In this document: piece after piece, positions 1 through 64,000 of the stretch
How the letters are laid out: every line of letters starts with the position of its first letter
How positions within the stretch are numbered: the first letter of the stretch is position 1
Sequence record: NC_005859.1
Strand: one strand, 5' to 3'
Source of the DNA: Escherichia phage T5
Length of the DNA: 64,000 nt
Program-made: the position numbers and the translations under genes
Notes under the pieces: model-generated
The model's input: only the letters and a program-made list of their open reading frames with translations
Database searches by the model: none
Told to the model about the DNA's origin: nothing

Positions 1-5
1 CAATA

Positions 6-344
6 ATGATTGTTGGGGTATCTTCATGGTTCTCTGTCAGGAATGAGATGGAGAACGTTCAGATTATGACCGGGTTAGGTCTTATAGACCGTTTTCTTGG
101 TACAACGGATTTTACTGGTGGTGGGCTATCTAGGGGTAATTCTGTTCTTCGCTTCGTTGAAAAGCATAAGCTCAAACATTGGTGTGTGCTGGATGATGCT
201 GGTGCTATGATGTATCAGTATCCAACGGTTATAGTCAATGGTAGAACTGGAATAAATCTTCAAGATTTAAGAGCTGTTAGCTATATGTTAGAATTTAGTC
301 CAGATCTTGAAATGTGTAAAGCCCTACAACAATTTAAGGTGTAA
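6..344 (+). CDS. hypothetical protein (may be 5'-truncated by window edge)
   Basis: 112-aa ORF; tightly packed with downstream gene (stop 344, next ATG 347). Confidence 0.45.
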   Translation: MIVGVSSWFSVRNEMENVQIMTGLGLIDRFLGTTDFTGGGLSRGNSVLRFVEKHKLKHWCVLDDAGAMMYQYPTVIVNGRTGINLQDLRAVSYMLEFSPDLEMCKALQQFKV

Positions 345-346
345 AT

Positions 347-775
347 ATGTTTAATAATGTATTCTCTAAAGAAGCTAATCCAATATTGGTTAATTTTTGG
401 CGTACTCTTCCAGCCAACCTGTACAATGAGGCTATTAATGCTCTAAAAATATGGTGTGAGAATAATGAAATCTCCTTTGCTTTTAAAGGCGAGATTGAAG
501 AAGCTCCCTGTATTGGTTTAATTGTGCAGGTAGAGGATGGTCTTGAAGAGATTGTCGGCTGGAAAGAGTTAGATGAAATGGGCTTGGTTTTTGCATTAAA
601 CTATAAGCTGTTTATGCCTAATAAACACCGTATTGTTGTTAACTATAAAACCAGTGAATCTCCTGGCTTTCAAGTTAATGAACATTACGGTTGGTCTTAC
701 TCACCGGAAGAAGTAAATGATGGTATCCAAAAACTTCGTCGTTTTGGTTATCAAATTCCGGGTTTAACTGCCTAA
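347..775 (+). CDS. hypothetical protein, tandem paralog A
   Basis: 142-aa ORF; shares PCIG...W.EL..MGL..ALN..LF.P...RFGY.IPGL pattern with next ORF. Confidence 0.6.
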   Translation: MFNNVFSKEANPILVNFWRTLPANLYNEAINALKIWCENNEISFAFKGEIEEAPCIGLIVQVEDGLEEIVGWKELDEMGLVFALNYKLFMPNKHRIVVNYKTSESPGFQVNEHYGWSYSPEEVNDGIQKLRRFGYQIPGLTA

Positions 776-784
776 GGAGGCACA

Positions 785-1177
785 ATGGAACAAATATATT
801 GGCGTCAGATTGATCCTAGTTTGGTGAAGTGTGCAGAGAAGCTGCTACAACGTTGGTTGGGGGTAAGACAAGCCTCCTTCACTTTTCCGGAGCAGCAAAT
901 AGACGATCCCTGTATTGGTGTTTTCCTATCAGGCTACGCTGGGGAATGGGAATTGGATTGGAATGAATTGTCTGCTATGGGTTTAATTGTTGCACTAAAT
1001 TTCTCTTTGTTCCATCCACGTGGTTTGGCTATATGTCGTGTGCCTGATGATGGTTGTTCGCCCCATCTTTTACGGGTGGAAGATGATATTTGGGAGTACA
1101 CTCCAGATACTCTCAAAGAAGCTAAAGAACAGTTAAACCGTGTTGGGATCTATGTTCCAGGCCTGAATGATGAATGA
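785..1177 (+). CDS. hypothetical protein, tandem paralog B
   Basis: 130-aa ORF; RBS aaggagg upstream; clear similarity to 347..775 product. Confidence 0.6.
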   Translation: MEQIYWRQIDPSLVKCAEKLLQRWLGVRQASFTFPEQQIDDPCIGVFLSGYAGEWELDWNELSAMGLIVALNFSLFHPRGLAICRVPDDGCSPHLLRVEDDIWEYTPDTLKEAKEQLNRVGIYVPGLNDE

Positions 1178-1200
1178 TTTTTATTAGCTGAACTCTGATT

Positions 1201-1227
1201 ACCGAGTCATTTTGGCTCGGTTTTCTC
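1201..1227 (+). terminator. rho-independent terminator
   Basis: stem accgagtc/ggctcggt with following T-run, just after stop of 785..1177. Confidence 0.55.
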
Positions 1228-1268
1228 TGTACTCAAAGACACTGATAGCACCATCCGGAAAATTTTAC

Positions 1269-1297
1269 TTGCAGGATGCCCAAAATCTTGATATAAT
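1269..1297 (+). promoter_or_regulatory. sigma70-type early promoter
   Basis: -35 TTGCAG, 17-bp spacer, extended -10 TGaTATAAT, followed by T5-early-like ATTTATATTGAATTGAGAGA tract. Confidence 0.5.
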
Positions 1298-1794
1298 ATT
1301 TATATTGAATTGAGAGACATTAGTAAAAATTGATTTTGCTAATTTTTCTTGTTTACAATCCGCGATACGGAACAGTTAGGCTGCCCCATTAAGGGTTGTT
1401 TTAACTGTTACTAGTGTTTATATTGCATTAGTTAATATTCAATTAAGTGATCTGTGTACCCTGAATTCGGAAAGGTAAATCCAAACCGTGCATATTTAGC
1501 TCGTTATATAGGCAGAGTTTTATATGGGGGTGCGAACGAAAAGAGCAGCGAATGGCGGCACGTACAGTAGTCACCTACCAATAGGATAGTGAGGACAAAT
1601 AGAATCGGCTTAGCGGCCAATGACCTAGGTTCTATTCTGTATATGAGCGAAGAGAGCACAGCACTGAGATATGATAACTTATTCATATTGTTTGATGATA
1701 ATTGATGTTTACGTAAATAGTAGTAATAGTTGTTCTATTCTTTCTGAATAGTCCTAAAGAAAAGATTTCGATTAACCAACACAGGAGTATTGTT

Positions 1795-4581
1795 GTGTTT
1801 TCTATCCTCCAAGGTCACGCCGGATTTTCTCGTGATTTAGCAACAGGTATTTGGCGAGAAATCAAAGCGGAAGATTATACCTTTGCCAAGCGATTCTCGA
1901 AAGAGCATCCAGAAGGTAAACCAGCTTCTATGCCCTTCAAATTTGATGTAATAGAAGAGCACGACCCACAAAGCCTTGCCGAAATGTTACCCCTCATGAG
2001 ACGTTTAACGTCTGACCCTCATATCGTTGCGGTGCGAGGTCGATGTCTCGCACCTAAAAATAATGTGCGACGTAAGAAAGGTAACTTTAATGTATCTAAT
2101 CCTAGTAATATTATTGCTATGGACGTGGATGGTATCCTAGATACCGGTGGGTATGACAAATTTAATCTTGTTGGTATGGCCCGCCACATTATTAAGATGT
2201 TGAATAGTATTAGTGAGGATATGTTTCCTCTTGATGCAGGGTTTATTGCTCATGCATCGTCTTCGGCTGGGCTAAAACCAGGTATCCGAATGCACTTAAT
2301 GCTAGAATCTAACGTCAAGGTAACTCAGGGTCAGCTAAAGTTCTTATTTACATCTATCAACGATAGTAGTAAGCAAAAATTTGGTTTTGATATTGCCGAC
2401 CTAGCTTATTATTCATCTGTCCAGCTCCACTATTTTGCCGACCCCTTATTTAGCGATGGTATTGTTGATCCGTTTAAAGCGGAGAGTAAGCCACGTCTGG
2501 TGTATGTTAAAGGTTCGAAAGTAAATTTGCCCAATAATCTGGTTGACTATGAAACAACTAGAGGGGAGTTTAAGGAAGAGTTTTATTCTTTACTTGATCA
2601 AATTAAAGGCAAAAAGATTGCTTCTGATAAAGTAGAAGAAACCATCAGCGAGTTAGAAGAGGCTGATGATGGAGTGTATTTGCGTATTATCCCCAAACTA
2701 TACCATAGAGCATTAGAGGATGGTGTTGATTTTGCATGGCTAGAACGTGAGATTAAACCAGCTTTATCTGAATATATTGCAACTAAAGATAACAGTCGTA
2801 ATATTCAAGATTACTTTAATAACGGTCGTAAGCAGGCTCTCAAAGCGTTTGTTAATAATTCTAAACGTGAGATTCCATTAAATCTGAAAGGTGTTCCACT
2901 TAAGAAATTAGAAGTGGATTCTCCACCAGAAGTTCCATACCTGAAGATTAACATTGTGCCCCCAAAAGGCCATATAACATTTGTTAAGGCAAGTCTTGGT
3001 ACTGGTAAAACTACGGCAGTAACTAAATGGCTGGACGCAGGTGTTCTTCCAGGCAACTTTTTAGCAGTTACAAATACTAGAGCACTGGTATCTTCAAATG
3101 CCAAGAAATTTAGTGCAGGACAATACGATAAGTCTGTAGATATGCTCAACTTTAAACGTGGAGCTATCGATCGTATGTCCACAACTATTCACTCTTTGCA
3201 TAAGTTCAAAAGTTTTATTGGGCAAATAGACACCATTTTTATTGATGAATGTGACGCTGTAATGAATGACCTATTATTCGCCCCTGTTGTTAAACAACGT
3301 CGCGAGTGTATTCAAGTTCTACGTGACATCCTTATGACAGCTAAGACTGTAATCTTATCCGATGGTGATATTAGTGCTGAGACGATTGAAGCATATGGTT
3401 CTCTAATTGATTTTGATAAACCAGTAGCATTTTATAATCATCACCGTAAAATGCTGTCAAAAGCACACGCTTATGAGTTTCCTGATGAATCCAGTATTTG
3501 GGTTGCACTTCAGACTTCTCTAGAGATGGGTGAGAAATCTATTCTAGTATCTGATTGTGGCCCGGATGAGCTGAATGAGAAGGGTATGGCACTGCGTCGT
3601 AATACGGGTGCGTTAGTTAAGGAAATCCATTCAAACTCCACCTCAGATGTGGATATTCGACGTATTCTGGATTATACAACTAATGAGCTAATTGATCAAC
3701 AAATTGATTGCTTATTATGTAGTCCATCCGTAACGAGTGGCGTTGACTTTAACTATTTCGATAATGTGTTTGTTATTACTAGAACCAGTAATCAAGCGCC
3801 AAACATGCGTTTCCAAGCAATCAGGCGCGACCGTGGTGCCCAGAACATCTATTATTTTATTGATAAATCTACGAGTGGATTCTCTGCAGGTTCTGAGCAA
3901 TATAATATTGATGAAGGTTGGCTGGAGTTAGCACAGCAATTATACGCACGTCGTAGAGAGCTGGAATCTAGAAACTATACTAGTACCTTACGTTATTATT
4001 TGCTTGATCAGGGTGCAACTATTGATATTTTCAGCGAAAGCTGGGGAACTATTGAAGGTGCTGGTAAAGAATATACAGAAGAGCGAATCAAAGCTATTCT
4101 GCATTCAACTCCAGATTATTGTGCCCCACGTCATGCAGATGCATATGAAGCTAAACTACTTCTTGTTCGCTATTATCATCTTGAGTCTATTAAAGATGTA
4201 ACAGTTGAGCATGTCGAACAATATATCAAAGATAAACCGAATGATCGAGCTGCATTCTTCCATAAGATGCACGAGATGTTCTGGGAAGATATTAAGAAGT
4301 GTTCAAATGTGACCATTAAACCATTCATAGAGGCTCTGAAAGGTAAGAAGAAAGACTTCTTCCTTAAAACAGGTCAGAGTGCCAACCCAAAATATGCTAG
4401 AATGTATCTTGGTATGATGGGTATTGGTAAGGATATGAACACTGAAAATATTGTAGACTGGTACAGAACCTATTGTAAAATCGAGTGTATGCCAATTCCT
4501 TTCAAATTCATGACAGAGGAAGAGAGGGCTATGGCAGAAGAAGTAATGTCCGAACTTGGAGCAACTAATGAAGATGCATAA
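1795..4581 (+). CDS. large P-loop ATPase, putative replication/origin-binding helicase-like protein
   Basis: 928-aa ORF, GTG start with RBS aggag; Walker A LGTGKTT; Walker-B-like FIDECD. Confidence 0.7.
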   Translation: MFSILQGHAGFSRDLATGIWREIKAEDYTFAKRFSKEHPEGKPASMPFKFDVIEEHDPQSLAEMLPLMRRLTSDPHIVAVRGRCLAPKNNVRRKKGNFNVSNPSNIIAMDVDGILDTGGYDKFNLVGMARHIIKMLNSISEDMFPLDAGFIAHASSSAGLKPGIRMHLMLESNVKVTQGQLKFLFTSINDSSKQKFGFDIADLAYYSSVQLHYFADPLFSDGIVDPFKAESKPRLVYVKGSKVNLPNNLVDYETTRGEFKEEFYSLLDQIKGKKIASDKVEETISELEEADDGVYLRIIPKLYHRALEDGVDFAWLEREIKPALSEYIATKDNSRNIQDYFNNGRKQALKAFVNNSKREIPLNLKGVPLKKLEVDSPPEVPYLKINIVPPKGHITFVKASLGTGKTTAVTKWLDAGVLPGNFLAVTNTRALVSSNAKKFSAGQYDKSVDMLNFKRGAIDRMSTTIHSLHKFKSFIGQIDTIFIDECDAVMNDLLFAPVVKQRRECIQVLRDILMTAKTVILSDGDISAETIEAYGSLIDFDKPVAFYNHHRKMLSKAHAYEFPDESSIWVALQTSLEMGEKSILVSDCGPDELNEKGMALRRNTGALVKEIHSNSTSDVDIRRILDYTTNELIDQQIDCLLCSPSVTSGVDFNYFDNVFVITRTSNQAPNMRFQAIRRDRGAQNIYYFIDKSTSGFSAGSEQYNIDEGWLELAQQLYARRRELESRNYTSTLRYYLLDQGATIDIFSESWGTIEGAGKEYTEERIKAILHSTPDYCAPRHADAYEAKLLLVRYYHLESIKDVTVEHVEQYIKDKPNDRAAFFHKMHEMFWEDIKKCSNVTIKPFIEALKGKKKDFFLKTGQSANPKYARMYLGMMGIGKDMNTENIVDWYRTYCKIECMPIPFKFMTEEERAMAEEVMSELGATNEDA

Positions 4582-5086
4582 ACCAATGCCTCCTATGGCA
4601 TTTATCCTAGAAAAGCTTAGGTATGACGAAAGTACCGGGGACTTAATTTGGTTATCTGGCCCAAGGAAGGGAAAGGTGGCGGGCTCCAAAATGAAAACTG
4701 GAAGACAGTTAGAGTTTACGATAAATGGGGAGCGGACAGCTTACTTAGCCCATAGAATAATCTGGTTTATAAAGACAGGCGAAGATCCTGGGGATAAAAC
4801 TATCGACCACAAAGACGGTGATAGTTTAAACAACTTGTGGGATAATTTACGTAAGGCTACCTATTCCGAAAATGGAAAGAATAAGAAGTGTTCTACTAAT
4901 TCTACCGGATTCACTGGAGTTGTAAAACGAGGTAATAGATATATGGCCTACGCTTACTGCGAGGGAAAGCAGCATATTTTTGGTAGACGAGATACCCCGG
5001 AAGAAGCCCATCAGCTATACCTTAGGGGAGTTAAAGAACTGTTTGGTGAATTTAATCCCTCGGAGAGATATGACAGTGAAGAATAA
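4556..5086 (+). CDS. HNH homing endonuclease with AP2-like DNA-binding domain
   Basis: 176 aa; AHRIIW...IDHKDGDSLNN..NLR.AT..EN HNH motif; C-terminal TGFTGV..RGNRYMAY AP2-like segment; start overlaps preceding gene. Confidence 0.75.
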   Translation: MEQLMKMHKPMPPMAFILEKLRYDESTGDLIWLSGPRKGKVAGSKMKTGRQLEFTINGERTAYLAHRIIWFIKTGEDPGDKTIDHKDGDSLNNLWDNLRKATYSENGKNKKCSTNSTGFTGVVKRGNRYMAYAYCEGKQHIFGRRDTPEEAHQLYLRGVKELFGEFNPSERYDSEE

Positions 5087-5303
5087 AAAATGGGAAACAA
5101 GGAAGTTTCCAGTAAAAGAACGTAAAGTTCCTGTTTATGATACTTCGGAGAAGCTATGTAGGGTGGTACCGCACAGATTAGCTGGCATCCCTAACATATC
5201 CGAATGGTTACTTAAACAACGGAGGACTAGCGTATCCCTTCGCATAGGGTTTGAGTTAGATAAAGTATATGCTGAACTTTCTTCTTTGCTCAAAGAATCA
5301 TAA
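5070..5303 (+). CDS. hypothetical small protein
   Basis: ATG overlapping HNH stop, RBS ggagaga; longer upstream start at 4980 would overlap HNH coding. Confidence 0.3.
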   Translation: MTVKNKKWETRKFPVKERKVPVYDTSEKLCRVVPHRLAGIPNISEWLLKQRRTSVSLRIGFELDKVYAELSSLLKES

Positions 5304-5312
5304 AAAATTTAT

Positions 5313-5341
5313 TTGCTTTCAGGAAAATTTTTCTGTATAAT
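5313..5341 (+). promoter_or_regulatory. T5 early promoter, sequence matches PN25
   Basis: -35 TTGCTT 5313-5318, 17-bp spacer, -10 TATAAT 5336-5341, AT-rich upstream and ATAAATTTGAGAGAGGAG downstream; identical to my memory of PN25. Confidence 0.85.
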
Positions 5342-5371
5342 AGATTCATAAATTTGAGAGAGGAGTTAAAT

Positions 5372-6076
5372 ATGGCTGGTTCTCGCAGAAAGAAACATAT
5401 CCATGAAATCCCGGATGAAGTCTTTAAAAAAGTTATAGAGCATCTGGAAAACGGTGGTACTAAGAAAGCAGCATGTGAAATGCTCGGCGTATCATCCAAT
5501 CCAACTATGGAAAGGATGATTGAAGAGTGGCAAGACCGCCAGATTCAAGTTGCCGAAATGAAGAAAAAGAAACGTGGTACACTCATTGAAGGTATTGAGT
5601 TGGCCAACGTTATTGAACAGTATCTATCTGGCGATTCTTTCGAAGAGATTGCCGATCGTAATTACCGCTCTGTAGCAATGGTTAAATCTGTTCTGGAACG
5701 CTATGGTGCTCTGCTTCGTTTGAACGATATTGTAGATCCATTGAATCCACCAATTATTCCTGATGATGCTGTAGCAGAAGAATTTGAGGTAGGTGAGCTT
5801 GTTTGGGTTCCTGGATACCAGTGTATTGGTGAAATCAAAAAAGCAATGGATAACCCTGTTGGTTGTTACCGTGTTTGGCTTCTATCAGAAGGCAAACAAC
5901 AGAACGTTCATTATATGAATTATGAGCTGGCCTCTGTTAAACACCTGGAAAAGTTAGGGGTTGATGTAAAATCTCTGGGGTATAAATGGACTCGGGAAGA
6001 AGTCATTACGTTGATTAACGAAGCTGTTAAGGCCGCCTTGAAACTTGATAAAGAAAAAGGAAAACGCCGTGAGTAG
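5372..6076 (+). CDS. hypothetical protein with probable N-terminal helix-turn-helix
   Basis: ATG at 5372 sits 6 nt after RBS gagaggag and downstream of the PN25 start site; the track start 5354 lies at the transcription start. Confidence 0.7.
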   Translation: MAGSRRKKHIHEIPDEVFKKVIEHLENGGTKKAACEMLGVSSNPTMERMIEEWQDRQIQVAEMKKKKRGTLIEGIELANVIEQYLSGDSFEEIADRNYRSVAMVKSVLERYGALLRLNDIVDPLNPPIIPDDAVAEEFEVGELVWVPGYQCIGEIKKAMDNPVGCYRVWLLSEGKQQNVHYMNYELASVKHLEKLGVDVKSLGYKWTREEVITLINEAVKAALKLDKEKGKRRE

Positions 6077-6320
6077 ACTAACTGATTTACTTAAAGATGG
6101 GGAAGTAAAAACACTATATCGTAGAAGCTGGGATAACGATAATAACGGCTTAGTGTTACTAACTTTAGATGCTGACTCGGATGTAGCTACTCAGCATACC
6201 TGGGTAGCCGGTAATTATCCATATAGCGAGGTTGTTTCATTAACAGTATGCGAAGCTATTGCAGACGATTGGGAGGTTGCCAGCATTGAGGGTATGCTCG
6301 CTGTTGGCCTGGTGGAGTAA
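6045..6320 (+). CDS. hypothetical protein
   Basis: 91-aa ORF overlapping upstream gene; true start may be GTG near 6070. Confidence 0.45.
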   Translation: MIKKKENAVSRLTDLLKDGEVKTLYRRSWDNDNNGLVLLTLDADSDVATQHTWVAGNYPYSEVVSLTVCEAIADDWEVASIEGMLAVGLVE

Positions 6321-6337
6321 CTACTTAAAAATTTCAG

Positions 6338-6366
6338 TTGCTTAATCCTACAATTCTTGATATAAT
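6338..6366 (+). promoter_or_regulatory. sigma70-type early promoter
   Basis: -35 TTGCTT, 17-bp spacer, -10 TATAAT. Confidence 0.6.
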
Positions 6367-6423
6367 ATTCTCATAGTTTGAAAGAACTATTCTGTTTTAT
6401 TCTTAATTAAGGAAATATAAAAT

Positions 6424-6834
6424 ATGACTACTCCAACTCAGTGGACTGATGAACTGTTCGAAAAAATGTCTTCCGAATACGTTGCTCGTATGGAGCAATT
6501 CCCAGAGGATGAACGTCCGGGTGTTAGCATGGAAATTGTTAGCGAAATTGCCCAGGAAAATGGTGTAACTCCGAACGGTTTTCGTATGAAGCTGACTAAA
6601 GCAGGTTTGTATATTAAGAAAGCTGCTGGTTCTACTTCTAAATCTAGCGCATCTACTGGAGAAAAAGCTTCCGGTGGTTCTCGTACCTCCAAAGCTCAAG
6701 CCCACGCCGACCTTCGCGCAGCATTCTCTGATGCTGGCTTAGCACCAGATTTTCTGGATGATGCAATTATCGACAAACTGACCGGTAAAGCGGCTGCTCA
6801 TCTGGCAGAAGCAATCCGAGCTATCACTAAGTAA
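6424..6834 (+). CDS. hypothetical protein, probably abundant
   Basis: 136-aa ORF with E. coli-preferred codons (ctg, cgt, ggt); promoter plus RBS aaggaaa upstream. Confidence 0.65.
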   Translation: MTTPTQWTDELFEKMSSEYVARMEQFPEDERPGVSMEIVSEIAQENGVTPNGFRMKLTKAGLYIKKAAGSTSKSSASTGEKASGGSRTSKAQAHADLRAAFSDAGLAPDFLDDAIIDKLTGKAAAHLAEAIRAITK

Positions 6835-6870
6835 TTTTAGATAAATCCACCAACAAAAGGAACTATAGCT

Positions 6871-7167
6871 ATGACTAAAGCTGAAATTATTGCACAGTGC
6901 GAAAAATTTGGTGAGTTTTATCTTCATTACGAGAAACTTCGTCAGAAAGGAACCACGTACCTTCAGGGTACAATGGAATTTGATCCGGCCCAAGATAAAT
7001 ATCTGGCTGAGCGTATTAAACGCGAACGTATTCGTAAAGCGAAAGATGATGAAATCCTTGTCTTCTCTCGTACTAATGATAGCTTCCGTTTTATTCCTGT
7101 CGAGAAAGTCCGTCGTGTGACTAGCCTCCAATCAGAGTTAGATCGTGCTTCTCCAGTAGGCCGATAA
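6871..7167 (+). CDS. hypothetical protein
   Basis: 98-aa ORF, RBS aaaggaa. Confidence 0.55.
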   Translation: MTKAEIIAQCEKFGEFYLHYEKLRQKGTTYLQGTMEFDPAQDKYLAERIKRERIRKAKDDEILVFSRTNDSFRFIPVEKVRRVTSLQSELDRASPVGR

Positions 7168-7177
7168 GAAAACAATT

Positions 7178-7199
7178 AGCCCCTATATGGGGCTTTTTG
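7178..7199 (+). terminator. rho-independent terminator
   Basis: agcccc-tatat-ggggct hairpin followed by TTTTT. Confidence 0.7.
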
Positions 7200-7217
7200 T
7201 GTATTTGGGATATGTAA

Positions 7218-7526
7218 ATGAGCGAACAGGTAAATCAAAACTATGAAGGACACGTTGATGACCAGTCCATCATACTTTGGGAGAAGGAGGGGGAACAAGT
7301 AAGATTAACAGTATCTGAATTTCGTGGGAATCTATACATGGGTATTCGTTACTGGCTTCTTGATATTAATGATGAATGGTTTCCAACGAAATCTGGCTTC
7401 TCTTTTCCTTACACCCTAGAAACAACATCACAGCTTTTCTATGCGTTTACACAGATTCTTAGCGAATCTGAGGTTTTACATGAAGTACAGAAACGAGCTG
7501 AAGAACTCAAAGCCAAGAATGCCTAG
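7218..7526 (+). CDS. hypothetical protein
   Basis: 102-aa ORF. Confidence 0.55.
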   Translation: MSEQVNQNYEGHVDDQSIILWEKEGEQVRLTVSEFRGNLYMGIRYWLLDINDEWFPTKSGFSFPYTLETTSQLFYAFTQILSESEVLHEVQKRAEELKAKNA

Positions 7527-7540
7527 TTCTTGGCTTTTTC
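7511..7540 (+). terminator. rho-independent terminator
   Basis: gccaagaa-tgcctag-ttcttggc hairpin overlapping stop codon, then TTTTT. Confidence 0.65.
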
Positions 7541-7553
7541 TTTATAAATGTAT

Positions 7554-7582
7554 TTGCTTTCAACTCAGTTTTGTTATATAAT
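7554..7582 (+). promoter_or_regulatory. sigma70-type early promoter
   Basis: -35 TTGCTT, 17-bp spacer, -10 TATAAT, ATTTATATAAATT downstream. Confidence 0.6.
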
Positions 7583-7613
7583 ATTTATATAAATTAATGA
7601 GAGATATAAATAA

Positions 7614-8585
7614 ATGACTAATGTAAAAGAATTTATTAAACGCTGTCAAGAAGCATATTATCAAGGCATGTCTTTAATCTCTGATGAAGAATATGATCGC
7701 CTGGTAAAACGCTTCCCGTTAGAGGAAGAGATCGGGCCTAAGGGTGATATTCCACATCTATATCGTATGTATTCTTTACAGAAAGTTTACTATAACCGTG
7801 GTGATAAACCACCATTCAATCCTTTAGGTCAGGTGGAAACCGATAAGTTAGATGGTTGTGCAATTTCTCTGCTATATATTAACGGCGAATTTGTTCAAGC
7901 ATTAACCCGCGGTAATGGTATTCTGGGGAATGATGTCACAAGCAACGTAAGATTGCTGAACATTCCTAAAAAGATTTCCCAAAAAGTACCTACTCAAATC
8001 ACTGGTGAAGTTCTAATTACAAAAGAAGTAGAAAATAAACGTAACTTTGCCTCTGGTGCTATTAACCTCAAAGATAGCGATGATTTCGTACAACGTATCG
8101 GGGAAGGTGGTTTAATCTTCGTTGCATACGGTATCCAGTGTTCTGCTGAATCTGTAGGTATTACAGAAGCATATTTAAAAGATATGCTTTGGCTAGAGAA
8201 TGAGAACTTCTTAACAGTTGTTAATGTGCGTTCCTTCTTTAAATGGATTCCGACGGACGGTAAAGTTGTTCGTATTAATGACAACAACAAATTCTTCCGT
8301 GAAGGCTGGACTAATAAATTCCCTCGTGGAGCATTCGCTATTAAAGAGGATGAAGAAGGCGAGATTACAACTCTTACTAAAGTTGAATGGCAGGTAGGGG
8401 CTTCGGGTAAAGTAACTCCAGTTGGTTATTTTGAACCGGTAATTATTGATGATGCTACAATTGTTAAAGCAACTCTTAATAACGTTGATTATATTAACTC
8501 TCTCGATCTAGAGATCGGTTGCCAGATTCGAGTGATTCGTGCTGGTGGTGTAATCCCGTGCATAGTAGAGCGAGTATACGATTAA
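7614..8585 (+). CDS. NAD-dependent DNA ligase, N-terminal part (adenylation and OB domains)
   Basis: 323 aa; LigA-like N-terminus and KLDG adenylation-lysine motif. Confidence 0.8.
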   Translation: MTNVKEFIKRCQEAYYQGMSLISDEEYDRLVKRFPLEEEIGPKGDIPHLYRMYSLQKVYYNRGDKPPFNPLGQVETDKLDGCAISLLYINGEFVQALTRGNGILGNDVTSNVRLLNIPKKISQKVPTQITGEVLITKEVENKRNFASGAINLKDSDDFVQRIGEGGLIFVAYGIQCSAESVGITEAYLKDMLWLENENFLTVVNVRSFFKWIPTDGKVVRINDNNKFFREGWTNKFPRGAFAIKEDEEGEITTLTKVEWQVGASGKVTPVGYFEPVIIDDATIVKATLNNVDYINSLDLEIGCQIRVIRAGGVIPCIVERVYD

Positions 8586-8728
8586 TACATAACCCTTTGC
8601 TACCCATCTACCATATCGGAATTATAAAGTGGTTATTGACATTTTCGCCGCTTAGGTATATACTATTATCATTCAGTTGAGGGATAGAAAGTTATGGCGA
8701 GGGTAAGCAAAGTTAGTTAAAATTGTAG

Positions 8729-8757
8729 TTGCTAAATGCTTAAATACTTGCTATAAT
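8729..8757 (+). promoter_or_regulatory. sigma70-type promoter between ligase halves
   Basis: -35 TTGCTA, 17-bp spacer, extended -10 TGcTATAAT. Confidence 0.55.
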
Positions 8758-8787
8758 ATTTATATAAATTGATAAGGAAGAAATTTG

Positions 8788-9567
8788 ATGAAAATCGAAA
8801 TTCCAACACAATGTCCCTCTTGTGGTTCTAAGCTAGATCTTGTCAACGGACAATTATTCTGTCGTAATAAGTCCAACTGTCCAGCGCAATCAAGTAAGTT
8901 AATTGAGAACTTCTGTACAAAAATGAAGTTAAAGGGCTTTGGCCCGAAAACTATTGAGAAGCTGGAGCTGACGAAGATTTCAGAACTATTTTACCTAACC
9001 GAAGAAGATTTGGTTAGAGCCGTGGGTAGCAAGGTTGCCGCTAAGTTAATTAGCGAATTAAATACTAAAGTTCGCGGAGACATTGACTTTGGTTCAGTTC
9101 TCGGTTCTTTAGGAATCCCTCTAATTGGAGAGGTTGCAGCAAAGAAATTATCCCAAAATTGCACTAGCTTTCAAGATGTGAAGGCTGACGGCAAGGCTGG
9201 AGAAAACTATAAAGCCTGGCTAAATTCCCCACAAGGCAAGGATGTAATCGAATTACCGTGGAAATTCTCAAAGGGTATTAAGGGTGCTAAAGCTGAGGTC
9301 ATCATCACTGATGGTCTAGTAGCCCAGCCAAATGGAATCACGGTGTGTATTACCGGATCTTTGCAAGATTTTGCAAATCGAACGGATGCAACAAACTATT
9401 TAGAAGGTCTAGGATATACGGTTAAGAAATCCGTTACCAAAGACGTCAAATACCTAATCTGTGAGGATGAATCGAAGCGTTCTTCCTCATCTTATAAGAA
9501 AGCCGAAACGAATGGGATAGAAATCCTGTCGATTAAAGAACTATTGGAGAAAAATAATAATGTCTAA
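8788..9567 (+). CDS. NAD-dependent DNA ligase, C-terminal part (Zn finger, HhH, BRCT-like)
   Basis: Cys4 motif CPSCGS...CRNKSNCPAQ typical of LigA zinc finger; separate ORF about 200 bp after the N-terminal part. Confidence 0.75.
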   Translation: MKIEIPTQCPSCGSKLDLVNGQLFCRNKSNCPAQSSKLIENFCTKMKLKGFGPKTIEKLELTKISELFYLTEEDLVRAVGSKVAAKLISELNTKVRGDIDFGSVLGSLGIPLIGEVAAKKLSQNCTSFQDVKADGKAGENYKAWLNSPQGKDVIELPWKFSKGIKGAKAEVIITDGLVAQPNGITVCITGSLQDFANRTDATNYLEGLGYTVKKSVTKDVKYLICEDESKRSSSSYKKAETNGIEILSIKELLEKNNNV

Positions 9568-10327
9568 ACTGAACTGGAACGTAGAAGGTGTAACCGAGTC
9601 TCTGAAAGCAAAAGCCACTGCTCTGGGTGTTGATGTAATCTCTCAAGAACAAGTAGCTGCTATCGCTGCTGAACTGGCTGCTGAAACTGGCAAAGACGTT
9701 ACCGCTCGCTCTGTTGGCTCTAAGCTGCGTAAAGAAGGTTTCGAAGTACAGAAAGCTAACGAAGTACAGAAATCCCCGTGGACTCCTGAGCAGGAAGCTG
9801 AACTGGTTGATTTCCTGAACGCTCATGCTGGTCAGTATACTTATGCTGAAATCGCTGCTGCTGTAGCTGGTGGTCAATTTGGTGCTAAGCAGGTACAGGG
9901 TAAGATCCTGAGTCTGGAAATGACAGCATCTGTTAAGCCGACCGAAAAAGCTGCCGCTGTTCGTTCCTTCACTCCGGATGAAGAAACTGACTTTGTTAAT
10001 CAGGTTGTTGCTGGTGCTACTATTGAAGCTATCGCTGCTCACTTCGGTCGCAATATTAAGCAGATCCGTGGTAAAGCTCTGAGTCTGCTTCGTGAAGGTC
10101 GTATCGCGGCTATGCCGGTACAGGAAACTTCAAGTGCTAAAACTCGTGAAGATCTGCTAGAAGGTCTGGATCTGGTTAACATGACCGTTGCTGAGATCGC
10201 TGAGAAAACTGGTAAGTCTGAGCGTGGTGTTAAATCTATGCTGTCTCGTCGTGGTCTGGTTGCTAAGGACTATGATGGTGCCGCTAAGCGTGCTAAACTG
10301 GATGCAAAAGCTGCGGCTGCTGAATAA
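9560..10327 (+). CDS. hypothetical abundant protein with internal repeated HTH-like modules
   Basis: 255 aa; strongly optimised codon usage; repeated ~45-aa units (TPEQEAELVDF / TPDEETDFVNQ / MTVAEIAEKTGKSERGVKSML). Confidence 0.7.
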   Translation: MSKLNWNVEGVTESLKAKATALGVDVISQEQVAAIAAELAAETGKDVTARSVGSKLRKEGFEVQKANEVQKSPWTPEQEAELVDFLNAHAGQYTYAEIAAAVAGGQFGAKQVQGKILSLEMTASVKPTEKAAAVRSFTPDEETDFVNQVVAGATIEAIAAHFGRNIKQIRGKALSLLREGRIAAMPVQETSSAKTREDLLEGLDLVNMTVAEIAEKTGKSERGVKSMLSRRGLVAKDYDGAAKRAKLDAKAAAAE

Positions 10328-10358
10328 TCTGGTAAATTAAACCTAAGGGGAGGGGGCT

Positions 10359-11867
10359 ATGCTCCTTCCCCTTTTTGCATTTAGAAGGCACGAAAGCGTG
10401 CAAAGGAGAATGACCTTGTTTAACGTGCAAGCTGTAGTGTTGAAGATGCTTCTAGCTTCCGAACAGAAGCAAATAGCATTGGAAACATTCTCAAAACTGC
10501 ATAAAGATCATTTTAATGACGCTTTCTCCTCAATTTACCAAGCCGTCCAGAATTATTATAAAAAATATAACACAATGCCGTCCATTGACGCACTGATGCT
10601 TGAGGCTAATAGGAACGCCCGCCTTTCTCAAGCTCTAGTCGTTTTAGCTAACACTCAAATTCCAGAAGTTAGCATGGAACAGGCACTTGAAGTCCTAGAG
10701 GCCGAGTATACACAGGATTTATTCCTGAAGCTTCTAGAAACAGACGTGCTTCAAGATTTAACAATGCTGGATCAGGGAGAAATTCTTAACCGAGTTGCCT
10801 CCCTTCACTTAAAATTAGAAGAGAAAGTAACGAATACTGGAAAAGTATTCAACGCAGATAACATGCGTATTTTCCAGAGAGAAGAAGATACCAAACTGAA
10901 CTTAATCGCTCTTGGTATTTGTAATGAGTTCGACGCTCAAATTGGTTTAGCTCGCACAGAAACGTTACTGCTTGGTGGTTGGCGTGGTACTGGTAAATCC
11001 ATTATCTGTTCAAACATACAGGTTGGAGATATTGCTCCATACTTCTCAATTGAGATGAAAGAACATGAAGTATTTAGACGTAATCTAGCCATGTTAGCTG
11101 GTGTATCAGCACTAGCAATGCGAAATAATACTCTAGAAGGTGCAGCTCTGTTGAGATTAGCCAGAACTAGAGCTAGAATGTTTAACGGTGGTGAAGAGCT
11201 TTTCGATAACTTCGTTAAACAATACACAATGGCTAAGATGAGTGATTTCTACGATATGGAAAGTAAGCTAATAGAAGGATATGAGCTACATACTCCTATG
11301 ATTATTGTTTATGATCCTGAGCTGTCTATTACAACAGTTGACGTAGAATTAAATAAATTAGTTGCTAGATATGGGGATAAAGTTACAGTAGCTTTACTTG
11401 ACTATATTAACCAAACCCGACTTCCAGATTCTAAAACCATTGATATGTATGACTGGAAAGAACAGATGGTTGTTAGCTCGTCTTTCAAATCCATCTGCCA
11501 GAAACATAACGTGGCTGGTGTAGCTCCTTACCAGATTGATCAAGATGGTAGAACACGTATGTCAAAAGGGATTCTTGATTCCGCAGACATGGCTGCTAAT
11601 CTTAATGCTGCAAAAGCTGATAATGGTCAAGGTGCTATTATGTTTGACTTCGTTAAGACCCGTTCTTCTGATAGCGTGAAGTTTATGCCTAAAATGAACT
11701 GGGAAACCCTGCGGATGGATAACACTACCAACCTAGCAATGGAAGATATATCTCAAATGGAAGCTGAGTTCGTTATCCCTATTGAGAAGGATAAGCCGGC
11801 TCAATCTAAACGTGCTAAGAAAGACAAAGCTGAAAATTCAACAGGTGAACAGGCCAGCGATATATGA
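10359..11867 (+). CDS. DnaB-like replicative helicase
   Basis: Walker A GGWRGTGKS; RecA-like C-terminal half; exact start uncertain (10359 has ggagg RBS, alternatives 10410/10416). Confidence 0.75.
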   Translation: MLLPLFAFRRHESVQRRMTLFNVQAVVLKMLLASEQKQIALETFSKLHKDHFNDAFSSIYQAVQNYYKKYNTMPSIDALMLEANRNARLSQALVVLANTQIPEVSMEQALEVLEAEYTQDLFLKLLETDVLQDLTMLDQGEILNRVASLHLKLEEKVTNTGKVFNADNMRIFQREEDTKLNLIALGICNEFDAQIGLARTETLLLGGWRGTGKSIICSNIQVGDIAPYFSIEMKEHEVFRRNLAMLAGVSALAMRNNTLEGAALLRLARTRARMFNGGEELFDNFVKQYTMAKMSDFYDMESKLIEGYELHTPMIIVYDPELSITTVDVELNKLVARYGDKVTVALLDYINQTRLPDSKTIDMYDWKEQMVVSSSFKSICQKHNVAGVAPYQIDQDGRTRMSKGILDSADMAANLNAAKADNGQGAIMFDFVKTRSSDSVKFMPKMNWETLRMDNTTNLAMEDISQMEAEFVIPIEKDKPAQSKRAKKDKAENSTGEQASDI

Positions 11868-12397
11868 TAACACAGGAAAGGCTAAAAGAGTTATTTGATT
11901 ACTCCCCAGGAACTGGGGAGTTTACTAGAAAAGTATCTAGAGGTAATCAGAAAGCTGGTAGTATAGTAACCAGAAAAGACTCTAACGGTTATATAATTAT
12001 TGGTATAGATGGCAAGGATTACAAAGCCCATCGGATGGCTTTTCTATTTATGGAAAATACATTACCGGAAAAAGTAGACCATGTAAATAGAATACCCTTT
12101 GATAATAGGTGGTGTAATCTAAGAGATGCCACAGCCCAGGAAAATAGTAGAAATAAAACCGCATGTAGTAAGTCTGGATACTTGGGAGTTGCTTGGGATA
12201 TCGAAAAACAAAGATGGAGAGTTCAGGTAAGAGACTCTAATAGCACTCTTAAAAATGGTGGCAGATTTAAGTATGAGGAGCTAGAGCTAGCTGTAAATTC
12301 AGCAAATATACTAAGGACTAAGTTACATGGAGAACGTGCTGTTATAGAAATTTTTGATACATCTAATTATCCTTCACTGGAGGAGTTAAATTCATGA
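11864..12397 (+). CDS. HNH homing endonuclease with AP2-like domain
   Basis: 177 aa; AHRMAF...VDHVNRIPFDNRWCNLR..T..EN HNH motif; YLGVAWD...RWRVQV AP2-like; ATGA overlaps with both neighbours. Confidence 0.75.
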   Translation: MITQERLKELFDYSPGTGEFTRKVSRGNQKAGSIVTRKDSNGYIIIGIDGKDYKAHRMAFLFMENTLPEKVDHVNRIPFDNRWCNLRDATAQENSRNKTACSKSGYLGVAWDIEKQRWRVQVRDSNSTLKNGGRFKYEELELAVNSANILRTKLHGERAVIEIFDTSNYPSLEELNS

Positions 12398-13284
12398 GTC
12401 GAATAACAGAATTACTTGATCTTAAGGGAATTGAGTATAAAGATACTGGTGGAGATATTTTAATCTGTTGTCTCAATCCAGATCATGACGATAAACACCC
12501 AAGTTTGCGTATTGACCCTGAAACAGGTATTATGCACTGCTTGAGTTGTGGCTTCGGTAAAGGTATACCGAGCATTTACCATTATTTTAATGAGACTCAG
12601 TACCGACAGTCCCCAAGGCTATCGCAAGTACGTAAAAAGATTTCAGAGATTAGGAATGGATCAACGAATCTTGCAATTCCTGAATCTGCTTACCTTTTCG
12701 AAGGTGATTTCCGAGGTATAAGTTCTAAGACCTTGAAGAAATATTTTGCTTTCCAACACCAAGCAGACTGGGAAGGCAGAATTGTATTCCCAATCACAGA
12801 TGCTGTTGGACGCAATATCCTATTTTTGGGTCGTTCTATAAACAGTTCTGCCCCTCCTAAATACTTAGTAAAACCAAAACAAGTTTCACCACCAATTTTT
12901 CCTGTACGATATAATACTCCGGTTCTTATTCTAGTTGAAGGCATCTTTGATATGCTGAACCTAGAGGATAATGGTATAGACTATGCTTCTTGCTGCTTTG
13001 GTACACATCAGTTTACTTCGGATAACATTGCAGATAAGTTCAGTCCTTATATTATTGCCGGTGTAAAAGTTGTTGTTATCTTACTAGATAATGATGCTTC
13101 TGGTAATAAAGCTGCACAAGCATTGGCCAAGCTAATTCGTACAAAAACGCGTTTAACACCTGTAGTTGCTAACTTTCTTCTGCCTGAAGGTAAAGACCCG
13201 GGTGACTTAAATAAAGAAGAGATTGATACGTTAGCAAAACGTATTGAAATTTTAGTTGCTGAATCGCTTAAAGATTTGGTATAA
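12394..13284 (+). CDS. DNA primase (CHC2 zinc finger plus Toprim)
   Basis: C..NPDH...H..LSCGFGKG zinc finger; Toprim-like ILVEGIFD and LLDNDASG motifs. Confidence 0.8.
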   Translation: MSRITELLDLKGIEYKDTGGDILICCLNPDHDDKHPSLRIDPETGIMHCLSCGFGKGIPSIYHYFNETQYRQSPRLSQVRKKISEIRNGSTNLAIPESAYLFEGDFRGISSKTLKKYFAFQHQADWEGRIVFPITDAVGRNILFLGRSINSSAPPKYLVKPKQVSPPIFPVRYNTPVLILVEGIFDMLNLEDNGIDYASCCFGTHQFTSDNIADKFSPYIIAGVKVVVILLDNDASGNKAAQALAKLIRTKTRLTPVVANFLLPEGKDPGDLNKEEIDTLAKRIEILVAESLKDLV

Positions 13285-13288
13285 TATA

Positions 13289-13333
13289 TTGGTAAGTTAG
13301 AGAAGAAACACTGAAGTTATACTTACTTACCAA
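13289..13333 (+). promoter_or_regulatory. leader hairpin immediately 5' of DNA polymerase RBS
   Basis: 9-bp stem ttggtaagt / acttaccaa with ~27-nt loop ending 1 nt before SD aggaga; possible extended -10 TGgTATAAT at 13277-13285. Confidence 0.35.
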
Positions 13334-13346
13334 GAGGAGATTAAAT

Positions 13347-15914
13347 TTGAAAATCGCAGTAGTTGATAAAGCTCTAAACAACACTCGTTATGATAAACAT
13401 TTCCAGCTATACGGCGAGGAAGTTGATGTATTCCATATGTGTAACGAGAAGTTGTCCGGTCGTTTGCTCAAAAAGCATATTACTATCGGAACTCCGGAAA
13501 ACCCATTTGACCCGAATGATTATGATTTTGTTATACTGGTAGGTGCCGAACCTTTCCTGTACTTTGCAGGTAAGAAAGGTATTGGTGATTATACCGGTAA
13601 ACGTGTAGAGTATAATGGATATGCTAACTGGATTGCGAGTATCAGCCCAGCCCAGTTACACTTTAAACCTGAAATGAAACCAGTTTTTGATGCAACAGTA
13701 GAGAATATCCACGATATTATCAATGGTCGTGAGAAGATTGCAAAAGCTGGTGATTACCGTCCTATTACTGACCCTGATGAGGCTGAAGAATATATCAAGA
13801 TGGTGTATAATATGGTTATCGGACCCGTCGCATTCGACTCCGAAACCTCAGCACTATACTGTCGAGATGGTTATCTGCTTGGTGTTTCTATTTCTCACCA
13901 AGAGTATCAGGGTGTATATATCGATTCTGATTGTCTCACAGAGGTTGCAGTATATTATCTCCAGAAAATTCTGGATAGTGAAAACCACACTATTGTTTTT
14001 CACAACTTGAAGTTTGATATGCACTTTTATAAGTACCATCTGGGACTTACTTTTGATAAAGCACATAAAGAACGCAGGCTCCATGATACCATGTTGCAGC
14101 ACTATGTTTTAGATGAACGTCGTGGTACTCATGGCTTGAAATCTCTAGCAATGAAGTATACCGATATGGGTGACTATGACTTCGAACTAGATAAGTTCAA
14201 AGATGATTACTGTAAAGCACATAAAATCAAGAAAGAAGATTTCACCTATGATTTAATTCCGTTTGATATTATGTGGCCATATGCTGCGAAAGATACGGAT
14301 GCCACTATACGTTTGCACAACTTCTTTTTACCAAAAATTGAGAAGAATGAAAAACTTTGCAGTCTGTATTACGATGTTTTGATGCCTGGTTGCGTATTCT
14401 TGCAACGTGTTGAGGATCGTGGAGTACCTATCTCTATTGATCGTTTGAAAGAAGCTCAGTATCAGTTGACTCATAATTTGAATAAAGCCCGTGAGAAACT
14501 GTACACTTATCCAGAAGTTAAACAGCTAGAACAAGATCAGAATGAAGCATTTAACCCGAACTCTGTTAAGCAGCTACGTGTTCTTCTGTTTGATTACGTT
14601 GGCTTAACTCCAACAGGTAAACTGACGGATACTGGAGCAGATTCTACGGATGCAGAAGCTCTAAATGAACTGGCTACGCAGCATCCAATTGCTAAAACTC
14701 TGCTAGAGATTCGTAAGCTGACTAAGCTGATCTCTACTTATGTTGAGAAGATTCTACTGAGTATTGATGCAGATGGTTGCATTCGTACTGGTTTCCATGA
14801 ACATATGACTACTTCTGGTCGTCTGAGTTCTTCTGGTAAACTGAACCTGCAACAGTTACCCCGTGATGAATCTATTATCAAGGGTTGTGTAGTAGCTCCT
14901 CCTGGGTATCGTGTAATCGCGTGGGACTTAACAACTGCGGAAGTTTATTATGCTGCTGTTCTATCTGGTGATAGAAATATGCAACAGGTATTTATCAACA
15001 TGAGAAATGAACCCGATAAATACCCAGACTTCCACTCCAACATCGCACACATGGTGTTTAAGCTGCAATGCGAACCCCGTGATGTTAAAAAGCTGTTCCC
15101 AGCTCTGCGTCAGGCTGCTAAAGCAATCACCTTCGGTATTCTGTATGGTTCTGGCCCAGCTAAAGTAGCGCATTCTGTTAACGAAGCATTACTAGAACAA
15201 GCAGCCAAGACGGGCGAACCGTTTGTTGAATGTACTGTTGCAGATGCTAAAGAGTACATTGAGACTTACTTCGGTCAGTTCCCACAGCTTAAGCGTTGGA
15301 TTGATAAGTGCCACGATCAGATCAAGAATCATGGATTTATCTATAGTCACTTTGGTCGTAAACGTCGTCTGCATAATATCCATTCCGAAGACCGTGGTGT
15401 TCAGGGTGAAGAAATTCGTTCTGGATTTAATGCAATCATTCAGTCTGCTTCTTCTGATAGTCTCCTTTTAGGTGCTGTAGATGCAGATAATGAGATCATT
15501 TCTCTTGGTTTAGAACAAGAGATGAAGATTGTTATGTTGGTTCATGACTCCGTAGTTGCTATTGTTCGTGAGGATTTGATCGACCAATACAATGAAATCC
15601 TGATTCGTAATATTCAGAAAGACCGTGGTATCAGTATTCCTGGCTGTCCGATTGGTATTGATTCAGATTCTGAAGCTGGAGGTTCTCGTGACTATTCTTG
15701 TGGTAAGATGAAGAAACAGCACCCATCAATCGCTTGTATTGATGATGATGAATATACTCGTTATGTCAAGGGTGTATTACTTGATGCAGAATTCGAGTAT
15801 AAGAAACTAGCTGCAATGGATAAAGAGCATCCAGATCATAGCAAATACAAGGATGATAAGTTTATTGCTGTATGTAAAGATTTGGATAACGTGAAAAGGA
15901 TTCTCGGTGCTTGA
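13347..15914 (+). CDS. DNA polymerase, family A (PolA-like with 3'-5' exonuclease)
   Basis: 855 aa, TTG start with RBS aggaga; exo motif DSETSALY; motif B KAITFGILYGSG; motif C VHDS; length matches T5 polymerase. Confidence 0.92.
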   Translation: MKIAVVDKALNNTRYDKHFQLYGEEVDVFHMCNEKLSGRLLKKHITIGTPENPFDPNDYDFVILVGAEPFLYFAGKKGIGDYTGKRVEYNGYANWIASISPAQLHFKPEMKPVFDATVENIHDIINGREKIAKAGDYRPITDPDEAEEYIKMVYNMVIGPVAFDSETSALYCRDGYLLGVSISHQEYQGVYIDSDCLTEVAVYYLQKILDSENHTIVFHNLKFDMHFYKYHLGLTFDKAHKERRLHDTMLQHYVLDERRGTHGLKSLAMKYTDMGDYDFELDKFKDDYCKAHKIKKEDFTYDLIPFDIMWPYAAKDTDATIRLHNFFLPKIEKNEKLCSLYYDVLMPGCVFLQRVEDRGVPISIDRLKEAQYQLTHNLNKAREKLYTYPEVKQLEQDQNEAFNPNSVKQLRVLLFDYVGLTPTGKLTDTGADSTDAEALNELATQHPIAKTLLEIRKLTKLISTYVEKILLSIDADGCIRTGFHEHMTTSGRLSSSGKLNLQQLPRDESIIKGCVVAPPGYRVIAWDLTTAEVYYAAVLSGDRNMQQVFINMRNEPDKYPDFHSNIAHMVFKLQCEPRDVKKLFPALRQAAKAITFGILYGSGPAKVAHSVNEALLEQAAKTGEPFVECTVADAKEYIETYFGQFPQLKRWIDKCHDQIKNHGFIYSHFGRKRRLHNIHSEDRGVQGEEIRSGFNAIIQSASSDSLLLGAVDADNEIISLGLEQEMKIVMLVHDSVVAIVREDLIDQYNEILIRNIQKDRGISIPGCPIGIDSDSEAGGSRDYSCGKMKKQHPSIACIDDDEYTRYVKGVLLDAEFEYKKLAAMDKEHPDHSKYKDDKFIAVCKDLDNVKRILGA

Positions 15915-16404
15915 TTTCAAATTGCCCGTCTATGCGTTACGGGCGTTTGTATCAATTGAGCAAGAAGGTGATTATTCCGTAATTACAACAAGATATAATA
16001 AATATGTGCTAGATAACAGGAAGTTGCCTGGCACGTTTTCTCAACGTAGGCTTATTCTATTTGAGAAACGGAAAGAATTACCATACAAGCTCTATCCTAT
16101 TAGGGGTAGAATATCAATGTTGTCTCAATTAGTTGGGTCAAAGCGTAACCAATTTATAGATTCTGATGGAAATCTTATTAATTGGAAGAAAACTACGTTC
16201 TATGATGTTGTCACCTCTAAAGTTTTGCATTCAGCTAGAATTTATAATGGAAAATACCAATGCTATGTGGCTAAAGTCCCTTATCCATTTGTATTATCCT
16301 ATGTTCCAGCTTATATAAGCTATATTCTGGTAAATAATAGCCCTGTTATTTATCAAGTCCATCAAGAGGAGCCTGAAATTCCTAGACTTAGAATAAAATT
16401 ATGA
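15907..16404 (+). CDS. hypothetical protein
   Basis: 165-aa ORF coupled between polymerase and helicase; GTG start overlapping polymerase stop. Confidence 0.5.
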   Translation: MLDFKLPVYALRAFVSIEQEGDYSVITTRYNKYVLDNRKLPGTFSQRRLILFEKRKELPYKLYPIRGRISMLSQLVGSKRNQFIDSDGNLINWKKTTFYDVVTSKVLHSARIYNGKYQCYVAKVPYPFVLSYVPAYISYILVNNSPVIYQVHQEEPEIPRLRIKL

Positions 16405-17753
16405 AGGTTGTTATATCTAATAAAGCCTATTTCAAGCCCGATGATGAACTTTGGGATTATTGTAGTAAGCAAACCACTTATCACATAGAGACAATGACTA
16501 GTAAATACCCTATTATGTATAAGAATAGTGGTGTTGTTGCCAAAGAGATTAAGTGGATTCCTATTACGCGTCTGGACTTATTAGATGCTAAAGGAATAAA
16601 ATACGAATTAGTCGATAAACGCACACTAGCACCGGTAGATATACCAAAACCTAAGTTCAAGCTGCGTGAAGAAGATCAGCTTCCAATATACGAAGAATGC
16701 GATGATACCTGTATTATTAATGGTAAGCCTGGGTTTGGTAAAACTATCCTAGCACTTGCACTTGCGTATAAATTTGGCCAGAAAACTTTAGTAATCTGTA
16801 CGAATACATCCATTCGTGAAATGTGGGCGGCAGAAGTTCGTAAATGGTTTGGGTTTGAACCAGGTATCATAGGTTCTGGGAAATACAATATTGATCCGCC
16901 AATTGTAGTCAGTAATATTCAAACAGTGAATAAACATGCGAATAATCTTTCTAAAGTATTCGGTACTGTTATAGTTGATGAAGTTCACCATTGTGTGGCT
17001 ACAACTTTCACTAACTTCCTAGAAATATCATGTGCTCGCTATAAAATTGGACTATCCGGTACACTAAAACGAAAAGACGGTTTACAAGTTATGTTCAAAG
17101 ATTTCTTTGGATATAAGATATTTAGCCCGCCGGTTAATAATACTGTTGCACCTACAATCCATAGGTACTCCGTGCCTGTTGAGCTATCAGGAAACCAAAA
17201 CGTACCGTGGGCATTACGTGCTAACGATGTGTATAATCATCCTGAATATCGAGAGACTATTATAAACCTAGCACATTTATATGTGAATATGGGACATAAA
17301 GTACTCATTGTAAGTGATAGAACAGAGTTAATCCAAACAATACTAGAAGCTCTTACACAGCGTGGTGTTACAACCTATGAAATTATAGGAGCAACCCACT
17401 TAGATGACCGATTAAAAATTCAGGAAGATATAGCAAAAGGCGGGCCGTGTGTGCTTGCAGCAGCTCAAAGCATCTTCTCTGAAGGTATTTCACTTAACGA
17501 GCTGTCTTGTTTAATAATGGGAAGCCTCATTAATAATGAATCTCTCATTGAACAGCTTGCAGGCCGTGTTCAACGTATTGTCGAGGGTAAACTCGACCCA
17601 ATCGTTGTAGATCTAATTATGAAAGGTGGCACTGGGTTAAGGCAGGCTTCTGGACGTATGGCAGTATATCGTAACAACGGGTGGAAAACTATTACTATGA
17701 CTCCGGAGAAAGCAGTTCAATTAGCTAAAATTGCATTTGGCAACAGCTCATAA
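16401..17753 (+). CDS. SF2 helicase (DEAD/DEAH-like), T5 D10-like
   Basis: 450 aa; Walker A GKPGFGKT; Walker B DEVHH; helicase C-terminal region. Confidence 0.8.
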   Translation: MKVVISNKAYFKPDDELWDYCSKQTTYHIETMTSKYPIMYKNSGVVAKEIKWIPITRLDLLDAKGIKYELVDKRTLAPVDIPKPKFKLREEDQLPIYEECDDTCIINGKPGFGKTILALALAYKFGQKTLVICTNTSIREMWAAEVRKWFGFEPGIIGSGKYNIDPPIVVSNIQTVNKHANNLSKVFGTVIVDEVHHCVATTFTNFLEISCARYKIGLSGTLKRKDGLQVMFKDFFGYKIFSPPVNNTVAPTIHRYSVPVELSGNQNVPWALRANDVYNHPEYRETIINLAHLYVNMGHKVLIVSDRTELIQTILEALTQRGVTTYEIIGATHLDDRLKIQEDIAKGGPCVLAAAQSIFSEGISLNELSCLIMGSLINNESLIEQLAGRVQRIVEGKLDPIVVDLIMKGGTGLRQASGRMAVYRNNGWKTITMTPEKAVQLAKIAFGNSS

Positions 17754-17765
17754 ATGATGTATAAT
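17737..17765 (+). promoter_or_regulatory. sigma70-type early promoter
   Basis: -35 TTGGCA, 17-bp spacer, -10 TATAAT, then ATATACATAAATTTGAGAGAG. Confidence 0.55.
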
Positions 17766-17836
17766 ATATACATAAATTTGAGAGAGAAAGTTTCGGATTG
17801 ATAAGAAAGTCCGAAGCAGAAAAATAAAAATTTTAG

Positions 17837-17866
17837 TTGCTAAATTCTCTCGAAATCTAGTATAAT
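17837..17866 (+). promoter_or_regulatory. sigma70-type early promoter (second of a tandem pair)
   Basis: -35 TTGCTA, ~18-bp spacer, -10 TATAAT, then ATATACATAAATTCGAGGAG; near-duplicate of the promoter 100 bp upstream. Confidence 0.55.
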
Positions 17867-17973
17867 ATATACATAAATTCGAGGAGAAAACAAAAATTAA
17901 ATTCTTCGATTATGAAAAGCTATACTTACTAGCTAGAGGAAATTCCGACCTAATTATTAAGCTATTCAAAAGA

Positions 17974-18258
17974 ATGCTTACAGAGCCTGATGCTCACCAA
18001 TTATTGGTCGGTTCCTCATTCATTTTGAATGAATCAACAATAGTTGATAATCCAAATAAATTGTCTAATAGGCAACTGGCAGAATATCTAGGAATTTTAA
18101 GTCTACGAAATTATGCCGAATACAAGTTTACAAACGATCCTAGTTTGGACATACAATATGTTCCAGTATGGATACCACGTTTAGTAATCGACACTAACCC
18201 ACTAATCGCAATTAACAAATCGAAATTAATCTTTAAAGAGGAAATAAAATATGGCTAA
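17974..18258 (+). CDS. hypothetical protein
   Basis: 94-aa ORF; poor codon usage. Confidence 0.4.
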   Translation: MLTEPDAHQLLVGSSFILNESTIVDNPNKLSNRQLAEYLGILSLRNYAEYKFTNDPSLDIQYVPVWIPRLVIDTNPLIAINKSKLIFKEEIKYG

Positions 18259-19024
18259 GTCTTGGGGCGAAACTACTGGCGGTTCTAACGATAAAATCGA
18301 ATTCCTGAAGTTCAACAACGGTATCACTCGTGTTCGTATCGTTTCTGGTGTTCTTCCACGTTATGTCTATTGGCTGACTAATAAAGAGGGTAGCGTAGCT
18401 CCTTTCGAATGTCTCCGTTTTAACCGTGACAAAGAGAGCTTTGTTCGTGGTAAAGCTGATCCGGTTCATGAGTTGGGCTTCTTTGAGAAAGAGCTGGATA
18501 AAGATGGCAATCGTGTACCGCTGAAACCGAAGAAAAACTATATCGCTTTTGTTATCGACCGTTCTGATAACAAACTGAAAGTAATGGAAGTCAAAGCTAC
18601 TATTCTGAAAGGCATCCAGTCTATCATGAAGCAGTTGAATCTGGCAACTCCGTTTGATATTGATATTTCTATCGAGAAAAAAGGCAAAGGTTTCGATACT
18701 GAGTATGATGTACAGCAGATTGCTGCTATGCAGTTCCAGATTAAGCTGCAAGATCCTAACAGTGCAGAATCTAAGCAATATGCTGCAGATGTAGATCTGA
18801 TTGGTGAAGCTATGTGTGACGAAGATGGCGACATCATTAAGTTCGAGAAAGTTCCTTCTCTGGAACAAACCTATCCGGTTCCTACCTATGAAGAGCAGAA
18901 AGAAGCAATTCAAGCCTTCATGGAAGGTCGTGAGAATAAAGATGACGATGCCAAGTCTGGTAACAGCAATGCTGGTTCTCAGAAAGGTATTGACCAGGAA
19001 GCTGCAAGCGATCTGGATGACTAA
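18251..19024 (+). CDS. abundant acidic-tailed protein, possibly ssDNA-binding
   Basis: 257 aa; strong RBS agagga; optimised codons; acidic C-terminus DQEAASDLDD as in many SSBs; function inferred only. Confidence 0.65.
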   Translation: MAKSWGETTGGSNDKIEFLKFNNGITRVRIVSGVLPRYVYWLTNKEGSVAPFECLRFNRDKESFVRGKADPVHELGFFEKELDKDGNRVPLKPKKNYIAFVIDRSDNKLKVMEVKATILKGIQSIMKQLNLATPFDIDISIEKKGKGFDTEYDVQQIAAMQFQIKLQDPNSAESKQYAADVDLIGEAMCDEDGDIIKFEKVPSLEQTYPVPTYEEQKEAIQAFMEGRENKDDDAKSGNSNAGSQKGIDQEAASDLDD

Positions 19025-19030
19025 TAAATA

Positions 19031-19055
19031 GAGGGGCTTCGGCCCCTTTCTTTTT
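19031..19055 (+). terminator. rho-independent terminator
   Basis: aggggc-ttcg-gcccct hairpin followed by T-run. Confidence 0.75.
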
Positions 19056-19060
19056 AATAT

Positions 19061-20038
19061 ATGAGAATATTATTTAGTGCTGATCATCATATCAAACTAG
19101 GACAAGATAAAGTTCCAAAGGAATGGCAGAAGCGTCGCTTCCTGATGCTAGGAGAACGGTTAAATGATATATTCCATAATCATAACTGTGATCTTCATAT
19201 TGCTGGTGGTGATATACTTGATGTTGCCGACCCGTCGTCAGAAGAAATAGAACTGCTTGAACAGTTCATGTCAAGACTTGACCATCCAGGCAAAATTTTT
19301 ACTGGAAATCATGAAATGTTAACTAAAACCATTTCGTGTCTGTATCATTACGCAGGGGTTATTAATAAAGTAACTAGTGGGAAGTGGGAAGTAATTACCA
19401 AACCATATCGTTCCCCTGAATTTGATATTGTTCCGTATGATGAGATCCATAAAGCTAAGTGGAAACCTCCGGTATCAAAACTATGTTTCACGCATGTTCG
19501 TGGTGAAATCCCTCCACATGTAAAACCAGAAATTGATCTAACTAAGTACAACTGTTATGATACTGTAATTGCTGGCGATTTACATTCTTATACTAATAGC
19601 CAGACTATCGGATCTACTAGACTCCTCTACCCAGGGTCTCCATTAACTACATCGTTCCATAGAGAACGCACAAAAGGTACAAATGGTTGCTTTATTATTG
19701 ATACCGACACATTAAAAGTAGAATGGATTGAACTAGGTGATTTACCACAACTGATTCGTAAAACAATCGGAGCAGGTGAAGAGATGGAACCTAGTGATTA
19801 TGATCGTGTAGTCTACGAAGTTACTGGTGACGTTGTTCAATTAAAGTCTATCAAAGACTCTGATTTATTAGATAAGAAGATTAACCATCGAGTTACTAAA
19901 GACGCTAAGTTAAATCTTGTTGATCTTGATATGTTAGGTGAACTTGAACTTTACTTCCGTGAAGTCGAGAAGCTATCTCAAGGCGACATTGATAGAATCT
20001 TGGCTAGAGCTGCGAAATATGTCAAAGATTACAATTAA
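19061..20038 (+). CDS. SbcD/Mre11-like metallophosphoesterase nuclease (T5 D12-like)
   Basis: 325 aa; N-terminal ILFSADHH and GGDILD calcineurin-like motifs. Confidence 0.8.
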   Translation: MRILFSADHHIKLGQDKVPKEWQKRRFLMLGERLNDIFHNHNCDLHIAGGDILDVADPSSEEIELLEQFMSRLDHPGKIFTGNHEMLTKTISCLYHYAGVINKVTSGKWEVITKPYRSPEFDIVPYDEIHKAKWKPPVSKLCFTHVRGEIPPHVKPEIDLTKYNCYDTVIAGDLHSYTNSQTIGSTRLLYPGSPLTTSFHRERTKGTNGCFIIDTDTLKVEWIELGDLPQLIRKTIGAGEEMEPSDYDRVVYEVTGDVVQLKSIKDSDLLDKKINHRVTKDAKLNLVDLDMLGELELYFREVEKLSQGDIDRILARAAKYVKDYN

Positions 20039-21857
20039 GACACTAAAATTTAGTAACGTTATGTCTTACGGTAAGGACATCGTAATTCATTTCGATAAGA
20101 ATCCAGTTACTCAACTAATTGGGGGCAATGGGCTAGGGAAATCCACCATCGCTACGGTTATCGAGGAGTTGTTTTATAACAAGAACTCTCGAGGTATCAA
20201 GAAGGATGCATTGTTCTCTTGGAATGCCCCTAAGAAAGAATACGATATGCACGCTTACTTCTCAAAAGATGAAGATGAGTATGAATTGCATAAAGTAGTT
20301 AAATCAACTGCTAAAGTTACACTCATTAAGAATGGAGAAGATATTAGTGGGCATACGGCAACCCAAACATATAAGATGATTGAAGAGATTATGGGTGGTG
20401 ACTTTCAAACATTCACCAAACTAATTTATCAATCAGTGGGTTCCAACCTAGATTTTCTAAAAGCAACGGATGCAACACGTAAGGCTTTTCTTGTTAACTT
20501 GTTCAATCAAGAGCAATACAAAGAAATGTCGGAAACTATTAAGGCTGACCGTAAAGAAATAGCAAATACCTTAAATAATTTGCAGGGCCAGATGGCTGTA
20601 ATTACGAAAATCCTTAATGGGAAAAATAATCTAGGAACTTTGCAGGAACCTGTAGAAGTACCGGAGTTTGATGAAGAGCCATTAGCACAAGAACTTACTG
20701 AATCGAAAATTAAGGCGGCATTAGCCAAGTCTCAAGAGGCTAATATTACTAAGTTGCGTAATTTGGACAAAGCTGTACAAGTTGCCGAACAATCTTTCGA
20801 ACCTTTCAAAAATTTGCCCGCGCCCACCGACCAAAATGAAGAGATCTCGAGTGTTACGCGTGACCTAACGATTGTGACCTCACGTGCGAGCGAAGTTAAG
20901 AAACGTTATCAGAAGTTCAAGCAAGAGGCTTCAAATACTGAATGTCCTACTTGCGGTACTCATCTGAATACAACTGCTGCTCAAAAAGCCATGGATATGG
21001 CTAGAGTAGAATATGATCCTCTGTTCAAAGAGAAGCAATCTCTTGAAGCTAAGCTAGAACAGTTGAAGAAAGAACAACTTGAGTACGTTGCGTATACTAG
21101 AGCAAAGGATGCTTTGGATAAAGCAGTGGTAGCTAGAGACGAGTTCAAAAATTCAATGAGTGATGCTTCTTTTGAAGAACTCAATGTGCAAATCCTACAG
21201 GTGCAAATCCGACAATTAGAGCAGGAAATCGCTGATGGCCGTTCTAAGGTTGCAATTGCCAAAGAGCATAATGCAACTGTCGAATTAGCCAATGCAAAAT
21301 ATAAAGCAAAGCTAGAACAGATTGAGAAAGCAGAAGCAGAAATGACTGAGATTACCTCCAAACTGGATGGAGTATCAGAAGCTGTTGCTGATCTCGATAT
21401 TCTAATTGCTGCATTGAAAAATCTGGTGGGGTATAAACTAGAGCATAGTGTGAAAGTATTTGAAGAGCTAATTAATAAATATCTTTCTATTATGACTGGC
21501 GGTAAATTCGCACTTGGATTTGAACTTGATGAAACAAAATTACAAGTAGTAATCTTCAATGATGGAAATCGTACCAGTATGGAGAACTGCTCTACTGGTC
21601 AGCAAAGTCGAATTAATCTAGCAACCCTGTTAGCTATTCGGATGCTGTTAACATCTATTAGTAAAGTTAATATTAATCTTCTATTCCTTGATGAAGTAAT
21701 TAGCTTTATTGATACGAAAGGACTTGATACTCTCGTTGAACTATTAAATGAGGAAGAAAGTCTAAATTCTATCATTGTTTCTCATGGGCATACGCATCCA
21801 TTAGCTCATAAGATTACTGTCAAAAAAGATGCAGAAGGATTTTCCTACTTAGAATAA
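20019..21857 (+). CDS. SbcC/Rad50-like ATPase (T5 D13-like)
   Basis: Walker A GGNGLGKST; long coiled-coil middle; signature/Walker B region LFLDEV; start set at internal ATG 20019 (track start 19938 overlaps D12 by 100 nt). Confidence 0.8.
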   Translation: MSKITIKTLKFSNVMSYGKDIVIHFDKNPVTQLIGGNGLGKSTIATVIEELFYNKNSRGIKKDALFSWNAPKKEYDMHAYFSKDEDEYELHKVVKSTAKVTLIKNGEDISGHTATQTYKMIEEIMGGDFQTFTKLIYQSVGSNLDFLKATDATRKAFLVNLFNQEQYKEMSETIKADRKEIANTLNNLQGQMAVITKILNGKNNLGTLQEPVEVPEFDEEPLAQELTESKIKAALAKSQEANITKLRNLDKAVQVAEQSFEPFKNLPAPTDQNEEISSVTRDLTIVTSRASEVKKRYQKFKQEASNTECPTCGTHLNTTAAQKAMDMARVEYDPLFKEKQSLEAKLEQLKKEQLEYVAYTRAKDALDKAVVARDEFKNSMSDASFEELNVQILQVQIRQLEQEIADGRSKVAIAKEHNATVELANAKYKAKLEQIEKAEAEMTEITSKLDGVSEAVADLDILIAALKNLVGYKLEHSVKVFEELINKYLSIMTGGKFALGFELDETKLQVVIFNDGNRTSMENCSTGQQSRINLATLLAIRMLLTSISKVNINLLFLDEVISFIDTKGLDTLVELLNEEESLNSIIVSHGHTHPLAHKITVKKDAEGFSYLE

Positions 21858-21860
21858 AAC

Positions 21861-22343
21861 ATGGCTGTAGATAGTAGAGAGAAAGGTAAACGTGGAGAAT
21901 ATCAGGTAAGAGATATTCTACGTGAGCGTACAGGTCTTGAGTGGGAACGTGTTCCTGGCTCTGGTGCTTTTGGCCAGAGCCACGGACTGAAAGGTGACAT
22001 CTACCTTCCACCACAAAGTGGACACATTAGTAAATACTGCTTCGAAGTTAAGTGGTATAAAGATGATAATATATCAAGTAATTTATTTAATGTTGGTGAA
22101 TCCACTCTAGAGAAGTGGTGGCAGCAGTGCTCACGTGAAGGTGAGCAGATGAACTCCAAACCTGCATTAATATTCAAAAAAGACAGAGGACAGTGGTTAA
22201 TAGCTTTGGATAGCTCAGACCCGATGGTTGACAACTTAATGAGTCGTACCCATATGGTGTTAAATAAGAAAGACATGGAAATCGTAATTGGTTTATTTGA
22301 GCCGTGGCTACATCATGCATCTGTTGAGGACTTAATTAAATAA
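21861..22343 (+). CDS. hypothetical protein (T5 D14-like position)
   Basis: 160-aa ORF between SbcC-like and FEN genes. Confidence 0.6.
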   Translation: MAVDSREKGKRGEYQVRDILRERTGLEWERVPGSGAFGQSHGLKGDIYLPPQSGHISKYCFEVKWYKDDNISSNLFNVGESTLEKWWQQCSREGEQMNSKPALIFKKDRGQWLIALDSSDPMVDNLMSRTHMVLNKKDMEIVIGLFEPWLHHASVEDLIK

Positions 22344-23218
22344 TGAGTAAATCCTGGGGAAAATTTATTGAAGAAGAGGAAGCTGAAATGGCTTCCCGTC
22401 GTAATCTAATGATTGTCGATGGAACTAACTTAGGCTTTCGCTTCAAACATAACAATAGTAAAAAACCATTTGCCTCAAGTTATGTTTCAACTATTCAATC
22501 TCTGGCAAAATCCTACTCTGCCAGAACTACGATTGTTCTAGGTGATAAGGGAAAATCCGTATTTCGTCTAGAACATCTACCAGAGTATAAAGGTAATCGT
22601 GATGAAAAGTACGCACAACGTACGGAAGAGGAGAAAGCGCTAGATGAGCAGTTCTTTGAGTATTTGAAGGATGCTTTCGAGTTGTGTAAAACTACATTCC
22701 CAACTTTTACCATTCGTGGTGTAGAAGCAGACGATATGGCAGCTTATATTGTTAAGCTCATCGGGCATCTTTATGATCACGTTTGGCTAATATCTACAGA
22801 TGGTGACTGGGATACTTTATTAACGGATAAAGTTTCTCGTTTTTCTTTCACAACACGTCGTGAGTATCATCTTCGTGATATGTATGAACATCATAATGTT
22901 GATGATGTTGAGCAGTTTATCTCCCTGAAAGCAATTATGGGAGATCTAGGAGATAATATTCGTGGTGTTGAAGGAATAGGAGCAAAACGCGGATATAATA
23001 TTATTCGTGAGTTTGGTAACGTACTGGATATTATTGATCAGCTTCCACTGCCTGGAAAGCAGAAATATATACAGAACCTGAATGCATCGGAAGAACTGCT
23101 TTTCCGAAACTTGATTCTGGTTGATTTACCTACCTACTGTGTGGATGCTATTGCTGCTGTAGGTCAAGATGTGTTAGATAAGTTTACAAAAGATATTTTG
23201 GAGATTGCAGAACAATGA
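22343..23218 (+). CDS. D15: flap endonuclease / 5'-3' exonuclease (T5 D15-like)
   Basis: 291 aa, same length as T5 FEN; N-terminal LMIVDGTNLGFR and acidic metal-binding residues. Confidence 0.85.
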   Translation: MSKSWGKFIEEEEAEMASRRNLMIVDGTNLGFRFKHNNSKKPFASSYVSTIQSLAKSYSARTTIVLGDKGKSVFRLEHLPEYKGNRDEKYAQRTEEEKALDEQFFEYLKDAFELCKTTFPTFTIRGVEADDMAAYIVKLIGHLYDHVWLISTDGDWDTLLTDKVSRFSFTTRREYHLRDMYEHHNVDDVEQFISLKAIMGDLGDNIRGVEGIGAKRGYNIIREFGNVLDIIDQLPLPGKQKYIQNLNASEELLFRNLILVDLPTYCVDAIAAVGQDVLDKFTKDILEIAEQ

Positions 23219-23661
23219 TTAAAATTAAGTTAACTCATCCAGATTGTATGCCTAAGATTGGATCTGAAGATGCCGCAGGTATGGATCTGCGAGCATTCTT
23301 TGGTACTAATCCTGCAGCGGATTTACGAGCTATTGCACCAGGCAAATCCCTAATGATTGACACCGGTGTTGCGGTAGAAATTCCGCGAGGTTGGTTCGGT
23401 TTGGTGGTTCCTCGTAGCTCTTTAGGTAAGCGCCATTTGATGATCGCAAACACCGCAGGAGTGATCGACTCAGACTATCGTGGTACTATTAAGATGAACC
23501 TCTATAATTATGGTTCTGAAATGCAAACTCTAGAGAATTTCGAAAGACTTTGTCAGTTGGTAGTGCTACCACATTATTCAACCCATAACTTTAAAATCGT
23601 TGACGAACTAGAGGAGACTATTCGTGGAGAAGGCGGATTTGGAAGTTCAGGAAGCAAATAA
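23215..23661 (+). CDS. dut: dUTPase
   Basis: 148 aa; dUTPase motifs AAGMDL, RSSLGKR, GVIDSDYRG. Confidence 0.85.
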   Translation: MIKIKLTHPDCMPKIGSEDAAGMDLRAFFGTNPAADLRAIAPGKSLMIDTGVAVEIPRGWFGLVVPRSSLGKRHLMIANTAGVIDSDYRGTIKMNLYNYGSEMQTLENFERLCQLVVLPHYSTHNFKIVDELEETIRGEGGFGSSGSK

Positions 23662-23887
23662 TTTTACTGATCCTAATATAGTAGGTACTGATACTAGTAC
23701 ACCAACTTATCAGACTAAAACTACAGAACCAGAAACGTTTGTACTAAAAACAGACAAAGAAGGTAATGTTACTTTCTGGGATCCTGAAGGTTTTGTAGAG
23801 CTTTGTACTAATACAGATAATGATCAGTTAAAATTACTACTAACTATTTATAATCTTGGTATTATAGAAGGTTGTAGAAGTGAATAA
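23624..23887 (+). CDS. hypothetical small protein
   Basis: 87-aa ORF overlapping dUTPase end; followed by terminator. Confidence 0.4.
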   Translation: MEKADLEVQEANNFTDPNIVGTDTSTPTYQTKTTEPETFVLKTDKEGNVTFWDPEGFVELCTNTDNDQLKLLLTIYNLGIIEGCRSE

Positions 23888-23895
23888 TAGAAAAA

Positions 23896-23930
23896 CCCCA
23901 GTGGACAAAATCCACTGGGGTTTCTTTTTT
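23896..23930 (+). terminator. rho-independent terminator ending the plus-strand module
   Basis: 10-bp stem ccccagtgga / tccactgggg, loop caaaa, then 10-nt T-run. Confidence 0.85.
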
Positions 23931-24084
23931 ATTAAACCTTACTAGCAAGTAAAGAATTAACTACTTGGGTTAAGTCTGCTATTTGCTTTTTAAAATCTCT
24001 ATTAGACAATTAGCTGAGTGTTTGTCATATAATATTGCTATTGAATACCTAGCTCGATGATGTTTCCCTGTAAAATGCTATGTG

Positions 24085-24116
24085 AAAATAAAGGGGCCTA
24101 ATGACCCCTCTTTTTT
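24085..24116. terminator. bidirectional terminator-like hairpin at convergent junction
   Basis: aggggcc..gacccct hairpin flanked by A-run on one side and T-run on the other; directly 3' of tail fibre gene. Confidence 0.55.
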
Positions 24117-27100
24117 ACATACCTAATTTATCCTCAATTGCAGATAACCTCGCTTCAAATCCTTTTGCGATAAAAAGGTTTAACTCTTCAAGGCGGAATG
24201 AGTAATGATCGCCAGCCGGGATTGTTTTGTAGATCGGGTTTTCAGTTCCATCTTCATTTGCAGGGCCGTATTCAGAAACAACCGTATGTTCATCCCATTT
24301 GTCATAGCAGATGAAACCATATTTGAACGGATCAAGCCCAAAACTTTCCATGATCTCAATTGCACGCTGCACGGTCAAACCGCAGTGTTCGCGAATATCA
24401 TTCATGTCAGCTTGCTCCTTCCACGTCCAAAACCCAATCTCCTTCGCAATAGCTTTGGCCGCTTCGGTTTCAGGATCGCTCATGGCTCGAACATCGTTCT
24501 TCAATCTAGCATCGGAGGTGTTAATTGTACCATTTACGGCGTAAACCTGCTTAACCCTACCAGATCCCCAGCCTAAGTTATATCTGTTATCTGCCATCGG
24601 CATTAACGTTCCGTTATGGTCAACCCCCCACCGTGGGAGACGAGAGATGCTTCCAGACTCACATGTCTCCAACACAACCTGTGTTGGCGTTGAAGTTGGA
24701 CCCCACCCCCCAGCGGACTTAATTGCTACACTACCACGCATTGAGTCGAACTTCTCTCCATCATGACCAGACGCACCAATATAGAAAGTCGAACCGGGTT
24801 GTGTAGCGCCAATATATCGCGTCGTATCTGCTAGACTACCATCACACCACATAGCTCGAATAGCTGGCGCCGAGGCCCCAGAACCACGTGGCGCAATCAA
24901 GTCAATCTCTGGTGCCTGGGGTGCAACAATTTTCAGCCCTCGTCCATCCTGTATACTCGGGGCGTTAAACCTAGGCACAGCAGCATTTAGTGTTTCAATG
25001 CTACGCACCAACCCAAGATCTGAGTGCATAGCTCCATCTGGAACTAGCCAAAGATCTCCATTATCTGACAGTCTGAATGCCGGAACCCTATCGCTAATCG
25101 TCTTACCTTTAGGAGTGACAAGTAAACGAATCCACCCCCCGTGATTGGTTGCCGATGTATCGCCAGCCCCCAGGAAATGCAATGCTGCATTGCTATGTTC
25201 AGTATATGTAGAACCTAACCACGGGCGTGAACCATAACCACCTAAAAGCTGGTTGTTCTTCGTTACGCTATTGGACGCTCCGCGAGTGTAGTTATGGAAC
25301 ACGGCAGAACCTCCAGCCGTATTCTCAATACCAAAAGAACACTCCGTTGCGCTATCGCCGATAAAGTTAACGCCAATCCCGGTTGTCGCGGTTGTCTCCT
25401 TCAGTGGTAAGCTCTGTGACGCGGTAACATCAATCTCTTTGCTATTGACACCACCCTTAACAACCAAATCACCATTTGGTGAAAGAATCATCTGACCTTC
25501 CGATATCCCATCACCATTTGGTCGAAAATATATCATTTGACCAGCTTTTGCGCTAATGATTGGAGAGCCTGCATTGTTGCAACGAATTGCCGCACCTTGA
25601 CCAAATGAGATTTTTGTGTCTCCAGCGCTGGCCGATGTGCAAGAAATTTCAACCTGGTTATCTAGCGACGTTGCCCCCGCTGGACGAAGCTGCAATAGTC
25701 TATCAGTTCCGCCAGAGGAAGATAAAATCAATCTACCTTCACCACCTTCACGAACTATAGAGCCGCGACCAATTACGATCCCCTTATCAGACGATGGCAT
25801 TTTTGATGTAGCGCCGCCACCAACACCGAGGTTTCCGTTCAGAACGCCAGCGCCACCAACCGAAAGCTCATTACCAGACAGGCGACCTGATACGCTCATT
25901 GACTTAACACTCACATCTTGGTTCATGCCGCTGACAACAGACTCACGCCAGGCTGACCACGTGCCATTGCTACAATAACGTGTAAACTCACGATTTAAGT
26001 CAGTGCCAAAAAGTCGCTGGCGGTTAGTGAAATCAGTGTCACCCACTTTGCGGATTGACTCGACGTAAAGAATGAAGTTACCACCTATTCCGCTTGGCTT
26101 GTTGGTAATGTTGTTGCCGCCACCAGCACTAACGCACTGGTAAACACGAATCGACCCGGGATCGCTTTTCTTAATCATCAAGGAGTTAAGATCAAGTTCC
26201 TGGTCACTAATGTTTTTAGCCTCCCAAGGTCCGGCGAATCCATTAGTAAAATCCATTAGCCCAGCAACAGAGAAACCAGCATCCATCATCTTGCGCGTTA
26301 CAATCTTGCTGTTTTGTTTATGATCAGGATTCTCACCAAAAGCTAGATCTCCATCAATATCAATACCTAGAAGCTTTGCGTTCATGTTATTGAGCTTGAA
26401 TCCAACCGACACATTAGAATCTGAGTCGCGCACTAACATGATGGGCGTATGTTGCTTACCACTGACTCGCAGGTTTGTAGCAGCTGTGTTTGTGTCATCG
26501 TTGGAAAATTCAGCAGTCCGAGATGAGATCTTATAACTGATCTTTGCATCTTTCGCTTCGATTCGCCCATCGTGACGCACGATAAAATCTCCAGTACTGG
26601 TGCCGTCGGAAGTCTTAGCCCTGATGTGGATTTCGCCAAGTGAGCCATTGTTTGGTGGTGACCAAATAACACCGCGCTCGCCTCCGTCGTTGTTCATGAA
26701 CCACAGATGGGCGTTTCCTTGTGTTGATTTTAACCTGATAGACGGCGTTTCTTTCCGTATATCAAGATCACCTGACATAACATCGCCTGCTTTTTTCACC
26801 TGCGCATCGTTAGTTACGTTGCCAAGTCCAACGTCCGATTTCGACGGTTTGTTTGCCGTGCCGTAGAGAGTGTTGGCGTAAACAATGTCACTTGCAAGGT
26901 TGCGGTCAGTGGTTGCTAGCACCTTAACGATTCCAGTGTTGTACTGCACGTTAATTGCAGCATGGGTATCTCCGCAATGAGAGTAAAAGCCAGAACCGTG
27001 ATCGTTAATATCAACGTTTGCACCTGATTCGCGAGCCGCTCGCCAGTATTGACCGCCATTAGCTTTAAGCTTGTTGATCAAGTCTACGTTGCTCTGCACG

Positions 27101-28305
27101 GAGCTATAGGAAAGACCGTTACCGCCAAGACCGAAAGCGCCTACAAGCATAGCATTTTCAAGGCCCAAGTCTGCCTTAGTAGGCTTATTTACCTGGTCGT
27201 AAATCCTTGCGGCTAGGCTTTCAATAAATCCTGATGGTTGAGTATCTTGACTAACAAATCCTTCTGGAATGTATAATTCAGTCCTGCCAGTCTGTGCCAG
27301 TACTGCAACCCTTGTTTCTTTAATAAAGGCTCGCTGATAGCACCAGACTTCGAAATAGCCATCACCTTCTACAAGGCCGTAACGCAGTTGGTTATCCCAG
27401 GCAAGGTTTGGTGAACCGAGTCGGCGAACACTTAAAAATTTAGTTATATTTTCACTGGTTACCCCTCTTGCATCGTTAAGACCGCGAGCAGATATCTCTA
27501 CAAAGTCAATATTACCGTAACTTGAACCGTAGTTACCGCCATTTGTAATCATTAGCGTTAGGTGACAGCTTACTGCACCTGGATCGGTAAGTTTAGCTAT
27601 CTTGACGTAAACGCTATTGTTGTTTGTACCGACGGGCCAGTCGTATTGCGTTACTGGGCTTACGAGTTCACTTGCCATATCGAGATATTCTTTCGCCTTA
27701 TTCTCTGACGTTTTGGCATTGGTTTCGCTTGTTTTTGCTGCTGTCTCGCTTTTCTTTGCATTGGTTTCTGATGTTTTTGCTGCTGTGGCAGAGTTTGCAG
27801 CCGCTGTTTTTGATGCATCCGCCGCCTGAGCGCTATTACCAGCATTTGTTTCAGATGTTTTTGCGGCCCTCGCGGAATTTTCTGCCGCCGTTGCAAAGGA
27901 AGATGCGCTACTAGCACTTGATGCTGCGTTCGTTTCTGAAGTTTTTGCAGCATTTTTACTATTATTGGCGTTAGTCTCGGAAGTTTTTGCAGCTTTAGCA
28001 CTATTAGCAGAAGCAGTAGCAGAGGAGGCAGACTGAGTTGCAGATTGCTGAGAAGATGTTGCGGAAATTTCTGCCTCATTCTCAGAATCTTTGGCATTTA
28101 ACTCTGATTGCTTAGCATTAATTTCAGACTGCTTAGCTGCAGGGCCGGATGCTTTAGAAGACTCTATCGCAGAGGTTACGTCTGCAGCAGTAATAGAGCT
28201 AATGGAATTAGAAAGCACAACTGTATACTTAGGATATTTACTTGCAGTTATACTATTCTGGTCCATAGTGACCATTTGCTGTAGAATTATTTTAGTTATA
28301 GCCAT
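24115..28305 (-). CDS. ltf: L-shaped tail fibre protein (pb1-like) with C-terminal intramolecular chaperone domain
   Basis: 1396 aa, same length as T5 pb1; N-terminal AKTSETNA-type repeats; C-terminal ...AMSDPETEAAKAIAKEIGFWTWKE... chaperone/autoprotease-like segment. Confidence 0.85.
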   Translation of the reverse strand: MAITKIILQQMVTMDQNSITASKYPKYTVVLSNSISSITAADVTSAIESSKASGPAAKQSEINAKQSELNAKDSENEAEISATSSQQSATQSASSATASANSAKAAKTSETNANNSKNAAKTSETNAASSASSASSFATAAENSARAAKTSETNAGNSAQAADASKTAAANSATAAKTSETNAKKSETAAKTSETNAKTSENKAKEYLDMASELVSPVTQYDWPVGTNNNSVYVKIAKLTDPGAVSCHLTLMITNGGNYGSSYGNIDFVEISARGLNDARGVTSENITKFLSVRRLGSPNLAWDNQLRYGLVEGDGYFEVWCYQRAFIKETRVAVLAQTGRTELYIPEGFVSQDTQPSGFIESLAARIYDQVNKPTKADLGLENAMLVGAFGLGGNGLSYSSVQSNVDLINKLKANGGQYWRAARESGANVDINDHGSGFYSHCGDTHAAINVQYNTGIVKVLATTDRNLASDIVYANTLYGTANKPSKSDVGLGNVTNDAQVKKAGDVMSGDLDIRKETPSIRLKSTQGNAHLWFMNNDGGERGVIWSPPNNGSLGEIHIRAKTSDGTSTGDFIVRHDGRIEAKDAKISYKISSRTAEFSNDDTNTAATNLRVSGKQHTPIMLVRDSDSNVSVGFKLNNMNAKLLGIDIDGDLAFGENPDHKQNSKIVTRKMMDAGFSVAGLMDFTNGFAGPWEAKNISDQELDLNSLMIKKSDPGSIRVYQCVSAGGGNNITNKPSGIGGNFILYVESIRKVGDTDFTNRQRLFGTDLNREFTRYCSNGTWSAWRESVVSGMNQDVSVKSMSVSGRLSGNELSVGGAGVLNGNLGVGGGATSKMPSSDKGIVIGRGSIVREGGEGRLILSSSGGTDRLLQLRPAGATSLDNQVEISCTSASAGDTKISFGQGAAIRCNNAGSPIISAKAGQMIYFRPNGDGISEGQMILSPNGDLVVKGGVNSKEIDVTASQSLPLKETTATTGIGVNFIGDSATECSFGIENTAGGSAVFHNYTRGASNSVTKNNQLLGGYGSRPWLGSTYTEHSNAALHFLGAGDTSATNHGGWIRLLVTPKGKTISDRVPAFRLSDNGDLWLVPDGAMHSDLGLVRSIETLNAAVPRFNAPSIQDGRGLKIVAPQAPEIDLIAPRGSGASAPAIRAMWCDGSLADTTRYIGATQPGSTFYIGASGHDGEKFDSMRGSVAIKSAGGWGPTSTPTQVVLETCESGSISRLPRWGVDHNGTLMPMADNRYNLGWGSGRVKQVYAVNGTINTSDARLKNDVRAMSDPETEAAKAIAKEIGFWTWKEQADMNDIREHCGLTVQRAIEIMESFGLDPFKYGFICYDKWDEHTVVSEYGPANEDGTENPIYKTIPAGDHYSFRLEELNLFIAKGFEARLSAIEDKLGM
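27660..28100 (-). repeat. in-frame tandem coding repeats in tail fibre N-terminus
   Basis: reiterated gcattggtttc.gatgtttttgc.gctgt DNA units encoding AAKTSETNA-like peptide repeats. Confidence 0.7.
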
Positions 28306-28568
28306 TATTGAGTTACTCCATCACTAATATAAACCTTGCCTTCCATAATACGGAAAGAACTAGCAGCACTACCAACAGCTGTTCTAGTAATAATTACATC
28401 ATAGTATCCAGCCAATCTCTGTCTAGGGTTATATCTATCTCTTTCTTTGGATGCTTTGGAAGCAATAGTAGTTACAGCACTAACAGGTAGGCTTATAGAT
28501 GCTACACCTTGTGCAGCATCAACAATAGCTGTAGTAAAAGATGCTACAGTTTCAGCCCCATCTTCCAA
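28305..28568 (-). CDS. collar protein-like, C-terminal fragment (frame 2 of an apparently split gene)
   Basis: 87-aa ORF with weak TTG start; overlaps the end of 28544..28729 in a different frame. Confidence 0.4.
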
Positions 28569-28729
28569 GCTGCTTTTAATACTCCCTCTAAGAGAGAGAA
28601 ATCAGTAAGATCTACTGGTTTGGATGTAGATGGGTAAACACTATCATCTACGTCCATAAATTGCATAAGTAAACCATAAGGTACGTTCTCGTCTACCACT
28701 AAATCAATAACTCTATTTTCTGTACTCAT
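28544..28729 (-). CDS. collar protein-like, N-terminal fragment
   Basis: 61-aa ORF with ATG start; with the next ORF would make ~140 aa if fused. Confidence 0.4.
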
Positions 28730-28733
28730 TATT

Positions 28734-30800
28734 TTACCTTATATGGATATACCCGTTTTGCAGGTCTATCTTCATTTTGTAGGATCCCTCTGGGTTAGAG
28801 GATAGTGCTGCTGCACGATCATATATAATATTTACACCAATTTGTGATAAGAAAGCATTGTTAGCAACAATTTTACTAGCAGTTACCGTGCCATTAACTA
28901 TCATATCTCCGTGTAAAACCATTGCAGGGCTAGTCCACGCCGAACCATTCCACTGTCTAGTAAAAGCTGTCCCAGGAGCACCACTCTTATATTCAGTTAA
29001 TACGTCATATTTAACAGGACCACTGCCGAAATTAGATGTAAAAAATGAATTAGCTTGTGAGTCATTCCATGCTGTTAAATTAGCAATAGCAAGAGAATAC
29101 ATTCCAGGACCACGTTGTCCTGTAGCCCCCGGCCTGCCATCAACACCTTCTGTACCACTCCATTGAACTACGTCAGACCAACTAGTTCCCGATACTAATT
29201 GATTAGTAACTGGGTCCAGAGTACCTGTAGAACAGTAAATATTCTGAGTATTAGATGTTCTATTTGGTGGAGTTTTAGACCAACCAGAAGGTGGGTATGC
29301 AGGACTTGTTGGTTTAGCAGGTAATGAAGTACCTATAATATAGATAAATACTGTTTGCTTCCCTTGTATACCCGTCTGTATATCAATATCACCATTTGGG
29401 GTACCAATTACAACCTCACTAGAGATCCTAAGTATATTACCATCATAACGAATATACTGTGTAGCATTACCAATATCTAATTTTGGTTTAGCAGTAACAT
29501 TATCCATGCCCATCCAGATACCGGATTTTGTATCGCCCCAAGTTTTACCCTGTGTATAAATTGCTGGGTTATCTTGACCGGTTAAATTAGTCATGACAAA
29601 GTTAGCAGCATTAATAGTTTTAGTTATTACACTCCCATCAACGTTAACTATCTTTTTAACAGGGTCAAAGGATATTGGTGCTTTTCCTTCTGCGTCTAGA
29701 AGACCTATATTAATAGCACCAGTTGCAGCGTCAATTAAGAAAGTTTGTTTCCAGGTAGATCCATCTTTAATTTTACCCTTAATGTACGCATAGTTTACTT
29801 CGATACCAGTTTCATTAACAAAACTATTGTCTAATGGTGTACTCTCATTTAATATAAATGTCTGTACTGCGGAATCAGTAACATCTTGAGCATCTGGTCC
29901 CCAGGCAATAGATGACACTTTAAATTTATGCTCTACTTTCCACGGGAATGATATAATTGTTGCCGACTGAGCAGCCCCCACGTTGATTTTTTGTGCCTTA
30001 GTCCATCCAGTTCTTACAAACTCTGCCGAATCTATATAAGATAGAACGAACTCACGAACATTAGCACCCGCACCCCTATTCCAGTCCCACTGCACACGTA
30101 AATCATAACGCTCTTTACCGTCTGCTATGCGCGCAGCTTTAAACACAATATTAATAGGAGCCGCAGGAGGTACAAAGTTATATCTAACTTCAAAGACATT
30201 AGGATATTCATAGTATCCTGATGAATCAATAGTAACACCGTCTGGTAGGCTTATTTGACCAGAAATTCTTACCTTATAGGATCCAATTGGCACACCACCA
30301 AACATAATAGTAGGCATTAGTGCACCAACGTAATATTTAACCCATGGATTATTGGCATTAGAATTATCTTTTAATTCTATAGTGCAATAATCGGCCTCCC
30401 CTGTAGTATCTATATAAACTATTGGTGCTCCAACACCAACATCTACTGGTTCTGACTCGCATCGAGCACCAGTGATTCTAGGTGCTGATTTCATTTTAAA
30501 AGTTTGCTTATCAGATAGATTAATTCCTATCTGTGCATTAAGAAGTTCAGAGTCTATTATGGAATCATAAAATGCACCCTGAACTTCATAAGTTGTTGTA
30601 GGTTTTAAGTTATTAATAGTTACAGAGAAAGTATCAATACCCGTGAAATCCCTACGAGTAACGTTGCTGCCTTCTTTAAGCCAAAATGATCTACCTATAA
30701 CGTCGTAATCAGAGTAGATAGAATGCTGGATATACGCCAACGTATATCCAGTTAAGACGCTATTTAGAACCATTTTAGCTGGTGCATTATTTGAAATCAT
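28734..30800 (-). CDS. baseplate/tail tip protein pb4-like
   Basis: 688 aa, same length as T5 pb4; beta-rich, fibronectin/Ig-like repeats. Confidence 0.75.
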
Positions 30801-33650
30801 TTAAATAGTAGCCCAACCAACAGATTGCTCTCCGTTTTCCCCTTCAGCTCGTATTCTAAACCGTAATTTACGATTGATACCTAGAGCCCCCGAGTTTAGT
30901 AAAGCAAAATCCGCCTTATTATATGTTAATAGATAATCATAGGTATAGACATCTTCTATTCTAACACTACGAAGCATTCTATCTTGAGAATCATAAATTT
31001 CCAAAGTATAGTAAATTTCAGGAATTATTTCTTCCTCTGGAATCTTATCCCAAGCAAGTTTAACATCCGGTCCAACAAATTCAGTTACGTCTCCTGAAGC
31101 AGTATTAACAACCCTAAAGTTACTAACTACGCTTAAGTTCTTTGCGGAGTTAAGATCTACAGATAGTGTAACTGGAGAACTACGTCTACCATTAATATCT
31201 ACTGCGCGTAGCTCAAAAATAGCTAAACCAGCAGGCTCCCCTATAATCTCCTGAATCATTCTCTCATTAGGATTATTTTCCAGTTGTTGAACTATGTAGG
31301 GATTAACATGTCCAGAATGTGCAATAGAATAGTATACTACGTTATTTGTAAGACTAGGAAGCCAGGATAGCTCACCATTCTTACCTATAGCACCAACTAC
31401 GCCACCTGGAGTAGGGGTGTACTTAAAGTCTCTAGGCGGTAGAACGTTATTACTAATATCAGGAATATCATTACCACTATTATCTACCTGTTCGGAATTA
31501 ATAAATACATCTTCTCCATACTCTTGGAGGACTAGATTAATTTTACCATCACGAGTATTTTCTACTTCGTCAACCAGGAAGAATTTGTCCTTCCAGCCGT
31601 AACGTTCATATGTGAAAGCAATAGGATCGTTAGGCTCTATACCTATAAATTTATAGGGTACGGAAAAACTTAAAGTACGGGAGTATCTAGATTTCTTAAG
31701 TTCCCTATCTGCGTAACTCCTAGCAGTGTAGTAATTAGTAATATTAGCAAAAGATAACTGAAGTTTCTTGTCAAGACCTTTATCCTGCTCTTTAAACTTC
31801 GAGTTATAGAACGTAATAGAGTTTGTTTTCCAGCTTAGTGCAGGGTCTACTAAGGATGCCTGTACTGAGTTAAACTTATTTCTACCAGTAGTATCAGATA
31901 AGTCTAAATCTCCATAAGTATCTAGAAAATTTATTCTCAGAGGATTCGTAGAATATTTTTCTACTGTTATTCTATACTCACCTGATAGGTTATTTATAGC
32001 TCCACCAAAGGATTCTAATATACCTTGAACGTTTTTAAAAACTGATTCAGAAGTATCCAGTATAGTATTTAGTTGAACTATTTGACGATTCTCAGATAGG
32101 GGGTCATTCCACCCAACGTAACGCCAGTAGGGCTGCCAACTAGTCTGGTAGGACTCGTCAATTATATCAAGTATTTTTGCCTCTGATATTACTTTTTGTA
32201 GCGGGAACTGATCTAAAGTAATATCAGCACCATAACGATCTGAAGTCAGGTAATCCATAAGTTGCCAGATACCATTTAAGCTAGTCTTATCTGCTTTTAT
32301 AGTACCATCAGAGTTGTATACTTTAACTTTCTTACCCTGCACTTCTGCGCTAATTTCAGGAATTTCAGTTCTATTCTCATTAATAGTAAATCTAACTATA
32401 GCATAAGCTGTATCCAATAACTTATAACGAGAATCCCAGTATTCCGGTCCGTTGCCGTTCTGATTCTGTAGATAAAATCCTTTTTTCTTAGCAATGTCTA
32501 CAAGTACTTGTGCAGCAGTCTGGTCTGGTTTTCCATGAAAGGTCCAGATTCTTATATCCCCATTACCATCGTTATACTTATATTCTTGTCCATGAACAGA
32601 AGGTTGAGATGTACTTGTACCAGCAGCTAGACGGTGCATTGTATCACCGACTATCTTTTTACGTCCAAAACAAGTTCTAGTATCGGAGTCTGTTTCATCA
32701 AAACATATCATAGGGCTATCTCCGATATAGAAATCTAGAAATCCATCTATCTCACCTTCTGCAAAAGCATATACTACGTATACTATATTAGGGTTATTTA
32801 GTTCCGTATCTGCAAAAATAGGTATACCAGGAATTTTCTGAACACCATATACTACAGGTATAAATTTAGCTGCTAAGTTAAAGTCTAGGTCAACTTCTTT
32901 AGTTACAGTCTCATAGTATTTTTTAAGGCTGTAGCTTCTAGACAGACCAAATAACTTTTTCTTAGACTGTAATTTATATCGTTCTTCTTTAACTTGGTAT
33001 TTAGCTAGAATAGTTGTACTTTTATTAGAGTGGAAGAATCCATAGTCTTCTTGGTACTCAGGACGTTTAGCCCCATTTGATGGCTGAAGAGTTCCATTAA
33101 CAACTTCAAGACCTCTATGAGATGCATCATCTGTATACCTGCCGTTTACTCTATCAAAATCATAAAATTGATTAGAACAGTTCCAAGTAATAACTGATGT
33201 ACCTATTCCGGAAGTATTAACGTTATCTTTTATTCCGCCTCCGGTAATTCTACCGCGGAAGAATAATAAAGGGCCATCTGTATCAGGATCTACAGGAAGA
33301 ATATTTCCTTCTTCATTGATTATTGCCTGATGGATAGTTATACCCCTATCTAGGAAAGATACTCCATTTTGAACTAGCTTTAGTACCTCATCTTCGGCAG
33401 TACCAGTTATTGTGAAGGATAGACTACCAATAGATAATTGACGGTTCTGTTTATGGGAGCTTATACTTTTTACTTTACCTGATCTGTACAAAATACCATT
33501 ATATGTAACATCTCTAAAATAATCTGTTAAGTAGATATAAGTAGCTGCGGAACCAGATGAACTTGGCAATTCAAGAGCTATAAGACATGCTGTCTTTAAT
33601 TTATCATGGGTATTCAGGTAATTTTTAGCACTATCGAGTATTTTCTTCAT
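30801..33650 (-). CDS. baseplate hub protein pb3-like
   Basis: 949 aa, same length as T5 pb3; directly downstream of Dit-like gene. Confidence 0.75.
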   Translation of the reverse strand: MKKILDSAKNYLNTHDKLKTACLIALELPSSSGSAATYIYLTDYFRDVTYNGILYRSGKVKSISSHKQNRQLSIGSLSFTITGTAEDEVLKLVQNGVSFLDRGITIHQAIINEEGNILPVDPDTDGPLLFFRGRITGGGIKDNVNTSGIGTSVITWNCSNQFYDFDRVNGRYTDDASHRGLEVVNGTLQPSNGAKRPEYQEDYGFFHSNKSTTILAKYQVKEERYKLQSKKKLFGLSRSYSLKKYYETVTKEVDLDFNLAAKFIPVVYGVQKIPGIPIFADTELNNPNIVYVVYAFAEGEIDGFLDFYIGDSPMICFDETDSDTRTCFGRKKIVGDTMHRLAAGTSTSQPSVHGQEYKYNDGNGDIRIWTFHGKPDQTAAQVLVDIAKKKGFYLQNQNGNGPEYWDSRYKLLDTAYAIVRFTINENRTEIPEISAEVQGKKVKVYNSDGTIKADKTSLNGIWQLMDYLTSDRYGADITLDQFPLQKVISEAKILDIIDESYQTSWQPYWRYVGWNDPLSENRQIVQLNTILDTSESVFKNVQGILESFGGAINNLSGEYRITVEKYSTNPLRINFLDTYGDLDLSDTTGRNKFNSVQASLVDPALSWKTNSITFYNSKFKEQDKGLDKKLQLSFANITNYYTARSYADRELKKSRYSRTLSFSVPYKFIGIEPNDPIAFTYERYGWKDKFFLVDEVENTRDGKINLVLQEYGEDVFINSEQVDNSGNDIPDISNNVLPPRDFKYTPTPGGVVGAIGKNGELSWLPSLTNNVVYYSIAHSGHVNPYIVQQLENNPNERMIQEIIGEPAGLAIFELRAVDINGRRSSPVTLSVDLNSAKNLSVVSNFRVVNTASGDVTEFVGPDVKLAWDKIPEEEIIPEIYYTLEIYDSQDRMLRSVRIEDVYTYDYLLTYNKADFALLNSGALGINRKLRFRIRAEGENGEQSVGWATI

Positions 33651-34261
33651 AGACTTTCCCTCAAGGAAAGTGAAATACCAGAGTAAGTACCATTGTTATT
33701 TAGGGTAGAACCGAAGGAATCTCCGTTCATTAGCTTAGTTCTAAATAAGATACCATTAAAAACTGGTTTTTCACTACCCGTAGTAGTAATAAATAGATCA
33801 GGATACAGGGAAATATTCCATACGTTTCCTGAACTACTAAAATTTGTTATTTTATAAACTTTAGGATGAGTAGATAATTTAAATAAATCCCCAGCTTTTG
33901 GCTGCCCAGTTAGGGTTCCATTAGTATTTAGTATAATTTGAGAACCTTTTTGACCGGCGGGTATGGTAACACTCTTGGTATCACCACGTACTCTAAATGC
34001 TTCATACTGAGGCAGGAGTACATCTAAATAATCTCCAGTTCTTTTATACTCTAAAAGCCTAGAGTCTAGAAATGCATATTCATCCGGGAAAAGTTCCGGG
34101 TATGAGATATTAATTCCCCAGTATTGAGCAGATATTTTAACCTCTTTGACTTTACCATTAGGTAATTCATCACGAATCATAGGGTCGTTATCTACTAAAT
34201 TGACGCTTTCAAAACCTAACCCTGGGTACTCTGGGTTCGTGTATGGATCTGGTAGTCTCAT
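33647..34261 (-). CDS. distal tail protein (Dit, pb9-like)
   Basis: 204 aa, same length as T5 pb9; between tape measure and hub genes. Confidence 0.75.
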   Translation of the reverse strand: MRLPDPYTNPEYPGLGFESVNLVDNDPMIRDELPNGKVKEVKISAQYWGINISYPELFPDEYAFLDSRLLEYKRTGDYLDVLLPQYEAFRVRGDTKSVTIPAGQKGSQIILNTNGTLTGQPKAGDLFKLSTHPKVYKITNFSSSGNVWNISLYPDLFITTTGSEKPVFNGILFRTKLMNGDSFGSTLNNNGTYSGISLSLRESL

Positions 34262-34288
34262 AGTTAATTTCTCCTCTTTAATAACAAT

Positions 34289-34317
34289 ATTATAATAGTA
34301 TTGGAAAATTTTATCAA
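34289..34317 (-). promoter_or_regulatory. sigma70-like promoter upstream of Dit gene
   Basis: minus strand -35 TTGATA, 17-bp spacer, -10 TATAAT, then RBS gaggag. Confidence 0.35.
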
Positions 34318-34332
34318 GAAATTTTTATTTTT

Positions 34333-34363
34333 CCATAAAGAAAAGGAGGACATAAAGTCCTCC
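34333..34363 (-). terminator. rho-independent terminator after tape measure gene
   Basis: minus-strand hairpin ggaggac-tttat-gtcctcc followed by TTTTCTTT. Confidence 0.6.
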
Positions 34364-34370
34364 TCCAATA

Positions 34371-37300
34371 TTAAGAATTACCAAGAGATTTCAGGGTGGT
34401 TCCATTCTCATTAAGAGCCAGTTCCACGGCATCTCTGAAAGCAGTACTGTTATTCGATGCAAAATCTCTGAAGCTTGCCGCATCCATAGTGCTGATATTC
34501 AGGATAATAGGTCTTCCAGAGGTAGTCTTTGATCCATCGGAAAGCTGATCATTAGGTGTAGCTTTCATAGGAACCATAGGAGTTACTACTTCGGTACCAT
34601 GCTCACCCATTTGATAACTAACTCCAGGGTACATCATACCGCCCTCAGCACGCGGAACAAATGAGTTGGCATTACCAATACCTTTATCACCGCGTAGGTA
34701 GGATAGTTCTCCTGAACTAGCTTGCATAGATACATCAACATTTTTCTGTCGCTCACCTAGAGTTAAGTACTGAGTAGTATCTGCCCCAGAATCCGCAATA
34801 GAAGACATGCCAGATGCAGAAGATGCTTGAGCAAGAGCTAACGCACCTGCTAAACCTGCCGCCACCATCAAAGGAATAGAGAACGGGTATGGTACAGCTG
34901 TTGCTGCTTGCATTACTGCTACTGCTGTCTGAATGATGATCTGTTTCTTAGCTGCATCTTGCTGAATCTTCAGCTTTTCAGCTTCTAATTTTTTCAGCTT
35001 AGCTTTAGATGCCTCAGATTTGCCATCACGCTTCTGTTCTGCTGCAATAGCCTGATCAATTGCACTAACCTGCTGACTAGTACTGTATTGAATCATAGAA
35101 GCTACAGTCTGCATACCGGAAGCAATCATAGACGTAGTATCTAAAGATCCCTGAGAGAACTGAATCATAGCATTAGTTAAATTACCCATGCTTTGAGCCA
35201 CAGCGGTTGCTTCGGAATTTAATTCAGACAACTTAGAGATCGCCTGGTCATAAGAAGCCATTCTATTTTGCATATCAGCAAAATCTTTATCTTCTCCGAT
35301 TAACCCAGTAGTAGGAGTATAAGTAGCCCCAACAGAAGATCCTACCTGTTGCTGCATTTGACTTTCTCGCTGCTTTTTAAGCTGCTCTAAAGCTGCTGAA
35401 GTTTTATAAATCTCATTACGATACTTAAGCTCCTCTTCCGTATTACCCTTAGATAGTTCCAGCTGTTGCTGGAGAATGGATAATCTCTCCGTAAGAATTT
35501 GAGATTGACCAGTAACATTTCTCTGCGTTTGACTGACCTCTAGTGCATCCATGAGGGCTGATACATGTGAGGCTGTTCCCTGTTTCTCCGCTTCCCATAT
35601 TTCTCTACTTATTTGTGCTTGAGCACGTCTAGACTGCTCTACTTTAGCTTGACCATCCGCTTGTTTAGAGTATAATTCCGTTTTTTCCTGCTCTAACTGC
35701 AGCTCTAGTCTTAACTGCGCCAAACGATACTGAGTACTCGTCATAGTGCGGTCATTCAGAAGAGCTATTTCTCTATCAACACCAAGAATCTTATCAGTAT
35801 AGTCTTTAGTCTTCTTAGCATTTTCGAATCCCTGGGCTTTAGTATTAAGAATTTCTGTCTCTATCTTAGCTACTTGTTTTAATGCTTCGGGATCATTAGG
35901 GTTAATAGCTAGCAACGCTTTTGCCGCCGTAAGCTGTTCCTGCTGTTGTCGTAGTAACACCTCTCTAGCTGCTGCTTCTGCCTTGGCCTTATCCTTAGTC
36001 TGGTTGTAAACCTCATCTTTACGCTTAGCTACTTCCAGTGCATTTTGCTCACTCTTATCCATAGCAGTTACATATTCTGATAGACCTTTCTGTGCAGCCT
36101 TCATTTGGTCTAGGCTTGAGAAACCTAGATTTAGGTTCTTAACTAGAGTATCCGCACTTTGCCCGGTTACTTTAGAAGTATCTTCTACTGCTTTTACAAC
36201 ACTATTTAGGTCACTAGAGGCTTTTTTAGCGTTAGTAATACTACTTGCCGCCATTCTTATGTTATTTGCAGTATCACTAGAGCTTTTCTTCAGGAAATCA
36301 AAGTTCTTCTGTATCTCTGATACAGCTTTGAGGTTATTAGGATCAACTTCGAATACTCCTTTGTCTCCTGGAACAGCAGTATCAGCATACTTCATCTTAG
36401 CGCCTAACTGCTCAGCTAGTTTGCCATTACGTAACAGAGCTTCTCCAGTATCCTGTACCGCTTGTCTTAGAACCTTCTCAGTTTTAGTGCGTTCTTCTAT
36501 CTCTTTGTTTTGACGAGCCAATTCATTAGTGAGTTGTACTACTAACTTATTACTCTCATCACCACCAATACCGCCAGCAGTAAGGGCATTGGCGATAGGA
36601 GCAGTAGCCGCCTGTTTTGCCTTAAGATCATCCAATTGCTGCTTAAGCTCTTGAGCTTTCTTAACACGTTCTTCGCTTTCTTTAAGATATGTATCTAGAT
36701 CTTCTCGCGCCCCTACAGCATTCTCTATTAAAGCTGTAACGTTTTCAGCTGGAGTAGTTTTAGCGGATGCACTACGTGCCATTGCGGAAACTCTCATCTG
36801 GGAAGATTTAGTTTGGTATAAGAAAGTATTAAGGGTATCCATAACAGGATTTAAGTATGTAGCAGCACTTTGTTGTAAACTTCTTAGAGCTGAGTTAGCA
36901 TTGGCAGCAAATTGTTCCCAAGAGGTTGCCTTAAGAGCATCATCTAGGTATCCAAATCTACGAGTAGACTCTGCAATAACTTCATTTGCATACGCTTGTT
37001 GTTTCTGGTATGTAGTTAAACTATCTACAGTATATTTAATACCTGTACTGGTAGCATTTAATTGTTTAACGTAATTTTCATACGCATCGTTAAGACGAAT
37101 AGTAACACCAAGTTCATCCAGAAGTTCGATTTCTTGTTTTGATACACCCTTAATTACACGGTTAAGTGCATCAGTCATATCAACACCAAGAACAGCAGCC
37201 GCACGACGTGCTACTAAACCGAACTGCTCTAGTTGTTCGCTGTCAAATCCATAAGCGGAAGCAGAGGATGCTTGACGCATAGCCTCTTCAAAGGATATAG

Positions 37301-38030
37301 CACCATTAGTAGCGTTTTGTAGTGATAAAGCTAGTGTCTGTACCGGTGTACCTGTCATGGTGCCGACAATAGTACCGAACTGTTCCAGCCTATTTAGCTG
37401 GTCACCTACTTTTAGGCTCTCAAAAGCAGTCTGTAGGACGAATACGTTAGAAGCAAGAGCTGCGTACATAATAGGTAACCTACCGCCGATCTTAGCCATT
37501 GCTGCAAAGTCACGAGTAGCTCCGCGTGCGGAACCGGAAGTATTACCTAAAGCTCTAGAAGCCCTACCAGCAGCACCAGCAGTGTCATTAAAACCCTTAG
37601 ATGTACCACCTAAAGCTCTATTGGTGTCATACAATCTATCTTGAACTTTCTCTGTTGCAGCTGCAACATCATTACCCATTGCTTTAACAGATCTAGAAAC
37701 CCCATCGAATCCAATTTCTAGTTTATCTGTTACTTCAATAAGTTGGATAGCCAGGTAATCTAGCTTATCACCAATACCATCAATGGATTTAGTGATACCA
37801 GCCATACCCCTACTAGCCTGCATTTTAGTAAGACTTTTTGCTGCTCTATCTGCTGCCCTCTCAATGGAGTATAGAGTTCTGGGCATTTTACCTAACTGTT
37901 CATTTGTCAGTTCGGAAGCAGCAGCAGCATTTTCTAATGCATCAGATACGTTTTCAATAGACTTTGCAGTACGGGTTGCCCCCTTCTGTTTAACGTCTAT
38001 TAGTAATTCTCGTATTAGCTTATCAGTCAT
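34371..38030 (-). CDS. tape measure protein (pb2-like)
   Basis: 1219 aa, same length as T5 pb2; long coiled-coil; hydrophobic segment near C-terminus. Confidence 0.85.
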   Translation of the reverse strand: MTDKLIRELLIDVKQKGATRTAKSIENVSDALENAAAASELTNEQLGKMPRTLYSIERAADRAAKSLTKMQASRGMAGITKSIDGIGDKLDYLAIQLIEVTDKLEIGFDGVSRSVKAMGNDVAAATEKVQDRLYDTNRALGGTSKGFNDTAGAAGRASRALGNTSGSARGATRDFAAMAKIGGRLPIMYAALASNVFVLQTAFESLKVGDQLNRLEQFGTIVGTMTGTPVQTLALSLQNATNGAISFEEAMRQASSASAYGFDSEQLEQFGLVARRAAAVLGVDMTDALNRVIKGVSKQEIELLDELGVTIRLNDAYENYVKQLNATSTGIKYTVDSLTTYQKQQAYANEVIAESTRRFGYLDDALKATSWEQFAANANSALRSLQQSAATYLNPVMDTLNTFLYQTKSSQMRVSAMARSASAKTTPAENVTALIENAVGAREDLDTYLKESEERVKKAQELKQQLDDLKAKQAATAPIANALTAGGIGGDESNKLVVQLTNELARQNKEIEERTKTEKVLRQAVQDTGEALLRNGKLAEQLGAKMKYADTAVPGDKGVFEVDPNNLKAVSEIQKNFDFLKKSSSDTANNIRMAASSITNAKKASSDLNSVVKAVEDTSKVTGQSADTLVKNLNLGFSSLDQMKAAQKGLSEYVTAMDKSEQNALEVAKRKDEVYNQTKDKAKAEAAAREVLLRQQQEQLTAAKALLAINPNDPEALKQVAKIETEILNTKAQGFENAKKTKDYTDKILGVDREIALLNDRTMTSTQYRLAQLRLELQLEQEKTELYSKQADGQAKVEQSRRAQAQISREIWEAEKQGTASHVSALMDALEVSQTQRNVTGQSQILTERLSILQQQLELSKGNTEEELKYRNEIYKTSAALEQLKKQRESQMQQQVGSSVGATYTPTTGLIGEDKDFADMQNRMASYDQAISKLSELNSEATAVAQSMGNLTNAMIQFSQGSLDTTSMIASGMQTVASMIQYSTSQQVSAIDQAIAAEQKRDGKSEASKAKLKKLEAEKLKIQQDAAKKQIIIQTAVAVMQAATAVPYPFSIPLMVAAGLAGALALAQASSASGMSSIADSGADTTQYLTLGERQKNVDVSMQASSGELSYLRGDKGIGNANSFVPRAEGGMMYPGVSYQMGEHGTEVVTPMVPMKATPNDQLSDGSKTTSGRPIILNISTMDAASFRDFASNNSTAFRDAVELALNENGTTLKSLGNS

Positions 38031-38839
38031 CTAATGTTTTCCTGTATAAAACTATTAGTTAAAGATAGTATAGTTTCTAGCTCAGAGTAGTGACAAGTTT
38101 CGGTGTACCCATCTGGAAGGATACGTTTATCTAATACTCCTGTGTTTACTGAGTCCTTTACTACTTTTTCTAGCCCCCTAGCCATAGAACCATAAGAAAA
38201 AGTATGAGAAAAAATTACCGAGTGCTCGCATAGTGATTTATTGCTCTGCTGCCTCATTCTCTCTAGTACATCCTTACCAGTGATCCCAAATTTTAGAAAG
38301 TGAGTCCCTTGATACGTTAATTTCTGTATATAAAAAGTAGCTGGTATATTAGGATTAAATCCTCCTGAAGCACAATCAGGACACCCTGTATCGTGATTAA
38401 TAAAATGGTGTATAGACACATCCCAGATACAACCATCTTTTAAACACTTAAGTATAATCTTAGAATCTTTATTAATATAGGTGGAAGACCAAGATAGAAA
38501 GTTATATCCTTTCTCGGCACACTTACTTTTTATTTGTTCTTCTCTTTCTTCCTTCGTCCATCTAGCTTTGCCTGCGCATGCAGGGCATTTTTGGGCAGTA
38601 ATCCGTAAAAAGTTATCCAACCTAGGAGACCAGGTGTAATAACATTTATTACACTTAAGTGTAAGGGTGCTTTTAATATTAGTGTACTCACCTATCCAGC
38701 CAACAAAGGATAAATTTTTATCATTGCAAATGTTGCTTATCTGAGACTCTCTATCCTGTTTAGTAATCTTCTTTCCCATACTATACCAACCTATATGTTT
38801 ATAAATAAAAAAGGCTCTGGGCATATCACCCAGAGCCAA
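38027..38839 (-). CDS. putative homing endonuclease-like protein (two zinc-ribbon modules, T5orf172/GIY-YIG-like C-terminus)
   Basis: 270 aa; two CxxC...CPxC modules; paralog of 48023..48856. Confidence 0.55.
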   Translation of the reverse strand: MALGDMPRAFFIYKHIGWYSMGKKITKQDRESQISNICNDKNLSFVGWIGEYTNIKSTLTLKCNKCYYTWSPRLDNFLRITAQKCPACAGKARWTKEEREEQIKSKCAEKGYNFLSWSSTYINKDSKIILKCLKDGCIWDVSIHHFINHDTGCPDCASGGFNPNIPATFYIQKLTYQGTHFLKFGITGKDVLERMRQQSNKSLCEHSVIFSHTFSYGSMARGLEKVVKDSVNTGVLDKRILPDGYTETCHYSELETILSLTNSFIQENIR

Positions 38840-38873
38840 GCCTCATCGTGGAACGCCCCATTGGAGGAAACTT

Positions 38874-39242
38874 TTACCGTGCTCGAGATTTGGCATGTGG
38901 CTTAACGTTAGGTATTCTACCGTTTTGCGGCTTATGCTTCTCAGCACGTTTACGTGCAGCGTCTACAGCTTTAGCATCAAATATATTGATAATGTGTAGA
39001 ACAAATTCTTTCTCTATAGGATCTGTAATCCCATAAATATCAAATAAAACACCTAAAGCAGCCTTGTCTTTACCTATAAAGATAGGGAAGTCACCAGGTA
39101 TGAAACAGTCAACTAGACTATTATAAATATTCATACTAATAGCTACAATAGGTGGAAAGTCTTCAAGTTCAACAGGCATGGCCTTAGGATCAGGCTCTAT
39201 ACCCATTGATTCACAAAGTATTAAATATTGTTGTTTAGTCAT
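38874..39242 (-). CDS. putative tail assembly chaperone
   Basis: 122-aa acidic ORF upstream of tape measure region; position-based. Confidence 0.4.
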   Translation of the reverse strand: MTKQQYLILCESMGIEPDPKAMPVELEDFPPIVAISMNIYNSLVDCFIPGDFPIFIGKDKAALGVLFDIYGITDPIEKEFVLHIINIFDAKAVDAARKRAEKHKPQNGRIPNVKPHAKSRAR

Positions 39243-39303
39243 TTTAGATGCTGAGCTTTTAATACACTTATCTGCAAAATCAGCAACAGCATCTAGTAAT
39301 TCT

Positions 39304-39708
39304 TTACGCTTTTGAGCTACGAAAAGTATCTAGGTGGAACACTGTCTGGTTGATCCAAGAATCAAACGCAGCAGAGTTCTGCATAAGCATTACAGCATTA
39401 TCACGACTAAATGGAACTTCAGTAGCAGGATCAGCATCTGTTTCAATCAGCATCAGTTTTTCAACGTCACCTACAGTCAAACCAGTCCAACCTTTAATCG
39501 CAGCATCAACGAAAGCTTCAATAAACTTATCATCATCCTGTACCTGAATCAAAGTACCATTAACCCACTCGTCACGCTTAGCAGAGGTGATAACTCGTTT
39601 AGAAGTAGCACGAGACATATAATTAAGCTCTAGCTTAAAGTTTGGCATACCTGGGTATGAAAGAGTGACAGTACGAGTTTCTAAAGTAATATCTTTTAAG
39701 TTAATCAT
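39304..39708 (-). CDS. hypothetical tail-associated protein
   Basis: 134-aa ORF between tail tube and chaperone genes. Confidence 0.5.
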   Translation of the reverse strand: MINLKDITLETRTVTLSYPGMPNFKLELNYMSRATSKRVITSAKRDEWVNGTLIQVQDDDKFIEAFVDAAIKGWTGLTVGDVEKLMLIETDADPATEVPFSRDNAVMLMQNSAAFDSWINQTVFHLDTFRSSKA

Positions 39709-40604
39709 TATTTTCTTTCTCCAAAGAAGTTTATTTCTACAGGGTCTGAATCAGCAGTAGGGATTACGTCATACTCTACCTGATACAAATCTGAGAAGTT
39801 TAGGCGTTTTGAAATACGTGCTAAAGGGAATGTTATAGAAACATATTTATTTTTAATAATTAGTGGAGTTCTTGTTTCAGGATCTAGATTCAAGAACTTA
39901 TCTCCTACCAATCTCTTAACATAATAGAAAGCTAGCGTTGCGGAAGCATTCATCTCATTGACATAAGCTCGTTTATTAGTATAAATTTTATTTATATCAA
40001 ATATATTTCTATCTTCTCTCCAAGAACATTGTTGCTGGAAAGACATAGATGCTGAAATTAGCGCTGGCAACGGAGAGCTATTAGTGTACACAGCAGGAGC
40101 GCTATATGGAAGAACTTCACCCTGTGTAATTGTATATCCATCTCGGAAAGTAGATACTTCAGAGAATTTTCCAGACTCAATACCAACATTTAGGATCGGT
40201 ATACTCTTATCTAGAGAAAAATCAACTGTTGATACATAACAGTTTTCGAAATAAATACAGCTATTATTATGATTAATAATATACATATTGAACATAATAG
40301 GTTCAATATTGGGAGTATTTCTTGGCAAAAATAAAGAATTTCCCTCACGCGTGAATCCCATCCAATCAAAGAAGTTAGATTCAATAAGCGTAGTACTGAA
40401 ATTTATTGCCAATGAAATAGATGAAGGATCTTGAGCATTAATAATAGAGTCTGCATAGTTTGTACGATTATGAATAGTACGTCTAAGAGTTTTAAACTCT
40501 TGAAAAGACGTACTAGCGTCATAGTTAGAGAGGGCATCGAAATGATACCCTCTACCGTCATACTCAATAACTATTTTAGACTCTCGCATGAGAGAATAAA
40601 ACAT
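39708..40604 (-). CDS. hypothetical structural protein
   Basis: 298-aa ORF coupled downstream of tail tube gene. Confidence 0.55.
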   Translation of the reverse strand: MFYSLMRESKIVIEYDGRGYHFDALSNYDASTSFQEFKTLRRTIHNRTNYADSIINAQDPSSISLAINFSTTLIESNFFDWMGFTREGNSLFLPRNTPNIEPIMFNMYIINHNNSCIYFENCYVSTVDFSLDKSIPILNVGIESGKFSEVSTFRDGYTITQGEVLPYSAPAVYTNSSPLPALISASMSFQQQCSWREDRNIFDINKIYTNKRAYVNEMNASATLAFYYVKRLVGDKFLNLDPETRTPLIIKNKYVSITFPLARISKRLNFSDLYQVEYDVIPTADSDPVEINFFGERK

Positions 40605-40608
40605 TTAA

Positions 40609-42003
40609 TTAACCACCTGCTGTTACAGTAATAACTTTAGTGCCTTTAACACCAGAGCCGTCTTTAGCCGTGGCTTCAACAGTTACCGCACCGGTTTTAC
40701 TAGCATCTGCTCTTAGTAACCCTGTTGCATTGATAGTAGCTGCATCACCGGCAGTGATAGCCCAAGTAACTTCCTTATTCCTTGCGGAAGAAGGAGTAAC
40801 TTCAACACTCATCTGAAGAGTAGCTGATCGATTTAATGTAGTAACATTTCCAGCAGACTTAACAGTAATTGCGGTTACAGCATCAGTAGCACCGTCACCA
40901 TTAACAATTAGATTATTAATAGTTGTTCTAGTATACTTACTAGAGAAGCCTAAGTAACCTTCGTCACCAGCATCCAGATCTGACGGAATAGCCTTAAATT
41001 CTACTGAAGTACCAAGTACATCATCAGTCTCAATAGTAGGAATATTAACGTGCGCCTGTTTAGCTACTAGAATAGCTGCAGGACGTTCATCATCATACTC
41101 GCCACCAAGTACTAGGGCGATTTCAAAGCGGTTAACTACCTTCAGAGTTTTGATAAGATCTTTATACAGTTCCATAGAACCAAGAGATTTATCATTCAGG
41201 TAAGCAGTTAATGAACCAGTTAATTCAAAAGCACCAGTAAAGGAACCAATTGGAATAGTAACACGGGACATTACATTAGGTGTTAGGTAAGTAATGTTGT
41301 TGTTAATAGTAAAAGTACCACCGGTAATTGGTATATCATAAGACTTATTGGTATCCATGTCCTTGATCTTCAAGATCGTTAGTTTGTTCTTAATGTAAGA
41401 ACCCTGGATAGTCATATAAGTTTCATCATCAATACCTATTTGATCTGGATCAAATGGTTGCTCATCCAGTGGGATTAGCTGGTTACCATTACCAGACCAA
41501 GTTACACGACCAATATCTTCAATATCAACGTTAACTTCTGCCTGATTAATCTGACAGGAATCGATATAACTCCACGTTTTATCAGTCAGAATGTAAATAT
41601 GTAGCATTGCTAACTCATGATAGGAATTATCTTTAAAGTTAACCATGAAGTTAGTAGCATTATTATGTGCTCCAGTAGTTCCTTCAAGATTAATAGCTCT
41701 ACCACTAGAAAGTGCATGCCATAACATATAGTCAGGAACAATTTGTTTGCTAGTATTTTTATCTTTATACGGCAGGATATAAGTAGAGAAACTCCACTCA
41801 GCTGCGTTTAAAGAGTCGTTAAAACGTTTAGAACCACGAGTTGGACGCGGACCAGCTTCATTAACAGTAATATCTGTTGAGTTACTGTCCTGACCCCAAG
41901 AAATATCATCCTGAACTAGAATCTCTTGCGTGTTGGTCTTATTATGACCAGTCTTAACCGTAGACACGAAGATTCGAGTATTACGTAATAGTTGTAAAGA
42001 CAT
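40609..42003 (-). CDS. major tail tube protein (pb6-like) with C-terminal Ig-like domain
   Basis: 464 aa, same length as T5 pb6; C-terminal Big_2-like ...VTVEATAKDGSGVKGTKVITVTAGG. Confidence 0.8.
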   Translation of the reverse strand: MSLQLLRNTRIFVSTVKTGHNKTNTQEILVQDDISWGQDSNSTDITVNEAGPRPTRGSKRFNDSLNAAEWSFSTYILPYKDKNTSKQIVPDYMLWHALSSGRAINLEGTTGAHNNATNFMVNFKDNSYHELAMLHIYILTDKTWSYIDSCQINQAEVNVDIEDIGRVTWSGNGNQLIPLDEQPFDPDQIGIDDETYMTIQGSYIKNKLTILKIKDMDTNKSYDIPITGGTFTINNNITYLTPNVMSRVTIPIGSFTGAFELTGSLTAYLNDKSLGSMELYKDLIKTLKVVNRFEIALVLGGEYDDERPAAILVAKQAHVNIPTIETDDVLGTSVEFKAIPSDLDAGDEGYLGFSSKYTRTTINNLIVNGDGATDAVTAITVKSAGNVTTLNRSATLQMSVEVTPSSARNKEVTWAITAGDAATINATGLLRADASKTGAVTVEATAKDGSGVKGTKVITVTAGG

Positions 42004-42029
42004 TTAATTATTTTCTCCTAATCTGTAAC

Positions 42030-42515
42030 TTATCTGCGAAGTGACCTACGTGGAGGCTGATACCTCACTGTTACATTTATTTCTGCTAAACCATATGGGG
42101 CCAGTAGACCCTCATCTGTACTAACTGATGTAATGATCATATCAGTTGCCTCACATGGGAAGGTCGATCCATTAGGTTTACTAACAGTATATTCTAAATT
42201 TCCACCTGTGTCAATAACGGTTTTTATATCCGCTACGAGTTTTTCAAGTTGCTCTTGAATGTCTGTTTTCTCTTTATCGTACACCAGGATTGGAAGTTCT
42301 AAAAACATCCACTGTTGGCCTGAAGGAAGATACTGCCCAGTTTCAGTTCCGATATGAACTGCTACATAAGGAAACTCTCGTATTTCCTCAAATTTATAAG
42401 TTTGACGAGAAACGTTTCCATATAGGTTATTAAAATATTCGTCAGGTTGAGAACCATCCATTTGTTTAGAGATTCGGTCAACCATAGCTTGTGCAATACT
42501 TGTTCTATGATCCAT
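42030..42515 (-). CDS. tail terminator-like protein
   Basis: 161-aa ORF directly upstream of tail tube gene. Confidence 0.55.
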   Translation of the reverse strand: MDHRTSIAQAMVDRISKQMDGSQPDEYFNNLYGNVSRQTYKFEEIREFPYVAVHIGTETGQYLPSGQQWMFLELPILVYDKEKTDIQEQLEKLVADIKTVIDTGGNLEYTVSKPNGSTFPCEATDMIITSVSTDEGLLAPYGLAEINVTVRYQPPRRSLRR

Positions 42516-42518
42516 TTA

Positions 42519-43286
42519 TTAGGTTCCTTGATTAACCTTAATTTTATATCTGGAGTGAATCAGGTCTCTTGCAGCTTTTGCTATAGCCTCACCAATAAGT
42601 TTTTGTGGGTTTCTAGCGCCAGGATAAGGTCGTAGGGATAATCTTCTATATGTAGATACTGCCGGATTGAACACAGAATATGGACGAGTCATATAGTTAT
42701 ATGTTACGTTTAATTCAGGAGAGCCTTTACTAGTTTCAGAATCACGAAGCATAACATCTTTAATTTTTAAAGAGTTTGCAAAGCGACCAGTTCTAAACTT
42801 TAATGGTGCTCCAGCTTTTTTCATATCCTTTATTAAGTATTCTTTAGCAACTATTTCTAGTATAATCTTCATATTGCTGTTAGACACAAAACGTCCAGAA
42901 GCACCTGTTACTGCACCAGAATATCCATCTTCAACATCACTAGGATCACCAAAGTTTACCTGTACCCTACCAGTAGAACGTTTTTTACCTACTGAGGATT
43001 TTTTACCGGCGGTTGCTTGTATTAGATTCTCCAGAGCACCTAAATCTCCAGAAAGATCTAAACTAGAGGATACAGCTTTTAGTATAGAAGCTGTCCTAAT
43101 GTTAAGGAGATCTTGTGATACAGGTTTTGAAAACTTAAAGGATACTTGAGCAACAGTACCATCTCTGGTAGGATCTTTTAACCCTGTTTCAACAGAGTAT
43201 ACAACAGTATTCTTATTGTTTTCAGATCGGCTTGCAGTATCTAGCTGCTCTTTAATAATTTGTCTAGCTAGATCAGAAAGAGACAT
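42519..43286 (-). CDS. tail completion / neck protein
   Basis: 255-aa ORF in head-tail joining position. Confidence 0.5.
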   Translation of the reverse strand: MSLSDLARQIIKEQLDTASRSENNKNTVVYSVETGLKDPTRDGTVAQVSFKFSKPVSQDLLNIRTASILKAVSSSLDLSGDLGALENLIQATAGKKSSVGKKRSTGRVQVNFGDPSDVEDGYSGAVTGASGRFVSNSNMKIILEIVAKEYLIKDMKKAGAPLKFRTGRFANSLKIKDVMLRDSETSKGSPELNVTYNYMTRPYSVFNPAVSTYRRLSLRPYPGARNPQKLIGEAIAKAARDLIHSRYKIKVNQGT

Positions 43287-43798
43287 TATACTCTCCTATA
43301 CACTTCAATAATAGTACGAATATGCTCTGGAATACCAGATTTAGTGTTATTGAAGGTTACTGTTTCACCACCAATTGTTCTAGCTTGGCGATAATCTTGT
43401 TTGTGCCAATGATCTACTAGCATACATGCTGCAAGTTTGAGATCCTCAGGCATTGGGTTAAACCCACCCTGTGTATATTCTACGTCCATATAACCTTCTG
43501 GAGGATTAAATTTAAGAAGTATAACCCCATCAGAATACAACTTATACTGTTCAGGATCTATCTCCTTATCATTAATAGTCATTTTGGTTACTGAAGTAGC
43601 TGAGGGAGAACTTAAAAAGTATTTTTTACGAGTAGGTTTTGTAGTGATTAACTGGTCTACTGCGTCAGCATCATCCATACCTAAAAGGCTAGTAATCAGC
43701 GCATTGGCAGCAGTAATCATCACCTCTACTCCAGATTCTAGTTCCGGTCGTTTTAAACCACCATATAATCTATAGTCTTCAGCTGTGATTATTTGCAT
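43286..43798 (-). CDS. head completion / head-tail connector protein
   Basis: 170-aa ORF; first gene after the post-capsid terminator. Confidence 0.5.
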   Translation of the reverse strand: MQIITAEDYRLYGGLKRPELESGVEVMITAANALITSLLGMDDADAVDQLITTKPTRKKYFLSSPSATSVTKMTINDKEIDPEQYKLYSDGVILLKFNPPEGYMDVEYTQGGFNPMPEDLKLAACMLVDHWHKQDYRQARTIGGETVTFNNTKSGIPEHIRTIIEVYRRV

Positions 43799-43810
43799 TT
43801 ATTTTTCCCA

Positions 43811-43838
43811 ATAAAAAAGGAGAGCCGAAGCTCTCCTT
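43811..43838 (-). terminator. rho-independent terminator after major capsid gene
   Basis: minus-strand hairpin aaggagagc-ttcg-gctctcctt followed by TTTTTTATT. Confidence 0.8.
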
Positions 43839-43857
43839 ATCGGCTGAAAAGCCTGTA

Positions 43858-45234
43858 TTAAGACGCAGCGTAAGTACCAGATACAACGCCATTTGCAAAG
43901 TAACGTTGCAGGTTAACACGCTGAGTAACGTAGTACGCATCACGCTGTTTACCAGCTTGGCGCTCACGTTCAACAGTAACAGCGCGCTGACGTGGCATTA
44001 CGAAGTTATCTTTATAAACAATAACTGCGAACTCTGCTGAGTTAGCTTTAGCTGGGAAATACTCGGAAACTACAACCGGCAGACCATAAATACGACCAAC
44101 CTGACCTTGCAGTTTAACAGAATCGTTACCAACCTGGGCAACATCCTGCCATTCTTCATCTTCCAGCAGATCGTAGTAAGCATCCATAGATACGATCAGT
44201 ACCAGTTTGCTCAGTTTCAGACCATGACGACCCAGTTTACGACGCAGTTTGGAGATAGTTTTAGCAGTTACTAGAACAGAACCATCAGCTTTAGCCTCAG
44301 TAACAACCTTAGCACTATCTTCACTAGCAAGGGTCAGCAGACCTTTCGGCTTACCAGAACCATCACCAGTCATGAAAGCTTCTTCGATAGAAACAGCGTG
44401 TGCTTCAATCAGACGCTTACGCAACAGCGGCAGCAGGGAGAAGATTGCATCTTCTTCAGTTTCATCAGTAATAAAGGACTTGGCAGCCAGTTTGTAAGTA
44501 CTGAAGTGGATTTCTTTAAGAGCTCCTTTAACTTCCTCACCAGTAGTTGTATCGGTACCATAAGTAGAAGCAGCAACCCAAGTAGCTTTACCAGCATCCG
44601 GTTCAACCAGCATAGTAAGAATCTTACTGGACATCGGCAGTTCTTCGAACAGTGCGCCAACTACCAGCTCTTTCTGCAGGTCGCGGATAATACGCTGAGA
44701 GAAAATAGTTTCATAGCTTTCACTAGAAACTTCTACGGAAGAAGACTGATTCACTGCTTTCAGGTGTCTCTGACCATGCTCGGTCTCGAATACGCCTTTT
44801 TCCATTACATAAGATAACAGAACCAGTTTTTCTACTTCGTCTTCAAAGTTTTCCTGAGTACCATACAGTGCTTTAGCTACGCTATCACCGACGAAGGAAC
44901 GACCTTCACGAGCTGTCAGCAGAGATTTGATTTCATCCTGAAGACCAACAATAGTTTCCTGCTGTTTTTCTACTGTCTGCGCAAACAGTTCATTACTCTT
45001 CTTAGATTTCTCATCCAGCGACTTAACCAGTTCCAGAGCCTCTTCCAGACGCTTACGGTCTTCGCCAACTGCTTTAGAAACCAGGTCATTCATACGAGCC
45101 AGTTCTTTTTCTTCCTGCTCTTTACGCATACGTTCAGCTTCCTGAGCTTTCTGAGCAGCGGTCAGACCTTCCAGAGATTTAGCCAGATCACCCAGACCAA
45201 GTTCTTCTTTCAGCTTATTAATATCAATAGTCAT
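43858..45234 (-). CDS. major capsid protein (pb8-like, HK97 fold expected)
   Basis: 458 aa, same length as T5 pb8; optimised codons; strong terminator downstream. Confidence 0.85.
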   Translation of the reverse strand: MTIDINKLKEELGLGDLAKSLEGLTAAQKAQEAERMRKEQEEKELARMNDLVSKAVGEDRKRLEEALELVKSLDEKSKKSNELFAQTVEKQQETIVGLQDEIKSLLTAREGRSFVGDSVAKALYGTQENFEDEVEKLVLLSYVMEKGVFETEHGQRHLKAVNQSSSVEVSSESYETIFSQRIIRDLQKELVVGALFEELPMSSKILTMLVEPDAGKATWVAASTYGTDTTTGEEVKGALKEIHFSTYKLAAKSFITDETEEDAIFSLLPLLRKRLIEAHAVSIEEAFMTGDGSGKPKGLLTLASEDSAKVVTEAKADGSVLVTAKTISKLRRKLGRHGLKLSKLVLIVSMDAYYDLLEDEEWQDVAQVGNDSVKLQGQVGRIYGLPVVVSEYFPAKANSAEFAVIVYKDNFVMPRQRAVTVERERQAGKQRDAYYVTQRVNLQRYFANGVVSGTYAAS

Positions 45235-45251
45235 TTTTAAATAATTCTCCG

Positions 45252-45884
45252 TTATTCTTTAACGTAGCCTAAAGCTATCGCAAGTTTTTCTAGTTCAGAA
45301 AGATTACGTTCTTGAGCTGGGACAGCTTTAGAACTTATTGCAGTAAAAGATTTACGCCATTCAGTATAATCATGACCATTCATGCTCTTAGCGAGATTGA
45401 ATGTTGAGTCCTGATTACAAGGTACAGAAACTACCGAAACTTCGTATAGTTCTAAATCTTTAATAATAAATATATCAGTAGCTTCATCCCACTCTGCATC
45501 TAGGCAGCGGAATCCGATACTAAAAGTTTTCAGTACACCGTTTTTAATTAGTGAAAAGATAGCCGGGTCAGAACTTTCATTGATCTCACATTCGATTTCG
45601 AGACCCATTTCAGTAGGGTTAAGATCAATACACTTACCGATTGGACGACGATGATCGTGTCCGAAAAGAATAATCGGGTTTTTCATGTAGTTAGTAAGTG
45701 CATTAGACGTTTTCCACGCAGAAGCAGGAATTACATCACCAGCGCGATCTTTACTAATTGTGTTAGCGAATCCACGGATTTTTACAACACCTTCTTTGGA
45801 TTCGCTATCAATAGATTTAATATAAGCATCTAAATGAACGGGTGCTGATTTTAACTTGTTATAGTCAATAGCAGCTTGTGTCAT
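45252..45884 (-). CDS. prohead maturation protease (pb11-like)
   Basis: 210 aa, same length as T5 pb11; adjacent to capsid gene. Confidence 0.75.
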   Translation of the reverse strand: MTQAAIDYNKLKSAPVHLDAYIKSIDSESKEGVVKIRGFANTISKDRAGDVIPASAWKTSNALTNYMKNPIILFGHDHRRPIGKCIDLNPTEMGLEIECEINESSDPAIFSLIKNGVLKTFSIGFRCLDAEWDEATDIFIIKDLELYEVSVVSVPCNQDSTFNLAKSMNGHDYTEWRKSFTAISSKAVPAQERNLSELEKLAIALGYVKE

Positions 45885-45887
45885 TTA

Positions 45888-46382
45888 TTAGCCTCCAGGA
45901 ACAGTAGGATTAACTGTCACAGCACATGTAGTAGAATCCTTACTTACTTGCTTACTATCTGTTACAGTTACTTTATAAGAGCCGGCATCCTCAGCTGCTG
46001 CTGTAGGCTTAGTATAGGTAGCTCCTGAAGCATCCGGAATAGGAGAACCATCTTTAGTCCATGCATAAGTATATGGACCAGTACCACCAGTTGCAGTAAC
46101 AGAAAGTGTTAATGCTGCTCCCTCTTCAACTGACATGCTAGCAGTTAAATCTTTAGAAAGAGTTAATGGTGGAGCCGGTGGGGCCGGAGGAATTGCTTTA
46201 CCATAAGCCTCTACAAATTTCTTCCATACTTTACGGTTAGTATGCGCAGATGAAAGCCCTAGTTCTCTACGCAGAAAAGCATAGCTAGGAACATATTTAT
46301 GCGCAGCAACCGTAGCAAAGAAGATATGAGATTCTGGTAGTTTTTCACCAAAAATGGTCCTTAGACCACTATAATCAATCAT
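45888..46382 (-). CDS. capsid decoration protein (pb10-like) with Ig-like domain
   Basis: 164 aa; C-terminal TLSVTATGGTGPYTYAWTKDG Ig-like segment. Confidence 0.7.
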   Translation of the reverse strand: MIDYSGLRTIFGEKLPESHIFFATVAAHKYVPSYAFLRRELGLSSAHTNRKVWKKFVEAYGKAIPPAPPAPPLTLSKDLTASMSVEEGAALTLSVTATGGTGPYTYAWTKDGSPIPDASGATYTKPTAAAEDAGSYKVTVTDSKQVSKDSTTCAVTVNPTVPGG

Positions 46383-46384
46383 TC

Positions 46385-47596
46385 TTAATCTCCCTCGGTG
46401 GAACCTTTAGGTCTACCACCTTCTTGACCAGATACACCTGTTGCAGAACCAGCGACGTTAGCAGGAATACGGATCTTATTCATCTGCTCATCATCTAAAG
46501 GCTCCAGGTTCAGCTCTGAACGAGCTTCGTTACCGGTTATAATACCATTATTAACCAATGAGGTTAAATGTTTAGCCTCTGCTTCTTTATCTGGTGTTAA
46601 TGCTGCGACTTCCTTAGTATTAGGAGTGATCTTATAACCAAAAAAGAAAGTAAGAGAACTAGTCAGTTTGTTCAGCATAGGAATGATAGTCATATAATAG
46701 AACAATTCGATGTTTGGTCGAATATTCGCATTATTACCACCATCAAGCAGTACTTGCGGAACTCCAAAGGCTAGACAAATAGATTTATTAAACCCTTCTA
46801 TGTCTTCCTTAAAGTCTAGATCTTTAAAAGAGGATATTTGGGAGTACGGTTTAGCTTTCATACCACCATCTAGAATCAGGACAGAGGACTGACCCGTACT
46901 AGGATTATAATCGAGTTGTAATTCTTCTTGTTTACGCTCACGCAATTTCTTGTTCAGGATTTCATCCGTCTCAAGAATAAGACCAATCACGGTTCCGTTA
47001 TCGAGGAATTTCTCTTTAAAGTTAAGCATCTTAGAACGCTTCTCAAGAGAATCAATAACAGTAGCAACACGAGATTGGCCAGAAATTTGAGAGTTTGTGC
47101 CACACACGTAACTGTTATCCTTTATAAAGATAATCTCATCTACGCGATAGTTTATCTGATTATTAAATATAAATTTTTTGATAAACTTATTGGCATCTGC
47201 CTCGACCTGCATAAGAGCGGCCGGGACATGGTAAAGCGATGTGCCATCCCAATAGATGTATGCACAACCTTCAAAAAGTAGGTCAGTGACTACAAGTCTA
47301 CGGAATGTGCTTATATCCATGAATGGATTAGGTCGTACATTTAAGAGAGTGTCTAGAGTCTTTGTTTTGACGCCATTAGCGTACGTAACAATATTATATT
47401 TATCTCCGACAGTATAAGAACACTCCGCCGCACTATCTATAACCATATTAGCAGTTCTATTGAGAATCTCAATTTTACTGTAGGCTTGTCCAGTGGTAAA
47501 AGGCTTACGGTTAGTGCGATGACTAACTGGTTCCATGTCTCTTATAATACGTTGACCCGGATTTAGCTTTTCAGTAATCCAGCTTTTAAAACCCAT
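46385..47596 (-). CDS. portal protein (pb7-like)
   Basis: 403 aa, same length as T5 pb7; between terminase and protease. Confidence 0.8.
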   Translation of the reverse strand: MGFKSWITEKLNPGQRIIRDMEPVSHRTNRKPFTTGQAYSKIEILNRTANMVIDSAAECSYTVGDKYNIVTYANGVKTKTLDTLLNVRPNPFMDISTFRRLVVTDLLFEGCAYIYWDGTSLYHVPAALMQVEADANKFIKKFIFNNQINYRVDEIIFIKDNSYVCGTNSQISGQSRVATVIDSLEKRSKMLNFKEKFLDNGTVIGLILETDEILNKKLRERKQEELQLDYNPSTGQSSVLILDGGMKAKPYSQISSFKDLDFKEDIEGFNKSICLAFGVPQVLLDGGNNANIRPNIELFYYMTIIPMLNKLTSSLTFFFGYKITPNTKEVAALTPDKEAEAKHLTSLVNNGIITGNEARSELNLEPLDDEQMNKIRIPANVAGSATGVSGQEGGRPKGSTEGD

Positions 47597-48048
47597 TATA
47601 AGAACCTTGCGAATCCTGATTTTGTTTCAGTCTTGACTTGTGTCTTTTCTTGAGGATTCTGTATTTTGTCTTTCTGCTTTTGAACCCATGCTTTCTGTTT
47701 ATTAGCAGAAAATAATGGAGGTTCTTTCGTGTAAACCTTATGTAATAATTGGTGATGGTGCTGGCACAATGTTACCACGTCCCTAACTAACTCATGCTCA
47801 TATTTCTTGTAGAATGCTTCCCTATTTGAAAGGACGATATTCTCATCAGTGAAATCCAGCTGGAGTTCTTTAGCAAATTTTTTTATTAGCTGAGATATAG
47901 TATGATAGTGATGAAGTTCTAGGTCTTCACTACTACCACATATAGCACAGCAACCATCCTTACTATACCTAGATTTTATACCATCCCTCATTATGGAAAT
48001 GGCATCACGTTTGTACTTAGTATTAGTGGCCATACTCCTCCAATCCAA
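47596..48048 (-). CDS. HNH endonuclease
   Basis: 150 aa; CxxC...HHYH...HHHQLLH zinc/HNH motifs. Confidence 0.7.
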   Translation of the reverse strand: MDWRSMATNTKYKRDAISIMRDGIKSRYSKDGCCAICGSSEDLELHHYHTISQLIKKFAKELQLDFTDENIVLSNREAFYKKYEHELVRDVVTLCQHHHQLLHKVYTKEPPLFSANKQKAWVQKQKDKIQNPQEKTQVKTETKSGFARFL

Positions 48049-48856
48049 AGCTATTTAGAAAGATTACTATATCCTCAGGAGCAACATTAAAAAATTCCGT
48101 GCTTCCTGTAAAATTAGAAAACCCACAGTTTTTATTATAATATTCTCTGTGAACTTCCTTTTCTAAATCTAAAGCAGTCTCTCTATCTGGCAGATGATAC
48201 ATGGTGAACAAGTACAGGTCAGAAAATCCAGATTCTCTTTTAACTTCATTCAACCGTTTCTCGGGATATAAGCTTATGCCTACTTTAGTACCGCTAGAGA
48301 AGGACATGATATAGAGGAATCCACCATTCTCCCACTTAAGAGAACAATAAGGACATCTCTTACCTTGAGTCAATCCATCTAAGGTAATGAAACAGTCATG
48401 CCCATTATTGCAGCGTAGATGTAGTTTTGTTTTAGCATTAGTATAGCTGCTTAACAGAGTATACCCTATATTAGATATTCTGTTACTAACTTCATCTAAC
48501 GATATTGTATTATTGGAGCAGTGTGGACAACCTCTCCTCATATGGAGTATAGAATGTGGTGTTGCTTCCCAAACGTGTGCTCTCTGGCATTTAAATACTG
48601 TTTTTGTACGTTGGTTTACATATTCACCGACAATTTGGATTCCACGATCAGCTAATCTAATATTTATATCTTTTATTGTTAGCTTTTGTCGACCCATAGA
48701 ATCTCCTACACCCATGTAGAGCATTAATTTTTCTTGTTTACGTTCTATTATGGGAGAAGTTCTCCCGATCAATGAATATAGTATACATAATCGTATCGAA
48801 TTTGTAAAGGGGATTTTAAAATACAGGAATGGGATACCAACTGAGTAGTATCCCAT
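48023..48856 (-). CDS. putative homing endonuclease-like protein (two zinc-ribbon modules, T5orf172/GIY-YIG-like C-terminus)
   Basis: 277 aa; KCQRAHVW...GCPHCS and RCNNGH...RCPYCS modules; paralog of 38027..38839. Confidence 0.55.
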   Translation of the reverse strand: MGYYSVGIPFLYFKIPFTNSIRLCILYSLIGRTSPIIERKQEKLMLYMGVGDSMGRQKLTIKDINIRLADRGIQIVGEYVNQRTKTVFKCQRAHVWEATPHSILHMRRGCPHCSNNTISLDEVSNRISNIGYTLLSSYTNAKTKLHLRCNNGHDCFITLDGLTQGKRCPYCSLKWENGGFLYIMSFSSGTKVGISLYPEKRLNEVKRESGFSDLYLFTMYHLPDRETALDLEKEVHREYYNKNCGFSNFTGSTEFFNVAPEDIVIFLNSFGLEEYGH

Positions 48857-48867
48857 CCTATACTTAT

Positions 48868-50184
48868 TTATTTACCACGGGAAATAGAGTAAATTCCATA
48901 GCGGAGCGCATCACAAAGGTGAGAGTTAGCATCATGACGTGGTTTTTCACGTGATAATTTCTCTTCGCCTTCTTGGAAGTCCCACTTATAGTTCTGCAAT
49001 GCATGAATTAAGGAGGAACATGAAGCATCTACAATAATCTTGCCCTGCTGGAATAGCGCTTGCAGGCATGCTAGACCATCTAGGACAGACTTTTTAGCTG
49101 GAGCAGATGCAATTTCATGCTCATATGCTAAATCCTGGCGGAACTGAGCTGCTGCAGAGTCAACAAAAATACGATCAACTTTATAACGATCTATACAGTG
49201 CTGAATATAAGCAGCATGCTGAGCTGTAGTTTTCTCCGCCTGCTGGTACTCTTCTAATACATAGTAAGTATCCGTATCGTAATGATATTTAATAGTAAGA
49301 ACTGCTGTAGGATCACGATAACCAACGTCAATACCAAGCAACGTTTCGAATGCTTCATCATCTTTAAAGAAGTGACGCATACCTTTGAGGTCTTTAACAT
49401 GATCGATAGCATTAAAGGTATCAAAGATCTGGCCCTCGAATACAGAGAAGTCAGCCTCGTATTCTTGGCGGAAGTAGTTTTTACTAACTGTACGGCGTGC
49501 TTCCTCAATATCATTCAAGTCAGCACGTGGGTTATCACGATATGTACCATGAATAGATACCCAGTTAGGCAACGTATCATCAAATCCGTAGGCGTAAAAC
49601 TCTTTAAACCAGTTACCTCCACGAGGGGTGGAAATAAATAGAGCCTTAGAATTAGGTTTATCCAGAGTAGGACGCAGCTGAACCCTGAAAGCATCACCAC
49701 CCACATCGGAAATTGCCGCTTCGTCAAAGATGATAAAATCATATGAACGTCCAACTGCGGAGTCAGCCTGCGCCGCAGAAGCTAGTTTGAAGAGCGAGCC
49801 GTTTGCCAGCTCAATCTCTTTATCTTTGGCGTTTTCACGTTCGGTTTGTAGGCCATACTTCTTGATAAGACCACGAATCTGTGACCAACCAATGTTAGCC
49901 AGTGAGTAGTTAGGGGCAACTACTAGTACCTTCACATTAGGTTCCAGCAATTTTAGGAACCCAAGTGTGTATGCGATGAAGGATTTGCCTACACGACGTG
50001 ACACACACGCTGTTACAAAACGATGTCTAGGGTCCTCTAGGGCATTAATAATCGCTATTTGAGGACCATTAGGTGTAATACCTTCTTGTGCTAGTATTCC
50101 TGAAACAGGTAGACGAAAGAAACGTTTATCTATCCCGAAATCGATAACATCTACTGTATTAACGTAGGGTCTTGATACTTCCAT
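48868..50184 (-). CDS. terminase large subunit
   Basis: 438 aa; Walker A CVSRRVGKS; Walker B IIFDEAA; C-terminal RNaseH-like nuclease region. Confidence 0.85.
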   Translation of the reverse strand: MEVSRPYVNTVDVIDFGIDKRFFRLPVSGILAQEGITPNGPQIAIINALEDPRHRFVTACVSRRVGKSFIAYTLGFLKLLEPNVKVLVVAPNYSLANIGWSQIRGLIKKYGLQTERENAKDKEIELANGSLFKLASAAQADSAVGRSYDFIIFDEAAISDVGGDAFRVQLRPTLDKPNSKALFISTPRGGNWFKEFYAYGFDDTLPNWVSIHGTYRDNPRADLNDIEEARRTVSKNYFRQEYEADFSVFEGQIFDTFNAIDHVKDLKGMRHFFKDDEAFETLLGIDVGYRDPTAVLTIKYHYDTDTYYVLEEYQQAEKTTAQHAAYIQHCIDRYKVDRIFVDSAAAQFRQDLAYEHEIASAPAKKSVLDGLACLQALFQQGKIIVDASCSSLIHALQNYKWDFQEGEEKLSREKPRHDANSHLCDALRYGIYSISRGK

Positions 50185-50666
50185 TACTTCTTACCTCCAG
50201 TAGCTAGGGAAGTAATTAAGTCCATGTAGTTTTGATCCCCAGCTCCAGCAATAATATTATTCTGGATGTTGGTCTGGTTAGCTGGAGTACGGGCTGCTGC
50301 CTTCACTTTCTCCAGTTCTACCATCATTTTCATTTCTTCCATTTTCATTTTATGTGCTTTCCAGAGAATATCCATAATATCTTGGTCAGAACCCATGCCA
50401 GTTTCTTCCAGTTCCTCTAGTTTACGCTTGATAACTTCATCCAGAACACCAAATAAACGATCTCTGTTACGGAAACCACTCTCCATAAAAATATCATTTA
50501 AGTAGTTCTTAACTTCACTACGATTCATAATATCTCGAAAAGCAATTTCGGACATTCCAAGACTACGTGCGGCAGAAGGCACGTCGCTGCCACACTGTAA
50601 ATAAGCTTCAATCACATCCATCCCTTCAGGGGACATAAGATCTGGTACTAATACATCATTTGCCAT
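50184..50666 (-). CDS. putative terminase small subunit
   Basis: 160-aa ORF coupled upstream of terminase large subunit. Confidence 0.5.
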
Positions 50667-50676
50667 ATTTCCTCCT

Positions 50677-52599
50677 TTAGGTAAGGCGTTGAATTATAAG
50701 TTTAATATTAGGTAAGCATGCTTTCATGCCAATTATATTACTCATGGAAGAATCTAACCAAATAGAGATATTATTATTTCCATCATTTCTCATATAGTAA
50801 GTTAGAGTATAGTATCCTGTTTGCCCAACAGATCCAGGCAACCCAGATACCCAATATGGTGTTGGATTATACGCAGCAGCCTGCAATTTACAAGCGTTTA
50901 CAACTGTACCTTTTATAGTAAAGAATGGAACGTATTCTCCGGCTGGTAGAGATAGTATTTGATGCAGTTTTTTATTTATGGTATTCCCCCCTATCCTAAA
51001 TCTACTATCACCGTATTCTGCCCCTTGGGATAACATTTCTGTAGGATTGAAGCAACCAATACCGCCTGCGGATAGCCATGTATCATCTATAAACTCCATA
51101 GTACATACAATAGCACCATTTCTACTGCTATTAAGATCTAACCCCACAGTACCAACATGTACAGATCCATTACCCTGGAATACTATGTTTCCAGATAATA
51201 TAGTGCTACCACTACCTCCCAGGAGTCTTAATGGTAATAAATTCTCACTCCAAACGTCGCCATAGTTATTACCTATTTTTGGTGGATTACTAGATACATA
51301 CCAAGATGCTGAAGGTAAAAAATTATAAATACTAACAACATTAGCATGTAAGCCACCAACATTACCACCTTTAATACTAGGAGCATTATTGCTCTCTGTG
51401 GTTGGTAGCCCAAATGTTGCTATACCTGATATTCCTGTTGAGGGAGAATCTTTACTTAGATTACAACCAACATCACGAAAATCAGCTCTGTTACCAACGT
51501 TGAAATTTTTCTCTATAAAATTAATAAATTTCCAAGATGTATTATTAACATTAACCCCTTTAATAATAAATTCTCTTGGGCTGAGCTTAATGTCATTACC
51601 GTTAAATAACCCACCGTCTATATTATACCCAGAACCATTGTATACTAGGTTAGTAACATACCATGTAATTTTAGATGGATAAATGCCTAAATGTTCGCTG
51701 TAGATACCTATAGGTCCATTGGCAGAATCATTAGGATCTCCCATACTTTCCCAGTAAGCATAGTTAGTAGGATCAGCACGTGCGAAACCTACGGAATACT
51801 TTGGTGATTCTGGATTACTGGGGTTATACGTAAAGTTAAGGGCTCCAGAGCTCGAAGCTCCCTGCACAGCCCCACCGGTAGTATAGTTTGGTCCTTCCAT
51901 ACCATAAAGAACCCTATTACAAGACCTACCACGAACGTATATAGCATTAAAACCAAAGTTCCTAGCTCCTGGGTGTCTAACATAATCACTAGGGATAGTT
52001 AAGGTTCCTGCATCAGCCACCACATAACCGGAACCACTCCACGCAGATTTGTAAAGAGCAGCACCACCTAAGTACATTGCACTTGATGCAAACCCCCTTC
52101 TCCCACTAAAAGCACCGAACATATGTTGACATCCTGTGCCATCTCTTAACTTTTGTGGTATAGTGCCACTAGTACCCGTATTAAAATAACCTACATCAAG
52201 TGAAAGATCGGCACTAGCTGTTATTTGTGTTTTTAATCCACCCTGAGACATAATCTGAGGATTTATAATACCATAGGCTTTTGCACCTACTCCCATAGAC
52301 ATGCCAGATAGCATATGTCTAGAGCCATCAGAAAACTCAATCTCTGTTAATACAACTCTATTAGGGTCATTATTATGTAGCTGTGTAACTCTACTAGGCA
52401 TTTCAGACCAGTAATAGTCACCAGCCCCCTGATCCAATCTTAATCCAGTAGAATGAGTTTCCGTTATAATTACGTGCGACATATCTGAATGAAAGATGGT
52501 TTGGGAATCAGGGTTGATATGTTGGTTAGTATCTCCACCACTACCCCTTCGCAGTGAGAGTATAGATTTGTTATTTAGCTTGCCAGCGAAAAAACTCAT
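50677..52599 (-). CDS. oad: receptor-binding tail protein (pb5-like, FhuA-binding)
   Basis: 640 aa, same length as T5 pb5; Gly/Asn-rich beta protein; adjacent to llp. Confidence 0.75.
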
Positions 52600-52618
52600 A
52601 AGTTCTCCAAAAATTTAG

Positions 52619-52647
52619 TTGCTTATACTGCCATAATTCTGTATAAT
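52619..52647 (+). promoter_or_regulatory. sigma70-type early promoter for llp
   Basis: -35 TTGCTT, 17-bp spacer, -10 TATAAT, PN25-like TAGTATTATAAATT downstream. Confidence 0.6.
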
Positions 52648-52678
52648 AGTATTATAAATTAAATAGGGGAGAATGTAA

Positions 52679-52912
52679 ATGAAAAAATTATTTTTAGCTA
52701 TGGCAGTGGTACTTCTTTCGGCTTGCTCTACTTTTGGACCTAAAGATATTAAATGTGAGGCATACTATATGCAGGATCATGTGAAATATAAGGCTAATGT
52801 TTTTGATAGGAAAGGGGATATGTTTTTGGTGTCACCAATTATGGCCTATGGATCTTTCTGGGCCCCCGTAAGCTACTTTACCGAAGGAAATACATGCGAG
52901 GGAGTTTTCTAA
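52679..52912 (+). CDS. llp: lytic-conversion lipoprotein Llp (receptor-blocking superinfection exclusion)
   Basis: 77 aa; signal peptide with lipobox LLSAC; same length and position as T5 Llp. Confidence 0.8.
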   Translation: MKKLFLAMAVVLLSACSTFGPKDIKCEAYYMQDHVKYKANVFDRKGDMFLVSPIMAYGSFWAPVSYFTEGNTCEGVF

Positions 52913-53075
52913 GTAAAAACCACCTTAGTAACCATCACCACTTAAGATGAACCTAGTGCAGAATTAGTTCAGGATACCACACAAGACACTATGGAAGGTG
53001 TGATGGGAATATTTACACTAATCACTGCAATTGCTAGAGTATTTTAAATACCACACTTATAGGAGCATGAAAGAT

Positions 53076-53204
53076 ATGTCAAACAAAAGAAAGAGCAGAC
53101 GTGGAGAAGTGTACGATAGCTGGATTAATAGCTTTGGATTAGGAACTATTTTATTCTTTATTTTCGTAGGTTTTTGGTTAGCAGCTATGGCGGGGTGGAT
53201 TTAA
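53076..53204 (+). CDS. small membrane protein (42 aa)
   Basis: hand-translated; RBS aggag 10 nt upstream; basic N-terminus then hydrophobic helix; not in ORF track (<60 aa). Confidence 0.45.
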   Translation: MSNKRKSRRGEVYDSWINSFGLGTILFFIFVGFWLAAMAGWI

Positions 53205-53311
53205 TGGAATGGGTAATTATTGCGTTGCTAGGGGTTGTGATTATTGGACAATGTATTTTAGATAATCACTTAGCTAGAATTGAAACTTTATTAACGGAGA
53301 AGCGTAAATGA
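53204..53311 (+). CDS. small membrane protein (35 aa)
   Basis: hand-translated MEWVIIALLGVVIIGQ...; ATG overlaps upstream stop (TAATG). Confidence 0.4.
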   Translation: MEWVIIALLGVVIIGQCILDNHLARIETLLTEKRK

Positions 53312-53502
53312 TGGAAGTAGTAGCTATAATAACAGTAATACTAGTCTGGGCAATTTTCATTGCTTCTTGCACCGTGTACGTTCGCCTAAAAACTCTAGAA
53401 GCTCAAGTAAAACAACAACAATTTGCTATAGAAAAATTAGTAGAACTCCAACGTTGTGATAGCATTCGTATTCTGCAAATTGAGAGGGAATTAGATGTTT
53501 AG
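53308..53502 (+). CDS. small membrane protein (64 aa)
   Basis: N-terminal transmembrane helix then coiled region; start overlaps upstream stop. Confidence 0.5.
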   Translation: MMEVVAIITVILVWAIFIASCTVYVRLKTLEAQVKQQQFAIEKLVELQRCDSIRILQIERELDV

Positions 53503-53740
53503 CATTATAGTTGCTTTTATTATCGGAATAATCGCGGGAGTTTTCGGAATGACTGCGGCTATTAACAAGCATCGTAAATACATTGCGGAAGTATCGCGGG
53601 AGATTGCGGAAAGGGAGCGGAAGTTTGACGAAAAACGTGCGGAGTTTGAGCGGGAGTGGTCGGACGGTTCTCGGGCGTCGCGGAAGAGATTCCGTGAGTT
53701 CAGACCAAAATACGGAGTTGATGACCATTCTATGCGCTAA
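53495..53740 (+). CDS. small membrane protein (81 aa)
   Basis: N-terminal transmembrane helix then charged ER-rich tail; start overlaps upstream stop. Confidence 0.5.
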   Translation: MFSIIVAFIIGIIAGVFGMTAAINKHRKYIAEVSREIAERERKFDEKRAEFEREWSDGSRASRKRFREFRPKYGVDDHSMR

Positions 53741-53850
53741 TTGGGAAATCTCGAAATTTCATAAGATTACACATGAAGGTGTGTCCACTGCCTCCGGCGA
53801 AAATACTTAGTCTGCTAACCGCCACCCCCGTTACTATTACCATGCTAACT

Positions 53851-53887
53851 GTTTCACCCTGCAACCATTTTAATTGCAGGGTGAAAC
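53851..53887. other. perfect 14-bp-stem hairpin at late / pre-early junction
   Basis: gtttcaccctgcaa - ccattttaa - ttgcagggtgaaac; no adjacent U-tract. Confidence 0.6.
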
Positions 53888-53904
53888 AATTTCAACTTTA
53901 ATTA

Positions 53905-54639
53905 TTACGCAACTTTTAATTTCTCAATATATTGTTGCGGGCTGCAACTATATTCTGCGCGTTCTTCTTCGGTCATACCTTCCCAACATAATTGCAGGCG
54001 GTCGGCTAGGAACTGATAATCATTATCATCCTCAAGAGATTCATCAATAAAGGTTTCACCTATCAATGTCACGCCGATTGATAGAATATCATTAACGGCT
54101 TGTGCGTCCAGCGTTTTAAATCCGTATGACGCTGCCGCTGATAGCACGCCTTTATGATCATCAATCATTGTAAAATCAGCGTTCGGATATAATTGTTTGA
54201 ATAGCCCAAAATAGTAACTTTTATAAACTGCGTCTTTGCTGTGGTATATCTCGCTAACTTTATCAGCCTCAAAATATTTGTGTAGTGTATCGCGGGAAAA
54301 TACACGGATATTACTATCACCACGACCGCGCAACCCTTGTTTACGCAAATAATAATAGTCCGACTTGCTCATTAGTCGAGCGGTGCAAATAATGTTTAAA
54401 GTATTTGCGTCATTCATGCACTGGCGCATATATGTAACAAGGGGCAATAGTGTATCTTGCATTATTAAATCATGTTTGCAGGCTTCATTTTTATACTTAT
54501 TTAAATCTAAATTGCCCTCGCTATCAAAGCAAGGCGCTACACGATGAAACGAATTAATGATAGTGCCGTCCAGATCCCAAATCATGACGCGGGAAATATG
54601 CGGGAAATTACGGGTAATATTCGTTTTAACTTGATTCAT
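53905..54639 (-). CDS. dmp: 5'-deoxyribonucleotidase (HAD family), Dmp-like
   Basis: 244 aa; HAD motif I IWDLDGT; terminal-repeat-like position next to A1. Confidence 0.75.
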   Translation of the reverse strand: MNQVKTNITRNFPHISRVMIWDLDGTIINSFHRVAPCFDSEGNLDLNKYKNEACKHDLIMQDTLLPLVTYMRQCMNDANTLNIICTARLMSKSDYYYLRKQGLRGRGDSNIRVFSRDTLHKYFEADKVSEIYHSKDAVYKSYYFGLFKQLYPNADFTMIDDHKGVLSAAASYGFKTLDAQAVNDILSIGVTLIGETFIDESLEDDNDYQFLADRLQLCWEGMTEEERAEYSCSPQQYIEKLKVA

Positions 54640-54719
54640 TTTGTTACGTTCTCCATTTGAGGGATTAGATTAATTCAGCATTACCCGCTATTAAATAGCG
54701 GGTAATAATAAATTAACTA

Positions 54720-55115
54720 TTAAAGGCCATACGCTAGCGCATCAGCGATAAAACTAACATCCTCGCCCGATACGCTGGAACGAATGCCAGCGCATGTATA
54801 CACCTTTGCGCTCATTAGCTGATCATCAAGGCAAGCGGGGCAAGGTGCGACTACTGCGAAAGCTAAACCGGATTTTACCGCGTCAATAATGATTGTTTCC
54901 TGTTTCATAGTGTCAACATAAACACCTTTTGCTTTAATATGGCTTGTTAGTTTGCCCTGCATATATGCAAACGTTGTAACTTGCATCGCGTCATTGAAAT
55001 CTAATAGCTCATCAATAACGTGACCGGCCTCGACGTGATAACGCTGACCATTAGAATAAACCAGAACAATAGAAGACTGAGCGCGATCGAATGGGATACG
55101 GTTAGATTTAGCCAT
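54720..55115 (-). CDS. hypothetical pre-early protein
   Basis: 131-aa ORF between dmp and A1. Confidence 0.55.
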   Translation of the reverse strand: MAKSNRIPFDRAQSSIVLVYSNGQRYHVEAGHVIDELLDFNDAMQVTTFAYMQGKLTSHIKAKGVYVDTMKQETIIIDAVKSGLAFAVVAPCPACLDDQLMSAKVYTCAGIRSSVSGEDVSFIADALAYGL

Positions 55116-55151
55116 GTTTATAACTCCAATTAGTTTAATAAGGGATTTAAT

Positions 55152-55430
55152 TTATTTGCTAGCTTCAAGACTTACAACAAAAGCGAGATTTGTTTCTTTC
55201 CATACGTCAGGAATATCATTTTCCTGTAAATGGTCTTTCGCTTCATACTCATTTTCAAAAGAATAAAAATCGCCGGACTCAATTATATAAATATGCCCGT
55301 TTAGTTCATTTTGATAAATATAACAATTATTATCTTTTAAATTGCGGTATACAGTACCATGCCGTAAAACATCAAGCGACCATGTATCAGCGGTGTTTTT
55401 CATGCTGGGAAGATTAATTTTAATAGCCAT
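55152..55430 (-). CDS. hypothetical pre-early protein
   Basis: 92-aa ORF. Confidence 0.5.
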   Translation of the reverse strand: MAIKINLPSMKNTADTWSLDVLRHGTVYRNLKDNNCYIYQNELNGHIYIIESGDFYSFENEYEAKDHLQENDIPDVWKETNLAFVVSLEASK

Positions 55431-55486
55431 TTAATTTAGCTCCTGTAATAGCGGCTATATCTCAAGCCGCTAGGGGAATAATTTAA

Positions 55487-57157
55487 TTACGCAAAGAATT
55501 TACCATTCTTAAAGTCAATCAAAGTGCGTTGACCGTTTGCATAGGTAATAATATGCGTTTGAGTCCAGCTAGACGCGCCAACGTTGTAACCCATGTCCAG
55601 ACTACCAGTCACGCCAGCGGTATAAACGCCGCCGTAAATGCTGGCGGTGTGGGTGTGTCCGGTGTTTAATTTGCCCAATTTCTTAAACTGTTTCGGGTTG
55701 CCACGGCTCCCGTTAATGCCGTTGTGACCGTGTACGCCGCATTCAATGCCTGCAATCTTGAAAGATTGGTCAGTGGTCAGGAAAATGGCGTTAAATTCAC
55801 AGCCTGCAACCTTGCGCAGCGCATAATCAAGCACGTTAAAAGTATCGTCTTTTTCTGCAATAGCTCCATAAATCGCAGCATTCAGGCGGTGATATAGTTC
55901 CGCGTTTGCTGGGTCGTCTTTAATGTTAGCATTACGATCATCTAACCAGCGGGATAGCGCCAGATCATGATTAGATTCAACAATGATTGTTTGAGAAAAA
56001 TCACGCTCCATTGATTCCAGTACGCGCCCCGTATCGATAAGATCATCTAATACCTTATCACGTCCGGCGGCATATTGTTTCGCTAGGAATACGCCAGATG
56101 CGCGGTTGTGATGGTTGCGTGATGTAAAATCATGCACGTCGTGTACAAACTGATATTTTGGTTTAAGAATATCAACAAGCCCGTAGGTGTCACCATGCCC
56201 CCAAGACGCAGCGGCGCACTCCTCATCTAATTTTTCAGCGTGAATGTCGCCATATTGTAAACCTAAAACGTGCCCCGTTGTTTCATAACATCCGGCAGGA
56301 GTGGCGCAAGTATTCAAATCATAAAACACGCCGCTCTCGTCCATCGTTTCAAGCTGGCGCACAAAAAACTCACCGTCCTCGTCAAACTCAACAATAAGCG
56401 CACCGAAGTTATGCAGCGCCTCGGCCTTTTGTCCTGCTTTCTGCTGGATGTAATTTTTTAGCGTTGCCGTTCCGGTTGAATACATACGGCGCACAATTTC
56501 ACCTTTTAAAGCTGGCACGCTTTCGGCGGTGATTTTAGCCGCTCCAATTGCTAGACCTTCAAGATTCAGCGCGGTTGCAGTTTCAGCGAATCCAGAAAGC
56601 GGATAATCTGCGGTGGGTAAAACGTTAATTTCAGCCATGAAAGCAAATCGGCGATTATTTAAAAACACGTTTTTATTGCAGATATATTTGTCAAATGCGG
56701 AATCGTATCTGATACCGTCGGCGCCCTCGCCATTTTGAAAACCGTTTTTGTTATAGATAAACTTGCTAACCAGCAAATCAGCGCCGATAAATTGGGCGTA
56801 TTGTTCAAGTGAGGCTAAAAAGTTTTTATGCGGGAACGTATTATTCTGAATCGATGTAATAATAAAGCGTTTACCTTGTTTTACTTCCCATTGCTCAACC
56901 GTGCTAGAAACAATCCCCGCCGCTTCTGGGCGCTCATCGTTTTTAATGGCTTTTGCTACTTTCGCCGCTTTCGGTTTCGCTGGTTTATTTGCTTCCAGCC
57001 AGTCACAAATTGCGGTAGAGTGTTTTGTTGTATCGTAAACCATTTTTGAAATATCGTCGCAAACTTCCAATTTAGTAGCGCGCAGACGTTTACCGTAGAA
57101 ATTAAAGTCAGCGGCCATTTTCAGGATAACGGTTTGTTTTTCTGCGGAAATAACCAT
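55487..57157 (-). CDS. A1: A1-like pre-early protein with metallophosphoesterase domain
   Basis: 556 aa, same length as T5 A1; calcineurin-like motifs GDIH, GDTYG, ESNHD, GHNG, HTHT in C-terminal half. Confidence 0.75.
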   Translation of the reverse strand: MVISAEKQTVILKMAADFNFYGKRLRATKLEVCDDISKMVYDTTKHSTAICDWLEANKPAKPKAAKVAKAIKNDERPEAAGIVSSTVEQWEVKQGKRFIITSIQNNTFPHKNFLASLEQYAQFIGADLLVSKFIYNKNGFQNGEGADGIRYDSAFDKYICNKNVFLNNRRFAFMAEINVLPTADYPLSGFAETATALNLEGLAIGAAKITAESVPALKGEIVRRMYSTGTATLKNYIQQKAGQKAEALHNFGALIVEFDEDGEFFVRQLETMDESGVFYDLNTCATPAGCYETTGHVLGLQYGDIHAEKLDEECAAASWGHGDTYGLVDILKPKYQFVHDVHDFTSRNHHNRASGVFLAKQYAAGRDKVLDDLIDTGRVLESMERDFSQTIIVESNHDLALSRWLDDRNANIKDDPANAELYHRLNAAIYGAIAEKDDTFNVLDYALRKVAGCEFNAIFLTTDQSFKIAGIECGVHGHNGINGSRGNPKQFKKLGKLNTGHTHTASIYGGVYTAGVTGSLDMGYNVGASSWTQTHIITYANGQRTLIDFKNGKFFA

Positions 57158-57253
57158 AATAATAAAACTCCATTAAAGGGATTAAAAAACGTTTGTTATT
57201 GGCAATATTGCCAAATATAACGCCTTGAATAATAGGCGTTATAATTTGCAACA

Positions 57254-57451
57254 TTAATTTAAAGGCATAAGGCTAGAACTAACACCACAAGCAACGGCGG
57301 CAATAAAACAAATCAGACCTAAACGCTTTGCTAACTTAGATTTACGTTTAAAATAATACGAATCTAAATCATTTTGAAAATAAGCGAACAATAACGAGGC
57401 CGCCATAATAAACAAGCCTAGAATGAGGGATTCAGTAGGGTAAAAGATCAT
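57254..57451 (-). CDS. small membrane protein
   Basis: 65 aa with two hydrophobic helices. Confidence 0.45.
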   Translation of the reverse strand: MIFYPTESLILGLFIMAASLLFAYFQNDLDSYYFKRKSKLAKRLGLICFIAAVACGVSSSLMPLN

Positions 57452-57507
57452 TTTAAAACTCCAGTCAAAGGGAAATTATAGTGGGGAATATTCCCCACTA
57501 ATTAAAT

Positions 57508-57915
57508 TTATTCGCCTGCGGCTTGTTTTACTTCATCGGCAACGCCTAACAGTTGCGCCACGGCGTCCAGCGTTTCCAATTTTGCACTTTCCAGTGATGC
57601 CAGATCGTCAGCGTCTTTGATAATACCGGAATCGATGGCATGTTTTGCAATCACACGCACGTAGTGCGCTTTGCGGATAGAACTGCCGCCGCCAACCTTG
57701 CGAGGTTTATCGCTTTTCTGATACGCTTTCGCGCTGGTCAATTTTGAGCGAACAGACACGGGAGAAGCCGCGCCAACTGCTTTTGCAATCTCTTTTAAAC
57801 CGTCGCTATTTGCGAAATCTAAACCGTTTTCATTAATTAACTGCTGGTACATGGAAACAGCTTTCTGAGTGTTTTCTTCATTCCAAGCGAATTTTGCGGT
57901 TTTAGCGTTAGTCAT
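57508..57915 (-). CDS. A2: A2-like pre-early DNA-binding protein
   Basis: 135-aa ORF immediately after A1 in transcription order; size and position match T5 A2. Confidence 0.65.
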   Translation of the reverse strand: MTNAKTAKFAWNEENTQKAVSMYQQLINENGLDFANSDGLKEIAKAVGAASPVSVRSKLTSAKAYQKSDKPRKVGGGSSIRKAHYVRVIAKHAIDSGIIKDADDLASLESAKLETLDAVAQLLGVADEVKQAAGE

Positions 57916-58010
57916 GATGTAACTCCTGTTTATTTAATTTAAGGGATAAGATTAACATAATGTTAATCGTTATATCCCCCGAACTACTGGGGGATATAAA
58001 AGTAACACTA

Positions 58011-58262
58011 TTACGCTACGGCTTCCCATTTTTCGTTACGCTGGGCAACCTTTACAACGTCGCCGGATTTAACCCGAACGTTGTAAACAGTTTTTCCGTT
58101 GTTACTCCGTTCCGTTTCAGCGTATACCGCATCAATTACATCAAACGGCATAAGCGCCGCGCCTTTAATGCGTTCGGTTTTTCCGGTTACCTCATCCGTT
58201 TTAGTAACGAAAGGGATAAAAACGGATTGACCAATTTTTGGCGCAGTAGTAACGTTTTGCAT
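58011..58262 (-). CDS. hypothetical protein
   Basis: 83-aa ORF; GC-richer codon usage like the A1/A2 block. Confidence 0.5.
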   Translation of the reverse strand: MQNVTTAPKIGQSVFIPFVTKTDEVTGKTERIKGAALMPFDVIDAVYAETERSNNGKTVYNVRVKSGDVVKVAQRNEKWEAVA

Positions 58263-58495
58263 AATATAAACTCCAGTTTATTAAGGGGGATTGTTCCGCA
58301 TTACCTGCTGTAAAAGTAGTGGCAGGTAATAAGCAACAATCCGCTCGCCAATATAATCAATTTAAAGAACTCCACTCAGGCCGCTATATCCCAGTTAGGG
58401 GGCGGGACACATTATGGTAAGTGCCGACCGTCATATTTTATCAAGTTATCGCTCTCATCGAACTGGGTACATCTTAAAGCCTATCGGCTAGGGTG

Positions 58496-58699
58496 TCAAA
58501 CTATTTTTTGCAGTTTTTTATGATTTTCTTTCAAGTCAATCATAATGTTTCGCCAGATCATTTCCAGACCTTGCTGGCGGCCTTTCTTGTACTGCCTAAA
58601 TCGATATTTTACCGATTGCTGGGCTATTGTCAACAATTTTTTAGTAGTACCATCTAATTTTTTAGCTGGTTTACCAGTGATCAATAAAGTTTGTTTCAT
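58496..58699 (-). CDS. hypothetical basic small protein
   Basis: 67-aa Lys/Arg-rich ORF in an otherwise non-coding stretch. Confidence 0.3.
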   Translation of the reverse strand: MKQTLLITGKPAKKLDGTTKKLLTIAQQSVKYRFRQYKKGRQQGLEMIWRNIMIDLKENHKKLQKIV

Positions 58700-59191
58700 A
58701 TCGTCGATTCCTTATAATATATAAGTTTACCGCCGATAGACTTTAAGATGTACCCAATTTTTAAAGAGCGTGGCGGTAAACTTCCCGCCGTGTAGTTCGT
58801 CATTGCCGCCCTACGAGATAAATAATAGGGGATACCCAAAAATGGCGCAACCTTATTTTTGTAAAGAAACGTAAAGAAGGCAACACGTCCGGCGCTCACC
58901 TAAGTTTAAAGGAAACGGGCGCGCGAATACCATAAAACCTAGCAGGTTGGCAAGTAATTTTTTCCTTTATATTTGCCTTGCCCTAGTTGACAAATCTTAG
59001 AAAGCTCGTGGTGACGATAAACGGGTTATCCCCTTATGATGGGATGCCTGAAAAATTTACCGCGTCAGAAAGCGTTTTAGGCGGCTTATTTTCGATTTAA
59101 CAAATATTTAACAAAAGCAAAATTGAAAAATAGTTGGAAAAGATATTGACTTTTAAAAATCAAGACTAAACGAGTTATTTTATAAAATTAA

Positions 59192-59710
59192 TTAATTGAC
59201 AATTCCAAATTCAGCTTTTTTAGTTTCTACCCATAATAATAACTCTTGTAAATCATAACCTGATTTACTAACACTTTTGTTACTAGTAGGATCTTTAACT
59301 ATAGCGCGCAAATAGTTTCTTCCGTTATTATCAACTCTAGAACCATTATAATAGATATGCTTAGGCAACTTATTAGCACGCTTATAATCTTTCTTGTTAT
59401 TCATATTCTGCTTATGGTCTACTAAGCGAAGATTATTAATGTTATTATTAGCACGGTTACGATCATTATGATCGATTGTTAGATTGCTATCAATCTCACC
59501 ATTAAATAATACCCATATTATTCTATGCACTGCGTATTGTTCGCCTGCTAACTTTACTCGATAGTAACCTGTGTTACTATAATGCCCTGCAATATCACCC
59601 ACCTTACTATTACCTTTCTGTACTTTCCATCTTAGAAATGATGGGGATGTTTCATCATAATAAAAGTTATCATTAGCAAGCGAATAATCTATATCTTTAA
59701 ATAGACCCAT
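59192..59710 (-). CDS. HNH homing endonuclease with AP2-like domain
   Basis: 172 aa; AVHRIIW...IDHNDRNRANNNINNLR...HKQN HNH motif; third member of the family at 4556 and 11864. Confidence 0.7.
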   Translation of the reverse strand: MGLFKDIDYSLANDNFYYDETSPSFLRWKVQKGNSKVGDIAGHYSNTGYYRVKLAGEQYAVHRIIWVLFNGEIDSNLTIDHNDRNRANNNINNLRLVDHKQNMNNKKDYKRANKLPKHIYYNGSRVDNNGRNYLRAIVKDPTSNKSVSKSGYDLQELLLWVETKKAEFGIVN

Positions 59711-59876
59711 TGTTATAGTTTCCTTATGTTATTAATTTAATCTCTATTATATTATATCAAAACCATTAGCAAACTACCTAATGAGTTTTTCAGGTTTAAT
59801 TAGCAGACTCATAATCACTTTAAAATCCTATTAGCCAACTAACTATATTTTGTTATATAATAACTGCATAAATTAG

Positions 59877-60010
59877 TTAGTGAGAAACACTATCATTTAA
59901 GTTATCCACAGCCTTATACATTTTGTAAATTAACTTGACACAATAGGAAGGCTTTATAGCACTTTTACACAGACTTATCCACAGGTTATTCCACTGTATA
60001 AATATACAGG
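59877..60010. repeat. left arm of ~130-bp imperfect inverted repeat, with DnaA boxes and 16-bp palindrome
   Basis: TTATCCACA at 59903-59911 and 59975-59983; palindrome ctgtataaatatacag 59994-60009; reverse complement aligns by eye with 63192-63320. Confidence 0.65.
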
Positions 60011-60275
60011 GTAAATGGAAAACATATTATAATGATGCCCAAAATAAGCGGCCTAAAACGCTTTCTAACGAGCAAAACGCTATAGGGTAATATTAAAGTA
60101 AAGCCTCAACGCGTCGCCCTGGTGGCTTCGCCGTGTTTTGCTCTTTACTATACCGCTGCGCGGTTAGCATAAAACTAGGCGCTAGGCAAGGAAAATAAAA
60201 AGGTAAAATAATATTTGCCTATGCTAGAAAATTACCTTTATCATTCACTCACCGATTAACGAGGGAGGCCAACAA

Positions 60276-61286
60276 ATGCGGCTATATAAACCAGATAACG
60301 CAACCGTCTTAAAGGGCGCCTTGCGCAACCTGCTGGATGGTAGCAGGACAACCAGCATTAAACATTTTATTAACAAGGCTGAAACTATTCACCAAAACTT
60401 TTTTAATGATTATGATGCCTATGATATGGATAGTTTTCTACCCCTATATAAGCAGGGGGCAACGATTATCTTATATAATCGTGATTGCCATATCTTTACG
60501 GGCAGGGGAGCGGGGCCGGATACTGATTTTATTGTTGCGCAGGGTAATAATATCGTTGCGTATCATAGCAATTCAGGCCGTCAATCATTTAATATAAATA
60601 ATTTTGAGCTTGTTGGGCTTGAATTAATAAACGGACTTTCTAGCCTTGAGGGATTTTTAGATGTTATCTGGAAGTATTTATCTGCTGGATGGCATAGACC
60701 TGATAGTGATGGATCTCAATATACGGCTGTAATGGCTTTTGATGGCGACGGTAATTTTTTATTACCATCGGAATTATATCCGTATGTATATAATGAGCTA
60801 GTACAAGAAGCGGGTTTTATTTTCTGGAAAGATGAGAATCAGATCATTGACAACACGGAAAAACATGCTGTAAATTCTAACACTCAAAGCGTTAACACTC
60901 AAATCACTGAAAACAAAGGAAAAAATGCCATGACCAAGATCGCTAATATCGTTGCCGCTAATAAATCCGCCGTTGTAAATGCTGCAAAACTGGAAGCGGG
61001 CAAAATTGCATTAACTCAAATCACGAAAGTAGCGGCTAAAAAAGCACCATTTATGATTAAAGGTTATATTGATACGCCTATTGGTCGGGTAGTTATTGCT
61101 AACCTGCTGAGCGTAGCGGTTGACCAGTACGCCCCTAGCAACCAAAAGGCGAAAGCGGTAGCGGGTGCAGCTATGGAAGCGGCTATGCTAGAAATGGTGC
61201 AAAGTTTTAACATCGCTGAAATGATTGATGAAATGGTGAAAGGTATTGATATTTCTACTTTTACCGTTAACACCGAAAGCGAGTAA
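60276..61286 (+). CDS. hypothetical protein (336 aa), first gene of inverted-repeat-bounded cassette
   Basis: RBS gagggagg; mixed alpha/beta N-terminal domain, Ala-rich helical C-terminus. Confidence 0.65.
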   Translation: MRLYKPDNATVLKGALRNLLDGSRTTSIKHFINKAETIHQNFFNDYDAYDMDSFLPLYKQGATIILYNRDCHIFTGRGAGPDTDFIVAQGNNIVAYHSNSGRQSFNINNFELVGLELINGLSSLEGFLDVIWKYLSAGWHRPDSDGSQYTAVMAFDGDGNFLLPSELYPYVYNELVQEAGFIFWKDENQIIDNTEKHAVNSNTQSVNTQITENKGKNAMTKIANIVAANKSAVVNAAKLEAGKIALTQITKVAAKKAPFMIKGYIDTPIGRVVIANLLSVAVDQYAPSNQKAKAVAGAAMEAAMLEMVQSFNIAEMIDEMVKGIDISTFTVNTESE

Positions 61287-61314
61287 TAATTAACCTAATG
61301 TAAAGTTTTGTAAA

Positions 61315-61340
61315 GGTCGCCATAATCGGCGGCCTTTTTT
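61315..61340 (+). terminator. possible terminator/attenuator
   Basis: short GC stem (tcgcc/ggcgg) followed by CCTTTTTTG. Confidence 0.35.
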
Positions 61341-61404
61341 GTTATAATGCCTTTACACCGTTTGAGGACGGTTGAAAATTTTCCCAAAATTTTGGAGGCT
61401 TAAA

Positions 61405-61635
61405 ATGGTTGCTTATTCTTCTTCTGACGCTCTTTTCACTGGAAAAGGCTGGGTATCAAATCGCTGGATCATTCAAGAAATGGTGCAGGAGTTCGGCATT
61501 GCTAAAACTTACACTACCATTCAGGCGCTTTATGATAATGATCAAATCGATCAGCAAACGGCGGGCTTTTTGCTGGATACCCTGAAAGCGGAACACTGTA
61601 CTAAAAAACAAGCCGCCAAAATTGTTTTAATGTAA
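61405..61635 (+). CDS. hypothetical protein
   Basis: 76 aa from ATG with RBS ggagg 6 nt upstream (track start 61372 is TTG). Confidence 0.55.
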   Translation: MVAYSSSDALFTGKGWVSNRWIIQEMVQEFGIAKTYTTIQALYDNDQIDQQTAGFLLDTLKAEHCTKKQAAKIVLM

Positions 61636-61684
61636 TTAATAACGGGGCGTTACTTTCGCCCCACTAACTAGGGGAGTATTACAA

Positions 61685-61849
61685 ATGGTTATTTTTCGAG
61701 CTATTCTGGCAGGTATCTTGGGCGCTATTCTGACCCTTTTTGCTACCGCTTACGGTATTCAAGATTCTTATTGTGGTTTAGTAAATACTAAACCTATGGT
61801 TATTATTGGCGCGGGTATCGCTGTATTTTCTTATCTGCTGGGCTGCATG
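61685..61849 (+). CDS. small membrane protein (54 aa)
   Basis: hand-translated MVIFRAILAGILGAILTLFATAYG...; RBS gggag; not in ORF track. Confidence 0.35.
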
Positions 61850-61866
61850 AATAAAGGAGAATAAAA

Positions 61867-62079
61867 ATGATCCGCAACGTTTCTCTTGCTCGTTCAAAGG
61901 GTTTTAAGCTGGTGGATGTTAACACATTCGAGCGGGAAGATTGTAAAATCGAATATGTAGCACGTAATAAAAACGCCTTTCGTGTTACAGAAAAGAAATT
62001 TGATAAGCGCGGCAACGTGATAGCTGAAACGGTTAAACATTTTGCCACCTTTTACGCGGCTTTTCGTGGAGTGTTATAA
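61867..62079 (+). CDS. hypothetical protein
   Basis: 70-aa ORF, RBS aaaggaga. Confidence 0.55.
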   Translation: MIRNVSLARSKGFKLVDVNTFEREDCKIEYVARNKNAFRVTEKKFDKRGNVIAETVKHFATFYAAFRGVL

Positions 62080-62080
62080 A

Positions 62081-62425
62081 ATGGTAATTTATGAAGGCAA
62101 TCGCTTTGTTGCTATTTGCCGACCGGGATTATTAGCAAACTACTTAAATCAGGTGTCACCTGAATATAAAGGCGTCATTAATATTTATGAGGGCAAGGCG
62201 CATTATAAGATTAATGCGGTCGTTGCCCGTGAATTAGCATTTCAATTTTTGACTTTCGCATCTTGTGATATTCAGGTCATGGGTGAAGCGTTAATTGCAG
62301 AAAATGAAGATGATTTTATTAATATCTTCCGCAAGGTATACACCGAGCGCCTGATAATGAAAGGCGCATATATTCAGTCAACTGCGGAAAGTATTGAAAC
62401 AGCTTTCAGAAAGGTGGCGCAATGA
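62081..62425 (+). CDS. hypothetical protein
   Basis: 114 aa from ATG 62081 (RBS ggag), 1 nt after upstream stop. Confidence 0.55.
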   Translation: MVIYEGNRFVAICRPGLLANYLNQVSPEYKGVINIYEGKAHYKINAVVARELAFQFLTFASCDIQVMGEALIAENEDDFINIFRKVYTERLIMKGAYIQSTAESIETAFRKVAQ

Positions 62426-62440
62426 AGCTATATATTTTCG

Positions 62441-62719
62441 TTGGTAATGTTGAGGCTGCGAATGATTCCGCTGGTGGCGATAACGTTCGCCACTATTGGC
62501 AAAAATATATTTACTAGGGTTATTATGATTACACTGATTTGCGTTAAAGCCGAAGGCGACACGATAGCGCGAGAAGGGCAAAAATATAAAGCCCAAAAAG
62601 ATCAATTACTCAAAACAATTGAGCGTTACAAAATACCCGATCTCAAGTATTCCGTAGTAGGACGCGATGGGATTCTAAGGGCGACACTTGAGAACGCTAT
62701 CTTTGAGATAGTCAACTAA
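62441..62719 (+). CDS. hypothetical protein (start uncertain)
   Basis: track ORF begins with TTG; internal ATG at 62525 would give 64 aa. Confidence 0.35.
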   Translation: MVMLRLRMIPLVAITFATIGKNIFTRVIMITLICVKAEGDTIAREGQKYKAQKDQLLKTIERYKIPDLKYSVVGRDGILRATLENAIFEIVN

Positions 62720-62734
62720 TAACGGGGCGTTATT

Positions 62735-62938
62735 ATGAGCAATAAAATTATTGTGACCAAAACTACCACAATGGTAGACGTTTTTTATGTGCCCGATACG
62801 CCGGAGAATCGGGGAGCGGTCGAGCGGGGCGAGTATGATAGCGTTATTTATGATGCCGATGGTTATTATCAGCATTTGGTCGATTCCTACGGGGAAGAGG
62901 AGAAGATCACGCATCGATTACCCGAGGGGGATTTATGA
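62735..62938 (+). CDS. hypothetical acidic small protein
   Basis: 67-aa ORF. Confidence 0.5.
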   Translation: MSNKIIVTKTTTMVDVFYVPDTPENRGAVERGEYDSVIYDADGYYQHLVDSYGEEEKITHRLPEGDL

Positions 62939-63048
62939 AACGATGGTTTAATCACTGGTATAAACGGTTTTTAGTACGGCATCGCAAGTCTAGACAGCAA
63001 GATGATTGGCGGGAAATGGCAAAGCGTAACAATTGCCCACTTCTCTGA
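62935..63048 (+). CDS. small basic protein (37 aa)
   Basis: hand-translated MKRWFNHWYKRFLVRHRKSRQQDDWREMAKRNNCPLL; ATGA overlap with upstream stop; followed by terminator. Confidence 0.35.
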   Translation: MKRWFNHWYKRFLVRHRKSRQQDDWREMAKRNNCPLL

Positions 63049-63055
63049 TAACCGA

Positions 63056-63077
63056 CGGGGATCAGCTCCCCGTTTTT
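63056..63077 (+). terminator. rho-independent terminator closing the plus-strand cassette
   Basis: cgggga-tcagc-tccccg hairpin followed by TTTTT. Confidence 0.7.
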
Positions 63078-63191
63078 CACGCCTCCAGTTAAATCCCCCT
63101 TTGTTTTAGTATCCCCATCAAAATTAAACGCGTTAGAATGCGATCTAGGACGTTTTAGGCATATATTAGAATTATTCACTGCGTAGGAATA

Positions 63192-63320
63192 CTGTATAAA
63201 TATACAGTAGGATAACCTGGGGATAAGTCTGTTGATAACGCTTCAAAATGGCTAGGATTTTGTCAAGGCGAATCGTGCTGTTGATAAGTCTGTGGATAAC
63301 TTAAATAACAGTGTTTCTCA
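63192..63320. repeat. right arm of inverted repeat, with DnaA-box cluster and 16-bp palindrome
   Basis: palindrome ctgtataaatatacag 63192-63207; DnaA-box-like 9-mers (rc TTATCCACA at 63291-63299; variants at 63209-63239 and 63279-63287); tail cttaaataacagtgtttctcac mirrors the left arm. Confidence 0.65.
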
Positions 63321-63323
63321 CTT

Positions 63324-63480
63324 CCGTTTTTAAATACGAATCATTATCATTCGTATTCCGCTTTTTAAATGAGAATCATTCCGCTTTTTAAATGAGAATC
63401 ATTTCACTTCCTGAATAGTTCTCATTCCCTTTCTTAAATGAGAATCATTATCATTTGCATTTCACTTTTTAAATGAGATT
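63324..63480. repeat. array of ~22-bp direct repeats (CCGCTTTTTAAATGAGAATCATT)
   Basis: two perfect tandem copies 63358-63403 plus three degenerate copies; each holds the small dyad AATGA-n3-TCATT. Confidence 0.75.
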
Positions 63481-63509
63481 GATTCTCATTATCATTCGCA
63501 TTCAGGCGA

Positions 63510-63527
63510 GCAGGGCAATTGCCCTGC
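63510..63527. other. perfect 18-bp palindrome
   Basis: gcagggcaattgccctgc followed by gcttttg. Confidence 0.7.
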
Positions 63528-63533
63528 GCTTTT

Positions 63534-63756
63534 GTGCAAATCCGACATTTGCCCCCATGGATTACGCGTGGGCGTGTATGTGCAAATCCGACAATTTTTG
63601 GTAGTGTGCGAATCCGACCCGAAAAATTTTTATAGTGTGCAAATCCGACAATGAATTTTCCCAAAAACTCCAGCAATCACGAACTGCGTTCGAATCCTGT
63701 GGAATTAGCTAGAGTATGTGCAAATCCGACATGTGTTGAGATGTGCGAATCCGACA
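63534..63756. repeat. iteron-like array: six copies of 14-bp GTGC(A/G)AATCCGAC(A/C)
   Basis: copies at 63534, 63580, 63606, 63646, 63718, 63743 with irregular 25-72 bp spacing, all same orientation, non-coding. Confidence 0.8.
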
Positions 63757-63892
63757 AGATTTTTGTGACTTCGATGGGAGGGTGTGTGATTGTATGGGTT
63801 TGAGGGGAAGATGAGAGAGCGAGAGAAATTTGGGAGGCTAGAAGGATATGGGCGCAGGATTGGTGCGGAGCACCTGATTTGCGGGGATTTTG

Positions 63893-63936
63893 GGGAAGAG
63901 TTGAGATAATTTGGGAAGATTTGAGATAGGTGCAGA
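63893..63936. repeat. purine-rich tandem repeat (TTTGGGGAAGAGTTGAGATA-like, 2 copies)
   Basis: within a strongly G+A-skewed plus-strand tract 63770-63940. Confidence 0.5.
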
Positions 63937-64000
63937 AAAAGTAAAATTTTATTAGCTAAAGGGGGCAAAATAGCTTGACAAGTGAAAATTTCTGTGGCTC

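Follow-up and report, generated by a model that had tools for sequence, protein, structure and literature searches.

The collar protein gene p132 is split by two extra nucleotides in the reference genome record of bacteriophage T5, probably through a sequencing or compilation artifact

The collar protein of bacteriophage T5, p132 (also T5p132, ORF125 or orf140aa; UniProt COLLR_BPT5), is an Ig-like β-sandwich that forms a dodecameric ring round the p140 tail ring and anchors three L-shaped pb1 fibers, the N terminus of pb1 being grafted onto the p132 collar (PMC10038345). Its annotation is that of a minor tail protein of 15 kDa, identified through SDS-PAGE and N-terminal sequencing, and its residues 1 to 140 are modeled in the cryo-EM entries 7QG9, 7ZHJ, 7ZN2, and 7ZQB (PMC10038345). 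LtfC of phage DT57C (PDB ID: 8HQZ, chain Q), the ortholog from another tequintavirus, is a homologous 140-residue collar or fiber-attachment protein (E = 5.7e-66) and is uninterrupted there. The order pb4-p132-pb1 is the same in T5, SE11, BF23, HASG4, Gostya9, HildyBeyeler, and phiR2-01.

The window analyzed here comprises the final 64 kb of the T5 record NC_005859/AY543070 (121,750 bp); positions are those of the window, and the genes and sequence differences discussed are given on the minus strand. The gene for the central straight fiber pb4 (28734–30800, 688 aa) lies upstream and that for the L-shaped tail fiber pb1 (24115–28305, 1396 aa, intact here) downstream of a 425-nt interval (28305–28729) whose length in every other T5 sequence is 423 nt. 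This is the position of p132, with a stop codon that overlaps the pb1 start, and it is occupied in this record by two annotated ORFs. The upstream one, T5.136 (YP_006964.1; 28544–28729), starts with ATG and encodes 61 aa, namely p132 residues 1 to 46 followed by 15 residues out of frame; a look-up in about 15 billion proteins found this exact sequence in one contig only. The downstream one, T5.135 (YP_006963.1; 28305–28568), encodes 87 aa that correspond to p132 residues 54 to 140 and ends on the stop that overlaps the pb1 ATG. Its TTG start has the nearest GGAG ending 13 nt upstream, which, as read from the sequence, is a poor Shine-Dalgarno spacing. The two ORFs overlap by 25 nt (28544–28568), and the ORF list thus agrees with a sequence-only reading of this DNA, which had described, between pb4 and the fiber gene, a 61-aa ATG ORF and an 87-aa TTG ORF that share 25 nt. 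That reading had called the relation an apparent +1 frameshift; the start of the 87-aa ORF lies 161 nt (2 mod 3) past that of the 61-aa ORF, and the relation is therefore −1/+2, arising from a 2-nt insertion.

The two short ORFs are one gene, that of the 140-residue collar protein p132, broken in this record. As the record stands, codon 46 is the last in frame and there is no single ORF of about 140 aa; upon removal of 2 nt the stretch translates to a protein 100% identical to the 140-aa T5 p132, and because this removal restores full identity the 61-aa and 87-aa ORFs are not a chance pair. The repaired product is likewise 100% identical over residues 1 to 140 to chain R of PDB ID: 7QG9 (‘L-shaped tail fiber protein p132’), a comparison made with the consensus T5 sequence, from which the record differs only by the frameshift. 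Pfam analysis gives the same picture: the repaired protein matches the LtfC-like β-sandwich family PF23926 across the whole domain (56.4 bits, cut-off 27, profile positions 1–100), the 87-aa fragment alone scores 33 bits over profile positions 40–100 only, and the 61-aa fragment has no Pfam match. The proposal in the sequence-only reading that a single collar protein of about 140 aa, p132, has been split by a frameshift is thereby borne out, including the length, which is indeed 140 aa.

The extra nucleotides lie in a dinucleotide run at 28592–28599 (approximately 86,342–86,349 of NC_005859) that reads TCTCTCTC on the gene strand and GAGAGAGA on the plus strand, that is, (TC)4, where every other T5 sequence has (TC)3. 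The run is 24 to 55 nt upstream of the ORF overlap on the gene strand, and the lesion is some 30 to 50 nt away from the interval 28540–28570 to which the sequence-only reading had pointed. The independent T5 records AY692264, AY587007, and AY303687 are identical to NC_005859 across the gene save for the 2 extra nt at this place, and in the likewise independent, Illumina-era Logan assemblies ERR10819250 and SRR33366766 the run is (TC)3 and a single ORF of 140 aa is present. Two separate conserved genes in related phages would have spoken against a split p132; six other tequintaviruses have a single 140-aa ORF at the locus, one uninterrupted ORF is present in all eight aligned genomes, and the run in the relatives is (TC)2–3, in frame throughout. 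The exact intact 140-aa protein is encoded by all of the 24 contigs read, and in 841 of 841 phage records with a homolog the match spans 80% or more of the 140 residues and is unbroken among the matches listed. A 24-mer carrying (TC)4 had as its only match in viral contigs the T5 RefSeq genome itself (IMG/VR UViG_638276020). The allele was not found in metagenome contigs either; both negatives are of little weight, since (TC)3 control scans recovered just one and two contigs. The comparisons show exactly what the lesion is and that it is private to this record. A phase-variable contingency locus was considered and rejected, the tract having just 3 to 4 units and no relative being out of frame.

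Two further differences from all other T5 sequences occur nearby, in the 5′ part of pb1, and both are multi-base and private to this record. A 3-nt block at 28143–28145 (GGC/CAG) changes codons 54–55 to Gly-Pro in place of Ala-Ala and adjoins a PstI site (28137–28142), and a CG/GC swap at 28179–28180 changes codons 42–43 to Asp-Val in place of Glu-Leu and lies 2 nt from another (28182–28187). The replaced Ala-Ala and Glu-Leu are invariant in eight relatives. There are just nine PstI sites in the 64 kb, and the chance that both swaps touch one is estimated at roughly 1e-4. AY303687 ends exactly at the PstI site 28182–28187 with its last bases garbled, which identifies PstI as a cloning boundary here. 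The two pb1 differences and the TC insertion all lie within 450 bp. In a three-way comparison over 63.5 kb, nine events were private to NC_005859, three of which fall in 28143–28599, a clustering with an estimated chance of about 2%. Indel errors are common in records of that period: over the same compared region, 11 indel events are private to AY587007, and 10 of these involve a single base. The two fragments have protein accessions of separate deposition series, AAQ92752 and AAS77179, which hints at a junction of separately deposited pieces nearby. Taken together, the clustered swaps at PstI sites indicate that the sequence is locally poor here, and we infer that the TC insertion shares a technical origin with the two pb1 discrepancies. 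The one notable DNA hairpin among these sites is that at 28179 (−8.3 kcal/mol, z = −2.6). Gel compression as the cause of a TC miscount was rejected for the p132 site, the CTCTCTC/GAGGGAG hairpin being weak in DNA (−1.8 to −3.1 kcal/mol) and no better than shuffles.

Based on these comparisons, we consider the split to be a sequencing or compilation artifact, with a probability of roughly 0.7. The TC run would have been read as (TC)4 instead of (TC)3 in a locally poor stretch of the 2003–2004 Sanger record, and the two extra bases would then break the frame past codon 46 and produce the annotated 61-aa and 87-aa fragments; the phage itself would most likely encode a normal 140-aa p132. The difference is private to one record, is contradicted by independent T5 sequences, and is found together with other discrepancies of technical appearance. 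An unlikely but tangible alternative is that slippage from (TC)3 to (TC)4 in the sequenced stock knocked out p132 and left the fibers unattached, giving a viable T5 without collar or fibers. The insertion adds precisely one repeat unit, and such a gain in a dinucleotide run is what replication slippage classically produces, which speaks against an artifact. So does the dispensability of the affected gene on laboratory hosts: neither the L-shaped fibers nor p132 is required for plaques on laboratory E. coli (PMC11313276), and fiberless T5 forms plaques according to Saigo 1978, as cited there. A ‘laboratory-adapted fiberless T5’ imaged in 2024 was without pb1 and p132 density (PMC11313276), and the fiberless laboratory phage T5-hd1 has likewise been observed (PMC10038345). 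In several T5 Logan assemblies (SRR33366698, SRR33366766) an Illumina-supported A7 to A8 change shifts the pb1 frame at about codon 504, and inactivation of the fiber module in laboratory T5 is real, given this independent frameshift. It also tells against an artifact that, of the private indels in the 64 kb, the TC insertion alone breaks an ORF, as would be expected if a tolerated real mutation had survived; private frameshifts are absent from the essential genes of the 64 kb.

What weighs against such a mutation is that the (TC)4 allele is absent from all other T5 sequences and assemblies searched, and that the two PstI-touching swaps within 450 bp, which change invariant residues, are not plausibly natural. 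In addition, the fiberless stocks examined carry mutations in pb1 and not in p132. T5-hd1, with its pb1 truncation, and the A7 to A8 assemblies are loss-of-function variants of the same fiber module, and p132 is lost from virions once pb1 is truncated (PMC10038345); in these variants, however, pb1 is hit and p132 is intact, whereas the present record has an intact pb1 and a split p132. Were the insertion real, the event would be of the type known from lambda PaPa, in which, as Hendrix and Duda 1992 are cited in PMC11313276, dispensable side fibers were lost by a small frameshift in stf and the sequence concerned became the reference. The stf frameshift was verified biologically, whereas the T5 case is read from sequence, affects the anchoring collar and not the fiber, and is probably an artifact. 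That the T5 reference ‘wild type’ is a collarless and fiberless laboratory variant with a real (TC)4, p132 loss being a second genetic route, besides pb1 truncation, to the fiberless T5 stocks that cryo-EM now shows, seems doubtful to us.

Recoding, the third cause raised by the sequence-only reading besides a sequencing indel and an inactivating mutation, found no support, and the other two stand as plausible. Under recoding, either a programmed ribosomal frameshift (−1 or +2) or slippage of transcription at the TC run would yield a collar protein of about 141 aa plus the 61-aa product. Programmed frameshifts are known in phage tail gene clusters, for example in lambda G/GT. As in tail assembly chaperone genes of that type, the locus has two overlapping tail-cluster ORFs, the second of which lies in the −1 frame. 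The ORFs could be fused by a −1 shift solely within the 61 nt open in both frames (28544–28604), bounded by a TGA at 28602–28604 in the frame of the 87-aa ORF and the TAG at 28544–28546 that ends the 61-aa ORF. If tRNA-Phe slipped by −1 at U_UUC (28601), the product would be p132 plus one extra Leu (141 aa), and an A_AAA_G site is present inside the stretch. However, this stretch contains no X_XXY_YYZ heptamer and just four X_XXY tetramers, and the downstream RNA fold is not significant: its −31.4 kcal/mol compares with a mean of −27.1 kcal/mol for shuffled sequences (z = −1.37), and 18 of 200 shuffles equal it. The virion protein in other T5 stocks is the in-frame 140-aa product. The two-frame arrangement is missing from every aligned relative and every other T5 sequence, so that there can be no conserved, selected recoding signal; unlike the lambda G/GT type, the locus has neither a slippery heptamer nor conservation, and its overlap is created by a 2-nt insertion private to one record. 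A recoding event is thus very improbable and effectively excluded.

The finding holds little new biology, p132 being an already characterized structural protein and the split being private to one record; its consequences lie in annotation. As the RefSeq genome of the type tequintavirus, NC_005859 is in wide use as a reference for mapping and annotation; it has p132 in two pieces, of which the 61-aa one now goes by the name ‘collar tail protein’. A literature search found no paper discussing the p132 split, and the supplements of a study that mapped to NC_005859 gave no match for the T5.134–T5.136 names or the coordinate string. One paper reports T5.136 as lacking a counterpart in phage phiR2-01, which does encode a 140-aa p132 ortholog (71% identical), and the split annotation may already mislead comparisons, as in this case. 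When normal T5 stocks are mapped to NC_005859, a constant 2-bp ‘deletion’ and the two block differences in pb1 are to be expected. If the mutation were true instead, the reference T5 would be a fiberless laboratory variant, which would be relevant to work on adsorption and host range.

Between the genes for the central straight fibre pb4 (a 688-aa ORF at 28734-30800, minus strand) and the L-shaped tail fibre pb1 (a 1396-aa ORF at 24115-28305, minus strand), this record carries two minus-strand ORFs that overlap by 25 nt. Exact protein look-up identified ORF1 (28544-28729, 61 aa, ATG start) as 'hypothetical protein T5.136' (AAQ92752.1/YP_006964.1) and ORF2 (28305-28568, 87 aa, TTG start) as T5.135 (AAS77179.1/YP_006963.1), each product being confined to a single 121,750-bp contig. 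The ORF listing of the window bears out the coordinates, lengths, start codons and overlap given in the sequence-only reading. Translation onward from the ORF1 ATG runs for 61 codons and then meets multiple stops; the ORF1 product comprises residues 1-46 of the collar protein p132 followed by 15 unrelated residues, and ORF2, with a TTG start of poor Shine-Dalgarno spacing 161 nt (2 mod 3) past the ORF1 start, corresponds to p132 residues 54-140. The window is the right-hand 64 kb of NC_005859/AY543070, named the 'Moscow' T5 sequence by Davison (bioRxiv 10.1101/866236); as written, the record does not encode a functional collar protein.

p132 is one 423-nt gene in other T5 records (T5p132, ORF125 or orf140aa), annotated under T5p132 as '15kDa minor tail protein; identified by N-terminal sequencing and PAGE-SDS'. 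Over residues 1-140 the 140-aa product shows 100% identity to a chain in the cryo-EM structures 7QG9, 7ZHJ, 7ZN2 and 7ZQB, and it matches the LtfC-like beta-sandwich family PF23926 of Pfam across the full profile. p132 is an Ig-like protein, 12 copies of which form the collar ringing p140; each of the three L-shaped pb1 fibres has its N-terminus grafted to this collar (Linares et al. 2023, PMC10038345).

The p132 region was aligned with three independent T5 sequences, T5st0 (AY692264), ATCC 11303-B5 (AY587007) and T5st(H) (AY303687). The whole gene is base-for-base the same in all of them save two additional bases in a TC run, which reads GATT-TCTCTCTC-TTAGAG in the window and GATT-TCTCTC-TTAGAG in the other T5 sequences; the (TC)4 run extends from 28599 down to 28592 on the gene strand (minus). 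By megablast, AY692264 and AY587007 are 99.7% identical to the window across the locus and ~100% across 25 kb, and they differ from it in length by exactly 2 nt. The T5 alignment and the 140-aa homology thus support a single p132 gene split by a frameshift, as the sequence-only reading had proposed, but not the +1 shift or the position (28540-28570) that it assigned: the insertion is of 2 nt, so the downstream frame is +2/-1 relative to the upstream frame (ORF2 start 2 mod 3), and the true site lies ~30-50 nt upstream of the ORF overlap. A lesion-spanning 24-mer was found in one IMG/VR contig only (UViG_638276020, 121,750 bp). The (TC)4 allele had no match among metagenome contigs, a negative that is uninformative because control scans for (TC)3 matched just a single contig among metagenomes and two among viruses. 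A fold test of the site gave no support for hairpin compression, and a phase-variable repeat is likewise unsupported (tract of 3-4 units, 0 relatives out of frame). A literature search found no mention of the p132 split in this record.

Two conserved genes here in relatives would have refuted the sequence-only reading of a split gene; those examined have a single ORF. One 140-aa ORF with (TC)2-3 is present in all six other tequintaviruses compared (GEC_vB_N5, SE11, BF23, HASG4, Gostya9 and HildyBeyeler). With the 140-aa p132 as tblastn query, coverage was at least 80% in 841 of 841 matching phage records, and the homologue was unbroken in every row among the matches listed, down to Vibrio and Pectobacterium T5-like phages. 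The exact T5 protein occurs on 89 contigs of a large protein collection, and the independent Illumina-era Logan assemblies ERR10819250 and SRR33366766 have (TC)3.

In MW006479.1 (Salmonella phage GEC_vB_N5) the intact 140-aa p132 gene at 522-944 is unannotated and a 60-aa antisense ORF (759-941, minus) is annotated instead, the counterpart of a spurious plus-strand ORF at window 28308-28490. T5.136, termed 'pb2', was said to have no counterpart in phiR2-01 (PMC8624392, 2021), a claim that may be due to the 61-aa fragment annotation in NC_005859; g126 of this Yersinia phage (HE956708, 28322-28744) is a 140-aa p132 orthologue with 71% identity. Exact or partial T5 p132 also occurs at NCBI under the name Enterococcus faecalis (MFP9058592.1, MFP9048724.1 and others; contigs of 267-1279 bp), which looks like T5 contamination of assemblies.

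We consider an error in the database record the best explanation of the split (probability roughly 0.7). A three-way comparison of the window, AY587007 and AY692264 over 63.5 kb gave nine differences private to the window, of which four are single substitutions, one is a 1-nt intergenic deletion (5366) and one is a 15-nt in-frame deletion (11024). The other three crowd into 28143-28599 (a GGC/CAG swap, a CG/GC swap and the TC insertion); three of nine events within ~450 bp have a probability of ~2% under uniform scatter by our own estimate. The GGC/CAG swap (28143-28145) changes pb1 codons 54-55 from Ala-Ala to Gly-Pro and the CG/GC swap (28179-28180) changes codons 42-43 from Glu-Leu to Asp-Val, at residues that are invariant in an alignment of eight other genomes. 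Both are adjacent multi-base changes touching a PstI site (28137 and 28182); with only nine such sites in 64 kb, we estimate the chance of this at ~1e-4. Double or triple substitutions beside restriction sites are unexpected from natural mutation, but can be expected where a palindrome or the end of a fragment was misread. The two swaps look like such errors, so technical errors are almost certainly present in this stretch of the record; on the simplest view, the TC insertion, 410 nt away, would be a third. PstI was a cloning boundary in the region, since AY303687 ends exactly at the 28182 site with its final ~20 bases garbled. The two ORF products belong to different accession series (AAQ and AAS), a hint at a nearby junction between pieces that were deposited separately.

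The swapped pb1 residues lie in the N-terminus, the portion inserting into the collar. In AY303687 (2140-2163) the last ~20 nt before the terminal PstI site are unlike all other T5 sequences, and its pb4 CDS stops 42 nt before orf140aa vs 4 nt in others, implying that 1 nt was gained or lost close to the 3' end of pb4. Among the other window-private differences, the deletion at 5366 removes 1 nt just 5' of the D3 start codon, and the four single substitutions are at 6398, 20967, 22558 and 45581. At 11024 the window lacks 15 nt (TCAGCAATATTTGAA) found in both other T5 genomes, inside an ORF (10359-11867, plus) whose annotated product is the putative replicative DNA helicase (dnaB, D5 protein), here of 502 vs 507 aa. 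AY692264 has 12 private differences, single substitutions throughout. AY587007 has 29, including 11 indel events (10 of them single-base) and recurring A/C-before-A and T/G patterns, and looks error-prone as well; its missing sequence near window 59384-59445 agrees with its lack of some terminal-repeat sequence noted by Davison.

A genuine mutation in the sequenced stock, with the collar lost, the fibres unattached and the phage viable, is a serious but rather unlikely rival. One added repeat unit in a dinucleotide tract is a typical product of replication slippage, the p132 gene is dispensable on laboratory hosts, and the TC insertion is the sole ORF-breaking private indel in 64 kb. Fibre loss has precedents: p132 is lost from virions of T5-hd1, in which pb1 is truncated (PMC10038345), and a 'laboratory-adapted, fiberless T5' imaged in 2024 had no pb1 or p132 density (PMC11313276). 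In several independent assemblies of a laboratory stock (SRR33366698 and SRR33366766) pb1 is split into 512 and 887 aa by A7 -> A8 at codon ~504 with p132 intact, a genuine fibre-gene frameshift in T5 stock now in use, which is presumably fibreless (the insertion, at 6932 in the SRR33366698 contig and also in that of SRR33366766, matches window ~26796). However, the (TC)4 allele was seen in no other sequence examined, and a real (TC)4 beside two clear errors would need coincidence. A programmed -1 shift fusing ORF1 and ORF2 is essentially excluded. Within 28544-28604, the only stretch where such a shift could fuse them, no X_XXY_YYZ heptamer occurs and there are just four X_XXY tetramers; slipping at U_UUC would yield p132 plus one Leu (141 aa), with no sign of programming. 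Folding of the downstream RNA does not stand out from that of shuffled sequences (z = -1.37), the two-ORF layout occurs in no other T5 sequence and no relative examined, and trace spontaneous slippage might occur at most.

The two overlapping ORFs are confirmed as an observation, and their interpretation as p132 split by a frameshift is supported once the shift is corrected in type and position. If real, the loss of p132 would leave the phage viable but without fibres, as lambda PaPa is. The split is biologically ordinary, and matters only since the RefSeq T5 reference carries and spreads it.

Follow-up and report, generated by a model that had tools for sequence, protein, structure and literature searches.

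The DNA considered here (the window) is a stretch of 64,000 nucleotides from Escherichia phage T5 (NC_005859.1). The repeats lie in ltfA, the gene for the L-shaped tail fibre protein pb1, which follows directly downstream of the collar gene p132/ltfC in the order pb3-pb4-p132-pb1. The tail fibre profile phrog_24369 covers residues 1-1396 of the 1396-residue product, and the gene is 99.5% identical in nucleotide sequence to its counterpart in T5 st0, where it is annotated as pb1 L-shaped tail fiber protein. The published map of pb1 comprises an anchor (1-40), a coiled coil (41-218) and a fibre domain (219-1263), with sugar binding assigned to aa 965-1263 and a C-terminal chaperone described as auto-cleaved (PMC12750041). 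In our search the chaperone was matched by PF13884 at residues 1264-1323 (E = 9.5e-09, with a score of 35.9 bits where the cut-off is 22). The features of the locus are as follows.

28305..28729, minus strand: p132/ltfC collar protein gene, on whose product the fibre N-terminus is grafted (ORFs compared with T5 st0)
24115..28305, minus strand: ltfA/pb1, L-shaped tail fibre gene, 1396 aa (ORF, phrog_24369 and T5 st0)
28186..28305, minus strand: collar-anchoring domain, aa 1-40 (published pb1 domain map, PMC12750041)
27652..28185, minus strand: coiled-coil domain, aa 41-218, published boundaries (PMC12750041)
27664-28188, minus strand: predicted helix, residues 40-214 (AF2 monomer)
27679..28140, minus strand: 22 in-register heptads, aa 56-209, the actual repeat tract (motif counts and periodicity)
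27967..27993, minus strand: AAKTSETNA copy 1, aa 105-113 (exact peptide match)
27925..27951, minus strand: AAKTSETNA copy 2, aa 119-127 (exact peptide match)
27841..27867, minus strand: AAKTSETNA copy 3, aa 147-155 (exact peptide match)
27757..27783, minus strand: AAKTSETNA copy 4, aa 175-183 (exact peptide match)
27715..27741, minus strand: AAKTSETNA copy 5, aa 189-197 (exact peptide match)
27910..27972, minus strand: homology breakpoint zone, heptads 9-11 (ends of megablast matches and per-heptad identity profile)
27325..27870, minus strand: distal module, aa 146-327, spanning the final 9 heptads, the hinge and the beginning of the fibre domain (BLASTP against P0002)
27652..27699, minus strand: last heptads, KAKEYLD MASELVS PV, aa 203-218, the junction of coiled-coil end and hinge (sequence)
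24118..24516, minus strand: C-terminal intramolecular chaperone (Peptidase_S74), aa 1264-1396 (Pfam PF13884)

The neighbouring p132 gene is frameshifted in the window record by a 2-bp insertion in a (TC)n run at 28588-28603, and appears there as two ORFs as opposed to the single 140-aa CDS of T5 st0; AY587007 agrees with the st0 length.

A preliminary description, made from the sequence alone, had reported reiterated tandem units of about 27 bp encoding AAKTSETNA-like peptides at 27660-28100, towards the N-terminus of a tail fibre. The location and the peptide are both borne out: this interval is aa 69-215 of pb1, in the 5' part of ltfA, and the protein contains five exact in-frame AAKTSETNA peptides. 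The unit, however, is 21 bp (7 aa) rather than 27 bp, with the five copies spaced 14, 28, 28 and 14 aa apart, that is 42, 84, 84 and 42 bp. Twenty-two heptads with the consensus [N/A]-A-K-x-S-E-T follow one another in register, having Ala (19) or Ser (3) at position 2 and Ser at position 5 in 20 of the 22. Self-identity within the tract peaks at offsets of 7, 14, 21, 28, 35 and 42 aa, and of 21, 42, 84 and 126 nt at the DNA level; at an offset of 7 aa it reaches 46%, compared with 15.6 +/- 2.8% when the residues were shuffled 5000 times (z = 11). AAKTSETNA is the best-conserved heptad, AAKTSET, together with the NA that opens the next. The tract runs on the minus strand from 28140 to 27679 and starts, in gene orientation, 40 bp further upstream than the interval first described.

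Very probably, these repeats make up the trimeric, alpha-helical coiled-coil arm of pb1 (LtfA) as its heptads. Our analysis contributes the periodicity, a helix prediction, conservation of register, length polymorphism and mosaic boundaries; the literature supplies the domain map, the DT57C three-helix coiled coil and the straight appearance of the arm in images of T5. In an AF2 monomer prediction, residues 40-214 form one helix in which 133 residues have pLDDT of at least 90, and the mean pLDDT of 10-residue blocks is at least 90 across residues 61-200; the anchor (aa 1-40) is predicted with low confidence as a monomer. Almost every CASP16 group modelled this domain (target T1257) as a trimeric coiled coil, with an average confidence below 75, and in cryo-EM 2D classes the coiled coil looks straight, with a variable kink between it and the fibre domain; according to the structure providers, the T5 coiled-coil domain itself has not been solved (PMC12750041). 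In the related phage DT57C, three LtfA helices are seen by cryo-EM to emerge from the LtfC collar together as a coiled coil (PMC10713586).

When 885 heptads from 39 LtfA proteins were pooled, position 2 was Ala in 78% and Ser in 22%, and position 5 was Ser in 81% and Ala in 9%. These two near-invariant positions have the 3+4 spacing but carry small residues, and large hydrophobic residues (Y/L/M/L/V) appear only in the last heptads. From this spacing, which matches the expected 3+4 pattern, we infer that the Ala at position 2 and the Ser at position 5 occupy the core a and d positions, an assignment made alongside a structure prediction run on the monomer. Coiled coils rarely have a core as small and polar as one of Ala and Ser. 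In the picture that we propose, residues 1-40 clamp beneath the p132 collar, residues of about 41-218 form a straight rod holding the fibre away from the tail, and a hinge then leads to the rigid fibre domain and its C-terminal sugar-binding tip.

To compare relatives, we collected related loci, 9 by searching with a single protein and 30 with an alignment restricted to the anchor domain. In tblastn and megablast searches, which matched more than 500 Demerecviridae records, the low-complexity filter masks the repeats and matches end at aa 80, and the tracts were measured directly on the loci. The anchor domain is retained in all 39 T5-like LtfA proteins examined, and the pb1 anchor is homologous to that of DT57C LtfA from residue 5 onward (PDB 8hqz_d). 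Tract length among the T5-like phages ranges from 12 to 48 heptads and changes always in whole heptads, so that neither repeat count nor sequence is identical across relatives, and the rod-like part of the fibre does lengthen or shorten as the preliminary description proposed. In a regular-expression test over the 39 LtfA proteins, which is not an exhaustive survey, the motif A[KRQ]xS[EQA] lay in frame 0 in 402 of 417 occurrences, was shifted by 3 or 4 in 14 and by 6 in 1. The distances from the anchor to KEY[LA]D are 142, 149, 240, 254 and 338 aa, all of them 2 modulo 7, and the KAKEY[LA]D junction is common to T5, GEC_N5, Tennessee, Spivey, Roth39, GZ8, SE8, P0002 and P0006.

Differences of several sizes are found. 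Two loci (L039 and L040) are one NAKTSET heptad apart, and a third (L024) has a hybrid junction heptad in which AAKTSE is joined to N. Roth39 has 34 heptads and Spivey and GZ8 have 48, a difference of 34 versus 48 within Sugarlandvirus. In GEC_vB_N5, which has the same 22-heptad organisation as T5, a perfect 21-bp tandem pair replaces a diverged T5 heptad with no change in length, as in a small gene conversion. The 294-bp tract duplication in Tennessee, with the junction AAAASAS|AAKTSET NAKQSEL, comprises a 185-nt perfect repeat that begins at an AAKTSET unit; perfect DNA repeats of 65 nt in Spivey and of 60 and 58 nt in others were also seen. The Tennessee assembly is based on short reads only (2x150-nt reads, 150-250-bp inserts), and its duplication could be an assembly artefact. 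The DevonBitter record stops inside the array. A 38-bp shorter match in GE_vB_N5 (MG969412) was considered as a repeat collapse and rejected, as this UNVERIFIED record has scattered errors of 1-3 nt.

If the arm is a periodic rod, length changes would be tolerated only in whole heptads because of that periodicity. By calculation from the usual rise of an alpha-helix, one heptad corresponds to about 1 nm of rod. Reiteration in the coding DNA would permit unequal exchange in register, which could give rise to the one-heptad indels, the 14-heptad differences between arrays, the segmental duplications of 14-16 heptads and the local gene conversion, and exchange within the tract might also swap distal fibre modules onto different anchors. 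That the lengths changed by recombination, and that arm length might affect fitness, is likewise our inference. In DT57C, a spontaneous deletion of one residue (A198) abolished LtfA-dependent infection, and recombination with a wild-type plasmid sequence restored adsorption (PMC4728585). By our mapping, A198 lies inside the heptad tract.

Within T5 the tract has the marks of an old array. The five 27-nt units coding for AAKTSETNA are identical to each other at only 19-23 of 27 positions, and all 57 of their 57 pairwise nucleotide differences are synonymous in the ltfA frame, from which it appears that selection acts on the peptide in that frame. The longest exact direct repeat is 15 nt, which places T5 near the bottom of the family, and Tandem Repeats Finder reports only a 21-bp array of three copies (66% matches) and a 42-bp array of 1.9 copies (82%). 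Head-to-tail units of high DNA identity were thus not encountered in T5. Nor was any copy-number polymorphism seen among the three T5 sequences compared (the window, AY692264 and AY587007), which have equal tract lengths. Because the copies have diverged and the three sequences agree in length, T5's own tract is not notably recombinogenic and is among the family's least so; its units are old and synonymously diverged, and the tract is therefore stable.

Several other explanations of the repeats deserve consideration. The preliminary description had called them recombinogenic, with variation in repeat number a route to host-range change, and a currently unstable array in T5 would fit the differences in copy number among related phages and within one genus, the long perfect repeats of some relatives and the high rates at which LTF-less or LTF-altered mutants arise in DT57C-type phages (PMC4728585). 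The proposal holds as far as length does vary among relatives, but the divergence of the T5 units, the weak repeat arrays and the constant tract length in T5 make such an array improbable in T5 itself. The part of the proposal that concerns host range is not supported by position: the tract is the arm between collar and fibre domain, receptor binding maps outside it to aa 965-1263 (PMC12750041), and the host-range switches for which recombination has been shown trace to the divergent region at the C-terminus of LtfA. We found no experiment in the literature on an effect of arm length or repeat number on host range or adsorption. The low-complexity composition of the tract, which BLAST masks and which swamped our protein search with low-complexity candidates, and its small and polar core residues might instead suggest a flexible, disordered linker rich in Ala, Ser and Thr. 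Disorder has no need of a strict 7-residue period or of a conserved register, however, and with helix pLDDT above 90, a straight domain in the T5 cryo-EM images and a three-helix bundle in the DT57C homologue, we regard a disordered linker as very improbable.

An ATG-initiated ORF of 145 aa at 27660..28097, in the +1 frame of ltfA and also on the minus strand, almost coincides with the interval first described (27660-28100), and stops in the +1 frame of the tract are few in every relative. Their number is 1-6 whatever the length or sequence of the tract, though, and a nearly stop-free frame is what the reiterated GCN-AAR-NNN-TCN-GAR codon pattern would lead one to expect. Since its product would be a low-complexity string rich in Q, K, R, L and P, and every difference between the units is silent in ltfA, there is scarcely any chance that an overlapping gene accounts for the repeats, and we rejected this ORF as a by-product of codon periodicity. 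Assembly or sequencing artefacts, of which the preliminary description had also warned, are a real threat to short-read assemblies of phages such as Tennessee and Spivey, with their long perfect repeats. Close to the tract, the window record itself does have some features that are probably local errors (the frameshift in p132 and two odd codon pairs, at ltfA codons 42-43 and 54-55), but two other T5 records match the tract base for base in length and GEC_vB_N5 shares its 22-heptad organisation; there is no sign of an artefact in the window, and it is exceedingly improbable that the repeats are one. The comparison among isolates that had been recommended gives two answers, a single length in three T5 sequences and 12 to 48 heptads across relatives, and the heptads of a coiled-coil arm remain the reading that we favour.

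The sequence comparisons indicate a further role for the coiled-coil tract, which is also a splice zone where different anchors, including one of the lambda-Stf type, are joined to different distal fibres. Upstream of a breakpoint at heptads 9-11 (the anchor and heptads 1-10), T5 is about 85-95% identical in nucleotide sequence to SE8/BB1-type phages; downstream, identity to these phages drops to background. Megablast matches end at window position 27925 in about 25 phages. On the distal side, the E. coli prophage fibre P0002 is colinear with T5 aa 146-327 at 70% identity (BLASTP) and carries PF08400 and PF13620, so that a lambda-Stf anchor is joined to the tract and to a T5-type fibre. P0006 has yet another N-terminus before the tract. 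That tail-fibre segments are exchanged as modules has long been known.

A homologue search with aa 1-260, in which scoring was limited to the 8000 candidates that had most words in common with the query, gave mainly short low-complexity proteins and was useless for length statistics. It also revealed the chimeras with lambda-Stf anchors and a YadA-like adhesin. One could go further and propose that the Ala/Ser-core heptads are a general, register-preserving splice cassette common to unrelated anchors (of the T5 collar type, the lambda-Stf type and others) and even to bacterial trimeric adhesins, with a length perhaps tuned adaptively to how thick the surface layer of the host is. We think this rather unlikely; if it were true, any exchange inside the tract would yield an in-frame, in-phase chimera. 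Klebsiella phages have 34-48 heptads, and most phages of E. coli and Salmonella about 20-26. This correlation with the host is already weakened by Tennessee, Gostya9 and bobsandoy-type phages of Salmonella and E. coli, whose tracts are long.

The repeats are thus real but ordinary, being the already-described coiled-coil arm of the T5 fibre, and the practical value of the finding for the T5 tract is modest overall. Window positions 27652-28185 can be annotated as the pb1 coiled-coil arm. Tennessee and the Sugarlandvirus phages with long perfect repeats need long reads in this region, whereas the T5 tract is stable. Chimeric T5-like/lambdoid fibres should be joined or resized in the tract by multiples of 7 residues. 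What sets host range in these phages is pb5 together with the distal fibre domain, and no new question is raised on that account.

The closest known system is the T5 pb1 coiled-coil domain of d'Acapito and Breyton (CASP16 T1257, PMC12750041), whose protein and residues are those considered here; there is no structural difference, although that account is without the heptad motif, the DNA divergence of the units and the heptad-quantised length variation. DT57C LtfA (PDB 8HQZ chain d) is homologous to pb1 in both anchor and tract (E = 1e-32 over aa 4-214), its N-termini being held by the dodecameric LtfC/p132 collar from which the trimer exits as a three-helix coiled coil (PMC10713586). It differs in having heptads of the AEQAK... 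type in the distal half of the coiled coil and a distal fibre branched with LtfB (PMC4728585). The LTFpb1 of Salmonella phage Tennessee (Salten), with a coiled coil extended through repeat insertions (PMC12639943), has the same domain and a T5-type distal fibre, with 36 heptads versus 21-22 in T5.

Beyond the T5-like phages, Ur-lambda gpStf (PMC12617516) has the same layout of collar-forming N-domain, trimeric coiled-coil arm (residues 102-393), hinge and distal fibre. Its anchor fold is unrelated, however, and its fibres number four and sit on a 12-mer of Stf N-domains, where T5 has three on a separate p132 collar. E. coli prophage fibres with a PF08400 lambda-Stf-type anchor share the same heptads, followed even by a hinge and fibre start of the T5 type. 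The T4-type fibritin (gpwac) of Letarov et al. 2005 is reportedly also a trimeric fibre whose coiled coil varies in length by modules among relatives, but is said to differ in its unrelated sequence, canonical hydrophobic core and loop-separated segments. The stalks of YadA-like trimeric autotransporters offer a last parallel: P0032 (PF05662) has long runs of NAKASET/AAQTAET heptads, although it is a bacterial surface protein and not a phage fibre.

The repeats lie in the gene for the L-shaped tail fibre. By megablast the region is 99.5% identical to T5 st0 (AY692264), where the gene is annotated as pb1, L-shaped tail fiber protein, with the 15-kDa minor tail protein p132, pb4 and pb3 upstream, and a T5 contig in IMG/VR (121,750 bp) matches every base of window 24000-29000. 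The ORF that holds the repeats is:

24115..28305, minus strand, ltfA (pb1), 1396 aa

PHROG 24369 (tail fibre) covers this ORF end to end, a Peptidase_S74 intramolecular chaperone is at its C-terminus, and the interval 27660-28100 corresponds to aa 69-215 of LtfA.

The preliminary description took the repeat to be a tandem unit of about 27 bp encoding AAKTSETNA-like peptides. Five exact in-frame copies of AAKTSETNA do occur in LtfA, at aa 105, 119, 147, 175 and 189, and the periodicity is strong (offset-7 identity of 46% against 15.6 +/- 2.8% in 5000 shuffles, z = 11), but the copies are non-adjacent, with spacings of 14, 28, 28 and 14 aa, and the period is 7 aa (21 nt). Over aa 51-215, protein self-identity peaks at offsets of 7, 14, 21, 28, 35 and 42 aa (33-47%, against ~10% elsewhere) and DNA self-identity at 21, 42, 84 and 126 nt; Tandem Repeats Finder reports only weak arrays (21 bp x3, 66%; 42 bp x1.9, 82%). 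Residues 56-209 form 22 heptads in a single register, starting AAKQSEI NAKQSEL NAKDSEN EAEISAT and ending AAKTSET NAKKSET AAKTSET NAKTSEN KAKEYLD. Because of this layout, AAKTSETNA consists of a well-conserved heptad followed by NA, the first two residues of the next heptad.

Pairwise, the five 27-nt units of the T5 tract are identical at 19-23 of 27 positions and all 57 differences are synonymous, while the longest exact direct repeat is 15 nt, as against 7-13 nt elsewhere in ltfA. Selection therefore acts on the peptide, and the copies of the DNA unit are old, not freshly duplicated. Tract length is equal in three T5 sequences (the window, AY692264 and AY587007), and with DNA this diverged the description of the repeats as recombinogenic fits T5 itself poorly.

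For LtfA of relatives we considered 12 annotated phage records, 30 IMG/VR loci found via alignment of the anchor domain, and 3 further Klebsiella phages, a spread of relatives rather than a census. The GEC_vB_N5 tract has 22 heptads, as in T5, and motif-bearing heptads range from 12 to 48 in relatives beyond T5. Repeat number thus does differ, and the proposal that its change would resize the shaft is borne out by differences of whole heptads. In the seven phages with both the anchor and a KAKEY[LA]D tract end, the two are 142, 149, 149, 240, 254, 338 and 338 aa apart, in all seven cases 2 mod 7. Of 417 occurrences of the motif A[KRQ]xS[EQA], 402 keep the starting frame and 14 of the other 15 are shifted by 3 or 4, shifts that are classical coiled-coil discontinuities. 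Tract length variation among relatives is quantised in heptads.

Individual comparisons show changes of several sizes. Of two T5-like LtfA loci, L040 has one NAKTSET more than L039; Roth39 has 14 heptads fewer than Spivey and GZ8, inside the AAKTSET-NAKASE[VT] array; and Tennessee, Gostya9 and a further T5-like locus, L024, each have a repeated proximal block, which in L024 is joined at a hybrid heptad, AAKTSE before the junction and N after it. In Salmonella phage Tennessee (OZ075147), ltfA codons 56-217 hold a perfect 185-nt direct repeat in the coiled-coil tract, with copies 294 bp (14 heptads) apart that start exactly at an AAKTSET unit, a duplication at the edge of resolution of the data (2x150-nt iSeq reads, 150-250-bp inserts). 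GEC_vB_N5 has NAKTSET for the AAKTSET of T5 at window ~27716-27757, with length unchanged; its DNA there is an exact copy of the adjacent unit, forming a perfect 21-bp tandem pair, and the replacement looks like a small local gene conversion. The length and sequence patterns in relatives match the expectation of in-register unequal exchange between heptad-coding units, which we infer to be the mechanism. GE_vB_N5 (MG969412, UNVERIFIED, 148,669 bp) was rejected as a case of repeat change, as the many 1-3-nt deletions scattered over its ltfA, compared with that of GEC_vB_N5, are raw sequencing errors.

Every one of the 22 T5 heptads has Ala or Ser at position 2, and so have 100% of the 885 heptads pooled from 39 distinct T5-like LtfA proteins; at position 5, 81% of the pooled heptads have Ser and 9% have Ala. 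Two invariant small residues at 3+4 spacing have the appearance of coiled-coil core positions, and the residues of such a core would be uncommonly small and polar. A monomer run of AlphaFold2 with a 15-sequence alignment predicts a single unbroken helix over residues 40-214 (pLDDT >90 across most of the tract), and LtfA of the T5-like phage DT57C (PDB 8hqz_d) is homologous to T5 LtfA aa 4-214 (E = 1e-32). The tract agrees with the literature on the T5 pb1 coiled-coil domain, which looks straight in cryo-EM images, is predicted to be a trimer by nearly all groups and is without an experimentally solved structure (PMC12750041). Most likely the tract would serve as a rigid spacer arm and not as a receptor-binding element. 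At the standard helical rise of ~0.15 nm per residue, 175 residues give a calculated arm of ~26 nm, or ~1 nm per heptad, and the 48-heptad arms of Klebsiella phages would be ~27 nm longer than that of T5.

A disordered linker is a very unlikely alternative to such an arm, given the strict conservation of phase among relatives, the predicted helix and the straight coiled coil reported from imaging. That the array is currently unstable in T5 is improbable, as the unit DNA has diverged and the T5 sequences are identical in tract length. A 145-aa ORF with an ATG start (27660..28097, minus strand, +1 frame of ltfA) coincides with the interval first described, but this frame is nearly free of stops in every relative regardless of tract sequence; an overlapping gene is scarcely conceivable, and the ORF arises from the periodic codon pattern and is not a gene. 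We give almost no credence to an artefact in the window, since two other T5 records exclude it. The warning about assembly artefacts applies instead to relatives, where Tennessee, with its short reads, and DevonBitter are at risk. The linear record of Klebsiella phage DevonBitter (OR896848) stops after 585 nt of ltfA, at heptad 20 and midway through an AAKTSET-NAKASEV array, where the repeats probably broke the assembly; the fragment (L055 1-585) is annotated just as "similar to tail fiber protein".

Repeat number had also been put forward as a route to host-range change, and for this we found no evidence. The sugar-binding domain of T5 pb1 is aa 965-1263 (PMC12750041), and the DT57C study places recombination-derived host-range switches in the C-terminal divergent region of LtfA (PMC4728585). 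The same study describes a spontaneous one-residue deletion in DT57C LtfA, A198, with loss of LtfA-dependent plating and rescue by the wild-type sequence (PMC4728585). In PDB 8hqz_d numbering, A198 maps into the heptad tract (...SETN[A]AGSAT...), which fits a phase constraint, as the downstream coiled coil would then be shifted out of phase; this explanation is ours rather than one taken from the study (PMC4728585).

T5 st0 has the collar protein gene p132 (ltfC) as a single CDS of 140 aa, and the length in AY587007 agrees with st0. In the window the gene (28305-28729, minus strand) falls into two ORFs, 28544..28729 and 28305..28568, because its (TC)n run (window 28588-28603) has 2 bp inserted compared with st0. 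The frameshift is probably a record error and possibly a slippage variant; a real one should give a fibreless phage, because p132 is required for fibre attachment. In ltfA, codons 42-43 (window 28177-28182) are GACGTA (D42-V43) and codons 54-55 (window 28141-28146) GGCCCT (G54-P55), against GAGCTA (E-L) and GCTGCT (A-A) in T5 st0 and in every other relative compared; AY587007 has the same overall identity and span as st0. Such neighbouring G and C bases, swapped or compressed, resemble compression errors of Sanger reads, and Gly-Pro would be an odd way for a coiled coil to begin.

By sequence comparison, the tract is also a splice zone. Over the stretch from p132 to ltfA aa 127, about 25 phages have 88-92% nucleotide identity to T5, and homology stops at window 27925. 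Between T5 and SE8 or BB1, 17-21 of 21 nt are identical in heptads 1-8 and 10, falling to 4-13 of 21 per heptad after that stretch, and SE8 keeps the KAKEYAD heptad and then has a different fibre. The E. coli prophage fibre P0002, matched in a search with T5 LtfA aa 1-260, is colinear at 70% identity with the T5 segment that holds the last nine heptads, the hinge and the beginning of the fibre domain (aa 146-327), and carries a lambda-Stf-type anchor (PF08400 + PF13620) at its N-terminus; P0006 has the same distal module behind still another N-terminus. On the E. coli prophage proteins P0002, P0003 and P0006, the T5-type hinge and fibre domain (KAKEYLD...YDWPV...) stands behind an anchor of lambda-Stf type (PF08400) or a different N-terminus, and the T5 distal fibre module therefore circulates among temperate phages. 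P0001, a 362-aa partial protein from a 1279-bp contig labelled Enterococcus faecalis at NCBI, matches the N-terminus of T5 pb1 at 98% identity, most likely because T5 DNA contaminates that assembly.

The coiled-coil domain has already been described for T5 (PMC12750041) and is also seen in DT57C, and our result is real but ordinary, as a specialist would expect. In the paper library searched we found no dedicated treatment of repeats in the coiled coil of the T5-like lateral fibre; added here are the 7-residue unit, with the places that Ala and Ser hold in it, the spectrum of tract lengths in whole-heptad steps, the DNA contrast between a longest repeat of 15 nt in T5 and up to 185 nt in relatives, and the positions of the mosaic boundaries. 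Heptads of phage-fibre type also occur in P0032 (400 aa, PF05662 / PF23435), a fragment of a YadA-like trimeric autotransporter adhesin with ~25 NAKASET/AAQTAET-type heptads, through either common descent or convergence. The Stf of Ur-lambda is alike in architecture to the T5 fibre, with a collar domain, a proximal trimeric coiled coil (residues 102-393), a hinge and a distal fibre (PMC12617516).

Follow-up and report, generated by a model that had tools for sequence, protein, structure and literature searches.

Background

Like PG25, the promoter of bacteriophage T5 considered here, the late promoters of the T4 type drive virion structural genes late in infection. They work with gp55/gp33, are marked by the motif TATAAATA and have no −35 element. 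The late transcription of T5 differs from this type in that it relies on the σ70 holoenzyme, and host RNA polymerase with σ70 has been reported to transcribe all three gene classes of this phage (Klimuk et al. 2020, Viruses 12:807, PMC7472727). The same paper credits the first identification of the T5 promoters to in vitro transcription (Gentz and Bujard 1985).

The early promoters of T5 (e.g., PN25, the “T5 promoter” of pQE vectors) have much in common with PG25: they are strong σ70 promoters, the DNA upstream of them is A/T-rich, and they are served by unmodified host RNA polymerase. In the legend of Fig. S5 of Klimuk et al., an UP element is marked on early and late promoters alike (PMC7472727). 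[quoted passage not shown] The timing differs as well, with ∼20 min for the early promoters and 30 min or later for PG25.

Another late promoter, PJ5, lies before the tail-tube gene pb6. It agrees with PG25 in its late class and kinetics, its score of 11/12 against the σ70 consensus, its 17-nt spacer and its good −35 element (TTGACA-17-TATACT). Unlike PG25, which is intergenic and directly behind a terminator, PJ5 is found inside the T5p142 coding sequence and has no terminator in front. The layout at PG25 is the same as that of a canonical Rho-independent terminator followed by a re-initiation promoter in phage and bacterial operons: a GC stem-loop and a U-run come after the stop codon, the promoter follows tens of nucleotides downstream, and the outcome is differential expression within a co-oriented block. 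In this respect there is nothing unusual about the site.

Identity of the promoter at the pb2/pb9 junction

The window, i.e., the whole 64-kb stretch of DNA that was analyzed, contains on its minus strand the junction between the genes of the tape measure protein (TMP, pb2) and the distal tail protein (Dit, pb9). A sequence search found the 1.4 kb around the site to be 100% identical to Escherichia phage T5, AY692264. This record has a regulatory feature, “promoter P-G 25” (83971..84045), whose exact 75-mer occurs at the pb2/pb9 junction (Table 1). The feature extends from the A/T tract across the two hexamers into the leader, where it ends 2 nt short of the pb9 ATG; the hairpin upstream of PG25 is outside it and is unannotated in the T5 record. 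Being identical in sequence and position, the PG25 of Gentz and Bujard (1985) and the site described here are the same object. We put the probability that the promoter and terminator at the TMP/Dit junction are the T5 late promoter PG25 and an intrinsic terminator preceding it at about 93%.

PG25 is already known: it has been named, cloned, sequenced, annotated, mapped in infected cells and exploited in biotechnology. Klimuk et al. report a primer-extension product for it in infected cells (PMC7472727), and a constitutive promoter library made for Cupriavidus necator derives from four parents, one of which is Pg25. A search of the full-text literature found no relevant transcriptomics, TSS or Term-seq data for T5 or Tequintavirus, and no 3′-end mapping data for T5. 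Overall, the present work brings little that is new; what it adds is the conservation of the terminator–promoter module at the TMP/Dit junction across the Demerecviridae.

The sequence-only reading from which the analysis departed had placed a terminator hairpin, TTGATA-17-TATAAT and the Dit RBS on the minus strand between the TMP and Dit genes, and the sequence, the scans and Pfam confirm that all three are present. The range given for them, 34289..34363, was otherwise accurate, although its start falls short of the full stem by 3 nt and the RBS is omitted. As for the genes on either side, Pfam TMP_C matches the C-terminus of pb2, and pb9 contains three pb9-specific Pfam domains (PF21425, PF21430 and PF21424).

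Table 1. Features of the pb2/pb9 junction and its surroundings (positions are those of the window)
Feature	Position	Strand	Basis
pb2, tape measure / pore-forming tail tip CDS, 1219 aa, upstream gene	34371..38030	−	ORF, AY692264 (D18-19 pb2), Pfam
Intrinsic-terminator-like hairpin, GGAGGAGGAC/TTTAT/GTCCTCCTTT	34342..34366	−	terminator scan, fold
T-rich tail, TTTCTTTAT	34335..34343	−	sequence; invariant across Markadamsvirinae
P-G 25 feature, 75 nt	34263..34337	−	AY692264 annotation and exact 75-mer match
A/T-rich upstream tract, TATGGAAAAATAAAAATTTC, ∼−55 to −36, UP-element-like	34318..34337	−	sequence
−35 hexamer, TTGATA (5/6)	34312..34317	−	sequence and consensus scan
−10 hexamer, TATAAT (6/6), 17 nt past −35	34289..34294	−	sequence and consensus scan
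Predicted transcription start, A, 7 nt past −10	34282	−	register of GenBank features
Shine-Dalgarno, AAGAGGAG, 9 nt before pb9 ATG	34271..34278	−	sequence
pb9, distal tail protein (Dit) CDS, 204 aa, first gene of PG25 unit	33647..34261	−	ORF, annotation, Pfam
pb3 (BHP), pb4, p132, pb1 (L-shaped fibre), downstream genes	24115..33650	−	ORFs and annotation
Bidirectional terminator hairpin, convergent early (+) / late (−) genes	23891..23925	both	terminator scan
PJ5, late promoter before tail-tube gene pb6	42160..42234	−	AY692264 feature

Terminator hairpin and promoter elements

The hairpin starts 4 nt past the pb2 stop codon TAA (34373..34371) and is followed by TCTTTAT. It consists of a core of 8 Watson-Crick base pairs with two additional G-U pairs (10 pairs, 5 of them GC, and a loop of 5 according to the scanner), and its fold of −18.6 kcal/mol compares with −10.0 ± 2.5 in shuffles (z = −3.5). 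With a GC stem, a U-rich tract (at least five T in eight) and a location downstream of a stop codon, it has the hallmarks of an intrinsic terminator. A C breaks up its tail, TTTCTTTAT, so that termination may be partial.

PG25 follows 24 nt downstream of the hairpin. Between the terminator tail and the −35 hexamer, the A/T-rich tract reads GGAAAAATAAAAATTTC on the minus strand; the upstream tract, TATGGAAAAATAAAAATTTC, ends in the TC of an extended −35, “tcTTGA”, and the segment from −50 to −40 is AAAAATAAAAA, invariant in the Markadamsvirinae. In the consensus scan, TTGATA-17-TATAAT scores 11/12 with the optimal spacer of 17 nt, which makes it a σ70 promoter by sequence. Further on, the minus strand reads ATTGTTATTAAAGAGGAGAAATTAACT from the −10 hexamer to the pb9 ATG. 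The PG25 and PJ5 features in GenBank, both of 75 nt, share one register, with the −35 at 21–26, the −10 at 44–49 and an A at 56; the transcription start is accordingly predicted at the A listed in Table 1.

Could this be a promoter of the T4 type that needs no −35 element? This candidate was rejected: PG25 has a conserved −35 at optimal spacing, its −10 region is TATAATAT and not TATAAATA, and TTGAnn is kept at 16–17 nt in all lineages.

Could all these motifs be the product of chance? The spacer between the two genes is 76% A+T, and promoter-like matches of at least 9/12, which mean little alone, show no excess in an 18-kb region (46, vs 52 in shuffles). Both facts fit the view that the promoter- and terminator-like motifs are functionless chance matches in AT-rich intergenic DNA. 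PG25 scores higher than that threshold, however, and only 0.4% of the dinucleotide shuffles of the spacer, composition-matched as they are, reach 11/12 (P = 0.004). In the 64-kb window, 10 matches of at least 11/12 were found, whereas 3.0 ± 1.5 are expected (100 dinucleotide shuffles); four of these ten are annotated T5 promoters, namely PH22, the pb5 upstream promoter, PJ5 and PG25. Chance is further opposed by the strong purifying selection on the spacer relative to its flanks, by the recurrence of the terminator–promoter layout in five diverged genera (see below) and by the published primer-extension product (PMC7472727). Its probability is close to nil, and the option of “chance in AT-rich DNA” left by the sequence-only reading is excluded by the shuffles together with the conservation.

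Two other 11/12 matches to the σ70 consensus are located on the plus strand, antisense to late genes: 35649..35676 inside pb2 and 39958..39985 inside p140. They may be spurious, with ∼3 chance matches expected in the window.

Conservation across T5-like phages

The spacer from the TMP stop codon to the Dit ATG was extracted from 17 other phages, which with T5 makes 18 phages in six lineages. At a level of at least 95% identity, this 109-nt spacer is matched in 399 of 444 records of T5-like phages, and the 1.4-kb region in only 9 of 442. In 11 genomes of Tequintavirus and Epseptimavirus, the spacer is 92–100% identical to that of T5, whereas the flanking 300 nt of coding DNA are 74–84% identical, except in one very close relative, and the third codon positions in these flanks 45–67%. 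The substitutions in the spacer are confined to the nucleotides just past the stop codon, the hairpin loop, the promoter spacer and the initial transcribed region. The stem, the T-tract, the UP tract, the hexamers, the Shine-Dalgarno sequence and its spacing to the ATG are invariant in 12 phages of the Markadamsvirinae. PJ5 is unsuitable as a control in this comparison, which is confounded by its location inside a coding sequence.

The −35 element is kept as TTGAnn in all 18 phages, 16–17 nt from a −10 that is TATAAT in 17 of them and TATAGT in Vibrio phage D13. The distant genera are represented by Klebsiella Sugarlandvirus, Providencia Priunavirus, Proteus Novosibvirus, Vibrio Thalassavirus and Vibrio phage D13; their spacers could not be aligned to that of T5 by sequence (MAFFT) and were compared by annotation of their elements. 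All five have a GC-rich stem of different sequence and a T-run directly after the TMP stop codon, and then TTGAnn, 16–17 nt and TATAAT or TATAGT, with scores of 10–12/12 (individually P = 0.0005–0.03). The match in PR1 is perfect (12/12), and the T-runs that follow the stem are clean in Direpillow8 and Vibrio D13. Independent annotators have marked a terminator and/or a promoter at the TMP/Dit junction of AKFV33, PR1, Sugarland and Erwinia phage KEY, and in these four phages the equivalent hairpin is annotated “terminator”. Because the layout is kept across distant genera and has been annotated independently, the terminator–promoter module is an ancestral, selected feature of the Demerecviridae.

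This recurrence also bears on what the hairpin does. It might mainly stabilize the 3′ end of the pb2 mRNA, act as a barrier to its processing or insulate PG25 from occlusion, with most upstream transcription reading through. The C that interrupts the U-tract fits such a role, as does the organization of the T5 late genes as one long co-oriented block; moreover, stable 3′ hairpins commonly guard transcripts against exonucleases. However, in every lineage examined the TMP gene is immediately followed by a GC stem and a T-run, an arrangement that characterizes intrinsic termination, and the two roles are not mutually exclusive. We regard a hairpin that acts mainly in this way as unlikely and favor an intrinsic terminator.

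A search for a late-specific motif common to PG25, PJ5 and the PG25 equivalents of the other genera gave none beyond “tcTTGA”, the A/T-rich tract and an AT-rich discriminator. The 109-nt spacer is conserved more uniformly than a promoter and a terminator strictly need, and a further constraint may act on it. It might hold a site or a DNA structure by which the early-to-late switch of T5 silences PG25 until ∼30 min; this idea is a long shot, and, if it were true, comparative footprinting of PG25-type spacers could pinpoint the determinant of the late class.

Alternatively, the conservation would reflect a feature that has nothing to do with transcription, i.e., a small protein, a structured RNA or a recombination linker between tail modules. 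Conservation of the whole 109 nt, and not of the hexamers alone, is in line with this, and so is an ATG in the hairpin loop, preceded by GGAGGAGGA, which opens a frame of 29 codons ending 3 nt before the pb9 ATG. This 29-aa ORF was nevertheless rejected: 7 of the 12 sampled relatives (phA11, DT57C, NBSal003, ev219, SP3, E22 and AKFV33) have GAG in place of its ATG, and in the Epseptimavirus phages a 1-nt deletion disrupts the frame. An Rfam scan of the junction gave two chance matches, both below threshold (27.8 vs 45 bits and 19.7 vs 50 bits), the leader RNA is unstructured, and every conserved block coincides with a known part (stem, T-tract, UP tract, −35, −10 or Shine-Dalgarno sequence). 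A feature of this kind is very improbable as the source of the conservation, which we ascribe to the terminator and the promoter.

One relative deserves a separate mention. In the partial genome of Salmonella phage SP3 (NC_048001; stretch L010, ∼720..745), the spacer is intact through the −10 hexamer, the Dit RBS and ATG are deleted, and Dit is annotated in a truncated form of 94 aa. This deletion is probably a sequencing or assembly error and not biology.

Leader and ribosome binding site

The leader of PG25 has 21 nt, ATTAAAGAGGAGAAATTAACT, is unstructured in the RNA fold and includes a strong Shine-Dalgarno sequence. The RBSII region of the vectors pQE30 and pCA24N has the same sequence. 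The identity goes further: the leader together with the first two codons of pb9, ATTAAAGAGGAGAAATTAACTATGAGA (34256..34282, minus strand), is letter-for-letter the “synthetic ribosomal binding site RBSII” with ATGAGA. Vectors of the pQE30/pCA24N type carry RBSII and ATGAGA, the latter standing for the MR of MRGS-His6 (PMC11880969, PMC6116040, PMC8666340). From this match it follows that a widely used “synthetic” RBS is the natural translation start of T5 pb9. RBSII is said to have been modeled, in Roche/Bujard patents, on the RBS under PG25.

Timing of expression

When is PG25 active? In a primer-extension time course of infection, the transcripts of PG25 and PJ5 are seen only from 30 min and then accumulate, and those of the early promoters peak at 20 min (PMC7472727). 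On this published evidence, PG25 belongs to the late temporal class; that σ70 RNA polymerase recognizes it has likewise been established in the literature. Time-resolved mapping of 5′ ends, proposed in the sequence-only reading as a check, is thus already in print (Klimuk et al. 2020) and reveals a real σ70 promoter of late class; the in vitro transcription proposed beside it has also been published, in work that Klimuk et al. attribute to Gentz and Bujard (1985).

The sequence-only reading had also envisaged early or independent expression of the distal tail genes, and the two parts of this proposal fare differently. Independent expression is supported, in that the distal tail genes have a start site of their own inside the late block, whereas early expression is contradicted by the appearance of the transcripts. 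One could still argue that PG25 is early or constitutive, and that the distal tail and baseplate genes are expressed before, or independently of, the late program: its near-consensus σ70 sequence would be recognized without a phage factor, and outside the phage the C. necator libraries were built with it as a constitutive parent. During infection, however, it is first seen at 30 min, with kinetics like those of PJ5 and after the 20-min peak of the early promoters (PMC7472727), which leaves this argument highly unlikely and PG25 a late promoter.

The expectation that late genes should lack a good −35 element rests on a premise of the T4 type, which does not hold for T5, where PG25 and PJ5 both have one. 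The late promoters of T5 are ordinary σ70 promoters with good −35 elements, and this corrects a mistaken premise. It is also clear that the hexamers of PG25 do not explain its silence until late. The real question is then another one: how does T5 delay the firing of such promoters? The sequence of this site by itself brings the answer no closer. Classical genetics implicated the early genes C2, D5 and D15 in late timing. How T5 times its promoters is a recognized question in the literature, and gpT5.026 has been implicated quantitatively by Klimuk et al. (PMC7472727).

Proposed mechanism and extent of the transcription unit

The elements at the junction suggest the following sequence of events. 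RNA polymerase coming from PJ5, or from further upstream, would transcribe pb6, p140, the chaperone genes, T5p137 and pb2, and the GC hairpin with its U-tract after the pb2 stop codon would terminate most of the incoming transcripts, or at least a part of them. The σ70 holoenzyme would re-initiate at PG25, 24 nt past the hairpin, aided by the A/T-rich, UP-like tract. With a start probably at the A of position 34282, the transcript would have a 21-nt unstructured leader and a very strong RBS before pb9; it probably runs through pb9, pb3, pb4, p132 and pb1 to the bidirectional terminator at 23.9 kb. Such a module would uncouple the dosage of the baseplate, collar and fiber proteins from that of the tape measure, and the hairpin may shield PG25 from occlusion by upstream transcription. 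What we infer here is how efficient the terminator is, at which nucleotide transcription starts and how far it extends, as well as the dosage rationale.

How compelling is the dosage rationale? Each virion contains a pb2 trimer, a pb9 hexamer, trimers of pb3 and pb4, a p132 dodecamer and three pb1 fibers (PMC10038345). Since pb3 and pb4 are needed in three copies, like pb2, the rationale is not compelling on copy number alone.

The ORFs of pb3, pb4, p132 and pb1 are tightly packed or overlapping, and the terminator scan found no convincing minus-strand terminator among them; these four genes are presumed to be co-transcribed from PG25. The hairpin that adjoins the end of pb1 has stems of 13–16 bp and T-runs on both strands. 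It is the probable end of the early operon as well as of the PG25 unit, which would span ∼10.4 kb.

Other features of the region

Upstream of the junction, the minus strand has a further promoter-like site at 38067..38096, TTGTCA-18-TATACT (10/12), in the 3′ end of T5p137 and 36 nt upstream of the pb2 start codon. It could be a dedicated promoter for the tape measure gene. A strong terminator hairpin with 11 pairs, 7 of them GC, and a T6 run is found at 38837..38813 on the minus strand, inside the annotated 5′ end of T5p137. The annotated TTG start of T5p137 is at 38839; a start at the ATG of position 38779, past the terminator, is more plausible and would give 250 aa. In the T5p137 protein, Pfam recognizes a CapR homology domain and a treble-clef zinc finger (PF21817 and PF14311), and the position of its gene, between the tail-chaperone genes and the tape measure gene, is unusual.

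At the other end of the late block, the G+C content of the pb1 gene region (24001..28000) is 0.46–0.47, compared with 0.36–0.41 in the surrounding late region. This rise suggests a different evolutionary origin or horizontal exchange.

A last observation comes from the plus strand. There, at 17737..17765, an unannotated 11/12 match, TTGGCA-17-TATAAT, straddles the end of D10 and is followed by ATATACATAAATTTGAGAGAG; the “putative promoter” of the record is annotated ∼90 nt further downstream. We take ATATACATAAATTTGAGAGAG to resemble the region that is conserved downstream in T5 early promoters, PN25 among them.

Follow-up and report, generated by a model that had tools for sequence, protein, structure and literature searches.

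T5.141, a minus-strand gene at 38027..38779 in the window that we analyzed (64,000 nucleotides of Escherichia phage T5, record NC_005859.1), is in our judgment probably a free-standing homing endonuclease gene of the CapR-zinc-finger/T5orf172 type, within the GIY-YIG superfamily. The reading that best fits its sequence is that it would be active, or recently active, as a homing gene. It represents an already described family without being unusual in it, and it is annotated as a putative endonuclease; in the literature searched we found no biochemical or genetic test of its protein.

Extent and surroundings of T5.141

The window matches the T5 records AY587007 and AY692264 at 100% identity. The sequence-only reading of this DNA had proposed a 270-aa protein at 38027..38839, and our ORF list for the window confirmed that open frame on the minus strand. 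A real minus-strand gene does lie there, but its product is 250 aa (plus stop) from ATG 38779 rather than 270 aa, because the upstream starts fall in a hairpin that gene-less phages conserve as non-coding DNA. The first 20 codons of the ORF (38780..38839, minus) are therefore a spurious extension, overlapping this hairpin and DNA common to gene-less phages; TTG 38839 and ATG 38824 both lie inside the rho-independent terminator hairpin at 38813..38837, and on this ground we rejected both the 270-aa ORF and the 265-aa CDS annotated in AY587007 as the true product. ATG 38779 is also the start in public gene calls and in P0001, which represents its cluster and is named ‘hypothetical protein T5.141 / Putative endonuclease’, while the 99.6% identical ortholog in IrisVonRoten is annotated ‘putative homing endonuclease’ and phrog_681 ‘endonuclease’ matches the protein end to end (E 1.7e-68).

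The gene is placed between tail genes, all on the minus strand. Upstream lie ORFs of 122 aa (38874..39242) and 134 aa (39304..39708), both annotated in related records as tape-measure or tail-assembly chaperones, followed by the terminator (38807..38837, minus; 11-bp stem and T tract), which was detected by a terminator scan, is annotated in the T5, Bf23 and VAH1 records, is conserved in every T5-like phage compared and directly precedes the T5.141 insertion. Downstream is the 1219-aa tape measure and pore-forming tail tip protein pb2 (34371..38030; annotations, Pfam TMP_N and TMP_C), whose ATG overlaps the TGA stop of the endonuclease gene as ATGA at 38027..38030, such that the last endonuclease codons (CAGGAAAACATTAG) lie where the ribosome-binding region of pb2 belongs; the empty site reads TTATTGGGAAAAATAAATTATG. 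Evaluating expression signals for T5.141 itself, we found sigma-70-like promoter matches no better than in shuffled sequence and none that falls between terminator and start codon; on inspection by eye, no strong Shine-Dalgarno motif precedes the ATG.

Two zinc-finger repeats precede a divergent, predicted nuclease domain

Pfam CapR (PF21817) matched T5.141 in two stretches, with an E of 2.5e-24 and 85.7 bits against a gathering threshold of 24.2, and treble-clef matches to DUF4379 accompanied it, revealing two zinc-ribbon modules of 4 Cys each. Repeat 1 (approximately residues 1-70; 38570..38779, minus; CNKC...CPAC) contains the first PF21817 stretch and a DUF4379 match at residues 41-71, and its AlphaFold2 (AF2) model has a helix at 7-20, strands at 23-29 and 38-43 and a helix at 54-59 with pLDDT >90. 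Repeat 2 (approximately residues 71-137; 38369..38569, minus; CLKDGC...CPDC) includes the stretch that PF21817 matches best (residues 79-137, numbered on the 250-aa protein) and is modeled as a helix at 76-90, three strands and a helix at 123-128. Each repeat thus presents four putative zinc ligands as two Cys pairs, and C65 and C68 of repeat 1 and C112 and C133 of repeat 2 are at least 90% conserved in 105 homologs, 71 of which also match CapR. Sequence-specific DNA binding by such repeats is known for PLE CapR only (PMC8096241, PMC10448857).

The remaining 113 aa (residues 138-250; 38030..38368, minus) form a GIY-YIG/T5orf172-like nuclease domain according to profile homology, predicted fold and invariant residues. 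Compared directly with Pfam, this segment reached only E 0.073 and 14.0 bits for T5orf172 (PF10544), below the 20-bit cut-off, and did not match MUG113 (PF13455); the whole protein matched neither family at E<=1, and close homologs fall short as well. Profile comparisons show that the domain is homologous to bona fide T5orf172 and MUG113 members. A 54-sequence C-terminal profile aligned by hhalign to the T5orf172 domain of a second T5 gene (site 2, below) with 89.8% probability and E 1.8e-6, and a C-terminal-only HMM found the C-terminus of that same ORF at E 5.3e-7, with the next ORF in the window at 0.098. Among the 105 homologs, MUG113 was matched by 32 and T5orf172 by 15 (E<=0.01), and the 194 viral models that match T5.141 at E<=1e-3 include some named homing endonuclease, GIY-YIG or T5 Orf172. 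These C-terminal homologs were gathered by exhaustive HMMER search, a word-indexed protein search having given only 5.

Structural prediction pointed the same way, as the C-terminal AF2 model (pLDDT 96.9, pTM 0.89) has the order beta-beta-alpha-beta-alpha-alpha (E10-19, E22-30, H34-44, E48-57, H60-73, E91-93, H94-112), and so is predicted to pack a three-stranded antiparallel sheet on helices as GIY-YIG domains do, in which beta1 carries ‘GIY’ and beta2 ‘YIG’ ahead of beta3. Among the GIY-YIG structures that matched the model were PD-T4-3 (4.7), EF2693 (4.7), AtGRXS16 (4.0), I-TevI (4.0), UvrC (3.6) and Eco29kI (3.6). In sequence searches of PDB, neither the protein nor a C-terminal profile of 8 sequences found anything useful, and Foldseek with the whole three-domain model gave no significant PDB match. 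Across the 105 homologs, which are 22-40% identical to T5.141, residues Y150, K163, G165, R174, E204, G224, E227 and T228 are invariant, such that the putative catalytic Tyr (Y150), Arg (R174) and Glu (E204/E227) are all kept. From its position in the secondary structure, just before the last helix, E227 is probably the metal-binding Glu equivalent to I-TevI E75 and Odn E180. The domain belongs to a divergent branch, recognizable by its motif pattern (KFGIT...R...LE..IK...PDGYTET), which scores too low to pass in Pfam as T5orf172 or MUG113.

The gene occupies a fixed site in few T5-like phages

Alignments with Bf23, GEC_vB_N5, VAH1, ESCO30 and HildyBeyeler revealed a T5-specific segment of 773 bp (38031..38803, minus) in place of 14 bp (GGGAAAAATAAAWT) of the gene-less phages, whose empty chaperone/pb2 junction reads ...CCTTTTTTATTGGGAAAAATAAATTATGACTGATAAG... 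in Bf23 or HildyBeyeler. Where the 5' end of pb2 is too diverged for megablast, the match starts at query position 1305, that is, at window position 38804. The occupancy survey proposed in the sequence-only reading found this site (site 1) filled in 4 of 444 T5-like records (two each for T5 and IrisVonRoten) and in one metagenomic contig. Among 60 records sampled at even spacing, all those that lack the gene and in which both flanks aligned had a site of empty length. Site 1 is thus an intergenic presence/absence polymorphism at one fixed place among close relatives, with clean boundaries.

Divergence changes abruptly at these boundaries. Between T5 and IrisVonRoten, 3 of 773 positions differ within the gene but 43 of 1000 in the DNA adjoining it (Fisher p 2.6e-8), and in a third carrier (L017) the gene is 99.6-100% identical while the flanks are 94-96% and the tape-measure DNA 70-80% identical; the three carriers together show 1 amino-acid difference in the protein. 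A gene so much less diverged than its flanks points to lateral spread. We rejected an ancestral T5.141 with 440 losses, which is unparsimonious and at odds with a gene that stays nearly identical where its flanks have diverged.

Ordinary recombination among mosaic T5-like genomes, rather than nuclease-driven homing, could have made the conserved T5.141 block; a 400-bp stretch of pb2 nearby likewise shows 99% identity of T5 with IrisVonRoten.

A second family member lies at a separate site

A related gene (site 2; 48023..48697, minus) encodes two CapR repeats (E 3.4e-8) and a C-terminal domain with Pfam-significant matches to MUG113 (1.9e-8) and T5orf172 (3.6e-8), and it matches phrog_681 ‘endonuclease’ end to end at E 1.8e-60, in register with T5.141. 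The shared layout of two zinc ribbons and a GIY-YIG/T5orf172-like C-terminus that had been read from the sequence is thereby borne out, as is the presence of two related putative mobile nucleases in the structural module, both genes being insertions relative to related phages. The 277-aa site-2 ORF is over-extended, its ATG 48856 lying in conserved terL-proximal intergenic DNA, and the product is likely 224 aa from M54 (MGRQKL..., 48697). In the accessible part of Table S4 of Barth et al. 2023, the T5 T5orf172 homing endonuclease gene (HEG) likewise ‘starts with MGRQKLTIKD’, the prokka start being M54 (PMC10448857).

Site 2 was filled in 72 of 442 T5-like records, making its gene far commoner than T5.141, and the gene is absent from Bf23. 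That each insertion parts an adjacent pair of structural-module genes is right in outline, but site 2 separates terL from a conserved HNH gene that precedes portal, and does not split terminase and portal directly. The HNH gene (47596..48033, minus; 145 aa from ATG 48033; phrog_8048 HNH, 2.1e-7) has an ortholog in Bf23 that is annotated ‘nicking endonuclease’ and is present there without the T5orf172 gene; in T5 the last 11 nt of the site-2 gene run over the start of the HNH gene (ATGGCCACTAA). As with T5.141, the site-2 insertion follows directly on an intergenic hairpin and runs onto the start codon of the next gene.

The two genes had been called paralogs, and similarity is indeed detectable, together with a predicted nuclease fold. 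In phmmer searches of all window ORFs of >=60 aa, T5.141 and the site-2 protein were each other's sole relatives (E 1e-7 and 2e-8), and the C-terminal HMM match given above agrees. They are, however, distant relatives and not a recent duplicate pair, with BLASTP giving 25% identity confined to the zinc-ribbon region, and they differ after the LE motif (His in site 2, Lys in T5.141) and in TEFF against TETC. We rejected intragenomic duplication because the site-2 protein resembles T5.141 less than do proteins from T4-like and other phages (31-47% identity); the two genes look like separate acquisitions.

Relation to known endonuclease families

Homologs of T5.141 occur at classic homing-endonuclease spots, between gene 32 and frd in RB49 and FL04, the region around gene 32 being a Seg-type hot spot in T4 relatives. 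Further spots of this kind are neck/gp15 in Cronuts and capsid/head-completion in NR01; a HildyBeyeler copy at this last location has decayed and is broken into three ORFs. Like T5.141, the free-standing T4 SegA-G and the intron-encoded I-TevI combine a modular nuclease and DNA-binding design with intergenic location and presence/absence polymorphism, but in I-TevI and Seg the nuclease is N-terminal rather than C-terminal, DNA binding is by helix-turn-helix or NUMOD modules rather than zinc fingers, and sequence similarity is undetectable outside core motifs. Slx1 and HIGLE (7wme, 6seh, 7cq2), eukaryotic structure-specific repair GIY-YIG nucleases in which a RING-type zinc finger follows the nuclease domain, share 13-17% identity with T5.141, a likeness in fold and not in family.

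The closest parallels are T5orf172 HEGs with CapR, DUF723 or DUF4397 zinc-finger repeats, described from ICP1 (gp165, gp174 and others) and from T5-like, Plateaulake- and VpaJT-like phages (Barth, Dunham & Seed 2023, PMC10448857). These share with T5.141 the N-terminal tandem repeats (‘beads on a string’) and C-terminal GIY-YIG-superfamily nuclease, are free-standing and intergenic beside essential structural or terminase genes, and are patchy among close relatives; the architecture is enriched in T5-like phages and near structural and terminase genes (PMC10448857). Unlike theirs, the T5.141 nuclease domain is divergent and under Pfam thresholds and would therefore escape a Pfam-based survey; the T5 entries in the accessible part of Table S4 comprise the site-2 gene only. 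PLE CapR, the capsid-operon repressor of a Vibrio cholerae satellite (PMC8096241), has in common with T5.141 the zinc-finger DNA-binding domain for which PF21817 is named, whereas T5.141 retains an intact nuclease domain. ICP1 Odn (Gp88) is the sole T5orf172 nuclease for which we found biochemical proof, its activity being abolished by E180A (PMC8263062). In both Odn and T5.141, a catalytic domain of T5orf172/GIY-YIG type that keeps the Arg and Glu is coupled to a separate sequence-specific DNA-binding module, predicted in T5.141, but in Odn this module is a captured RepA_N domain aimed at the satellite origin whereas T5.141 uses CapR zinc fingers, and Odn is a domesticated defense gene whereas T5.141 behaves like a selfish insertion.

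Homing weighed against other roles

By analogy with T4 Seg and Mob enzymes and with ICP1 T5orf172 genes, we infer nuclease activity, a target site and homing for T5.141. During mixed infection with a gene-less T5-like phage, the two zinc-finger repeats would bind the empty allele at its chaperone/tape-measure junction or close to it, the GIY-YIG-type domain would then cut there, and recombinational repair from the T5 copy would move the 773-bp gene into the recipient. Looking for substitutions specific to occupied genomes, as an immunized target would have, we found none in the first 100 nt of pb2 and about 150 nt upstream; two candidates (an extra G and a terminator-loop A) are also present in gene-less HildyBeyeler. 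A target spanning the insertion point is therefore favored, and T5 itself would probably be protected because its target is split, no further change specific to occupied alleles having turned up nearby.

PLE CapR represses the ICP1 capsid operon and I-TevI its own promoter, and on these models T5.141 might be a domesticated or catalytically dead relative whose zinc fingers bind DNA as a regulator, possibly tuning the adjoining tape-measure gene. CapR, a repressor, derives from a homing endonuclease and shares the DNA-binding domain (PMC8096241, PMC10448857), T5.141 sits directly on the pb2 translation start, and its nuclease domain is under the Pfam threshold. We nonetheless consider a regulator quite unlikely, as CapR-type regulators have no nuclease domain whereas T5.141 keeps a full one with the family-invariant Y150, R174, E204 and E227, as the 440 of 444 T5-like records that lack it express the same tape-measure operon, such that it cannot be a needed regulator, and as the conservation discontinuity at the gene borders points to lateral spread. 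A decaying relic, once mobile and now inactive and drifting, kept because removal would disturb the pb2 start region, strikes us as highly improbable. Homing endonuclease genes typically degenerate after fixation, the related HildyBeyeler copy has done so, and the weak expression signals of T5.141 would fit; against this, the frame is intact with all invariant residues and putative zinc ligands retained, the carriers are nearly identical in protein, the AF2 model is confident throughout, and occupancy at site 1 is low, the reverse of what fixation after invasion would give.

T5.141 might also encode an active nuclease that serves mainly in competition between phages, degrading or excluding co-infecting T5-like genomes or satellites; in this it would resemble the T4 Seg and Mob enzymes, which cause marker exclusion. 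ICP1 Odn is likewise a T5orf172 nuclease repurposed against satellites (PMC8263062), and nuclease genes mark recombination boundaries between phages (PMC10448857). We judge this role unlikely as the main one, since it largely overlaps with homing, one cut yielding both exclusion and homing, while an identical gene at an identical site in three diverged backgrounds is what self-copying predicts and T5.141 has the usual CapR repeats instead of a captured satellite or replication-initiator domain as in Odn. We prefer homing as the main role.

Implications for T5-like phages and endonuclease surveys

The significance of these findings is mainly for annotation, the CapR and T5orf172 family architecture being already published. 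They fix the start codon of T5.141 and probably also that of the site-2 gene, and they place the Pfam-invisible C-terminus of T5.141 in the GIY-YIG/T5orf172 fold. A more far-reaching reading, which we hold only tentatively and think unlikely, is that both T5 endonuclease genes landed such that their last codons stand in for the next gene's ribosome-binding region and their stop lies over its start (ATGA for pb2, the 11-nt overlap for HNH), so that downstream translation became coupled to them. Such ‘addictive’ integration, or an I-TevI-like dual role as nuclease and regulator, would mean that these genes are not neutral passengers and that simple deletion of either would be costly, as downstream translation would be tied to a selfish gene.

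Direct homing data for T5orf172-type enzymes are, to our knowledge, scarce, and T5 paired with Bf23 or HildyBeyeler, whose empty alleles contrast cleanly with the occupied one, would be a handy system for obtaining them. Finally, the T5.141 branch (KFGIT...PDGYTET) comprises 471 clusters at 50% identity and would be a sizeable nuclease clade undercounted by Pfam-based surveys, such that surveys of phage homing endonucleases relying on Pfam thresholds would miss a divergent branch of hundreds of sequence clusters.

T5.141 is a 250-aa gene inserted between the chaperone and tape measure genes

A 2.3-kb query around T5.141, a putative homing endonuclease gene on the minus strand (38027..38779), matched the Escherichia phage T5 records AY587007 and AY692264 at 100% identity, and 444 T5-like records (Tequintavirus and related) matched it in all. 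Window ORFs and the annotations of relatives place T5 structural genes around it, with tape measure pb2 (1219 aa, 34371..38030) on one side, two small ORFs annotated in many relatives as tape-measure or tail-assembly chaperones (38874..39242 and 39304..39708) on the other, and baseplate tube, tail tube pb6, capsid, portal and terminase genes beyond the chaperones. The gene is labelled 'RB49ORF238c-like hypothetical protein' in AY587007, 'Putative endonuclease' in UniRef and, for a 99.6% identical orthologue in phage IrisVonRoten, 'putative homing endonuclease'; our tblastn match in RB49 falls within RB49ORF239c (AY343333 numbering), as opposed to the neighboring RB49ORF238c named in the AY587007 note. 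Elsewhere in the window, G+C is raised to 45–48% (versus about 38%) across 24001..28000, GC skew changes sign near 24000, where gene orientation switches, and a 1-kb G+C trough (30%) spans 59001..60000.

The sequence-only reading had described a 270-aa ORF at 38027–38839; an ORF is indeed present on the minus strand, but mechanical ORF calling, by starting within a terminator, made it too long. The rho-independent terminator 3' of the chaperone genes (11-bp stem, 38813..38837 plus T tract) contains both TTG 38839 and ATG 38824 (the AY587007 start) and is kept as non-coding DNA in T5-like phages without T5.141. The first start codon within T5-specific DNA is ATG 38779, giving 250 aa, a start shared by public gene calls and by the representative of its database cluster. 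At a second site, between terL and an HNH gene, the ORF called at 48023..48856 was over-extended likewise: as far down as about 48772 its DNA matches phage Bf23, which lacks the gene, at 99% identity, and the hairpin after terL falls in this Bf23-like DNA at the ORF's 5' end. The probable start of the site-2 gene is M54 (MGRQKL..., 48697), which resembles the T5.141 start (MGKKIT...) and is the one given for T5 by Barth et al. 2023, Table S4 (PMC10448857). The terL-proximal hairpin itself (GGGATAC...GTATCCC, 48773..48867; positions 2369–2449 of the fetched Bf23 locus, L010) lies in non-coding DNA that also holds the mechanical start ATG 48856, and, although the region is 99% identical in T5 and Bf23, a promoter annotated there in the Bf23 record carries the remark 'absent in T5 phage'.

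Site-1 boundaries were drawn by alignment with five gene-less phages (Bf23, GEC_vB_N5, VAH1, ESCO30 and HildyBeyeler). Identity runs through the terminator T tract (...TTTTTTATT), after which 773 bp in T5 and IrisVonRoten (38803 down to 38031) replace 14 bp (GGGAAAAATAAAWT) of the gene-less phages, and restarts at the pb2 ATG; megablast matches confined to the chaperone side begin exactly at 38804. The T5.141 stop overlaps the pb2 start (ATGA); its last codons (CAGGAAAACATTAG) lie where the pb2 ribosome-binding region would otherwise be and are similar to the sequence replaced. Site 2 is built alike, with about 738 bp (48771..48034) in place of about 18 bp (ACAGTTGAGGAGAACACT) of Bf23, flanked by the conserved hairpin/promoter region after terL and by ATG 48033 of the conserved HNH gene, whose start the site-2 gene overlaps by 11 nt. 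Insertion between neighboring genes, as originally proposed, thus stands at site 1, while at site 2 the pair is terL and the HNH gene, with the portal gene lying beyond the latter. The HNH-motif protein (CxxC...HH; 47596..48048, minus strand; phrog_8048 HNH, 2.1e-7) probably starts at ATG 48033 (145 aa) rather than TTG 48048; it is called 'nicking endonuclease' in relatives and is kept by Bf23 although that phage lacks the T5orf172 gene.

HildyBeyeler shares with T5 and IrisVonRoten an extra G (TGGGGCG) and a terminator-loop A (GATATG) (38785..38840 versus its fetched locus, L014) that are missing in the other four gene-less phages, differences that could mark the lineage where the insertion arose or a past recombination.

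The C-terminal domain resembles GIY-YIG/T5orf172 nucleases

By Pfam, T5.141 and the site-2 protein each possess two CapR-homology domains (PF21817) and DUF4379 treble-clef matches, with MUG113/T5orf172 significant for the site-2 protein only. The last 113 aa of T5.141 searched alone reached T5orf172 below threshold (E 0.073, 14 bits versus a cut-off of 20), as did its near homologues. Independent lines of profile and model evidence assign this predicted nuclease domain to the GIY-YIG/T5orf172 group. When restricted to the C-terminal columns, an HMM found the site-2 C-terminus (E 5.3e-7; next window ORF, 0.098), and hhalign of a 54-sequence profile against the site-2 T5orf172 domain gave 89.8% probability (E 1.8e-6), in agreement with the layout first suggested. 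AlphaFold2 modeled the full-length protein with pLDDT 95.8 and the C-terminal domain alone with pLDDT 96.9 and pTM 0.89, in the order strand-strand-helix-strand-helix-(short strand)-helix. Foldseek against viral models returned 194 matches (E<=1e-3), with names including 'CapR homology domain-containing protein', 'Homing endonuclease', 'GIY-YIG domain-containing protein' and 'Bacteriophage T5 Orf172 DNA-binding domain-containing protein'.

An exhaustive HMMER search with the domain against 1.8 billion representatives recovered 471 clusters (E<=1e-3), in which it is nearly always C-terminal. Among 105 aligned homologues (22–40% identical to T5.141), 71 carried CapR, 32 MUG113 and 15 T5orf172 (E<=0.01); Y150, K163, G165, R174, E204, G224, E227 and T228 were invariant and the zinc ligands C65, C68, C112 and C133 at least 90% conserved. 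Matched to the GIY-YIG motifs, the invariant positions comprise the Tyr of GIY, a YIG strand in the form KFGIT, the Arg of helix 1 and two Glu, E227 being, by its position, the likely metal ligand.

The two T5 proteins are distant members of one large family

BLASTP aligned T5.141 with the site-2 protein across the zinc-ribbon halves only (25% identity, E 2e-6, with cross-matches between repeats), phmmer among all window stop-to-stop ORFs of at least 60 aa matched each protein only to the other (E 1e-7 and 2e-8), and PHROG 681 ('endonuclease') matched both full length at the same profile positions. The detected similarity indicates that the two are related beyond chance, if distantly, and once both start codons are corrected the proposal of two related putative mobile nucleases is supported. 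The shared zinc-ribbon and nuclease layout holds, but descent by duplication, as 'paralog' implied, does not: because T5.141 is nearer to proteins of T4-like, Aeromonas, Klebsiella and Vibrio phages (31–47% identity) than to the site-2 protein, these sequence comparisons suggest that each gene was acquired independently from a single large family.

Homologues of T5.141 occupy intergenic spots adjoining essential genes in other phages. Examples are the neck protein/gp15 spot of Cronobacter phage Cronuts, where the product is annotated GIY-YIG nuclease, the gene 32-frd region of RB49 and FL04, and DNA near thyX in Aeromonas PhAER-4. RB49ORF239c (485 aa; L008:1754-3211) and its FL04 counterpart (404 aa; L005:2030-3244) have three or four CapR repeats before a T5.141-type C-terminal domain, illustrating the repeat expansion and contraction described for the family. 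A third T5-like insertion site lies between the major capsid and head-completion genes (window 43799..43857; L006:2498-3070 and L007:2498-3068 in two fetched loci); it is empty in T5, holds NR01_0079 in NR01 (190 aa, one CapR repeat and the same C-terminal domain, 36% identical to T5.141), and in HildyBeyeler contains a copy decayed into three small ORFs, the kind of invasion and decay commonly seen with homing endonuclease genes.

T5.141 is rare and conserved across diverged backgrounds

Surveying occupancy revealed presence and absence at both sites: the site-2 gene occurs in 72 of 442 records, and site 1 is occupied in 4 of 444 (two T5 records plus the GenBank and RefSeq copies of IrisVonRoten). 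Site 1 has the empty length in 35 gene-less records among the top 40 (about 1540 bp), NBSal005 being the exception (1668 bp, in three pieces), and in all 36 gene-less records with both flanks aligned from an evenly spaced sample of 60 (about 1505–1541 bp). In NBSal005 (L015, MN994504.1 24876-26543), the 5' region of the tape-measure gene exceeds that of other gene-less relatives by about 127 nt and is annotated as two CDS, pointing to an indel or frameshift within pb2 or to an error in sequencing.

Within the gene, T5 and IrisVonRoten differ at 3 of 773 positions; in the 500-bp flanks adjoining it, 43 of 1000 positions differ (Fisher p 2.6e-8). L017, a third carrier taken from a public sequencing run, is 90% identical overall and has a tape measure of 1225 aa; its T5.141 copy is 99.6–100% identical, with flanks at 94–96% and tape-measure DNA down to 70–80%. 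Recent lateral spread by homing predicts what these alignments show, the gene recurring at one site in diverged backgrounds, with divergence stepping up at its borders. Ordinary mosaic recombination, frequent in T5-like phages, could also have produced the conserved block, and a 400-bp pb2 stretch is likewise 99% identical between T5 and IrisVonRoten. Since 100 nt of pb2 and about 150 nt upstream showed no occupied-genome-specific substitutions, an enzyme targeting this locus would most simply protect its own genome through the insertion splitting the target.

Quite probably, T5.141 is a free-standing homing endonuclease gene that is active or was so recently. The rival readings, a domesticated regulator that binds DNA, a nuclease used in competition and an inert relic, are each less likely, because the invariant residues are intact, site-1 occupancy is very low and conservation steps at the gene's borders.

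Relation to known T5orf172 homing genes

T5orf172 homing endonuclease genes, a GIY-YIG subfamily mostly carrying at least one CapR/DUF723/DUF4397 zinc-finger DNA-binding repeat (Barth, Dunham & Seed 2023, PMC10448857), are enriched in ICP1, T5-like and other lineages and cluster near terminase, capsid and other essential genes (PMC10448857). Nuclease activity was shown for ICP1 Odn and lost in E180A (PMC8263062), and the satellite repressor CapR has its origin in the DNA-binding portion of genes of this kind (PMC8096241, PMC10448857). T5.141 shares the architecture, fold, conserved residues and genomic behavior of this class and departs from it on one formal point, its nuclease domain falling below the Pfam score threshold; this is probably why, in the portion of Table S4 covered here (PMC10448857), the site-2 gene is the only one listed for T5. 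T5.141 is thus of a described kind and already annotated as a putative (homing) endonuclease, and differences among T5-like genomes are mostly due to homing endonuclease genes, per work on BF23 (PMC10644984). Mildly unusual is that both T5 endonuclease genes sit directly on the downstream gene's start codon, which raises the unproven idea that translation of the downstream gene may be coupled to that of the endonuclease gene.
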